A stretch of DNA of 63,497 bases, filler included, from Perkinsus chesapeaki ATCC PRA-425 (taxonomy: Eukaryota; Protista; Perkinsozoa): assembly GCA_013115145.1 (NCBI GenBank). It is 5 parts of 5 records of this genome, joined end to end, with 100 filler letters (N's around TTAATTAATTAA, not from the genome) between each part and the next. Parts side by side here need not be neighbours in the genome. Positions count along the whole stretch, not along the records: positions 30,244 to 44,652 come from JAAPAO010000752.1; 4 more parts are not named here. The stretch is one strand, 5' to 3'. The notes beneath the pieces were generated by a model, which saw nothing but the letters and a program-made list of their open reading frames with translations, did not search any database and was not told the DNA's origin. The translations under genes were made by a program, and so were the position numbers. Every line of letters begins with the position of its first letter. Position 1 is the stretch's first letter. Below are positions 1 to 63,497 of the stretch, in pieces.

Positions 1-1013
1 AATCTTCTCATCTTTCTAACAGAAGGCTTACGTGGAATGTCGTATGATTGATAAATCATCAATGATAATGGCAGCTATAATTTATATTATCTTTATTTCC
101 AATCTTTTCATGAATATTCAGGTAGTTTTTAGTCTACGGAGGCTTACATCAGCGCGTATTCTATTACCGCTCGCCTTATTGGCTCTGTGGATCGATTTAT
201 ATGAGCCGGAGTTATCCCTGCCGGTTTTTATTCATTAAATTTTCAGTAAGCAAACATGCTATTGGTGCCCTCCCGAGTAAGCAGCTGTGGTTGTGGACGA
301 TCTTGTTTCAGACAAGTTGCTTGGAACCGATTCACGTAGTTTCAGATATAATCGTACTCGCATTTCGTGTGTACGCATTGTCGGAGTGCACGTCCGCTCT
401 TGCTCGTCTGGACCACGCGTGGTTTTGCTCACTTCGATTTTTTCATGGTCAAAAGTGAACGGGCTGTAGTGAGGCCCGGAATAGATAGGCAGAGTCGTGG
501 TTAGAGTCCTATCTCTATTTCATTAGTCTTCTTTTCAAACCTCAACCGCCATGCGTTCAGTTAGGGGTGACAAAGCAACACATACATGCTTTTAGCTCTC
601 CTATAGTTTGAGTACAAGTGGAATACAGCGATATCACGGCGCATTCTGATAAACGATCATACCCCAAAATTCCATTTTTCCGAGGTTCCACTGAATTCAA
701 ACTTGATCGCGTTTTCAATCACGATGAGCTGCGAGTTCTTCAAGTTTCACCACTTCTTTTTTCGTTGAACTAAGTTGCTACGTGAGTCTTTGGAGTCTTC
801 GTAGTGCTGCTTTATACCGTTGCATGGGATGTGGCAATCGGTTTTCTATTTCAGTCACCATTCCGTATAGAAAGTCAGCCAATGAGAATATATTCACCGC
901 CAAGCTTCGGCTTCAATGACTACATTTAACCAAACCAAGCCGATAATCGCGAAACTTGTTTCCTTTCAAGTCATGAATAAACACACCCTGCCATAGAATC
1001 GTTTAATAAAAAG

Positions 1014-1900
1014 TCAGCCGTCGATTGGATCATTCTTTTGCAGCTTGTTGTAGTCAAACTCGTACACCTCTTGCATCTGAAGTGACAATCTTGATTGAAT
1101 CAATTCTCGGCTCTATCAGTAAATCCCCTCTTAGTGGAACTTCAAACTCACCGGAGAGCTCACCTCCCAAGCTGATAGCTTTTCGATATTCAGCAACTTT
1201 TTGATCAATTTCTCGCACTCTTCGTCCTCCAAAGCGATTGAACCTACCAGCAGCTCATTCCTACGGAGTGCTCCTAAAGCGATATATTGATAACCATGAC
1301 CAATAGGCAATGACAAGCACCAAGAGGAACATCGAACGTCTTCTAACTTTTATTTATCATTTCACTAGTAACAGAAACTTTATAACTTTTCAGTAGTAGT
1401 TGGTAATTTCCTATCAAACTTGCTATTATATCTTTTCCTTCGTCGTCATCTATCTTTCCCATCGAGCCCACCTAGCATCTTGTGCTTGAACTGCAGAATG
1501 ACGTTCAGATCAGCTGTGGTGTTCCTGGCGTGACGGGAGGGATACCTCACCATTCCACTAGAAAACTGCGTTTAAGTTCTCCCATACTTTTCAAACAACT
1601 TGTTCAAAGCAAGGCGAGTGAATCACTCGAAGTGCTATAATGATTTATTAACAAACAGTGTTTTGAGCCTATCCATTCCGGCGCACAATGGACTCACAAT
1701 CTTCAAAAATTTATTCTGGATCATTTGACTCAAGTGAGAGCCACTGATCCATGGGTGGGGATTGTAATTCGCAGGGGCCTCTCGAAGAGAGAGTTCTCCG
1801 GCCCGCCTTAATATCAAATAAAAATTGTTTAAGCTTTTACCAGGCCAATCAGGCATTGATCCACATTCGTTCAACGAACTTCGACTATTCCGAGGACCGT
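1014..1900 (-). CDS. Hypothetical multi-exon gene (5' end uncertain)
   Basis: Short exons with GT..AG boundaries splice in frame to ...FKHKMLDDDEGKDIIASLIGNYQLLLKSYKKTFDVPLGALRRNELLVGSIALEDEECEKLIKKLLNIEKLSAWESRELIQSRLSLQMQEVYEFDYNKLQKNDPIDG*; no family recognised. Confidence 0.45.
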
Positions 1901-1993
1901 CAGACCGAGTGTGATGTATATTAACGAAAACGCGAGTCCTTCCGTAAGAAACCGTTTCGTCTCTGAAATTCTTTACAGTGCGTAAAGATACCA

Positions 1994-4826
1994 TCAGAGG
2001 CCTTTATTGTACTCCAGGTCACCATGTCCCTGCAGTTCGGGCTCGAGTGATTCCTCCGAGATGATACCTGTCTGAGGAAATGCAGCGATGCTGGCTGGCA
2101 GACCGAAACCGAATGATAGGAGAAGAACCTGAAATATAAAGAAGTACCAGAGATAAACATGACATGCCCCCAGCACTTCAGAGTCTGAATTTCAGACCCA
2201 CTATTCTCGGGCCCTAGGAAATGGATTCGGTTTTTGTTTTTTCTCCAGTGTCACTGGACCCGTGACATTTACGAAATCTCCATTGTATCTTCTCCTCAGC
2301 ATTAAGAACACATTCCTGCGAGGTTAGAAGATTTTCTGGTCACTTAGCGGTTCGTACACAACCGTTTCATGCATGGTATGTTCCATCAAAAATTATTCCG
2401 TAAGGAGACTTTCTGACTTTCCGAGTAACACATTTCTGAGGGCCTAGAAGACCCTCTGATGATCTAACAAGATAAAGCAAAAACAGTGCACTCAAAAAAT
2501 ATAATTAAAACGCTACGAACCAAGTTCTCAGATGAAGGTTCGTTAATTCGCAAATCAATCGAATTGCGATATATTCAGAACTTGACTGACAGATGAACCC
2601 CTGCAGTCCGGGAGATCTCGCCAAATGGTGCGCAATCTCACCGTTGTGGATATCGGCAATGCCAGACTCGGATACGCCATGCACATTTTCTGAATCGGCG
2701 GAAGTGTCATAAACGCTGGTGACACCCCAAAGACGGGGAACTGCAGTAAAACGCGAGAAGCCACAACCTAAAATGAGTAAATTATTCCAGTTTCGGAATT
2801 TTTCGAACCTTTACCTCCTTCAGGGCTTTCTTAGCTGCCAGTCTGCTTGTGCCCACTTCCTCGTTTGTTCCCTTCTTGAAAACGGTTATACCAGTGTCGA
2901 GCTCCGAATGGCGCATAATAAAACAGTTAGCAGATGAAGCCACCTGAGCGAGACACTTCACCAAGTCATCGCTGAGCGCCTACTTACCATTGAAGCTGGC
3001 AAACCTACCCAGCGAAGTACGACCGTCGCTCGAGCGGGAGGCAAACGCTTTTTGACAACCTGCACAATGAAATGTGGATGGAGACGATCATATAGTACGA
3101 AACAGCGCATGACAAAGAGTACTGTGCGTCTAAATTTATAAACCAAATTCGAAGAGATGTCATAATTCAACGAGTTTGGGAAGATTCTTTAAGAAATTTA
3201 TATAGAACATGTTCAGTAAAATGAAAATATGAGGACGGCCAGCCGACATTCCGATGTTCCACGAGTCAGATACAAGTTGTCGGGAATCGACAAATCTGAC
3301 AGTTCTGCTTGATGACGCTAAGTAAGTCCATGCCTTTAATTACATACCACGTTGAAGGCCACTCACCAGAAGTTGCAAAATCACTACCAATCAACTCCGA
3401 AAATGGAATCGGTGATCGCTACACCGCGCGAATCTTTCGAGTGCGCACGACGGCTTTCCGAACAGCTTACCGTCGACAATCCGTATGCAATCGCGATGGC
3501 ACTTGTCACCGCGGCGAGATAACTTTTCGTCAAGGTTGCGTCGTCCACGGGAGAGGAAGCATTTCTGTTGAAGTAGTTCACAAAGGCATTCTGCGATTGA
3601 TTGATCCAGTGCCTGTGACGCAGGTTCCATCCCCGCAAGCGACGTTTTTACCAGAATATTATTGCTGGCGTCGATTTGGCCATAACCGCGCCAACACATA
3701 CGGGACCGTTGAAAGGGACGTAACCGCTCATACGGAACGGCTGCGGTATCATCTCGCCAGTGTCCGGATGAATCTGAAAACCGGCAGATTTCACGCATGG
3801 TCTCTATAGCGCCCACACACTCGCCAGATGAGGAAGGCTGTGAAATCTAGTCATTCAACATTTGCATTTTATGCGATTCGATCGAAGACGAAACTCTGTG
3901 TTGAGTCAAGAATGTTGAGATATAATATATACCTGAATCCGCCACGACCCGTACCGTTTGAACCCTATTTGCACATCTGCAGAAAAATGTGCAAAATTTT
4001 CCCGGAAAAATTTAGCAAAGTTTCAGTTTAAAGCTGATTAACAGAAAATATAAGCAATATCTGGGAAAATGGAGAAATTTCCTGTTTTCTTTTGACTCAC
4101 CGCGGACTCCTTGAGTTTTCGAGCCTTCCAAAGCTCCTCGTCGGTGAGCTTACTCGTACCGTTATGAAAGTCATGTAATGCACTGCGAGCATCGTAGATC
4201 TCCTTTTGGCTGAGGAAAAGTCGGTATGAAATTAAATAGAGTTAATGAGCATTTAATAATCTGAACAACACCAATAAGACACCAATCGACATGGAGTGTA
4301 ATTATATCCATTTAATGAGAGGAAATATCCGATGGGGAAGATAATAAATTAGAAGAAAACCTTATATGGATTCAACGACAGATGATAACCTTTATAAATG
4401 TACAGGAAAACTATTGCCGAGGATAATACTCCAGAGTTTTCCTCTAGAAATCCTTCTCCGGCGAAATTCCTTTTTTTCACTCCGGCGAATTCCACCTCTC
4501 TTTTCCCAATCTTCCCGTCGAATCACGTACATGTCTTATATGGATTAAACAACTAATGAAAGCCTTGGCAACTTCACAGGAAATTATTGCCATCCGCTTT
4601 GTTTAGGGACTTTTCCCGTGTTCCTCAACCCCGTCGCTTGTATTTCCGCACAGAATTGCCTTTGACCAAAATTTTCCCATTATTCGAAAAATTCCGGAAT
4701 TTTTCCGATTTTCCCTCACCTGTGTAACAAGTTGGTCGGGTCGCACTGATCGAGCATCTTTCTGAATCGTCCCCAGTACGTTGTCTGATCGTAGCGATCA
4801 TCAGTCAACGAAAACGGCGGAACCAT
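1994..4826 (-). CDS. SFXN: Sideroflexin (mitochondrial tricarboxylate/serine carrier family), spliced
   Basis: Exons join to MVPPFSLTDDRYDQTTYWGRF...LWKARKLKESA|IHPDTGEMIPQPFRMSGYVPFN...IIFW|..WINQSQNAFVNYFNRNASSP...VASSANCFIMRHSELDTG...FPQTGIISEESLEPELQGHGDLEYNKGL*. The HPDTGE, WINQS-N-NRN and terminal (F/Y)NKGL motifs are family hallmarks. Confidence 0.93.
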
Positions 4827-5535
4827 GTTTTGGGATTCTTTCGTGGACATTTAAAAAATGCGCCTTCACGGGCGTCGAGCTATTAAGGTCGCATATCAAG
4901 AACTATACAGTCAACTATACTAATCGATTCCTCTTGTCAAATAGCTATAGTCCCCAAGGTCCCACTCTAGTTTGATGATTTATACGTCAGATATTAAAAT
5001 TTTAGCGACTTGCCCAACAGAAGCGAACGCACTGTACGCTCTAGAGCGATGAAGTTAATGTAGGTAAACAACAGCACGAAAATCACATTTAATGTTCTTC
5101 CCTCCACTAGAAAACAACGCTCCCTGCTGACCCAGCAAAACCTTATAGCTAATGATTGAGAATATCGATCATATCAATATATTATTATATATTATTATAC
5201 AGCTGCTTCTAAAAACCTAAAATGCACAATAGTTGCAAACTCGAGACGTTCGGAATTTTCGGGCTTCTAAATATTGCCGTAAATTTCTGCTACTTTTAAA
5301 CGCTACTTGCTATTCAGAATAGCCTATTCTCAGCCTAACTTTCTCTGTTTTTCCCGTATATTTTCAAAGTGCTTCAATCTCGGCTACTTTTCCTCAACTC
5401 GCTTCCATTTCTCATGATAGAAAGATCGTTGAATCTTTCCTGATAGGCACATTTAAACCCAAACCAACTGTGAAGTGAAACGCATCATAGAGCAGCTTTC
5501 CAAATGGGACAATTCACACAAAGAAATAAAAATAA

Positions 5536-7932
5536 TTACATCTTATCGTCGATAGTAGCAGAACCAATAGTAGTAGGCTCTCCCGGGCTGACAACTGCCC
5601 CTTGAGAAGCCGCTCGATTAGGCGTCAACTTTCCTTCTTCGATCGACTTTATGTCATCCCCGGGAAGCTCTCGGATATCCTCCGAAACATCGGGCTCGAT
5701 ACTCTTGTATCTCATAGCGGTTGGGTTGTAGCACCCCTGCCAAGCTTCCGAGTTGAAACCAAGCGACTGTCTTTCCTTGTCGATCGAAGCACAAGATTTC
5801 GCGGGCAGATACGCCGCCGCCAGAAAGTGCCTTTGCTCGAGGTAAATCCAAAATAGAATAGTACCAATAAAAAGAGGAAACATCAGCGGTGATACGACAG
5901 CACCACCTTTAATTGCGAGAACTGCAAGTACGGTAAACTCGGCGATGATCGAACAGGCAATGATGAAGCGAATTGCTCTGGACCAGAGCTGTCCGCCGGT
6001 ATCCTCACTGGGGTCATATACGCAAGCGTACTCGATTTTATAGACGATTGCGAAGGAGAAGAATGCGAAGGCCATCACGAAGCTGGTTATAGGAGACATG
6101 ACAGAATACACAAATAATATCATAAAGAACAGCATCACGGTCGATACCAACTTCGGTGATTCCAGGACTTTCGGGGCGCTCAGTGGGCTCAGGCCCAGCC
6201 AGGGACGACTACGTTCCTTCTCGGACAGATTAGGACCGAGCCAGCGCCTGAGGAGGGCGGTGGCAGCCGGGACGACGCGGATGAGTTCAAGTCCAAGGTC
6301 GAGGCCGATCTGGACGAATACAAAAGATATGAAATAGTTCGATTGCTGGGGGAGGTTTGTAGCAAGAATCGTTTGGATGGTCTCGAGAGGGCTCTCGGTG
6401 AGATCCTTAAGACTTGCTAACAAACTGCTGGCGATGGCACTTACAAAGAAGGTCTGGATTATGTAGAACAGAGCGAGCTTGCCGAAGAGGGAGGCATTCA
6501 ATGTCGCCAAAGAGATGTGACCTTCCCATTTCGAGAAAATCAATAGGAAAACCGGCAGAAGGGCGTTCAAGATCGACAATGCGATCGGTGAGATTTGCTG
6601 CAATAAAATATCCATCGGAGGCCATGCTTCTGCCGCATCCGCAAGAAATGGCAATTCTTGCTTAAGAAAAGATACCTTCGAAATAGACGCTACAAACGCC
6701 ACCGGAATCGTCCAAAATATACACAGTGCGATCGTCGCCGACAGAGATACCAGTAGACCGAGTTGCTGATGAAGATGGGGCATGCCAACATTCGACCAGT
6801 AAACCTGTTCCGGGATGGGGGTCGGCTCCGGACAGAGCTTGAACGGTTCTTCATGAAGCAGCATCTGAAGGGCCGCCATTGTAGACTGCAGCGACCGATA
6901 TGTGACAAAGGCAGCTGAGCGCACTCGGAAAGATTTTCTCGAGGTTAGCTTGTTCAACGGTATAAGCGGCACTAAACGAGACACATCCGAGATTTCAAAG
7001 CCTTTCTGAGGTTCCCCCTCATCCGCGGCCTCCTGGAACTCCTCAGCTTCTTCGATCGTCTTCGAAATACTATCATTTAATAAGGCAAGCTCTGTCTCTA
7101 GCTTCGTGATGGAGTCAACTTTCTCTTTGGAGCACAGTGAAACTCGACTCTCCTGTCTAACGCCTTTGCACTGGAGGACGTTGTAAGCGTGCTCCAGCGC
7201 GGGGACGACTTCCTCCCTTTGTTCAACTTGTTTCTCGAGCTCATCAACATCGAGCGCCACACGGACGTCGGCGATCTGGCCAGGCGAAATACACTCTAGA
7301 TACTCTCGAAGCCTCTCATTAGACCGAAGAGCCTCGGGAATGCACCGGATGAAGACGGCATAGTTAGAGACAACATCGCGGGACATGAATTCGTGCCGTT
7401 TGCGAAGATACCAGGAGAACTCTTTGTAGATTAAATAAAGAGTGGAGGGAAATATGATATAGGAAGCAATTAAAGTCGCCCACATTGCTGCACTGCCTGT
7501 CGGCAAATGACCCAAACTCCACCGGGCCAGCTCGTCCTCCGCGGAGGTCTCCTCCCCCATGTACTTGTAGACAGGGATTAGATAGATTGCATTCAGACAA
7601 CTGACAAGAGCCACTTTTGTGCCCATTCTCAGCAATCTTATAAATGCCACAGAATCGAGGCCGGCGTCGACGAAGAGCTCATCATCGGTGATCTTGAAGG
7701 CACCGGGAATCCATTGACCGAATTTGGGGTAATCTCTCGAGGACAGCAGACATTGTAGTTGTGCAATATATTTTCGAGGTTGGTAGAGCTTTGGTAGGCG
7801 TGATCGAAGTACGGTGTATACCAGAACCAGGACCGCAAAGATACCGATGTAGAGAGCGAAGGATAATAGAACGGCCTCACCGCCGACTTGATCTGTTTCG
7901 GGCGAAGGGGTCGGGGTAGGGGTGGAGGACAT
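5536..7932 (-). CDS. OSCA/TMEM63/CSC1-family mechanosensitive or stress-gated cation channel, intronless
   Basis: ~800-aa uninterrupted ORF with multiple TM segments; motifs GLDSVAFIRLLRMG, AFVTY, PEQVYWSNV, FWTIPVAFV, NLPQQSNYFISFV, DTGGQLW. Confidence 0.9.
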   Translation of the reverse strand: MSSTPTPTPSPETDQVGGEAVLLSFALYIGIFAVLVLVYTVLRSRLPKLYQPRKYIAQLQCLLSSRDYPKFGQWIPGAFKITDDELFVDAGLDSVAFIRLLRMGTKVALVSCLNAIYLIPVYKYMGEETSAEDELARWSLGHLPTGSAAMWATLIASYIIFPSTLYLIYKEFSWYLRKRHEFMSRDVVSNYAVFIRCIPEALRSNERLREYLECISPGQIADVRVALDVDELEKQVEQREEVVPALEHAYNVLQCKGVRQESRVSLCSKEKVDSITKLETELALLNDSISKTIEEAEEFQEAADEGEPQKGFEISDVSRLVPLIPLNKLTSRKSFRVRSAAFVTYRSLQSTMAALQMLLHEEPFKLCPEPTPIPEQVYWSNVGMPHLHQQLGLLVSLSATIALCIFWTIPVAFVASISKVSFLKQELPFLADAAEAWPPMDILLQQISPIALSILNALLPVFLLIFSKWEGHISLATLNASLFGKLALFYIIQTFFVSAIASSLLASLKDLTESPLETIQTILATNLPQQSNYFISFVFVQIGLDLGLELIRVVPAATALLRRWLGPNLSEKERSRPWLGLSPLSAPKVLESPKLVSTVMLFFMILFVYSVMSPITSFVMAFAFFSFAIVYKIEYACVYDPSEDTGGQLWSRAIRFIIACSIIAEFTVLAVLAIKGGAVVSPLMFPLFIGTILFWIYLEQRHFLAAAYLPAKSCASIDKERQSLGFNSEAWQGCYNPTAMRYKSIEPDVSEDIRELPGDDIKSIEEGKLTPNRAASQGAVVSPGEPTTIGSATIDDKM

Positions 7933-8428
7933 GTCCTCAAAGAAAAGGGAAATCAAACTAGGATGGCTTACTCAGTCTGAGTCTTACTAATATGACTATA
8001 AAGAAATAAGCAACTAACATTGACTTGATAAGAAATATTAAAAAAATAGGAAGCCTCCTCCGTAAAAATTCTAATCTTGAATTGATTATGATACACGTCT
8101 TGCTCACGTCTTTAAACATCTTCGCTGACACAATAGTGCTGTACATCTGCACAAGGCTAATGGGGGCCGAAGGTAATCCTAGCAGTTGGCAGTTTGGCGA
8201 GACAATCTTGAAATCTTGCTATCTTGTTCTTTCTCAACTTTTTTAGTGTATATATTTCGGGGAAATATCTTTCAAGTTGAAAAGGGTTAGCGGGAGAACT
8301 AAAAGAATGAGTTATTCTGGAACTGGTTCCGTGAACACGATTTCCCCAGAACCAGTACCACAGCCGGTTCTGAGTTTCAAAACAATTTTATTGAACGACC
8401 CCATTTTTTCAGTCTCATTTTATCTGCT

Positions 8429-11112
8429 ATGTCAACCAGCCATCACATGAAGTCGTCACTGGTCGACACGAGGAACCTATCAAATGCTATTTTGGCGAGC
8501 AGCGGGGCAATCGCCGGTGCGACTGCTAAAACTGTTGTGGCCCCGCTGGAGCGAGTTAAAATATTGTACTATCGCTTGGGGGTGATGGGGAGGATTACTA
8601 AAGTTATCGATAATCCATTTGGTGGTAATGTTGCCAAGAAGTGTGCCACCTCGTGGGCCGGTAGATTTTTGCTGAGAACGGCAGTCGGGTAGGTAGACCA
8701 CAGTTATTAACAGTTCTGGAATTCTCTGGGCCCAATCGAGCAGCACAGGAAGGGTATTCGACAGATATCCGGCATCAACTTGAAAAACCAGTTCTGTGCA
8801 ATATAGCGTATTGCGTAAGTTTATTAAGTGTTAGGCTGCTGAACATTGACGCATGAATGTTTGCGTGGGATGCTACCAGCATCCTGCTAGTATCTTTGTG
8901 ATTGTTACAGTTCCTCGCTTATATTGAGGAACCACACCATTTTCACGTCAGTTTGAAAGAGTACTTGAATTTCAAAAATGAACGGTGTTCAATTTAAATC
9001 GACAAGATTTAATCTCAAGTTCCCAAGTTAGAATTGATAGTGAGGAACTATATAGTAGCTGTGATCTTAGTTTTCGGAGTGTCGAGATTACTTCTTGTTT
9101 ATGTCGTTAATTTAAAGAGTACCTTTCCAGTTCCACATAAGCTTGTGAATGCATATAACGATATGTGCTCTGAGGCAAAATATCTACACAGGTAGAGAGA
9201 AAAAGTAACAAAGTTACGACGGTAGAATTGGTTTTTCGGAGGGGAACTTGGGAGGGGAGGCACTGCCTGTCTGACAAATACGGTGTCTGAGATTTCCCCA
9301 CGTAGAAGATTTCTAGTAAGGATCTCCATAGAACCCTCTCTTGTAGAATCGGGACTCGAAGCTTCGAGCCCAATTGGTCGGGGATGGTTATTTAGAGGAT
9401 TACAATTCCGCCAGGTTCCAAGCGAGTCGGAGTATCCAATACAATTGGACCAACGTGTGGCGCATGTTGGTAACAATACAGAAGGCTGATGGCATCACAG
9501 GTGGACTCAGGGTGGCTAGTTTGGGGTCTAAAGACTGTTACAGCGCGATGAATGGAGCTATGCCGAGATTAAAAATGAGGTTGCGGATCGAGGGAAATGC
9601 TAAATGTTTGTCTCCCCAATTAATAAGATTAAATTAAATCGGGTCAACGTTTAATGTGGCTCCTGGTTATCAAGTAATTGGAACGGTTAAGCTCTCATCT
9701 TTCCGTTCAGGTTTATGGAAAGGTCACGTAGCCACACTTATTCGTATTATGCCTTATTCTGCTACAAATTTCACAGTTTTTGAAAGACTCAATCGCAGGT
9801 TGCAAGGTAGGTTTATCAGGCCAGGTGGTGCCACCCCAGGGTGTAGACTTGATATTAATATTCGAGTGCGGTCTCATAGTACCAGTTTGTACTTCGCGAC
9901 GACTTCTTCGCAATACACTTGTTCCAGACAAACTATTCCAAATGTTTCCAAACGAGTGTACCGCGGTTTTTGTAGGGTATCAGTGAACCGACCAGTATGA
10001 ACCTGATGCTATCAGGGCTGGGCTAGTCAACCGGCCAGGCAGTGCACTACCGCTAGCTGGTCACCGATATGTTGTTCAGCGCTTAAGCCATCAACTTAAG
10101 AAGCACGGCGGTTTGGGTTCGTTGACAGAGAGAGATATTTCGCTTCTCTGCTCTGTCGCATGCGAACTAGCTCCACTGGAGTTAGGACACATGCCCTCCG
10201 TGCTACTCACAAAATTTAGCGCCCCATGTTGGCAAGAATTGTGATGACAGTAGGAATGCGCACGAAACATGCATGAGCGGAAATTTGTAAGAAAAGCCTA
10301 TCAACCATGGAGTAAACACAAAGGGAATATACCGGAATTCCGACAAGTACTCTTATAATGAGAGTTATTCTTTCCGTAAGCGCTCATACCGAGCACGGTC
10401 AACCTTCAGATTCTCCTTACATAAGCCAACACATACCGGCGATGCTAATACGTTTCTTCAGTGGAAGTGTTTCTGGTGCAGCAGCGATATGTGTCAGTTA
10501 TCCTGCCGATGTGAGTTATCCAGTCCTCCACAAAGCCGTTCGAAAATCTGCGATACTGCGTCTGCTGGACTGTCTCGCATAGGTGCTTCGTTCTCGGTTG
10601 GCTGCAGACGTAGAAGGTCATTATTCATCTTATACTCGAGCTGTTAAATATATTCTCAGTAATGCATGCAGCGTTTCTACATTGAACGTCTTTCAGATAC
10701 AGAAGGCGTCCTCGGATATTACTCAGGCATGCGAGCTTCTCTAATTGGAATTCTCCCATACGCGGGAACCTCTTTCATGTGTTTTGAAACCCTTAAAAGT
10801 TACTTGATGCAAAACAAGGAGCATTGGTCAACCTTCGACAAACTAGCTTGTGGTGCGATTTCCGGACTGGTGGCGCAGACGTTAACATACCCTCTAGAAG
10901 TTGTACGCCGGCGATTACAAGTTCATGGCAAAGATGCGTTCGGGAGTCTCGGTATACTGGAGTCCATGCTTTACGTTGCTCGGACAGAAGGCGTCCGAAA
11001 TGGCTTATATAAGGGAGTGACTATGAACTGGTTTAAAGGACCGCTCGCTGTTGCTATTAGTTTCACAGTCAATGATTGTATTAAAGAGTTAATGGCTGAA
11101 AAACAGGACTGA
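8429..11112 (+). CDS. Mitochondrial carrier, SLC25A42/Graves-disease-carrier (CoA transporter)-like, spliced
   Basis: Three PX[DE]XX[KR] signatures (PLERVK, PADV-LRSR, PLEVVRRR); exons GAIAGATAKTVVAPLERVKIL|FQASRS...GLWKGHVATLIRIMPYSATNF...GILPYAGTSFMCFE...GLYKGVTMNWFKGP. Confidence 0.88.
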
Positions 11113-11526
11113 ATGACAACTCACATTGCGTTTAGTGTGAATAGTAATATTTTAAAAGCTCAGGTTCAACTTAAAGAGCTGATGATGATGATGATGATGG
11201 AGATAATCCAGCTATGAAATAGTCTAGGGTTAAAGCTCCCCTATGAAACCAAAGTATGAGCCACGCGCAAGCTCCACCACAAGCACAGGATCACAAGTAC
11301 CGTATTGCAACAATACTATTATCGTCCGACCACTCACCACGCTGATCAATACCACCTCGATCGGTGGTACATAACCATAACAATCGTACACATAAAATTC
11401 GTACACCAAAAACCCGTATAGCGAAAACCCGTACACCGTCAATTCGTACACAACGATAACCCGTACACTTCGCAGTCATGCAACCCTCATCTTGGGTTTC
11501 CTAGCTTTTACAGATTCTAAGGTTTC

Positions 11527-11600
11527 ACGGCTGTTATGGTGGCGGTGTTAGAATGTGGTGTTTCTTCACCAAAGGTCGTGAGTTCAACCCTCAGGGAAAC
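11527..11600 (+). pseudogene. Degenerate tRNA-like sequence
   Basis: TGGTG-loop-CACCA stem, AAGGTC variable region, TGAG-TTCAACC-CTCA T-arm; acceptor and D arms decayed. Confidence 0.4.
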
Positions 11601-11859
11601 TACGTTAAATCATGTAATTCAAACATCGATTTCTGGTTCAACACGTTACGCAGTTTGGGCTGTGCTACTCTTTTGCGCTCGGTATGCCGAATCGGTATGG
11701 CCATGTCGAATTTCCATTCCGAAGTAGCATACCTGGAATACTATTTCATGTGCCGCATTTGAGTGTTGCATGCAGCATGCAACACTCAAATGCGGCACAT
11801 GAAATGCAGCATGCAGCATGCTGGCAAACTCGGCAAATCGACTGTAATTCTTGTATGTT

Positions 11860-11932
11860 GCCGATGTAGCGTAGACGTTAGTGTCCAAGGCTATCAACCG
11901 TGAGGTCCCGGGTTCAATTCCCTCCGAGAACG
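11860..11932 (+). pseudogene. Degenerate tRNA-like sequence
   Basis: A-box-like TAGCGTAGACGTTAG, anticodon-like arm CAAGG-CTATCAA-CCGTG, B-box GGTTCAATTCC; acceptor stem unpaired. Confidence 0.5.
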
Positions 11933-12235
11933 TGGTAATTGGCTCATTTGGGTAAGAAGCCCACCGGCGGTGCGTGGCCGCCGAAGCCGGCGCGAAAATT
12001 TTTAAGGCAATTCGCGGAGCGGCTCCGCGACTTGCCTTAAAAATTTCCGCAAATTGTACGAAATGGACGGTGTACGGGTTAAAACTTTTAACTTTAAAGT
12101 GGGGGTGTGAACGAAGTGAAAGTGTACGGGTTTCCGGTGTACGGGCTGTAAGTGTACGAGTATTCGAGACATGAGTCGAAGATGTACGAGTTTTCAGTGT
12201 ACGGGACGTGAACACCCCTCTCGATCTGGCAGCTC

Positions 12236-12707
12236 GGGATGTTAACGATTGGTACACATAAATTACGTACACATGAAACTCGTACACGGAATTTTTGACT
12301 TTTGACTGGTACACCAAATTCCCGTACACTCACATCTCTGTCGACAAAATGTGATACACCAAAAATAGGTTCAGGGCCAAGTAGTACACAAAAATTCCGT
12401 TCATATGAGTATCGTACACTAAGATTTGGTTCAGTTTGATTTCGTACTCCTCCAACTCGTACACCCGATGGCTCGTACACTTATGCGAATTTTTTTCAGT
12501 TCAGTAGTACTGAATGCAAGTGTATCGAGCTAATGGATACGAGATAATAGTGAACGTACTTTTGGTGGTCGAACTGCCAATGATCTGAATAGGAGAGAAC
12601 GAGCTGACTGTGCACGTGTTTCAAGCAAACGAGTTGAGTATGAACGTGATTTATGGAGATCAAACATTAAGTGTACCTAATTTATGTGTACCAATCGTTA
12701 ACATCCC
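12236..12707. mobile_element. MITE-like element with 37-bp TIRs
   Basis: gggatgttaacgattggtacacataaattacgtacac (12236-12272) is inverted at 12671-12707 with one mismatch; no coding capacity; no TSD seen. Confidence 0.7.
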
Positions 12708-14932
12708 ATCTAAAGACTGTATTTAGTTTGGCGGGCGTCACGCGTTCAAATTTTCGAGTTAGGCTTTGAAATTTTACACATGGAGGTTTTACACTATGAC
12801 AGATGCATTGCGCACGTGAACGCAACCGTTTCGCGAAAAAACGGGCGAGCGAAATTTTACATGCACATATACAACTGTCACAGGACTCTGTCATGCCAGG
12901 AAACCCGAATCATGCGCCGCAGAACACAGGAAACCGATACAGTGCTAGCGTCACAAACCCATTGACTTGTTTCAAGTGATAAGCCCTACTTCAACTTGAA
13001 GTATTCAAGCATGACTAAGCGCGACAACTCAGAAGACTTCCTACATTCTACCCAGGAAAGCGCGGCTACCAACCAGACAACGTCCAGTGCCGGGCAAGAC
13101 CTCTCGAGAAGGCAGAGAGAAGCTGCTGGTACAATAGCTAGGAGCTCGAGGAAACCAAGAAGATCCGGAAGGCTTCAAATACCTGCAAGTAGTGGAGTTG
13201 CCGACCCTCCCCATACTCATGGTTATCATACGCGGTCCCAGCCTCTTAGCGAACGCCAGCTTCGTAAAGCACATGGGAATCCCATTCCTTTACCAAAATC
13301 CGAGCTAAGCTCGCCTTCGGTCCCTATAGGACGCAAACAGAAGGGCTACTCCCGGCTGAGTGCTAAACAGAAGGCTAAGAAGCAAGAAGCTGAAGAGACA
13401 CGTCAGGACCGTTCTGACCGTATGGTCCGGAGACTCGAGGACGACAACCCGCTTGACGAGCTTTCTATGGACATGAAGAAGCGATTAGCTTCATACCTAG
13501 TCCTGAAGGATGTCTTTGGAGCACAGAGTAATGGAGAAAGGGCAGACATTGAGGCTCGTGTAGCAGATATGCTTGGGTTTAGTGCAAGGACGGTCAGCGC
13601 ATGGAGTAGGGAGTATGAGCTAGCGGAACGGCTTGCCGAGACACTGACTCTGAGAGGGAAGCATCCTAAAACTAGGAGTCCGATAGTCAATCCCGAGTTC
13701 GAAGACTTTCGTCAAAGGTTGCGCACCTTCGTCAGAACCGAAGCCGTGGGAAAAGGAGGCAAGCCCAACCTGACAATCAAAGCTATTACGCAGTGGATCA
13801 ACGAAGAGCTTGACCTGGACCATGATACTGGCTACTCCGAGAGAACGGTTTCGAGATGGCTGGAGCTTTTAGACTTCAAGGTCGTGACTGTGAAGAAAAC
13901 ACTCTACGTGGAATGCAGCAAAGCCGTGTCTGCCCGCTCGGAAGGGAAGCTGAAGTGTGTATTCTTGACACATCGGAGTCCCATTCACTGTAAAATGGCT
14001 GAGGACGCGTTGAACGTCAGGCTGATGAACGTCAGACCCGGAGGGAAGCAGCCCAAGATGAGAGATGGTTGGTTCTGGGAGGATGGTCAGAAGAAAGTGC
14101 AGAGCATGGTTTTTCCGTCTGACCATTCAGTCTACCCGGGTTTACCCAAAGGGTTGCGTCAGGTTTGTACGGAGCGGTTTGGAGCTGAAGCCGTCGGTGG
14201 GCTGAAGCACGAAGCCCTCGTTGACCTTCTAAAGGATTGCGAAGACTTCCAGTCTCAGCCAACGCTACTACAGGACGAAGCCGAGGCTCGAGGTGATTTG
14301 ATTATTTATGGAGTTAAGTTCCATCCTGAACTGGCTCCTATTGAAGCGGCCTACCGCTCTATTGCGAAAGCTCTTCGTGTGGCGAACTCTGCCACTTCGT
14401 CGGTAGGATTCAAGGCAAGAGTGGCAGAATCCCAAGACCCTCCTGACCTTAGCTTGGTGCTCATCCGCAAGCATTTTCGATCTGCCAGGGAGTATCTTCA
14501 GCTGTACACTGAAGGTAAGACCCTTGAACAAATTGAAAGTCTCAGGAAGTTGAAGAGAAAGCATAGAGGTGCCGCTCCACAATTGGGAGAGGCAGGTGAA
14601 TGTTCTGAGTCGAGCATACCCGGAAAATATCCTCGTTTTCGTTTGTAATAGTATAGTTTCGTATGTGAAAATAGTATTCAGAGTTGTCAATGAAATTGAT
14701 GAGCAATAATAAGAGCATATTAATCACGAAACAGACGTACAGAGTCCTGTGACAGTTGTATATGTGCATGTAAAATTCGCTCGCCCGTTTTTTCGCGAAA
14801 CGGTTGCGTTCACGTGCGCAATGCATCTGTCATAGTGTAAAACCTCCATGTGTCAAATTTCAGAGCCTAACTCGAAAATTTGAACGCGTGACGCCCGCCA
14901 AACTAAATACAGTCTTTAGATGGCGGGTACTG
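12706..14932 (+). mobile_element. IS630/Tc1/mariner-superfamily DNA transposon with ~190-bp TIRs and an internally deleted transposase (ORF 12996-14648)
   Basis: 12706-12891 is inverted at 14739-14923; the right end continues ...GGCGGGTACTG|TA (TA target). The left TIR lacks its outer ~9 bp where the MITE abuts. ORF motifs: HTH-like SARTVSAW and SERTVSRWL, MNVRPGGKQPKMR, PKGLRQV, KFHPELAPIE. Confidence 0.85.
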
Positions 14933-15169
14933 TATGATTGAGTAATTTGGATACACTGTCGTGATATTGTGACAGAGTGCTGCTGTGCCAGCAGTGCTGT
15001 CGTCGGAATTCATCTAGTGATTGACTTAACACAGTAAATGGCGCATTGCAAATACACGGTGTTTAGTCGTTTGTTATTTACTCGTTTATAGTCATTGATG
15101 GGAAAGAATCGTCGTTCTTCGGAGGCGGTACAGAGGAGGCAAAGAGTTCACCCGGTGAACTTCACCGCA

Positions 15170-16325
15170 CTAGAAGAGCTATAGCTAGAGCCCGTAAGAA
15201 CGTTATCACAGACTCAGGGAATAACCCCGACACGAGGGAGAGTCCAAGTTTGAGTGGGAATCCGGAGTCTAATAACACTGACCTCCACGAGGCTGATCGC
15301 CGGGCAGTTGAATTGTATAAGTATGTCATCAAGGCTAACCACGCCGAGGAAGAGAGGGTTCTATCGAAGGTTACGGACGGTTCGTGCAAGGCAGACAGAT
15401 GTGACTGGAGTGCTCTTACAGGCGGTTCGGACCCGGCGGACATATGCCCGGCCATCACGCAGATCAGGGAATTGTTCAACGAGGCCACTGAAAAGCTCTT
15501 AAGTCTTCCTCCGATTACTAAGTTGAACGACTGGATAAGGTTGCCGAGGGAACAGCAGGGTTCTCAGGAGGATGTGTGGACGCCTATCATACCTTTGCTG
15601 AAGGAGGAGGCTCTTGTAATGAGGGAGAAGCTACGTCTGCTACTATCAGTTGACACAGAAGAGTCGTCCTCCTGTGGCATACAGGCGAGATTGCTCGAGG
15701 CTATGCTAAACGCGACTAATGCGGATCCAGTGTCCGAGGAGGACGCTGAACTACTGAAAGCTATTTATAGAAACCACGGGGCTCCTGTGAGGGTCGAAGT
15801 TGAGGTCCCCTTTTCTTCTCTTTGGCCGCATATCAGTAAAGAAAACGTGGACCCAGACTGTGAGCTATCATATTTTTTCTGGCGATTCCTGGCGTAACTA
15901 CAAGTCTGCAGAAGGCCTTAATGGAAAGGTCCTTGATTATCTCGAGCACGAGGTCCAGTTGAAGCACATGGTCCGGCTTGAGTCGTCACAGGTTACTGAT
16001 GGAGCTATACCATGTCGAATCGCAGCGGTGGAAAAGAAGAGCAAATCCGGTTCGCCGGGTAGGGGGATACGAGTTATCGATGATCTAAAGCGAAATCATG
16101 TTAATAGTAAGGTTGTCAAAGTATCCAACACTACGCAGTTGCCTGGCGCGATGACGACCGCTTTCATCATTAGCCGTATCCAACAGTACTGGAAACAAAA
16201 GGGCGTCAATCCTGCTATAGTGTGCATAGAGCGAGATATATCCGGTGCATTTAGGCACGTGCCGTTGGATAGCAGCGAACAAAAGTACTGTATTAATAAG
16301 GTTAGATATAATGATGCCGGTGACG
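15170..16325 (+). pseudogene. Frameshifted, 3'-truncated reverse transcriptase fragment (DIRS/Ngaro-like)
   Basis: Overlapping ORFs 15250-15897 and 15800-16399; RT motifs IRVIDDLKRNHVN and ERDISGAFRHVPL; truncated before YxDD. Confidence 0.65.
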
Positions 16326-16520
16326 AATATCTTTGGTTTATGCATTTTCATGGAAAGTTTCCGCGAAACTTTCCACGGAAAGTTTTTCAAACACCCTGAA
16401 CCCTAATTCTTGTGGTTGGGATGTATGCTACTGGGACTCTGTATCCATTTTCATACCACCAAATCCAAAACAACTGCACGCAACAATCTTAACACTTAAC
16501 ATAACAAAATGCTGCCATGG

Positions 16521-17522
16521 TTATCTGAATGTGGTGGAGTTGCCACGGCGGCTTGCTGCGATCGCAAATCTGACGCCCTTTTCGATGTCGACCTTCAATT
16601 TGTTCTTCAGCTCCCTCAATCTTTTTTGCTCATAGGCAGGCATCGTATTCTGTATTCGCTGAACTGCAATAACACCTTGCGGTCCGAAGTCACAGCGATA
16701 CGCGAAAAACGGCACTTCGCCATTTATCGGTTCGTTCACATACGCGCACGCGCTCACTTTCTCTCCGTGCTGTCCACGAATAGCAACATCGATGAATCTC
16801 GCTGCAGCATAAGCCGAGGCAAGTGTCGAGCAACCAACGCCATTCATCGCTGCTGAGACTTCATCAACTTCGGCGTTTTGCACCCTTTTGTCAAGTTCTT
16901 CAATCACAGCCGGATTTAGTTTCACTTTTGGCGTGGCTTGCGAGAAAAGTGGTAGAACAGTGCTCGCGGAGTGACCGCCTATAACCGGCACGAACACCGA
17001 CTTCGGCGGCAGTCCGGCAGCTTCGGCGTAGAAGGTGCTCGCTCTGACCGAGTCGATTGCTGTAATTCCAAGAACCCGAGCCTTATTGTAGACTCCGGCG
17101 GTTTTGTAGACCTCCGCCGCCATGGGCACCAGCGAGTTCACCGGTTCTGACATGATGCAAAGCAAGGCGCGCTTGGCGTGTTGCGCACATGCTTTAGTGA
17201 TATTGTAGACGATCGGAGCGTTGGTGTCGAACAGATCATCGGCGGTGATGTCGCTCTTCTGCATCTCTCCAGCGCAGACGATAACGAAATCTGCTTCCTT
17301 CAGTGCTGTTTCGAGCTCCTCTGTGCCTTGGTAGGCTCGGACTGTTGTCTGAGTATTTATATGAGAAATGTCAGCTCCTACACCAGGGGATGGTATCTTA
17401 GCTTGACGCTCGTCATAGAGGGCGATTTCGGATATGCGTGGATTCACTTTCAAGAGGAGGGATAGATTGCCTCCGATGTGGCTAGAGGCACCAATAACTG
17501 TGACTTTGATTGTCCTGGACAT
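16521..17522 (-). CDS. MDH: Malate dehydrogenase-like protein (mitochondrial/MDH2 type), intronless, active site divergent
   Basis: KVTVIGAS..IG..LSLLLK, LYD, GVGADISHINT, DDLFDTNA, PVNSLVP, DSVRASTF, VPVIGGHS, VPFFA; 333 aa. Confidence 0.9.
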   Translation of the reverse strand: MSRTIKVTVIGASSHIGGNLSLLLKVNPRISEIALYDERQAKIPSPGVGADISHINTQTTVRAYQGTEELETALKEADFVIVCAGEMQKSDITADDLFDTNAPIVYNITKACAQHAKRALLCIMSEPVNSLVPMAAEVYKTAGVYNKARVLGITAIDSVRASTFYAEAAGLPPKSVFVPVIGGHSASTVLPLFSQATPKVKLNPAVIEELDKRVQNAEVDEVSAAMNGVGCSTLASAYAAARFIDVAIRGQHGEKVSACAYVNEPINGEVPFFAYRCDFGPQGVIAVQRIQNTMPAYEQKRLRELKNKLKVDIEKGVRFAIAASRRGNSTTFR

Positions 17523-17613
17523 TATAACCGAAATGAACTAGTGAGTCACACCAAACACTACTATTCGAAAATAATATCTCCTTAGTGCAGAAAAGACCAA
17601 TATGCGAAATTTT

Positions 17614-17789
17614 CAGAAAAAAATCTCGCTCGCCCAAATAATCGAATTGGGTGACGAAACGGTCATGATATTATAACATTTATTTTTGTCTGTTACCATG
17701 ATACTATCTTCCGAGTTTTATGTTCTAAGTCGTAAAATTAAAAAAGTCATACCAAAGAACGGATTTGCATAACGGATTGGTTCGCACTA
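17614..17789. mobile_element. Solo TIR fragment of the Tc1 family found at 45.9-47.2 kb
   Basis: Colinear diverged copy of ~47035-47211, ending ggttcgcacta|ta versus ggttcgcactg|ta. Confidence 0.8.
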
Positions 17790-18199
17790 TACGAACGATG
17801 AAGCGCTGATCTATTTCCGGATTTTCATACGTTTCAAGCAAATAGCATATAAAACAGTCAAACCGATACAACAAGTTCAACAGCACCTTTGAGATCAATT
17901 AACAATTCCAACTCAAGCTCCATCTAGAAACACTGTCGACACAGCACTAACTAGTACGCAGCCTCTCAACGAGGCATCACCTAGATGAACTATAGTAGTT
18001 ATGTTATAGCAACAACAAGTTATGATAAAATAATAAGAGCTCTGAGCCGGTCAGCATCGCCGCTAATTACAATTGTCGGCTCGCTCGATAGTGGACTAAC
18101 TACATCCCACAGTCATGTACAAATGACTGTTCCAGAAAATAGCGTTAAGGAATTACAAGATTCACCAAGATTTCAAGATAACCAGAATGGGCAGCTTCT

Positions 18200-19259
18200 T
18201 GTTGCTGGGCGCAAATGTGCTCCGTCTACTTCCGGGGAGATGCGACTCGATCGTCACCAATTTGAGCTGAAAAAGAAGCGAGTTTCAAAATCTTTAAGAA
18301 ATTTCCGTAAGAAAGATACAATTTTCGGAGCAGGCAAAGCAAGTCGGCACGACGGGCGCGAACGAGCATGAAGGATTACACAAATAGATACGCAACGAAC
18401 ATGTGAAATCAGTTACAGATATAAGATACTAAGTAACGTTCAATAAACCCAATAATAAATGGCGCTTAATAACACTAAATAGTCGTCGACTAAATCGACG
18501 ACCAAGCGACGCAATGAATTTAGGAGGAGTCGATAGCACAGAAACGATTTTATACTTCTGCAGAATCAATTTATATTTTTAAATAATTCTAATTTTCCAT
18601 GAAAATAACTAGACATTAGCAGATTACAAAATTCCCTTTCAAAATCGATTCCACTCAAGGACGACGACTTACTGGATGCCATGGACAGCTCTCTGAGACG
18701 AGGACTGGCAAAGTCCCACGAAGTGGAGCTAGAGGTGTCAAAATATTTGTAATCAGTTGATGATTTCAGCGATCGTCGCAGCTTGGCAGCGTCCTCTTTT
18801 AATTTCTCAATCTCACCGTTCTGATCCTCCAGCTGACTTCGGAGCTCGGCAATTTCATCGTCTGAAAGCAAAACAGAAATCTTGACGATCAATTCAGGAT
18901 TGACACTGGAAAAGCAGGGACGGAATTAGCGCAGAAATAAACGGCAGTGAAAGGAGCTTAAAGCTATTCTATAATTCCTATGCACAGAGAACGACGGCGA
19001 TCGAAACCGGAAAAAGGAAAAAATTTTAAAAGTAAACGAGAAAGAAGTCAGTAAAACAATTTCAATTGAGCGATTAAACCTGATGATAAAATCCAATGAA
19101 TAAATAGGTAAAACTCTCTGTCTTTGATCTCAGCTTACCTTTCTTGGCGAGTTCGTTGCTCTGTTCGTCGACTTTTGAACGTATCTTTCCCATTTCTATG
19201 TTGACCTTGGCAATTGCCTCGGTCACACGATTGACGTACATAATTAGTTTGGGATCCAT
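18200..19259 (-). CDS. Hypothetical coiled-coil protein, spliced (3' end uncertain)
   Basis: Exon MDPKLIMYVNRVTEAIAKVNIEMGKIRSKVDEQSNELAKK followed by a gtaag donor; next exon DDEIAELRSQLEDQNGEIEKLKEDAAKLRRSL. Confidence 0.55.
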
Positions 19260-19699
19260 TTTAGGAGTATATACGATAAATTAAACTGCACAGAAAAATC
19301 TGGAAAAATTTCCGGAAAATATTTGTAAAATTTTTCTATCGATTTAACAACATAATAATGACAAATAATTCAGCAACGGAAAATCAAGTTCTCGGGCAGA
19401 TTGACGAACCTAATAAATACACCCAAATCGAAGAATCTCAAGGCAAGCACACGATGAACTAAAAAAGTGTGGAAAATTGCGGAAAATAGTTAAATAATTC
19501 GTTCCAGATATAACTGAGTCTAAGAGCCTCATCGAAACTCAAAAACGACGACAATCAAAGAACCGTCAATTTCAAAATAAATAACAACAAGCAGCTCCGA
19601 TGAAGCACTCCGAAGGTCGACGCTAGCAGAGCAATTCTGGGCAAATCGGAATGATCGGAGACAAAAGCGCACGCCCTAGTGATCGATTACTTCATTGTG

Positions 19700-22600
19700 C
19701 GTTCTCTTCTGCTTTCGCGTACAGTCTTTAAAGTGGATTCCCCCACAGGTCCCAGTGCCTTACCGTGGCGTGAGGGTTACAAAGTGAATTGGACTTTAGT
19801 AAATATTTTAACTATGTTAGCCGCATTCACCGCAGAGACCAACAGACTTGCCATTGCTGAGCTGGAAAACTGGCAGGTCAGATTAATACTTCTTGAGTGG
19901 TTATATTACTACTATAATATTGCCATGATTTGTACAAATATGAACAAATGTATAATACTGCAATTTTTTATCCTTTATATTTATTTTAAAAATGGTGATA
20001 GTTAAGCAATAAACGGTAAATTAACGAAATATATGTCTTTTTCAATTTAAGTATTTTTCACAAATGGATGGCAATGCCAAACTGTTTTATTTTGCCGCAG
20101 TATTGATCCGAAAGTTGATTGAGATTATTTCTTTTAACTGTCATACCAGCTTAGGCTCTGCGTCCTAAGATACATTCAGATACATTTTATATCTTTAGTC
20201 ATCAGTGCACTTTAGAAATGAATGGTAAAATTACAATATTTCTGTTAATAATAATTGGCTACTATCAATAGATATCAATAAACAATACTAATTTATAAAA
20301 TAATAATGTTGATAGAGATTGTAGGAGATAAATATATGGTATAGAGGTTACTGTCTGGTCTATCAAGTATACATATTGTATTCCTATTTTTAATAACTTA
20401 ATGGTAATAGTAAGTAATAGTAATAGTAATATTTGGTACTAATAGTACTATTACGCCGGTAATAGTATTACTAATACTTGGTAAATAACGTTTCCGAATA
20501 AATTGACGCAATGTCTCCGACGAAATCATTTCACAAACAATCACATCACCCTCTTCAGTTGGACGCTACCGAAGGTATTAAATCTCGTTTGGCACGTACC
20601 CTGGAGTCGGAACTTGATAAGGTAGTACTAAGGGGAGACAGCTTACTGGGATCGCCGGTGAAGTATCATGCATGGTATATTCATAGGGATGGAGATTATT
20701 TAGATTAGTGAATGAGTTATGATTATTCTGTATTATGTATTGACGATTTGCCGTCATTCATGCCGTATACTGTATCACAGATCGGTATACGGTTGATCGA
20801 TTCAGATATTCTTCATTGTTGTGTGTTCTAGTACTATGCTACAGAATTTTAGGGTCGTACACTCAATAGCGGACGAGAAACCATTGAAAATGAAATACTC
20901 TATTTCATTGAGGAGGGCTGTACAATAGTGAGTCTTTTGGCTTGGTGAGAAATGACGATGATGGGATTGAATTCACAGCCAAAGTTATAACTTCATCGGT
21001 ATAAAATGCAAGGAATTAGATCAGTTAAGTAGTTATTATGCCCTATGCACTAGATCTATTGAAAATTGGAGATATGAAGGAAAATAGGGGGTAAGAGCTG
21101 AGAATGATCAAGCAGGAGAAGCTTAAATACAATTGTGTGAGGGGACAGTGGCCGATGTATTTAATGATTATACGGTCTTTCGCGAATTGAATCTGAATCC
21201 TACTTGGGTCCTCTGTAATGTCGTTGGTGTGTTATTTATTACACGGAGTGATCGAAGAGGCTGAAAAGTTGGACGCCTGAATTCTGCATCGTTGTCTACA
21301 GGCTGGTGATTTCAAGAGAATGGTTTTCAATTATATCCTCACGTGAACGTGCAGCGCGTTAAGTGTTAATGAGCTCGGGCCGAGCTGCTCGGCGATGTCA
21401 GGGTCTCCGATAAAATAGTATTAAACCTCGGAGCGTTTGGGGGATCTTCGAGGTTGAGTGGGTCTGAATCCGTACTAGGATTCTTATACATTCAGAGTTA
21501 TGGTGGTAATAACCATATTTTATAGTACATACCTCCTCAGACCAGGCAGCAGGCTTAGCAGTGTAGGAACTGTCCAAATTGGAGTGTTATAATGCCAGTA
21601 TATTAAACACTAAGTATCATTAATATTATAATCTAATAATTATTATTATATTAATATTCCGCATGTCCATATGGCTAGCATCCTTCTATTAGTGCTTAAT
21701 ATCCTTATATATTTCCATCTGCCTGAGTGCTTGGGTGCTGGTCCCCGAAATCGTGGCATATGCCAATTGTTGACGAATCTTAGGTTGAAAAAATAGCTGA
21801 TGAGTTGTTGAAGAATCTTTCTTCGGACATTCTCGATACCAAAGTAGCTGTTATGATGAAGGATAGGAAGGATGAGGATTGCGAGGTAGCAGTTGTAGAT
21901 GGGCGCAATTTTTGGTAGTAAAACGGGGAAATTTGGGTGTAAAAAAGGAGACATTCTGGCAAGAAAATATTTGTGAAAAATTTGGAAAATTTCAGTTAAA
22001 AAACGGAAAATTTTGGTGGAAAATTTCATTAAACCTTGTCGGCGAGGGTTGCAAGGTAGTATTTTACAGGAAGACCAGGAAAATTTTTCAGGAAAATGTA
22101 TTTTTTAGAGATGATTTAAGATACGTGCACAGTACTATTGACAAGCTTCGAGGTTAGATTAATGCCATCAGAAATTGCAACCTATTCCGAAACTGAGCAG
22201 TTTTTGAGGAGACTTTTAGCGTGAATTTGAGGATTACATTAATTCGAAATAAATCTGTATTAAATATATCTGAATAATAGATTTCAGAAATCTGCATTAA
22301 ATTGCGAGAAATAGAAAAAGGTAAAATTGTTGTCAAAAAAGGATAATTGTATTTATATTCGTGAAATATGTACAAGTAAGTGATGTGTTAAGTATTTAGC
22401 ATTTGCAGTGTAAACTGTAGCATAGACCACTGTACGCAATAATATAATAGAAATTGGGTATTTTATAGCTTGCTTGAAGTATAGGAGAATGCATTTACGT
22501 GTATATGTTTAAGATATAGGACAAACGTTATTCGTATCGATTATGCGATTTTAGTGTGTTGGTGAAGTTAAGCCCAGTGGGCCACCGGTGGCGAAGTTGG

Positions 22601-23924
22601 CAGGAAAAAGGCAAAGTGCAACTACACAAACTGCAGAGTAAAGGGGAAAAAATTCCGGGAATTTTTCGGGAATTTTTTCGGTGCAGATATGTGATGGTTA
22701 AAAGAGCCAAGACGGAGCAGAATTTATCGAAGGGAAAGCCGGCGGGAAGCACAAGGGCGAATATGGCCACTATGCCGACGTAAAATTCCGGGAAAATTTC
22801 GGAAATTTTTTTTGGGAAATTTCAGATTGCCGAAGACAACGGCTTGCCTTACTGGAAATAATAAGGCGGTTAGCAGGGAAGTTCGGAAGCATTTGGAAGT
22901 TGTTGGTGCACAGGACGTAATAAAGGGTGAATACTCGGGAAGGAGTGGTAGTTATGTAATATATGGATGTTGAGTTCTAGGGTCATATTTGAGCAGTCGG
23001 CTGTGTATATAGAAGCTGGGGAATTTGTACCGGCTGTGTATATAGAAGCTGGGGAATTTGTACCGGCTGTGTATATTGAAGCTGGTGAATTTGTANNNNN
23101 NNNNNNNNNNNNNNNNNNNNNNNNNNNNNNNNNNNNNNNNNNNNNNNNNNNNNNNNNNNNNNNNNNNNNNNNNNNNNNNNNNNNNNNNNNNTGTACCGGC
23201 TGTGTATATAGAGGCTGGGGAATTTGTACCGGCTGTGTATATAGAGGCTGGGGAATTTGTACCGGCTGTGTATATAGAGGCTGGGGAATTTGTACCGGCT
23301 GTGTATATAGAGGCTGGGGAATTTGTACCGGCTGTGTATATAGAAGCTGGGGATTTGTATTGAAGCGACTTGTCGTGGGTAAAGGAATATGATAGAAGCT
23401 TAGCAATTGCTCAGATTTATACAATATGATCTAGTCTAGTCTTCCTGGAACATACTCCTCTAAGATCAAAAGGTGTCGCGGATACGGAGGAGATGATGAG
23501 AATTGCGATAGGAAATATGTTAAAAGATTACCAAAAAGAAGCATAAAATTCATTCCTTTTGAGATTATGGATCATAAATTTATATTATTAATTATATCAT
23601 AACTTTTTTGTCTCGGTCCTTTATAATGATATATCTATTACATTTAATGATGGGCACCATCTGATGTTCCTCAATGACTTCCGGAGCCACAGTCCGAGCT
23701 GGAATTTTCGGCAAAGTCCGCACTGCACGCCGAACACCGCGACAGGCGTGGATATTTTTGTGTCACTTGTTACTTCTACGCAGGTTCGAATCCCAGGGAT
23801 GAATGAATTCCGTGATTTGCCGGAGGAAAAGAGACAGCAAATGCTCACAGTGCTGAGCGCTGTTGTGTCGACGTTAGCTGAAGAGCACGTGAAGGCGGCT
23901 ATGCACCCTCCGAAGAAGAACTAA
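19700..23924 (+). CDS. Hypothetical multi-exon gene(s) with AT-rich introns; exact structure unresolved
   Basis: GC-richer islands bounded by ag/gt, e.g. LDATEGIKSRLARTLESELDK (~20560), GRTLNSGRETIENEILYFIEEG (~20850), terminal exon VRIPGMNEFRDLPEEKRQQML...HPPKKN* (23783-23924). Confidence 0.35.
22998..23360. repeat. 33-bp minisatellite, collapsed over an N gap
   Basis: Unit gaatttgtaccggctgtgtatatagaggctggg repeated on both sides of the gap. Confidence 0.95.
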
Positions 23925-24169
23925 AGTCACGCGCCACGAAATTCTGTAGATTTTCTTACTGTTGGTCGTAATTAATAAGAGCATAAATGCCATTTCTAGA
24001 TATATTGGTTTGTGTTCGAGTGGAATTTTTTCTGGAAAAAATTCTGGAAAATTTCGAAAAAAGGGAAAAAATCAGAATATTTCCGAAAATAATGGGGTAA
24101 TTTTTCGGAACAGAGTGTAAATTTTTTTCCGGAGGGGACAATCATGGATTATTGTGAGTTAGTTTCATA

Positions 24170-36759: not shown

Positions 36760-37289
36760 ATTAGTCATTTCCGCGACGTCGCCTTGCGTTCTGCTCCTGC
36801 CAGTGTTCCTTGTCCCTCGCCCGCTTATTGTCCTTGTATTCCTGCAGTATCCTTGGACTGTCGGCGAACGGGCAGAAGCGGATCCCTCGGCCCACAAATC
36901 GGTGTTTCAACTCTCCATGAGAAGTGGACCTAGCGGTGTCAGCATATGCAACATGCTAGCCGACACCGGGTGAGGTTCGAACCGGGGTTGCCTGACTGGT
37001 AGGCAACACCAGCAACCTGTTCAGCTACTAGAACTTCTATTAGATTGGTCGCTGACCAGCAGCGACGTATACTCTGAAAGAAAACTAAACTTGAAAACAC
37101 CGTATCTCGGTGCGGGCGCCTACGTGGACCCACATGGTGGCCCCCCCCCACATAGTTGCCCAACGTGTCTACTGTCTACACTAATAGGGGTGGAGGTTAT
37201 AGAACTGTGAGTAGCACTAACTTCTTGCGCGCCAGGAAATTCTGACTTTGCCAACTGTGTTTGTCTTTGCCTCATTTGTCTTTGCCTCT
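36760..37289 (-). CDS. Hypothetical short spliced exons
   Basis: Exon-like frames TVDTLGNYVGGATMWVHVGARTEIR, EYTSLLVSDQSNRSS, STSHGELKHRFVGRGIRFCPFADSPRILQEYKDNKRARDKEHWQEQNARRRRGND* bounded by ag/gt. Confidence 0.3.
36962..37027 (-). pseudogene. Degenerate tRNA-like sequence
   Basis: gttgcct-accagtc-aggcaac stem-loop followed by CCGGTTCGAACC B-box. Confidence 0.4.
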
Positions 37290-37365
37290 GGACCCTTTAC
37301 CGGGATTCGTACCCGCGACACCCGGGTATTGAGCCCAGCACCTTTGAGCTGACTGAGCTAATAAC
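37290..37365 (-). pseudogene. Degenerate tRNA-like sequence (Ile-like 3' half)
   Basis: TAGCTCAGTC A-box, CTGGG-CTCAATA-CCCGG arm, GTCGCGGGTACGAATCCCG T-arm. Confidence 0.5.
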
Positions 37366-37499
37366 TTTAATGAAACCCAAGTATGACAAATACGATGATG
37401 ATTAGCAAACAGAATCTTAAATCGATCGTAGCTTTTCACAGAAGCTATAAACTATAAAATGGTACTCGGACGCTCGTGGGGCCCTACCCGCTCGCTGAA

Positions 37500-40400
37500 A
37501 AACAATGTGGACAAATGGTTTCTGCCACTAAGGCGACGAACATACACTGCAAGTCTGCTTCCTTTTACGATCATCTGTTTTCACGCCCGCTTCAAGGCCT
37601 AGTTTCTTCAGTTTTGATTCAGCGCGGCACCGCCGCTCTTCCAGCTGATCGCCAACCACGTTCTCAGCACTGGCGGGCCTCAGCGGGCAAATGTCATACC
37701 GGAAGGCCTTCTTCGTGTAAATATGATTATTATGGCCTTCTAATGGAAGACGGCAGTACGGACAAAGGCCCTTCTTGTTGTTCTTAGAGCTGGAAGCTGG
37801 CTCTCGTCTACCTCTCGGCGGAACTCCTTAATTGTCTGGGGAATCGGATTGGCAGCGGGCAGAGTTGTCCTCGCAAAAGCGGCAGCCGCGGCCGCAGGAA
37901 CTTTATCGAGCTCTACAGAAAGAGTGGACATGGCATTTCGAGAACCAGTATCTGAGCTAGCAGCCAGGCTGGCCGAAGAAGGAGCTTTTCTTATACCCAC
38001 AAATCCGCTAGAGCTAAACTCACCTCCAGAAGCGGGGGTGCTATGCAGCCTGATTTTCTTGCGTCAATAATTGCCTTGAGCTGTATAGTTGAGTATTGAG
38101 CAAGACATTTCTTCGTAAGCTCAGCACGGGAGCCACGACTGATGCTACTCTGCTCCGCGAGTATAGTGGTCCAAATGTTCTCCATTTCGGAATTGAAGTC
38201 CGGCCCCCCATACTGGGCAGCTCCCGTTAGTGCCTTACGTTTCGATACATTACTAGGCGCCCGCAGTTTCGACACGGAGCCGAATGAAGCCTCATCAGAA
38301 TGATGCCGAATGATGCCTCACGTAGTTGGTGGTTCGTCTGATCCATTGCCTTCGACATTTGTCGCCAAAAGACCTAAAATGGTGAGGCAGCTGGCACGCT
38401 ATAGTGTCTACGTCTGCGCGAATAACTACCTGAGTCTTGAGCTCCACCTTCAATACCCTTTTGACTGGAAACCACGCTGACGCTCTCATAAGACAGAGTG
38501 GAATTGTCATTGCCTCCGGGTCTACTTAGCTTTGGTCTACTTGGTTTGACGATCCAAAAAGTGTTTCGTTCTCTCCCAAGAACTCTTCAGTGGGTTTGAG
38601 AGACTGTACCTTTAAGAACCAGCACTCGGGATCCCAGACACTTCCTTACTGTGTCTTAAGTCATTATCCCAATATCAACTCAACGCAACATATTCAATGA
38701 TGGTACAAGCCAATAGTGAACTGTGTAATACAATTATGCCGTTGTCCTAGTAAGGAGTGTCTGCCCAGACGTGACCAATTGATCGTCACATCCGTCCCTT
38801 ACTAGTCCAACTTAGCAACCTTAGAAGCAAGTCGTCTAGAAGTCAAGCTTCCTGCACCAACGGGTCGAGTCACAGAACTCTTTCTCTTCTTCAAGCTTTT
38901 AGGTGTCCTCCGTACTATACTGTTAGTCGTAACCGCAGGCATTTCATTGCCATGTACTGCCTTCAAGCTATGAGCATGAGCGTAGAAGTCACTATTTTTC
39001 ACGGGTTTTCCAAGTATTGTGCTCCAGTGAGAGACTCTAAAAGAGATTCAATTCGTGGGGGTCTATAGGAATCATCCTGCAATACCGAATTTAAGGGTCT
39101 ATAATCCACAACCATACGATACTCCTTTCTTCCCCTTTTTGGTATCAACCATGTGGCTGAAGCCCAGGGTGATGAACTAGGGCGTATGATCTTAGCATCG
39201 AGTAGAGTATCTATCTGCTCTTTCATTTTGGCTTTCATCTGTGGATTTACCTTAAAAGGCTTCGCCTTCTTCGGTTGTTCATCCCCAGTCTTTAGAGTCA
39301 CCTCAAAATTGGGTAAACATCCCAATTCTCCTCTTGTAACCTCAGAGAACTCATCAATTATTTTCATTAATTGATTTTGATATTCTTCAGAGCATCCCTC
39401 AAGATTCACCGAGGTACGGTTTGTATTCAACAATACAAAAATGGAAAATTACATACAATAATCCCTGAAAAATGTCATTTATCGTTTTAAACGCAATTCC
39501 TCAACATTAGTAGAAACTCATCTTACTTAAGGTAGATTCATCCATTTCGACTGAAATCTTAATCTACCACTTCCATAATCTACAAGTGCGCGATTCTTTT
39601 TCAGGAAATCATTTCCCAACCACACGTACTCGCCTGGAACCTCCACAACATACAAACGATTTACCATTGTTTGTCCGGTGGGGAAAGTAATTGAAGCTTC
39701 TATATAATTTTGGGTCTCGATTCGGTTTCCGGTAAAAGATGCCATCTTCCTGGATTGAGTTGCTTGTTCAACTGCTAATCCCATACTGTCTAACAGACCT
39801 CTGGTGATTAGACTCAAGCTAGCTCCCGAATCAATTATGATCTTGAATTTCTTTTTAACAACCTTCCACTCTCCTTCTGAGTATTTAGGCTTATATCTCT
39901 TGTTATCATAACCCTGCCGATTCTCTTCTGATACATCACACACCGTATCCTCGGCTTGCTTCCTCAATCGCTTATTCGGAGCCTCTTGCTCATCTACCTC
40001 CTCAGTTTCATCTCGAATAATTGCTAATAGTTTTGAAGGAGTCACAGTGCCCTGCCTATAAACCTTCTTCATGACCTTTCTTTGAACTTTCGGATTCTCA
40101 GTGGCCATCAACATACTCTCAGTAGCTTTAGAATTTATTGTTGCTAAATTCTTTTGAGGATACAATAATGTATTAATATTAGTTATCCTATTCCACACCG
40201 ATCGTATATCTGTACCTTTAGTTATCTTAATTGTTCTCAAGGTACAAAGTAGGCTTCCTCCATCTAAAATGGTACAGGCTGCATGCAAACAGGTCTTTCT
40301 GAATTCTTCCCAATCAGTCAAACCTTCCTTCTCTTCTAATCGCAATTCTTCTCTAAGCTCAGCAGGGAAATAAATCCTTACTGTAGCTATCGGAACCTTC

Positions 40401-41110
40401 TCAGTATGTCCCTGCGCTTGGGACCATTCATGGAATCTATCCAGATCGGCTGGTAAAGTCTCCAACTCCTGGAATCCATCACTAGGAATTCTTGATTTGG
40501 GGGTAACACGATTTGGTTTTCGCCATTCTTGGGACTCCCAAGTTGGGAGCCATAATGAAAAACAGAGATGGTAAAGAAGAACACTAAGGAACATAATAAT
40601 TGTATTAGATTTGACGATCCAAAGTTGATGGTTCTCTCCCAAGAACTCTTCAGTGGGTTTGAGAGACCGTACCTGTAAGAACCAGCACTCGGGATCCCAG
40701 ACACTTCCTTACTGTTCCTTAGTCATATGCATTATCACAATATCAACTCAGCACAACATATTCAATGATGGTACAAGCCAGTAGTTAACTGTGTAGTACA
40801 ATTATGCCGTTGTCCTAGTAAGGAGTGTCTGCCCAGACGTGACCAATGGATCGTCACATTGGAGCTGAGGTCATTGCTTAATATGAGAGGCTATCGATAG
40901 AGAATTCCGAAGCTTCCTGATTGCACATCCTGCCGTGTTCAAATCCAACCTTGGGGAGGTCTTCGCAGTCCACAGGCGCGAGCGAGTAATCCGGATGTTC
41001 AACTGCGCCGCAAGCCATGCCCAACTCTATTTCTTTCGGGGAGAGACCAGGTTCCGGCACGGCGTACCCGAGGGATAGCAGTCTTCTGCGGTTATATGCA
41101 CGGTAATCGA
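37500..41110 (-). pseudogene. Degraded C-terminal half of a DUF6729-like transposase (copy 1), interrupted by an LTR element
   Basis: YNRRRLLSLGYAVPEPGLSPKEIELG (~41020-41097) aligns with YNRNIMLRLNKDVPPPHLMPRDVLLL of the 30.6-33.8 kb ORF; ends in LCPYC...H...ICP...TCSVC. Confidence 0.55.
38545..40858 (-). mobile_element. Internally deleted Ty3/Gypsy LTR retrotransposon
   Basis: Direct repeats 38545-38790 and 40610-40858; TTGG TSD at 38541-38544 and 40859-40862; gag-protease ORF (IIDSGAS), RT N-terminal fragment (SSSPWAS, YRMVVDYRPLN), purine tract before the 3' LTR. Confidence 0.92.
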
Positions 41111-41382
41111 GCTATATCAATCGTGGTGAATGAAGCCTTGGCAAAGTATCTAACACGAGTGGTTAAAAGATCATCATCATCATCATCATCATCATCCACA
41201 GAGCCGGATGAACCACTACTCGCTGTCGCCTACGCTCACGTACTGCAGTAGTTAAAGGACATGCGTGAACGGTAAGAACAACCCCTTCGATTGGTTGCGT
41301 TCAATCGTGAGGCAACCACGATCAATGCAGAGCTGCGAATTGTATACTCAGCCATCCAACACCGCTCTACAACAAGCAAAAA

Positions 41383-41592
41383 ATGGCAGGTGAAAGTCTC
41401 CCAGGGCTAGCGCGAGATTTCTGTTCAAGCCCCCCATGTCCCGAACAAACCGTCAAGGAAAAGGTCCTAAATCTGGTATCGGGGTCTAAGCAAAGATGTC
41501 GTACGTGCGGTGAACCTATTGGAGAAACAGGACATTCGCGCGGGAAGTGTCCGAAGGGGCCTGCCCAAAAACCAGTGGACGACAGAAAGTAG
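41383..41592 (+). other. Small zinc-knuckle-like ORF, probably a transposon C-terminal fragment
   Basis: RCRTCGEPIGETGHSRGKCP (CxxC-H-C). Confidence 0.3.
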
Positions 41593-41615
41593 AGAGCCCA
41601 AGAAAGTATAAGGCG

Positions 41616-44600
41616 GCCCCACATACTGGGCTGCTCCCGTTAATGTCCTACGTTTCGATTCATTCCTAGGTGCAAGCAGCTTCGACACGGAACCGAATGA
41701 AGCCCCATCAAAAGAGCACGTAGTCGGTGCTCCGTCTGATTCATTGCCTTCGACATTTGTTGGCCAAAGACCGAAAATGACAAGACAGCTGGCACGCTAT
41801 AGTGTCTACGTCTGCGCGAATAACTACCTGGGTCTTGAGCTCTCCCTTCAAAACCCTCTTGACTGGAAAACACGCTGATACTCTCGTGAGACAGAGTGGC
41901 ATTGTCAGATTCCACCGGGTGTACTTGGCTTTGTGATTTGCTATCGCAGCCCTCATTTACCCCATCCCATTCACCGTCGAACATCATGAACCTAGTTTGA
42001 GCTGAGGTCATTGCTTCAGGTGAGAGGCTATCGATCCAAAAGTTCCGAAGCTTGCTGATTGCACATTCGTATCGAATGCGTAGTCGAATCCAACCTTGAG
42101 AAGGTCCTTACAGTTCACAGGCGCGAGCGAGTAATCCGGAACTGCGCCGCAAGCCATGCCCAACTCTATTTCTCTCGGGCTTGCACGGCGCACGGTGGCG
42201 CCGAAAATTAGAATGCCCCGAGGCAAATACCGATTGTAGAGCCCAACGAGAGAAGTCTATCTGTGAAGAGATTATTCTGGTAATCGTTTTCAGTAGCTCA
42301 AAAGACGTCTCCAAAGATTCCGTAGTAAGTATCGAGACTGCGAAGCTCGCAGTAAACCCTTCCTACTCAACGCAACCACTCCACGCCGTTTAAAAGTAAA
42401 ATATTCACTGTTATTTACTATATCAACGATATAATATCATTCACTGTCGGATATCGCTGGTGTCGACATACTCAGACCCTGTTTTTCCGGACAAACACTG
42501 TGAGGCTGAGCTCAGGTCGACTTGGGGAGATCTTACGACTGCCTTGCGCTTCCGCTTCGAGCACGGAGGGGTGAGGTTACCAGCAGCTTCAGAGACATCA
42601 TTCAAGGAATATTGCCAATTCCACAACGCAATTTGCTTCATCAAGTCGGATTTCAGCTGAGATCGTCTCACCACAGTATTAACCGCCGAGTGAATCCGCT
42701 CAGATAACTCCTCAGTCAGCAAACCCAATCCCTGAGTACTATGTGGCAAGTACAGCTCCACTCCATGAGCAACGAGGAGGTGGATAACCAAACTCGGGTT
42801 GAACCCTCCAGAGAGATAAGTATTTTTAAAACGGTCAATTTCCTCTCGCAATTTTTCAACCGAGTTGAGAGCCAACAGGGATCGCATCACCGACCTTGCC
42901 GAACGGAAGACCTTACAAGCATCCTCGCCCTTCTCAAATGCGGCTAAAGACTGCTCAATTTCGTCGACCTTCTCTAAGATAATCCGGCAGTCTTTTCCGT
43001 TGTAGGATAGAATGTTAGTCTTTGATAAAGTGCTTCCCACGATGGGCTTAGTGGGGTTTACATGGAGCATTTCAGAAAGGAGGCTCTCTAGCTGGTACCT
43101 GCAAACTCCAGATCTCAGCATTTCGTCAAAGACATTCCTCGTGATACCCATCAGAATGTGCAGCCAGGGAAGCAGAAGGGAGTCCCGAGGAACGCGAGGA
43201 AGGAACTTCTGCCCGTTAACATGGGCAGGAGGTCGCTTCATTCTCACGCGTTTCTCCTCATATTCTTTCACATAATCTGCAGCCTTATCCCACCGATCTT
43301 CGGCCGGATCGACTGCGAAAACATTCCTGCCTCGATTTTTCTTCTCCACAGTACAGCACAGCCAACAGGCATTAGATGATGTACCAGCTGGAAACTGCAT
43401 CTGCTTGGTATCACAGCTGTAGAGTAGATGGAAGTTCTCCTCGAGTGGCCTCAACTCATTTATTAACTCTTCGGTAATATTCCTAGAGTCTTTTCGGCCA
43501 TCCAATAATACCAGACATCCATGCCCACCCGCTTTCCCGTAGGGACGTACTACGACCTTATTAGTACCACCACCAAAGTCTATTCGAACCACAAGATGTT
43601 GAACGGTCGCTGGAGTACCTCTGCTACTACTAGGAGGACTGAGTGGTAGGTCAAAGTGGCAGCAAACAAACTTGAGTATGTCTTTGGCCACCACATAGTC
43701 ACCTCGTAGGACGAAGTTTTCTTGTAGTCTGCCAAGGACGCTCGGATGACTGACCTCTGTGGAAAAACTGAGATTTTTGAATCTCGATTGACACTGCACG
43801 CCAGTTTCCCCAGCTTTCGCTGAGAAAGATCAAGAGACGAAGCGTATGACTTCACTCTAGACAAGCCAACGGTCTCCGGTATACTTGAGTGGTTGGCAGA
43901 CTCCTGTGTACATTTTAGCAAGTGGAGTACACCCTGCTCCTCGGCAAGACGCTCGAAGTATCTCGCCTTGTCGTACTGGTTCAAAAACTTTATCCCACTG
44001 AATTCCTTCGCTATCTCCGATCCCGGTGGCAGACTAACGGCTTCCAAGTCAGCCTTGATACGACCCGCGCCTTTCCTTCTCCTCTTCGGCCCTCCCACCA
44101 GCACTCGAGGAGGATTCCTCCACGCGTAAGGCACGAATCCTCTGGGAACAAATTTGTTCATCCAAGCTGTGGTGCCTTTACTTAGCTCGATGGAACATGT
44201 AGGACATAGGCCCCAATCCTCGAATGACTTGGGGGAAATGCCGATAACATCCCTAATTAGCGTTGCTGACGATGCTGCTGGTCGGCAGGAGGATGTGGCG
44301 TGGCCACAGAGATAGCACGTGTGACGCTTAGACCTTATCGATCAATTCGCTCGAAGCAAACGACTGATCGAGCTACGAGAAATCGCGAAGGCGAGGGTGG
44401 TTCAATGCTAATTTGGCCTTATCAAGTGCGCAAGACAACTACGGAATCTTTGGAGACGTCTTTTGAGCTACTGAAAACGAATACCAGAATAATCTCTTCA
44501 CAGATAGACTCCTCTCGTTGGGCTCTACAATCGGTATTTGCCTCGGGGCATTCTAATTTTCGGCGCCACCGTGCGGCGTACCCGAGGGATAGAAGTCTCC

Positions 44601-44650
44601 TGCGGTTAAATGCACTGATAAGTATGGATATACGCGCATCGGAAGACTCT
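41616..44650 (-). pseudogene. Degraded DUF6729-like transposase fragment (copy 2), interrupted by the Transib-like element
   Basis: 41616-42190 plus 44579-44620 is colinear with 38205-38544 plus 40863-41100; reads DARISILISAFNRRRLLSLG. Confidence 0.7.
42191..44573 (-). mobile_element. Transib/Chapaev-like (RAG1-related) DNA transposon
   Basis: 136-bp TIRs (42191-42326 and 44438-44573, 2 mismatches) starting CACGGTGGCGCCGAAAATT; 5-bp TSD CGGCG; frameshifted ORF 44338 to 42441 with RIDFGGG, YSCDTK, CWLC, WLHILMG, YNGKDCRIIL, IHLLVAH, GLGLLTEELSERIH. Confidence 0.85.
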
Positions 44651-44752
44651 TTNNNNNNNNNNNNNNNNNNNNNNNNNNNNNNNNNNNNNNNNNNNNTTAA
44701 TTAATTAANNNNNNNNNNNNNNNNNNNNNNNNNNNNNNNNNNNNNNNNNNNN

Positions 44753-45683
44753 CTAGAGGATATACGTTGGCGTTGAGGTGACTGTCGACGTCTCGAAGTG
44801 GGTAAACCGTGCCATTGCCGGGTTGTTGCCGACCTAGAGAATGTGAATTGGCGTTGAGGTTACCATTGATGTCTTCTGGAGGGTTAGTCGCAGCATTGCC
44901 GGGTTGCTGCTGACCTAGCGAATATACATCGGCGTTGAGGTGACTGTCGACGTCTTGAAGAGGGTAAATCGTACCATTACCAGGCTGTTGCAGACCTAGC
45001 GGATATAAGTTGGCGTTGAGGTTACCGTTGATGTCTTCTGGAGAGTTAGCCACAGCGCCACGGGGTCGCTGCTGGCTTGAGGCATAAACATTGGCGTTGG
45101 GGTTATCGTGGATAACGTTCACGGCGTTGATGCTAATAGAGGGGACAGCACTGCGAGGAGACTGTGTAGCACGTGGTTCATTAGCAGTGATGCCACCGTC
45201 ATAAGTACCGGGGTTGTGGACTGAACCATAGTCAGCATTCTCGTTGATCGAATGTTCCGTGATAGAACTATGAAGTTGTTGGTCGTCATCATCATCACCC
45301 GCTTCGGAGTGGGTGTCCCTCCTGCCGTCTTCTATTTTTTCACGCTTAACACTTGAACAAGGGGTTGAGACCTGCACTCCATTCGCGCCCGCAATGTTGC
45401 CCTGCTGATCTTCATCGGCTGAGCTTGACTGGGAGCTCGCTTGTGATTTAGCGGAGAGGAGCAATTTCTCGTTTGACAATTCGTCCTGCCTCTGCTCTGT
45501 GGCCTCCAGCTCAACCGTTGGCTCCACTGGTCCTTCCTTGTTGGGGTCGAGGTCATCCTTGTCCTGTGGTAGGATAGTGTCTTCTCTGCGCTCATCACCT
45601 CTAGCTGATGTTTCATCCGTCGTTGAAGCCGGCGGCACGAATCTCGGAGATCGACGAAGTTCTTGATGTGGTGTCTTGGTCAT
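44753..45683 (-). CDS. Low-complexity ORF with 20-aa repeats, cut by gap (possibly a retroelement gag-like N-terminus)
   Basis: MTKTPHQELRRSPRF... then alternating repeats of GNxxxxPxxDxxxxLNAxxYxLGxQQP. Confidence 0.45.
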
Positions 45684-45918
45684 CCCGGTAGAAAATTCCG
45701 TTTGGAGTGGAAGTAGATACCAAACTAGTAGACCAACGCAATACAACCTGAGGCGGTTGTGATGAAATATTAGATAGATATACTATGCAGAGTTCTGAGT
45801 TCAATCGATGAAACGGAAAGATACTAAACGAGCGTTATCGTCAAGTAATCTTGCATACTCGCAACATCTCAAACAGCAGGGTCCGGTGTTCTGAACTCGC
45901 AGTTCACCGAACTTCCAC

Positions 45919-47211
45919 CCAATTCGATTATTTGGGCGAGCGAGATTTTTTCTGGCTGCGCAGCCGACCCAAACGGTTATGCAACTCAACTTCTCTCAAG
46001 TGTTATGAAAGGAACTATGAGGAAATCTAGTAATCATGCACCAACATGACCCCCGTGAAGCTGAAGAAGCTTCGTGAGACGCTTATCCATGGAGCATGCT
46101 AGCTTCTTCACTTCTTCGGGGGTGATTTTCTTCGCGGCATCTTCAATTGCAGACCACAGGCTGGCAACCGAATCATATTGAGTGCCTTGACGATAAACCT
46201 CCCTGAAATAGTTGGGTGAGGTGATTCTTGGAGAATACTAGAATCATTACCTCTTCAGCAAGCTCCAATAGTTCTCAATTGGATTGAGGTCAGGTGATAG
46301 CCTATCACTGATAGGCTAGGCCACTCCAGGACCTTCTTACCCTTGAAACCATTCTTCTCCAGGAAAGAAGTGGTAAACTTGCTCGAATGTGCCGGAGCAT
46401 TGTCGTGCATGAATATCAGCTTCCTCTTGAAAGCCGCGGGGCGTGAGCGGTACCAAGGAAGGAAGCTATTGGCCAAAAGCTCAGTGTAACTATCGGCGGA
46501 AACATATAAGGGCTTCCTAGGTTGGTGTACTACGCTTTCGAGTCCATTTTAACTCCCTTCTCCACCCTGCATGGACCAACCACAGTGTCTCCAATGATAC
46601 CCGCCCAAAACATGACACCTCCACCCCCTGCTGCCTTTTCTTCCGAGCTGGTACTTCGGAGCCACGGAGGATCCAGCCTGAAGCCCACCCGTCCGGCCCG
46701 TCCAAGGTGGCCCTGCACTCGTCTGTGAACAGGACGGACGAAAATTCCCTCTTTATGTTGTTCTCGGCCCATTCATATCTCGTCTTCTTGTGGCGGGCCG
46801 TCAAAGCAGGCTTGGCAATAGCCTGCTTCACCCTTCCCAGCTGGTTTAGGACCCTATTACGCGAGGTTTTGGGCTTCATGGTAACTCCAGTGCCCTCGAA
46901 GATCTCCTTGCTGCTGCGAGCATCTTCACTTCTTCTCACTATCTCGGCACGTTCCGAATCGGATAACTGTTTGCTACGACTCATGTTGAAACGTAATAAC
47001 TAAGTTGCATAACGGTTTGGGTCGGCTGCGCAGCCAGAAAAAAATCTCGCTCGCCCAAATAATCGAATTAGGTCAGGAAACGGTCATGATATTATAAAAT
47101 TTATTCTTAACTGTTACCATCATGCTATCTTCCAAGTTTCATGTTCTAAGTCGTAAAATTAAAAAAGTTATACCAAAAAGACGAATTTGCATAACGGTTT
47201 GGTTCGCACTG
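45919..47211 (-). mobile_element. Tc1-like (DD34E-type) transposon, frameshifted, one TIR truncated
   Basis: VLFTDECRATLDGPDG, GGGGVMFWAGI, IFMHDNAPAHSSK, LEWP; intact end ...GGTTCGCACTG|TA at 47211; 45919-45986 is inverted to 47003-47070. Confidence 0.92.
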
Positions 47212-47557
47212 TAAACCAGTGTACACAAGCAAACTATGTGAGTGCCCCCTGGGAGTGGCGTTATTGACACAAAGTATGCGACGGCACACAGTTCAGTGGC
47301 AGAACATGATTTGTACATGTGCGTAGTGTTCTTACATGGAGATACGATCGTGTGAGCTGAACGGTGGGTTCTACCGCACTAGGTCCACCACGGCCATGTC
47401 TTAAATGAGCGCTGAATTCGTAACATTAGTACCAGTAATACAAACGCAGTAAAATGCTGCTCCATCCACAACCCCGCTCCACCTAGAAGGTTTCGCATGC
47501 GTTCAGAGAGGGCGTTGGACGAAATCATACAAGCAAAAGGTTGCGCTTCTCCAAAAA

Positions 47558-48303
47558 ATGACCTTCTCGTCTACTTGGTTGGTCTTCGCTGCTCAAGCTC
47601 TCCCCAGTGCCGTGGCCCAGCCAACACCTGGGAGATATTGCCACGATAATGCCAAGTATAAGCTAAGTAATGCTTCGATATCCATCTAAGTAAGAACGTC
47701 TGGATCGTCTTCCGCAATGGGGAGACCGCGAGGCAGATTACAGAGGGCAGCTTCCCGCTCATTCCATGGGGCGGACAGACTAATACCATCAACTTCGGCG
47801 ACCAAAAAGTACTCTATGATTTGTACAGCAGCATGCGGGACATCTACCCAGAAATAGTCTTTCGTGATGGAGACTTGAAAGCTCTGACTTTCCTCACTGG
47901 CGATACTCTGTATGCCGTGCTCGGCGGGAGAACGCTTGATATGATGAGAGAAGGACTTCCAATAAAAAACGGCATGTTTGTTTACATGGAAGGCGACTAC
48001 CCGTCCCCGAGCCTCCACATAAGCTACACTGTTCACGAGAACGGGCACCTCGATGTACAATTTATATGTACGGATCTAGCAACGCCTGTTGTATCATTCA
48101 CTCTCGCGGGGAACACCTCGGGGGAGTACCTGACGTACGACTTGACCCCTGCTACCAATATTGACAGGCTGAAGCATGGTATACAACTTGTCTGCCCAGG
48201 ACTCCCCATGGACCCCGGTTCCCTGACCGCCGTTACCTTCGCAGCTCCGGGAGTTATTTTCATCTCGCTAAGAGGCACTCGTTATGCCTTAAAAAGAGTC
48301 TGA
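47558..48303 (+). CDS. Secreted two-domain protein of a lineage-specific family, intronless, frameshift near 47665
   Basis: Signal-peptide-like MTFSSTWLVFAAQALPSAVAQPTPGRYC; after a shift it continues CFDIHLSKNVWIVF...into ORF 47821-48303; two similar ~115-aa halves ending in YALKR-type tails (the first half less clearly). Confidence 0.6.
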
Positions 48304-48966
48304 TCTCTGTTTTGGTAACAGAGAGGATATGCGGGGAAATTCCCAGTGGGAACTACCACCATGTGCCTCCTATGTTTACATGTCCAAGTTGGCATATCTC
48401 CCACCTCATTATCTTTCTTCTAGTCGTGTCGACTCTGACCCAAATAGGCTGTGGTTAGCTGCTGTTCTCTTAGATCCATCAGTTGGTTCTAGATGAAGCA
48501 GGTTTTCAGCAAATTTGTGAAAGCATTGTGTTTTCAGTAACGACTATTAGGAGAAGGTAATATTCATTAATGGCTCTATTGATAACGTTTAAACCGTTTA
48601 TGCTGGGCCGGAATGCGGATCCTGATCCACGCGTGATGCTGAGAAAAGATCACGCAATGATTTTCTGACGCGAACCTGATCTTTTAGCTCGGATCAATTA
48701 ATTTGGGATCATGTAGCAGGATCATAGATCATCCGGATGATCTGCGGATCACAGCACCTACAGGGCGCATTGTCAAGGGCGCACTACTCCTTTCTTCCGC
48801 AATCTCGTATATGAGATACTTATAATGGACGGAAGAGTCGACAAATCGATCATGTTCACGCGCCGAATCATATACTCAGCGCAACACTTCAGACTCAGGA
48901 TGAATCATTGAGTGAATAAATTAATCCATGATAATGTACCAAATCTTCAATTTTACTCGAATCAGG

Positions 48967-51900
48967 TCAGTTCACATCAGATCTTCGAGAGCTTCGATCG
49001 GCGCTCTTAAGCTGCTCTAGAGTCCGCCGAGTTTTGTCCAGTTGCACGCTAACAGCCCTGCTGATTTCTGATCGCCCCGCGCCTGTCAACGAAGCCCTGC
49101 AATGGTGCACAGCCTCAGGCGGCGCACTCAGGGCCACCGAATGACTCAGGGACGCCGCGCTTCGAGGCGGTTGGTCCGCTGAAAACCGAGCCCTCCTCGG
49201 TGGAGTTCTAGGAGACATTCTGCTCGCACCGTTTCCTGCTTGATAAACCATAATTCTACATCGCAAGTTAGACTCACCCCGATTAGGGACAGGCGATTGA
49301 GTGAATCGCGGTGAAATCTCCGCGGCGACGGAGGCCATCGGACTTCTAGGGGTCGCCTTCGGACTCCGTGCAGCAGAGACAGAGAGCCGCGGACTCCTCA
49401 CCACAGACCCGCTGAAGCTCTTCCCCACAGAAAGACGAGGGCTCCCCGTTATCGACTTGGTCATATCTGACAAGGAAATGAGCCTGGCCGCTTAACGAAA
49501 AGTTGTCACCTATTCCATGGCGGCCTGCTGTCTGTGAGATCATACGATACAGAGAGTCCCGGCTCTCTCGCGCTTTCCGAGCTTGCCCCTTCAAATGCTC
49601 GAGCTCTTCGTTCTGTTCGCTCAGAGCCTTCTTAAGACGTGACACCTCGCTGCTTCTCCGCTGGCTAAGCTTAGCCGCCTGAAACCAAGATGGTCCTATC
49701 CCCAGCATGGAGCTGCCAGCCCACTTCCTCTTCTCTCGCCTGCAATTTATGTTTATCATCCTCGAGGTGCTTCTCAGCAGTATCTAGTGCCTAACACCAT
49801 TCATGCTTTTGACCGGCCGCCGGTGCATTCGGTATTCATTCACTCTGCGCATCGACTGGACTTCGTTTGCCAGCTCCCGCTTCTCTTCCAATACCCGAGA
49901 TAGATCCTTCTCCACCACGTGCAGTTGCTCCCTAAGCCCGTCCTGCGAAGACACCGTTGCAATATATACAGCATCAAGATTCCCCTACCTTTTCCTTCTC
50001 CAGCCTCTCCTTCTGTCTAGCTGCAGTTTCGACTCCACTCGACGCACTCTTTTGCTCCTCCTTGAACCTTTCCTCGCATCGACGTTTAAAGGCAGCCGTG
50101 CGATGCCTGAGCGAACGTCCACCTTAACATTCCTCCTCACTAACAACAGCCGGCCTCCTCACGCTGCCTCCTCGCTGACTCTGATAACTTCCTCCTCAAA
50201 ATGCCGCCTCAGCTGCAGCATTTCCGTCTGTAATTCATCGATCTCTGCTCGCAGGACATCCTTTGTTTCCTTCACTGCAGCGGCAATCTAATGCAGAACG
50301 CATCAACCTTCCTCGCGCACTTCCACAAATCATCGGTGCTCAGTCCTCACTAGTTCTCACCTTCTCATTAAACTCTACTTGTGCATCTTCAGCGGACTTC
50401 ACCATCTCTTTGCACCGCGCTTCCATCAGCCGCTCCCTACAGGAGCTAATGCCCACAAGCCTCTTCAATTGCTCACCTTTCCAACGCCGCCTCTAGCTCC
50501 ACAGATCGCTCGGTAGCCATAGTCTCCAGACTAGATCGCATCGACCTACTCTCAGCAATATCCAGGAGCAATACCACCGAGCTCCTTACGTTTGGTTTTT
50601 CAATTCTGCCTCAGCCTTCTTACACCGATAATCCAGCTCTATGCAGCTCGCAGCTAAACTGTCTGCCTCTCCCTGAGACCAGGCCTAGCCAGAGGCGCTG
50701 CCATTCCGACTAACCTGAGCCTCTCGCAGCATTGCTGTGATTCTTCTAGTGATAAGACCATCGTAGCGGGAAAGGACATGACGGAAGCTGTCACCTGTAC
50801 AGTTCTCACAAAAATTGAGCTGTGCTTAAAGTGTTACTTTTCCCCAGAGCGTCTGCTAGCTCTTCTCCCATCCTTTCCTTTTCTGGTATTTTTATTATTC
50901 TATCCATCATCCCAACCATACCAGCAATATGTTCTCGAGCAGCCTAAGGATTGCATTCACTTGAATAGCAACCAACACCCCACAGATATCTCGGATCTCA
51001 ATGCAGATTCTCTCGACCTAGCATCTGTTAACTCCTCGCTCTTCTCTTCAACCGATGCTCTCGATGCCTGACGCCACTCCGCCTCACCAAAGCAGGCTGC
51101 CTCACCTCCAGCTCCTCCTTTAATTTCTCAGCTCGACCTTTCGACTCCTCCAGTCTCGTCGACATGTCCTTCAGCAGCACCGCATGCCGTGTCAGCTGTA
51201 GGTGCGTTGCCGACCCATACTCGCTCGCCAGCTCCCTCAATCTCGTCCCAACCCAGTCTAAGATACACACTCCATCCGCGGCGTGTCTTCATCTTACCGC
51301 TAGTCCGGTTGATAATCGTAGCTGTATCCGAGCGTAGTGTTAGAAGTTCCGACCTCAGCCGCCTTGCTTGATCATCCAATCTGACAGCACGACGCTACCA
51401 AACAGCAAAACGTTGTCGATGCAGCCCACTTCGTTACGGCTGTTCTTGCCGCTCCATTCAGCTTGAACGACTTCGTCCTCTCAACCTGCTTAGAATGGCC
51501 TGTAGAGAGCTGGGAAGTTCCCAACCAATCCAAGCATCAAATATGTCACCAAACTTGGCCGCGCACTGCTACTCGTGGGTGACCCTGCGCCCCAGTAGAA
51601 ATGCGTTCCATGTTTCTAATAATCTTTGGGACAACTCACTTTCAAGCCCCGAAGTTCGAGGACCACAAACTCTAATAACCGTTAATTTCCGTACGGCTAA
51701 CAACACCCCAATTCCCCAACCTCGCCATCCCTCTGTAGGGCCTGAAGCTGCCTATGATATTCTATCTTCTCGTGCTCCAGCTCCATCACAGTATCCCGTA
51801 ACGAGGCAACTTCACCCCTAGACAACAACACTCCCTCTCCTGCCAGTTGCAGTATCGCTCACTTCAATCGAGAGTTGTCCTGTAAGACCTTCTCCGCGTC

Positions 51901-54441
51901 GCTGTGCGTCTGGCGCAGCCTCAAAACCTCCGCCTTCAGCCCGTCCACCTCTTGCCCTTGCCGATGCTCCATTCTGCCCAAACACCATTCATATAGTATC
52001 CCTCAATTTTTCCCGACCGTTGCAGTCTCGAAACTTCCCCCTGGTACTGCAACCCACGGTTCATCTCCACAGTGTACATCGACCTGAGCAATGCGGCTGG
52101 GCGAGCACTCTCTTCGCTCGCTCGACTTGTTCTTTTCCAGCTCGTCCGTCACTTCGTCAATTTTCCTTTCCGCACGCTGTCGCTGCTGGTCAACTTTCTC
52201 CAGCCTGCTCACCAGTCATCCACTTAGATCGGCGGGATAACTACTTCTCCGCTAACGTAGTTATGTGTTCCTGCAACTGCCGCCTTTCCTCCTTCAACTG
52301 ACCATTCTCCCTCTTCAGTTCGTCCTTCTGCTTGTCCAGATCCTTTACCCCGTCTCGGATGCGGTCCATCGCTTTCGACGTTTCGTTCTGACGAAGGTTG
52401 CCTGCATACCTCCCGGCAAAAACATGTAAAAATTCCTGGGGACACAAACGGTCTTCCTCATGATCACTGAAAATCCGATTTCGTGGCGCAGTCTACTTGA
52501 CCACTCCGTCCCTATTCTGCTGTATGATGAACCTGTCTACTCGAAGCGTGACCCATAACCCCGCCGTGAACGACTTTTGGACCATATGCCGCCTGTGTGG
52601 TAAGACAACGGTGAAGTTGAGAATCACATGAAGCGTGGGCTCGTCGAAAGTCAGCACTGAACCCAAAATTCATATGGCCTCCCAGCCACGAAATATTCTA
52701 CATGAAAACTGGGCAACCGAAATTCAAATATTGTATCAGAATTTATCAATATTGGCGCCCTCAGTCATTTTCATCGAAGAAGAATGTTCCACTCAATCTC
52801 AAGGAGGATCTCTCCCGCCGCGCACGGGTTTCCGGAACTCTCCTCGGTAAAGGGCAACACATGCACTCTATCGAGCAGCTTCGTGTGCCAAGTCGCAAGT
52901 CTCAGGGGAACTTCTTACCTTTTGCTGCTGCATTTTATTGTCAAGTCGATGCTTCCACTGCTCGTCCAGCATACGCTCCCTCTCCTCCAGTTGCATCGCT
53001 GCCTGATGCCTAAAAACGTTAAAATATATACAGAGAAATGGTCCAGGTGTGGCGGGTGTGCCGAAGGGAGCAGAGACAGGGCACATTCACCGAGATTCAG
53101 AACGTCTTATCTTACTAGGAAGACCCCCAAAAAATGACATTGAAGCCTTTTCCTTGTCGGAAGTGATGTTACTGCTGTAGCTAGACAGCCCTCCAGCCTC
53201 ACCTTATATCCGCAACAATCTGCTCGTGTGTTCTAGACGGTAACATATCCTCCCGGCTCATCTCTGCCACTGCCTTCTCCTTCCTAACATCTCCATTCTC
53301 TCAGTCATAACCATCATCAATCTCACGATGCCCGCTCGTCCTCTACCATCCTCATCAGCCGGTCGACCTCTCTGTCTCGATCCCTTGTCTTCATTTGCTC
53401 TCGAGACAGCGTATCCTTCAGCTGCTCCAATTCGTTGTTGCTCTTCTGCAGTTTATTTTTATACCGCTCCGCCTTCTCTCGCATCATCTTCACCTGTTAG
53501 CGGATAAGATTTCGCTTACTGCACCCCTCTGGAACTGGTCCGACCTCCTCCTCTAATTGCCTCGTTAGCTCTTTGGTATGTTCCTCTTCACTTTCCATTA
53601 TTCTCTCAAATCTCTCCCCAACTGTCATGTACCTCGATAGCATCATAATATAATATTTACATTACAACATTAGTATCTTTACCGTTCCTTCAACTCTGTA
53701 TTCTCTCGGCATATCTCATCAAGTTCCATCCGTAACTGAGATGTCTGAACCTCAGCGCCCGCCAGACGATCCTCCGCCGAGTGCAACGCTCTCGCCAACG
53801 CAGTCCGCTCCCGAGACTCGTTCTGAAGTCCCGAATTAGCAAGACCCTCCCAGCGCAACCATGCTTACCTGGAGCCTCAGCTCGACGTCCCTCAAATCTC
53901 TCCGAAGCCGCTCTATCTCCTTCCCTCGCGCCTCCACTTCCCTATTGGCCGCTGCTGCCCTTCCAGCCTGCTCCCTAATGGATACAGCATACAGCACAAA
54001 CTGTCCCGCTAGCTCGTCGCTACTCCTCTCTCTTCTTGGTATCCTCTTTCACACGTTCAATCTGTTGCATCGCTTCTTCATACCGTTTTTGCCATTCTCT
54101 CGTCTACAATCCTGGAGTACCCCTCGTGAACCCTGTTGCCCACCTCACCTCGCCTTCGGCCTTCTCCTTATAACCCCGTGCCTCCTCCGCTTCTCGGCTA
54201 CGCTCCGCCTCCAGATTCTGGCACTTCTCTCACAGTCTACCTCCCCCCGCAGTTGCCTCACCTCGAGGTCTATTCGCAAGTCCTGTTCGATCTGTCTCTG
54301 GTCAGCCAACCGTTTCACCAAAGAGTCTATCTGAGCCTCTCTTTCCGCTGCCATGGCAGAGTCCGCTGCTGCCCTCGAAGCATGATGACCCGAGGAACGT
54401 CTTGCGTGGGAGGATAGCGAGCCGGCCGATGCAGGCCTCAT
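48967..54441 (-). CDS. Large multi-exon coiled-coil protein
   Basis: Start MRPASAGSLSSHARRSSGHHASRAAADSAMAAEREAQIDSLVKRL; many E/K/R/L-rich heptad exons with gt/ag ends; S/P/R-rich terminal exon 48967-49473. Could be two genes. Confidence 0.6.
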
Positions 54442-54781
54442 CAACAAAAAACAGCAACGCCTTCTACTATCCACCGAACTCGATTTCCACCAGCTGTAAG
54501 ATGTAGTTCCAAAGATGTTTCTAGCGGAGATATGTAGCAAAGAATCTTCGTAACCGGCTGTCCTTAATGAAAACCGTGGTATCACATCCGTTCCTATTCA
54601 GGTAGACGTGTTGTAGATGCATGACGTTTGTATATCTGTGATACTTCGCTTCGCTCATGCGAGCGCGGTTTCATTTCCGTTNNNNNNNNNNNNNNNNNNN
54701 NNNNNNNNNNNNNNNNNNNNNNNNNTTAATTAATTAANNNNNNNNNNNNNNNNNNNNNNNNNNNNNNNNNNNNNNNNNNNN

Positions 54782-56164
54782 ATTGATTGTAGCTTGGCAT
54801 GTATGACATTGTTTGGTGAGCTTGTTGATCTCGTCGGCAACGTTGGGCCATGATATCTTGAATGCACGAACACGCTTGTTGACAGTTGTAGCACCTTCAT
54901 GTCCGTAGTCATGATGTAGTTGATGTAGTAGTTGTTGTCGTTCATTTTTATTGACGGTAGCACCTGTCCGCAGAATTTCAAGCAGTGATGTATCAAGAGG
55001 TGGGCAAGTAGTAGTTGGTAAGGATAGGGGGGTGGTAGTTGAGGTAGTTCGTGGATGTTTAGCACTCGGCAAGGTAGTTACTGAGGCAGGTCGTTTGATA
55101 GCCATTAATGATAGGGTGGTATTTGTAGTTGTAGGCGGGAAATTAATATCATTATAGTGGTCGTTGTTAGTGAGGAGAGCTAGCAGAGGATGGCGGGTAT
55201 AAACATCGGCTCTGTTACTCGGGCCAGTGCAGTGTAAGATAGTGAATCGTCCTAAATTGTCATCAGTTATGTCTTGTAGATAGCGTAGAGTCTTGAGCAG
55301 ATGGATAGTTTGTTTCCCATGAACTGAAGATACACGTTGGTTTAGCACAATAGATTGAGCAGCCGTGTTGTCAGTGTAGATGGTGATGTGGTTGAAGTGC
55401 ACTCGGCGGTCAATTTCCATGCGGCGAAGAGTCTCGATGGCAAAGGCGATACCATGAAGCTCCTTAGTGTTGGTGTGGTAGAGGTCTTTGGCTCGAGGTG
55501 ATAGGACTTGCTGGCGGAGTAAGACTGGTTGATCTTTTTGGTAGGCTACTAGAGCAATGCAATAGGCTGATGCATCTGTATAAATCTTGATGGGGATGTT
55601 GACGTCAATATGGCGTTGTAGGACGGGTAGTTCGGAGTTGGAGCAGAGGTCAAGAAAGGACTTGATGAGAGCGATGAGAGATTTGTCAGCAGGCGCATCC
55701 CAGTGAGTATTGTTAGCAGCGACAGCAATTCGGGACTGTAGTAAATTTTTGCAGGGCTCAACAAAGGGTGGTAATAAGTCGGGCTGATGAGTTATAAGAG
55801 CGACCACAGAGAGTAGGTCTCGTAGAGTAGGTTCTGGAGGTAGAGTCGTGTTGAGTAGTTTTTGCCATCTGTCGTGAGAGTAGGAGATGTATTTAGCGCC
55901 ATCGGAGAGTGTAACTCCATAGAATGTAGCTTCGTCTTCGTCAGCAAAGTCTTCGGTAGTCAAGGGGAGACCTTGGGGTGCAGTATACTGGTTGAGGTCG
56001 AAGAAGTCGTCTTGGTGTTGTGCTAGTTGTGCTAGGTCATCTACATAATGTATGTGTTTGATCGTAGACTTATCGGTCGGTAATGTAGCAAGTGTATAGC
56101 GGACACAGAAATCCAAGATAAGTGAGCTAAGCGTCATACCATAGGGCATGAATTTGAACATCAT
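54782..56164 (-). mobile_element. LTR-retrotransposon pol fragment (RT C-terminus, RNase H, integrase zinc finger), bounded by gaps
   Basis: MPYG, YVDDL, IYTDAS, KELHGI, TDN, NRADVYTR, HHDYGH...CHTC. Confidence 0.9.
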
Positions 56165-56299
56165 AAGTTTAGTAGTAGTTGCAGTAGAGTTAGGGTAGTN
56201 NNNNNNNNNNNNNNNNNNNNNNNNNNNNNNNNNNNNNNNNNNNTTAATTAATTAANNNNNNNNNNNNNNNNNNNNNNNNNNNNNNNNNNNNNNNNNNNN

Positions 56300-56854
56300 A
56301 AAGGCAGATATACTGAAACCTACATAACTTATCATCATAGCTCGTCATGCCTAGTGGGCACACGACATCAGTTGCATTCACAGTAGACTTGGGAGAACGA
56401 TCATTATGAGTCACAGCGGCGTGTGTAACTCTATTTTGAGAACTAGGGCAATCATCATAGAACTTCCCATTCTGAAAAGCAAACACTTGCACGTCTCAGC
56501 AGTCTAAAATGCCTGTTTACAGTAGGGAGAAGATCAGACTCTTGTCCGTTTTTACAAGGAAGCCTCTGAATGGACGATCGGATTGAACAGCTACGCGAAC
56601 GGTTCCATTAGTGTTGACGGCCATGATAGAGAAGCCCTGAATTGGATGGTTGGACCACTTCATACCGATTATGTATTTGTACAGAATTATCGTTAGATAG
56701 CTGTGCTCCTGGGCCATGGCCCAGTGGTCCCTGGCAACTTCCAGCTCCGCTGGGGAACCCATTGGCTGTATCTGAGAAGTCGTCGTTAGGTAACTAACAC
56801 GCGGATCGTCTTACCCGTGAGAAAGCAGACGCACAATAGACTAGTGATGAACAT
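56300..56854 (-). CDS. Reeler-domain secreted protein (5' part, cut by gap)
   Basis: Signal peptide MFITSLLCVCFLT| then ANGFPSGAGSC...GHG, TVRVAVQSDRPFRGFLVK, AAVTHNDRSPKSTV, matching the Reeler consensus. Confidence 0.7.
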
Positions 56855-57129
56855 AGAGGCTTCGGCAATCAACGAATAACAACTTCGCTGTATATAATGA
56901 AACGCCTGCGTATGCGTGCCCCATTCGCACAAAAGCTTGTCGTGCGATACAGCACTGCTTCCGCTGTTCGGAGCCCCCAATGCAAGGCTTTGAAGCCTCT
57001 GCTCAATGGAGCGAGAGATCCTCTCAGAGCGGAGCAGTGGTTATGCAAATGTTAATGAGAGGGAAACTAATTCTGATCCTCAAGTCCGACGATTATCCAC
57101 TGAGCGTCCCCGTCTAATTCGTCCATGCC

Positions 57130-60100
57130 CAATGGAATTGGCGAGCGACGTGTGTTGCCCATCGTGTCTCTCTCAGGTCCGTCCCGCTGCAAACTGAAGA
57201 GAGATATTTCGCTATTGGCTTCTGGCATGACTGCTCAATTGCTTCTACTAGCATGCTTTGAGTGTTTACATCTCGAGGCGGGCAAGCGAGGTGGAGTACT
57301 CCGCAACGGCTCCCTACAGATTGTGCCATAGCGGTCGGGGTTAAGAGACTGTCAAGGGGTATAGCATCTGCGCGTTAGTATTTGCCCACACGTCAGCAGT
57401 AACTATCCATCAGGCGTAAGCGAATCCCATTTCGATCATACTAAAGAAGAGCAGGTGGAATTCGGAGGGTGAACTAGTGGAGCAGGCATTGAAACCTCAC
57501 TGTCCTGAGCCTTCTCCGAGGCAATACAGTAAAGAGAGTAGTTCCCGGTTGGAGATGTTGATCATCCGACGAGATACATTACTATTCTTAGCACTTCAAA
57601 GCCGACGACCCTCATATTCGGCGAAGGATTCCTTTCAGAGTAGGCATTCTCCTTGGTGAAGGAGCGGAGACATGCATATCCCGTCACTGGTCGGGGGAGA
57701 TCCTCGTTGAGTTAGGCGCTGCATAACACCCGAGCTATCTGCACACCCTTCCGATGCTTCAGACTTATAACTCATAGCCTTGGCGGCTCCTTTCTCTGTG
57801 CCTTTTGCGTCCATTGTATGAGAATCGCCGATCGGATAATGCTACCCGCTTGAAAGCAGTTGTGTTACTAGTGAAGGGCTCCGGTCTGTGACGCGGTTTT
57901 CTTATCATCATACGGCATTCTACTGGTTCTACTGGGGCAGTTGTAGCTTCGCCTTCTAGCACCCTTGTAAGGCATATCTTTGTACTCAACACTAATGAGA
58001 TACATTAAGCCAATTATGCATGACAAAAGCCACACGTTAAGGTGGTCTTAAACGGTCGGCATGTGAACAGTGTACGGATAAATATAAAGTCGACCTAACT
58101 CGGTATCATATTGATTCCCGAACTTTCCGTTCTCGGGCGCTCCGGGCCGCACGCTGGTGGCTAACCTTAGCCTCGAGGACTCCATGCAAACGTTCTTCGG
58201 TCTTGAGGAAACTGCCGATATGCATGAAGCCTCCACCAATGCGCACCTGTTAAGCTAGTAGTGTCTCGTTATTTCCAAAGGGGATGCCTCACCATTGGCT
58301 TGTCGTTCTTCATGGCAACCACTACTCTCTTCTGTCCGTATTTATAAACACCTTTGCTAATCTTCTCGAACTCATGCCGAGTATGCGGGCTCTCTGGGCT
58401 TGAAAGGTATCTGGACACATCAGATTGAGGTGCGTCGGCTACATAATGCTCTACATCCGCAAGCTTTCATCTAACATGTCGGTAGATTCCGGTACCGGTG
58501 CAGACACGGGACTCCTCGCACCTGAGTCGCAGTCCGGGCTGAGTCCAAAGCCTTTAGCTTACCTCGGGAAGGTCGTGCTGTATGAGGAACTCCGAAGTTG
58601 CCAACACTCTTCGAGAGCCTGAGGATGGTCGTCGGGTGATGTAAGGCAGTATGGTGTTTACCCAAACCCCGGGGTGCTCTTAGGCAACGGTCGTGCAGTA
58701 TTCGGGCCGATTAAAGACGGTTCATTTTCGTCGCACGCGGCTCGGACCAGTTGATCGAGCTTTTTCTGTAACAGAGAGCTGGAAGCCTCCATCTGCCTCG
58801 AACGCTTCATTGTATCGCGAGCCGCAGCCAACCTGATGTAACCTATCAGATTCTTAGTCTGCGATTTCGTACTTTGACTGGGTCTCCGCTGACTCTTTGG
58901 GTTCCAATTCCACAGAATCATCCAGACGCCGACTTGTCAGCTTACCCTTCACCTCTCGTGAGGTCGGATTGAATCGGAGCCTCACTGGGCCATGGTACCG
59001 TGCTGTCTCTGCTGCTCGAGCGGTCAGTGCTTGCTGGCACGAAGATGCTGCCGCAGTCGATTGGCTGCGGGAAAATCTCTTCTCTAACCGTGGAGATCGT
59101 TTCATTCTAGCCACTCCTTCGCCCGCTGGGAATGTCAACATGACCCCACCTGAGGCCTTCTTGACCTCTGCCCCCGGACATTCTAGTGCTGCTGCTTCAA
59201 CAGCGGACACAGGTTTGGCAAGTGGTGGAGAACTAGTGTACTCTTGCGGAGCCTGGTACTCCGACAAGCCTGCTAGGCGAAGCTTCGGCACAAACGGGGA
59301 GGATAGCTGCAAGCCGCCTTCGTGGCCATCCTTCGGTAGATTATGGCAAGCAGCCCCGCCAAAAGACACCGTATCACAGGCGACCCCGCAATGAGCCACA
59401 GATTGAACGGCGGCATCTGACTTAGTCTCAGATGGTGTGTCCAGGAGTTGCCCTTGACTCAAAGCATGAGATGGGTCGACGGTATCGACGCCCGCATCCA
59501 CAGTGCCCTGTTGTGGATCCAAGACAGCATTCATAGGAATGGCTGATGTCCTGGTTTGTGCCGGGGAGGATGCTTCGGGAAATAGAATAGGTAGCTGTTT
59601 ACGCTGAAAGCTGCCATGGCGCGATAATGCAGGACGGAGCGGAGACTCCGCGTTGAAGAATAGATTCGATCCGAAGCCAGCCAGTGATGCAGAGGAGAAC
59701 TCTAGTGAGCTGGTCGTTCGAAAACGGCTCTGTTGGGCCCCAGGCATCTCATCCTTCGATGGCTGGCCATCGATGGCTCCATGTGACAGGTGTGAGCCAA
59801 GCACTTCTCCCTGGGTTGAGATGGTAGAGCTGGTCAGGTCGACAACGCTGGTGCAAGGAGCTTTGTAATCATGATGGTGTTCTATGGTGTCGGTCACAGC
59901 CCCATCGGGGTTAACTGGTTGAGGTAGAGTTAGCTCCGGCGAGGAGCCTTCGTCGCCAACAACTGAGTGCTCCGATTCTACTGGGGTAAGCGGCGGGCTG
60001 CCTCCAGATGCGATAGAACAATCGTCAGCGGCAGTAGGAGTCTCATGGAGGGTCTCCACTGGCAAGGGACTTGGAGCTACAATCTCCGTGCCCCACTTGT

Positions 60101-60849
60101 TGGTCGATGCTGGAGATGCGCTTGATAAATCTCCGGCTTCTGGCGTGTGTGGAGCCTTCTTGAAACACCGAGGGGTTAATGATATCTGCCCAAACTGTGG
60201 TGCCTCGTTTGTCTCTTTTTGGTCTGAACTCCTCGAGGTGGAGTGAACTTCATAACTCTTTACCTAGCCGCGAAGCTACGTCTTTATCGCAGTAATAGGT
60301 GCAACTAACCAGCGTGTTGAGGTAGTTCATGGTTTCCTCCTGTTCTCTGACGAGATACCTCAACTTGTCCCTTTCCTCGGTAACTCGTCTAAGGTCAGTA
60401 CCAAACATCTGCCTCAGTGTCTGCATGAGCCGCATACATGCCATCAGCACCGGACTCAGATGCGCTTACCTCTACTTCCCTTCGTAATGCTGCATTCTCC
60501 CTCTCTAAGACCACTACTTGGTGATCCTGGCTATCAAGCTGTCTTTGCAGCTCACTACAACATCGTATATCCTACACAATCGCTGAGTCTGCTCAGTCTA
60601 TCAGCGAGGGCTTGCCTGAACTAGCTCTTCCAGGCTACCAAGGATATGGCCGAGCCCGAATCGATTTTGCAGGGTTAAGATCTACAAAGCAGTATGATAG
60701 TGAATGGCGTCAAGGTAAAACGGCAGCCCTACTCGATCCTTAAGGTACTCTACAGTAGCTTCTTTTTCTTGTAAGGTTTTCCTTAGCCTTGCGGTCGCCA
60801 GTGCTTCTTCATTTTGGGATACCACTTCACCCGATGAGACGCCCTCCAT
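57130..60849 (-). CDS. Hypothetical protein: N-terminal coiled coil plus large S/P-rich exon (58854-60065); 3' end uncertain
   Basis: MEGVSSGEVVSQNEEALATARLRKTLQEKEATVEYLKDR|gtagg; exon DLRRVTEERDKLRYLVREQEETMNYLNTL; 403-aa open exon. Confidence 0.55.
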
Positions 60850-61132
60850 TGAGATACGAACTGCTCTTGGTCGGGCTCTATTGATTACTCTCTCGGTTAA
60901 TTTACCACACACTTGTCCAAGTTGTATTGGAAACGCGATACAGTAGTGAACAAAGGTGATGGACCGTTTTAGTGCATCAACAGTATGCATAGGAACACGG
61001 TAGAGAATCACGATGACTGCTGCTGCCCCGCCTTGGCCTGCTGCTCCGCTGCCTCCAGTTCCTCCGCGTAGGCCAGGGTGGCTGTGCCGTTCCTGAGGAG
61101 ATGTCGTATAATAGGGATCGTTGCTGAGGCGC

Positions 61133-63257
61133 CTACTCGACTTCTACAATGCCTTGTTCTTGTACAGCCTTCTTCAAGGCATCTCTGGGGAATATGGATG
61201 AATGCCCATCAGACCAGTTGATACGTAACGCGTAGGTGCCTGAGTGTTACAGAGGCTTCGAACTCAAAGGGGAGGCTGAGCGTTCCTACCAGCCTTAGCA
61301 ATCTTAGTTGCCACAATATCTTCAGGTATATCCTCGTCCTTGAAGAGCTTCTCTCCGGTCCACTCGTCATACATACTGGCACTTCTGCAGGCCAGGCGAA
61401 GAGCTCTGGCTGGGATCTGACCTTGCCAGGCAACCTATAAGGAGGCATCGTCTATTGTAACCTCAAATACTGCCACATTACCTTATGGTCTCCGTACTGC
61501 TCTTGCAAGTGAATTATGGGCTTACCGGCACCCATAAAGGCAATGTGGGTGGCTCCGTGCTGAACCTGCGTTACCTCAGCTGACTGAGCGGCGTAAGCTT
61601 CCGAAGGGGTACCTTAGAAACGCCACGAATGACGTCCTCCGCTAAGGTGTCGAAGGCCTTGGACGCTTCCGAGCCTTTAAAAGTCTCATTGCAGACAAAC
61701 GGGAAGGCGGCTCCCTCTGAACGAAGGTGGTGCAGGAGAGCCAATAAAAACAGTGATCCTACTGGCCTCTTCGACCGTCTCGGCCATGTCGGGGTCTATG
61801 GGAAGCTCTACATGGCTCTGGATACCGTACTTGGTGGCTAGTTTCTTGCTTTCACTAGCCTTGCCGAACACTTGATGCTTCTCAGAGCACGATGGACACT
61901 TGAAGTAGGCCATGTTCTCTACTACCGCTATTGATGGGATGTTCCTGAGGATCTGCGTGGAGGCATGGCTGACTATTGAGGGATGCCTACAGCTTATCAA
62001 ACAGTTCAATGCCTTTCTCAACATCGACTAAGCTGAGCTGCTGTGGAGTAGTCACCACCACGGCTGCATCGACCTTTGCCTGTTGGCCAATCGTCAACTG
62101 AATATCTCCCGTTCCAGGAGGGTAATCGATAATCTGTCATAATGACGATTGGAGACTATCTCTGAAGGAGCGAGTCTACCAGGTAATCTAGGTTGCCCCA
62201 ATCAGTCATAGTGAGCATTTGCTGTACCATACCGCTGACCATAGGACCTCGAAGAGCTACACTCTCCCCTGGTCTAAGATACCCCATGGACATCAGCTTA
62301 ACCCCGTTGTGGTAGTAAGGATGCTAAACACACAGGGTTCATTGTACACCACTCGGCCGTCCACCTATTACCAACATCCCTGGCTTAGCCTTTCCTGTGC
62401 CTTCCAGCTCCCCTTCTATAGGATCCACAGGAGCCTTCTCGGTAGACGGTATAAGATACGGTAGAGATGGTCCAAAGATATCGGCGTCTAGTATGCCAAC
62501 TTTAACACCATGTTTGGCGATAGAGTATCTGTACGACAATGATGGCAGATGAAAGCAGTGCAGCAGTGAGCTTACGCCAGATTCACCGCCACGCTGCTTT
62601 TTCCAACTCCTCCTTTGCAGGATGTTACAGCGATTATATTATGGACATGGGCCAAGTTCTCCGACTTAACCTCAGGCGCGGCACCAGCGCGTGACTTTGC
62701 TGAGAGTGTTACCTAAGACCGTTCGTTAACGGCATGAGTCTAGCCCTCAGCTACCACCTTAACGTCGGTGACCCACGGCAAGGCCTTGCAAGCTCTCGTG
62801 CACGCATCAACAAACTGGTCGCGTACTGGGCAGGCTGGCGTTGTCAGTTTGAGATCAAAGACGACTACACCAGCGTCACTGATAGTAAGATTTTGGACCT
62901 GACCAGACGCTCTGACCGGTCCACCGATGACCTGTGAGCCTTACGAATCCTAAGCTGACGATGTCCTTGTGGAGATCTGGATCGATAATTAAGGACAGTT
63001 GCTTGAGGCTAAGTAGCAGTTTATCCCTACAGCCCCCTGAGCCATCATTACATTTCGTTCTCTCTGTGTCCAGCAGCTGCAGCAGCCTCAGTAGCAAATC
63101 CACGTGTGCCGAGGTGACCGACAGGAAGTGCAGCTCGGGTGAATAAAGCGGGCCGACTGCCCTTTCGTAATGCTACAGGCCTGACGGCGGTGACTGCTGC
63201 ACTGGAGAAGGCACGGCAGGCTAGGAGCCGAGTGGCTGCGGGCAAACGGCTGAGCAT
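61133..63257 (-). CDS. HCF101: HCF101-like Fe-S cluster carrier P-loop NTPase (DUF59 + Mrp/ParA + DUF971) with mitochondrial-type presequence, spliced
   Basis: [16 protein letters not shown]; [16 protein letters not shown]; LDADIFGPS; DYPPGTGD; [12 protein letters not shown]; C-terminal [17 protein letters not shown]...WSDGHSSIF. Confidence 0.88.
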
Positions 63258-63497
63258 AGGGGTACTAAAAATCTGGAAGATGGTATCTCAGAGGTGATGC
63301 TTCAGCTCAAACTGAACCAAAGATTCCTTTTTTTACTCGAGGTTAGGCAAAATTGGAAATGTAGATTACCTACAGGTCACCCACAACAACTGTACCTAGT
63401 AGACGCTCTGATGAAGCGTATTGGTGCGCGGTCCGAAGCACCGGGCGTGCGCCATTAGTCAGCGCAAGATTCTAAAAACGGTGAAACTACTGAAACG

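Follow-up and report, generated by a model that had tools for sequence, protein, structure and literature searches.

A recently inserted DNA transposon in Perkinsus chesapeaki, a probable member of the RAG1-Transib-Chapaev assemblage

Results

The window, by which we mean the whole 63,497-nucleotide stretch of DNA that was analyzed, contains a cut-and-paste DNA transposon of 2,383 bp (2.4 kb) at positions 42191-44573 (Table 1). Its host is the clam parasite Perkinsus chesapeaki, the alveolate named in the annotation of the window's own protein, and relatives of the element are present in P. olseni. As described in the initial annotation, the element is bounded by 136-nt terminal inverted repeats (TIRs) that begin with CACGGTG and have two mismatches. 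The mismatches are at positions 63 and 93. Across the window there are exactly two occurrences of the 19-nt terminus CACGGTGGCGCCGAAAATT, compared to zero expected from shuffles. The heptamer CACGGTG is found at both ends of the P. chesapeaki element, such that its termini read 5'-CAC ... GTG-3', as well as in P. olseni copies, and is identical to the RSS heptamer CACAGTG at six of seven positions. The resemblance does not extend to a heptamer-spacer-nonamer arrangement: an A-rich block lies only 4-5 nt past the heptamer, and the TIRs are symmetric over all 136 nt, with no 12/23-like asymmetry. The transposase is the only gene in the element and leaves less than 500 bp of other sequence; in line with the initial annotation, we found no RAG2-like partner gene between the TIRs.

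Table 1. Features of the P. chesapeaki element, in window coordinates.
Feature	Position	Strand	Basis
Left target-site duplication, CGGCG	42186-42190	.	Same letters as 44574-44578; one copy in empty-site contigs
Left TIR, 136 nt; heptamer CACGGTG (42191-42197), then GCGCC, GAAAATT	42191-42326	+	2 mismatches to right TIR
Transposase catalytic core, frame A, 452 codons and stop; predicted RNase H-like DDE domain with zinc-binding insertion	42441-43799	-	ORF; AF2 model; profile match to RAG1
E367 in TEELSERIH, catalytic Glu	42699-42701	-	Profile column avEsiH against RAG1 GNES
HLLVAH, H(4)H zinc ligands	42765-42782	-	H340 and H345 nearly invariant; aligned to RAG1 HKTLAH
WLHILMG, LH motif	43146-43166	-	L213 and H214 nearly invariant (29-sequence alignment); aligned to RAG1 ALHCDIG
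CWLC, C(2)C zinc ligands	43356-43367	-	Aligned to RAG1 CTLC; invariant in Perkinsus family
D130 in SCDTK, second catalytic Asp	43410-43412	-	Profile column sgDlK against RAG1 GYDEK
D74 in RIDFGGG, putative first catalytic Asp (RAG1 D600 position)	43578-43580	-	Invariant in Perkinsus family
N-terminal transposase part, frame B, 210 codons, no ATG at head	43712-44341	-	Three-frame translation
1-bp frameshift in run AAGAAAAC; frame changes between ..ADYKK and NFVLRGDY..	~43716-43723	-	Three-frame translations; intact P. olseni ORF
Basic patch PKRRRK, N-terminal part	44072-44089	-	Sequence
CxxC and CxxC, putative zinc finger, N-terminal part	44306-44317, 44195-44206	-	Sequence
Right TIR, 136 nt, ending ..CACCGTG	44438-44573	-	Comparison with left TIR
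Right target-site duplication, CGGCG	44574-44578	.	Same letters as left copy; single copy in empty site

An exact CGGCG adjoins each end of the element, and five was the only length of flanking repeat above 2 that was compatible with the element ends. We identified Logan contigs that join position 42185 directly to 44574 in all four public DNA runs, which derive from two samples. The join skips 2,388 bases, equal to the 2,383 bp of the element plus 5, and five letters are common to both sides, leaving a single CGGCG. Depths of the empty-site contigs in the four runs (70, 173, 195 and 134) were similar to those of the element interior (51, 144, 177 and 117). These data show that CGGCG was duplicated upon insertion, as had been proposed from the two flanks, and that the insertion is polymorphic, in that other haplotypes or cells within the same isolates lack it. 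Since an empty allele with one CGGCG exists, the insertion is recent, in agreement with the earlier reading of this locus. A second empty haplotype carries 19 nt in place of cttgca; we considered and rejected the idea that it is an excision footprint, as the 19-nt stretch is not bracketed by a pair of duplication copies.

We then compared the sequences beside other element ends. Five independent ends of the same family (family 1) adjoin CGNCG (CGGCG once, CGACG twice and CGCCG twice), and CG adjoins all 11 ends examined; the contig has a GC content of 48%. Two complete copies of the sister family (Perkinsus family 2) are flanked by repeats of 6 bp (CGCCCG) and 7 bp (CGCGCCG), and therefore the Perkinsus clade as a whole does not have a fixed 5-bp stagger. 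The expectation that further copies would have 5-bp duplications is not borne out by the sister family. The CG beside every CAC could in principle belong to the element, in which case the duplications would be 1-3 bp, and the empty site alone is compatible with CG in the element and with a duplicated CG-N-CG target. We rejected the former as less simple, because it requires, for all three complete copies, both a transposon CG and an outer CG at each side, whereas a CG-N-CG target is one assumption.

The transposase gene is split between two frames. The initial annotation had described one internal transposase with seven motifs, and all seven are present in order in the 452-aa ORF: RIDFGGG (residues 72-78), YSCDTK (127-132), CWLC (145-148), WLHILMG (212-218), NGKDCR (267-272), HLLVAH (340-345) and TEELSERIH (362-370). 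However, the gene is not one intact ORF. A frameshift separates the catalytic core from the N-terminal part, and there is no ATG upstream of the first zinc-finger cysteine in the P. chesapeaki copy; the P. olseni homologues begin with MSQKNTCYLCG and MPQANTCYLCG. Over 42433-44467, Logan contigs of the four DNA runs, which come from two samples, are identical to the window sequence. Because the same sequence is present in four read sets, the frameshift and the missing start are not errors of this assembly, and the P. chesapeaki copy cannot produce a full-length protein. An intron at this position was also considered. The deposited gene model spans the frameshift in this way, and the intron is an invented one: the "spliced-out" residues are in frame in the intact P. 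olseni ORF. Among the RNA runs, none was listed with the transposase gene. The N-terminal part has no Pfam family match, and its cysteines form a single putative zinc-finger module with the spacing CxxC-33 residues-CxxC. Within the core, the DxGG..K motif that surrounds D74 is common to the 29-sequence alignment, and the model places D74 at a strand end. We infer that D74 is equivalent to RAG1 D600, a pair that HMMER did not align.

Two Perkinsus families, ~20% identical to each other, are carried by both species. One P. olseni copy (L011) combines 127-nt TIRs that match perfectly with an intact ORF of 742 aa at 4001-6229, and a second (L001) has an intact ORF of ~627 aa at 5781-7661 and a truncated right end. 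Judged from their sequences, L011 and L001 are likely active relatives of the defective P. chesapeaki copy. Element ends were not found in L006, L009 or L010. A 17-nt inverted repeat at the contig ends of L008 (CACTTGC) was rejected as a third type of terminus, as L008 is an internal piece of an L007-type element.

Direct searches with the Perkinsus proteins yielded little. Alone, these proteins matched no Pfam family and had no match to DUF1280 at E ≤ 1, and no member matched PF26100 (RAG1_RNase_H). A single protein or a Perkinsus-only profile found no match among PDB sequences, a word-indexed search with the 29-sequence alignment recovered Perkinsus matches only, and a comparison of the Perkinsus profile with a sponge Transib profile gave an E of 0.013 and a probability of only 3%. 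Because these searches were empty or weak, the connection to RAG1 runs via intermediate sequences and predicted structure. In a search of 1.8 billion sequences, the Perkinsus-only profile detected non-Perkinsus proteins at E 1e-7 to 1e-4; no non-Perkinsus relative with >30% identity was present among the 1.8 billion representatives. Alignment of the Perkinsus sequences with these relatives by hhalign extended over 347 columns (99.8% probability, E 9e-29). By themselves the non-Perkinsus relatives match RAG1L at 6.5e-7 and RAG1 at 8.5e-7, and the RAG1 match improved to 2.2e-10 once the Perkinsus sequences were added to their profile. Among 177,635 PDB sequences, this family profile matched only RAG1, amphioxus RAG1L (BbRAG1L, 1e-8) and HzTransib (0.36). 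In the profile alignment, the second Asp, CxxC, LH, H(4)H and Glu are in register with RAG1.

The nearest non-Perkinsus relatives are unnamed and probably animal proteins. They derive from metagenomes or run assemblies, and their look-alike clusters are mostly from Cnidaria and Porifera. One lies on a 2-Mb contig on which a neighbouring Transib gene matches that of the sponge Oopsacas minuta. The relative P0027 contains DUF1280 (PF06918, E 9e-16) and has a weak match to zf-AD (E 0.003). DUF1280 has been equated with Chapaev transposases and clustered with RAG1 (PMC3985635). The presence of this protein among the nearest relatives, together with the C(2)C, LH and H(4)H motifs of the element itself, agrees with the initial description of the motifs as Chapaev-like. 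"Chapaev-like" is nonetheless a loose name for the branch, because DUF1280 is found in only 1 of the 18 intermediates.

The predicted structure points in the same direction as the profiles. The AF2 model of the catalytic core had a pLDDT of 82.5 and a pTM of 0.79, and in a Foldseek search with this model ranks 1-45 were all RAG1, HzTransib or BbRAGL. VIA-align gave Z scores of 22.7 for HzTransib, 22.1 for RAG1 residues 479-1008 and 18.2 for BbRAGL, with 345-374 residues covered for HzTransib and RAG1; the P element scored 14.8, Hermes 10.9 and integrases about 7. P element transposase appeared in the Foldseek list at E 7e-5. The model is predicted to have the fold that defines the RAG1-Transib-Chapaev assemblage, with an RNase H domain that bears a C2/H2 zinc insertion, a pre-RNase H domain and C-terminal helical domains. 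Its motifs also follow one another as they do in the RAG1 core and HzTransib: D, D-x-K, CxxC, LH, G-N/K, HxxxxH and E. Structural relatives also occur in Naegleria, red algae and fungi, and some AlphaFold DB clusters are named "MULE" or generic transposase. The placement in the RAG1 superfamily, proposed from motifs, is upheld by both the profile and the structural comparison.

In a tree built without RAG1, RAG1L or curated Chapaev sequences, and with an arbitrary root on sponge Transibs, the two Perkinsus families group together (support 99/97), apart from the sponge Transibs. The branch that divides Perkinsus from the sponge Transibs had a support of 100/100.

Discussion

RAG1 is the recombinase of vertebrate antibody genes, and its relatives are central to the origin of V(D)J recombination. 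We consider it likely that the P. chesapeaki element represents an autonomous copy that inserted recently and is now defective, from a family so far found only in Perkinsus, whose DDE transposase belongs to the RAG1-Transib-Chapaev assemblage. By sequence, this transposase appears to lie on the non-Transib branch, among relatives that include one with DUF1280, and canonical Transib is farther away. In the element, ends and a target of Transib type (5 bp, CGNCG) accompany a transposase from the branch that holds the Chapaev marker. It is not a new kind of element; what is new is that this group of transposons is now found in an alveolate protist. The initial annotation had placed it outside a mostly animal range. 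The alveolate host stands, and the range itself is partly outdated, having been widened in 2022 to include a pelagophyte alga with RAGL, as well as bacteria, fungi and plants with Transib-like proteins (PMC9435367).

The element shares features with each of the known systems. Like Chapaev and Chapaev3 (CMC), it has CAC...GTG termini, which are invariable in Chapaev, a single transposase gene with a cysteine-rich N-terminus, a near relative with DUF1280, and the C(2)C, LH and H(4)H motifs (as defined in PMC4079192) around the DDE triad D74, D130 and E367. By contrast, published Chapaev duplications are 3-4 bp and those of Chapaev3 are TWA, compared to 5 bp at CGNCG here and 6-7 bp in the sister family, and the host here is an alveolate as opposed to an animal. 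Chapaev and RAG1L carry a Chapa/NZD domain with two zinc modules, whereas the Perkinsus N-terminus appears to have one CxxC...CxxC module and no recognizable two-zinc Chapa domain, and the Perkinsus proteins themselves do not match the Chapaev marker DUF1280. With Transib (HzTransib, PDB 6PQX), the element shares the hallmark GC-rich 5-bp duplication and terminal CAC heptamer (PMC1131882; PMC4840297), one gene without RAG2, and the overall fold. Transib differs in its marginal sequence similarity (HzTransib E 0.36, sponge Transib profile E 0.013), in PF26100, which no Perkinsus member matched, and in its ends, which are heptamer-spacer-nonamer arrays of ~38 bp, with 12/23-like asymmetry in some families, as opposed to symmetric, near-perfect 136-nt TIRs. 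With the RAG1 core and RAG1L (RAGL/ProtoRAG), the core shares the domain order from about RAG1 479 to 1008 (Z 18-22) and profile-aligned motifs. However, identity is ~12%, and the Perkinsus element lacks a RAG2-like gene, the RAG1 Pfam domains, NBD, RING and asymmetric 12/23-type ends; RAGL/ProtoRAG have convergent RAG1-like and RAG2-like genes between their TIRs where the Perkinsus element has a single gene.

These mixed similarities allow several other interpretations. An unrelated DDE superfamily (P element, hAT or MULE), with a RAG1 likeness due to a generic RNase H fold and insertion domain, could account for the P element match (Foldseek E 7e-5, Z 14.8), the Hermes Z of 10.9 and the "MULE" names on some AlphaFold DB clusters. 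But RAG1 and Transib score at least 7 Z units above the P element over 345-374 residues, the profile finds only RAG1, RAG1L and HzTransib in the PDB, with zinc ligands and acidic residues in register, and the duplication is 5 bp compared to the 8 bp reported for hAT (PMC1131882). We regard such an origin, which the initial annotation had named as the outcome that would overturn its proposal, as very improbable; neither the profile nor the structure search placed it above RAG1 and HzTransib. The family could instead belong to the canonical Transib clade, evolve fast, and owe its 5-bp GC-rich duplication and CACGGTG ends to inheritance. This strict-sense Transib assignment draws on the duplication verified at the empty site, the GC-rich target and the CAC heptamer (PMC1131882; PMC4840297), as well as the top structural match to HzTransib at Z 22.7. 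It is hard to square with the profile comparisons, in which Transib is matched at E 0.013 and 3% and the other relatives at E 9e-29, and in which the combined profile reaches HzTransib at 0.36 and RAG1 at 2e-10. Nor does any member match PF26100, and the 100/100 branch apart from sponge Transibs and the symmetric 136-nt TIRs likewise count against it. A strict-sense Transib is, in our judgment, improbable.

A further interpretation is that the Perkinsus clade is an intermediate or sister lineage of RAG1 and Transib, a group of its own that kept the ancestral state of a 5-bp GC-rich duplication, a CAC heptamer and an N-terminal finger with a single zinc. Consistent with this idea, motifs and relatives of the DUF1280/Chapaev type are combined with Transib-like ends and target, the RAG1 match was strengthened rather than weakened by the Perkinsus sequences, and the clade is deep and well supported, with two families ~20% identical and one CxxC...CxxC module in place of two zinc modules. 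When the tree is rooted on sponge Transibs, however, the clade is nested on the non-Transib side, where the DUF1280 protein is the first to branch off. In addition, duplication length and terminal sequence are reported to be labile even among close relatives of Transib (bioRxiv 10.64898/2026.08.26.747230), so convergence could explain the common 5-bp length, and in the sister family the repeats are 6 and 7 bp long. We think it rather unlikely that the clade holds this intermediate position. Horizontal transfer from an animal, whether the mollusc host or another marine invertebrate, is compatible with the assignment to the RAG1-Transib-Chapaev assemblage and concerns only the origin of the family. 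Perkinsus lives inside bivalves, transfer has often been reported for Chapaev and Transib elements (PMC4079192, PMC9435367), and the look-alike clusters of the nearest relatives are mostly cnidarian and poriferan, with an Oopsacas minuta-like Transib gene beside one relative. Yet the clade is deep, both species carry the two ~20%-identical families, no outside relative among the 1.8 billion representatives exceeds 30% identity, and structural relatives are also known from Naegleria, red algae and fungi. An animal source is rather unlikely on this evidence, and any transfer would be old, because the Perkinsus clade is deep and no close relative outside it was found in that search.

Returning to a family within the assemblage, we tentatively raise the possibility that Perkinsus harbors a separate deep lineage, defined by a transposase of the non-Transib branch, a CAC heptamer and a 5-bp GC-rich duplication, and with targets made of two CpG steps (CG-N1-3-CG) that give duplications of 5-7 bp. 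If this were true, the whole assemblage would descend from an ancestor with the RSS-like end and the GC-rich 5-bp target, and a culturable protist would provide an active single-gene relative of RAG1. As for mechanism, an intact family member could act in trans by binding the long TIRs. By analogy with RAG and Transib, it would nick at the CAC end and free the element via hairpins on the flanking DNA; integration would then occur into GC-rich targets bounded by CpG (CGNCG), cut with a stagger of 5 bp.

The range of RAG1 relatives gains an alveolate clade with a demonstrably recent insertion, apparently intact P. olseni copies and mixed features. A transposase from the branch with the Chapaev marker, joined to Transib-type ends and target, is relevant to the question of whether the CAC heptamer and the GC-rich duplication of 5 bp represent ancestral characters or labile ones, and offers a small single-gene enzyme for comparative biochemistry. 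Within Perkinsus, an endogenous mobile element could account for haplotype differences in the polyploid genomes. The element also gives rise to annotation artefacts, as seen in the deposited gene model.

An insertion polymorphism at a CGGCG site

The element is bounded by 136-nt terminal inverted repeats (TIRs). Their sole disagreements, at positions 63 and 93, are the two mismatches counted in the initial annotation. The outermost 19 bases, CACGGTGGCGCCGAAAATT, are found at the two ends in opposite orientation and nowhere else in the window (0 expected from 100 shuffles). CGGCG flanks both ends, and no direct-repeat length greater than 2 fits except 5. In all four DNA runs (two samples), an assembled contig links 42185 straight to 44574 and omits 2,388 bases: the element's 2,383 bp and a single 5-bp copy. 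At the joint, 5 letters can be assigned to either side. This contig is the empty site with a single CGGCG, and its depths in the four runs were 70, 173, 195, and 134 versus 51, 144, 177, and 117 for the element interior. Both flanks and the empty-site contigs thus confirm the exact 5-bp duplication read from the sequence alone: the insertion duplicated 5 bp at CGGCG and the duplication is genuine. The insertion is polymorphic and recent, and the annotation's "recently inserted" is borne out by the empty allele in 4 of 4 runs.

A second empty haplotype (42179-42185/44574) was present in all four runs, with 19 letters, GAGAGACCAGGTTCCGGCA, replacing cttgca just left of CGGCG. This form looks like an ordinary diverged haplotype, and the locus therefore has at least three haplotypes. 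The element interior behaved as single-copy at ≥90% likeness. Its ends also recurred in further contigs, such as one of 343 nt that covers 42183-42449 and carries 21 differences, indicating that related copies or derivatives lie elsewhere in the genome.

Host DNA at the insertion site (42170-42190 and 44574-44594) is partly palindromic (ctcggg ... cccgag around CGGCG), and a repeat finder consequently stretched the inverted repeat to 157 nt. Separately, a 65-bp palindrome at 35240-35304 has 20-nt arms, 90% complementary, and CACGGTGGCGC in its left arm reproduces the outermost 11 bases of the TIR exactly. The flanking caacg and cgttg form an inverted rather than a direct repeat; the palindrome may be a tiny element remnant or chance.

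Features of the window element and of related Perkinsus copies (a slash marks an element boundary)
Feature	Position	Length	Strand	Junction or flanks
Window element	42191-44573	2,383 bp		
Transposase main ORF	42441-43799	452 aa	minus	
Transposase N-terminal part	43712-44341	210 codons	minus	different frame from main ORF
Frame junction	~43716-43723		minus	both frames meet within run AAGAAAAC
L001 left end, P. olseni, family 1				cgacg/CACGGTGCGCC..
L002/L003 right end, P. olseni, family 1				..CACCGTG/cgacg
L012 right end, P. olseni, family 1				/cgccg
L005 left end, P. olseni, family 1				cgccg/
L011 complete, P. olseni JABANP010000183.1, family 2	3724-6427	2,704 bp		CGCCCG both sides, 6 bp
L004 complete, P. 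chesapeaki JAAPAO010000189.1, family 2	918-3559	2,642 bp		CGCGCCG both sides, 7 bp
L007 left end, P. olseni, family 2				..cgagcg/

The window copy is broken

All the transposase motifs named in the initial annotation were found, in the same order, in the main ORF. Besides CxxC...CxxC, the N-terminal part has a helical region and a patch of basic residues, PKRRRK. Across the frame junction, a P. olseni homologue reads in a single frame (...SDYQTKFCIKDN...) and the window reads ...ADYKK / NFVLRGDY.... The deposited gene model of this locus (P0001, on the same 14,409-bp contig) excises the junction stretch as an "intron", which is an annotation device, not biology. In the N-terminal frame no ATG lies upstream of the zinc finger. 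The start in P. olseni copies is MSQKNTCYLCG or MPQANTCYLCG, and the window has ..IRSKRHTCYLCG following a stop. A 2,035-nt contig assembled independently in the four DNA runs is identical to 42433-44467, with 0 differences and 0 gaps, so the frameshift and lost start are not errors of this assembly. Accordingly, the copy is broken, the breaks are real, and its mutations make it non-autonomous. Among the runs listed as containing the transposase gene, none is an RNA run. At another P. chesapeaki locus (L006:5001-7746) and in the protein P0045, a gene model joins a serine carboxypeptidase S28 domain to a fragment of this transposase family, indicating that pieces of transposons have found their way into host gene models of these assemblies as contamination.

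The transposase resembles RAG1 over its entire core

The window protein is annotated in P. chesapeaki, and relatives 50-57% identical (family 1) occur in both this species and P. olseni. A profile built from them had 44 matches among 1.84 billion representatives. Outside family 1 these included a second Perkinsus family, ~20% identical (family 2; P0014, P0019, and P0055), and non-Perkinsus proteins from metagenome or run assemblies (E 1e-7 to 1e-4), whose look-alike clusters are mostly cnidarian and poriferan.

Neither the window protein alone nor the Perkinsus-only profile matched Pfam or PDB sequences. The Perkinsus set aligned to the non-Perkinsus set with hhalign at 99.8% probability (E 9.4e-29, 347 columns), and the latter by itself matched BbRAG1L (6.5e-7) and zebrafish RAG1 (8.5e-7). 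The combined 29-sequence profile reached zebrafish RAG1 at 2.2e-10, BbRAG1L at 9.8e-9, and mouse RAG1 at ~3e-4, and HzTransib at only 0.36. As judged from these profiles, the sequence link to RAG1 passes through intermediate proteins. The alignment register pairs sgDlK with GYDEK, CxxC with CTLC, LH with ALHCDIG, GN with NGN, HxxxxH with HKTLAH, and avEsiH with GNES. The window residues D130, C145/C148, H340/H345, and E367 thereby correspond to D708, C727/C730, H937/H942, and E962 in standard mouse RAG1 numbering. HMMER leaves D74 in RIDFGGG unaligned; we assigned it as the putative first Asp on the strength of the conserved DxGG..K motif and a strand position in the model.

An AlphaFold2 model from the 29-sequence alignment had a pLDDT of 82.5 and a pTM of 0.79. 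In the Foldseek comparison proposed by the initial annotation, PDB ranks 1-45 were exclusively RAG1, HzTransib, or BbRAGL (E 1e-8 to 5e-5), followed by the P element transposase. VIA-align gave Z 22.7 for the HzTransib hairpin-forming complex (345 residues aligned), 22.1 for RAG1 residues 479-1008 (370 residues), and 18.2 for BbRAGL, with the P element (14.8), Hermes (10.9), and retroviral integrases (~7) lower. In the predicted structure, the match spans the entire core, beyond the RNase H fold alone. AlphaFold DB clusters sharing this fold presumably contain proteins of Naegleria, red algae, and fungi, along with many from animals. The intermediate-profile matches and structure comparison bear out the RAG1-superfamily reading, and the element very probably belongs to the RAG1-Transib-Chapaev assemblage.

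Target sites of related copies and a proposed mechanism

All five independent family-1 insertion sites, including that in the window, are CGNCG, and CG adjoins 11/11 ends examined. In family 2, the flanking repeats are 6 bp and 7 bp, from one copy each, w/o an empty site. The other family-1 ends are compatible with the expected 5 bp, but the two complete family-2 copies depart from it. Described most simply, the target would be CG-N(1-3)-CG, copied in its entirety to give 5 bp for family 1 and 6-7 bp for family 2. L011 has perfect 127-nt TIRs beginning CACGGTGGGG and an intact 742-aa ORF (4001-6229); as a complete element with both, it looks active. Its deposited gene model overruns the right end. 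L004 has 141-nt TIRs with 2 mismatches, an ORF in two pieces, and unequal end-adjacent 5-mers (CGCCG vs CGCGC). The right TIR of L001 is truncated after ~75 nt; this family-1 copy lies in a transposon-rich stretch (8000-13661), alongside genes whose domains are DDE_3, integrase H2C2, and reverse transcriptase.

By homology to RAG1 and HzTransib, an intact copy would supply a dimeric transposase. This would bind the long TIRs, nick at the CAC border, and attack the other strand, so that the flanks become hairpins and the ends of the element are blunt; integration would follow with a 5-bp stagger. Hairpin chemistry is somewhat favored by this analogy.

Transib and Chapaev characters combined

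The element shares its protein motifs with Chapaev, lies on the side of the tree where Chapaev's Pfam marker is found, and has the DNA characters of Transib. Chapaev elements have 3-4 bp duplications (TWA in Chapaev3), CAC...GTG termini, and C(2)C, LH, and H(4)H motifs (PMC4079192), whereas Transib elements always have a 5-bp GC-enriched duplication and an RSS-like CAC heptamer (PMC1131882; PMC4840297). The initial annotation's combination of Chapaev-like motifs with a non-Chapaev duplication is therefore upheld: C(2)C, LH, and H(4)H occur with 5 bp. However, in a 2026 preprint, duplication length and termini reportedly vary even between close Transib relatives (bioRxiv 10.64898/2026.08.26.747230), making these DNA characters weak evidence for deep placement. 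On the Chapaev side, the non-Perkinsus relative P0027 carries Pfam DUF1280, which has been equated with Chapaev transposases and clustered with RAG1 (PMC3985635). When compared with 15 Transib transposases from sponges (PF26100), the Perkinsus profile scored E 0.013 (3% probability), with the motifs again lining up, and the non-Perkinsus profile 6e-10 (96.6%). In a maximum-likelihood tree of 29 cores (433 columns) rooted on these Transibs, families 1 and 2 formed one clade (support 99/97), a 100/100 branch divided it from the sponge Transibs, and the protein with DUF1280, the Chapaev marker domain, was the first branch of the non-Transib side. This tree omits RAG1, RAG1L, and curated Chapaev sequences, and in it the Perkinsus clade may be either an ordinary Chapaev branch or something more basal.

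The initial interpretation was essentially right and the finding is real; the element is not a new category. The host, Perkinsus, is an alveolate, as had been stressed, but non-animal RAG1 relatives had been described before: the pelagophyte Aureococcus has RAGL, and bacteria, fungi, and plants have Transib-like proteins (PMC9435367). In a search confined to papers, without Repbase, none mentioned a Transib or Chapaev element in Perkinsus. In a 2-Mb contig (L013; ENA ERZ25766962), a broken relative of the Perkinsus transposase (IDGGGGS.K, CDTK, C.FC, VLH, AGKD, HCLLAH, TEEQIESCH) and a canonical PF26100 (RAG1_RNase_H) Transib gene lie 5 kb apart (4425-6627 and 11407-12627). The PF26100 gene has homologues in the sponge Oopsacas minuta, from which the source is probably a glass sponge near Oopsacas.
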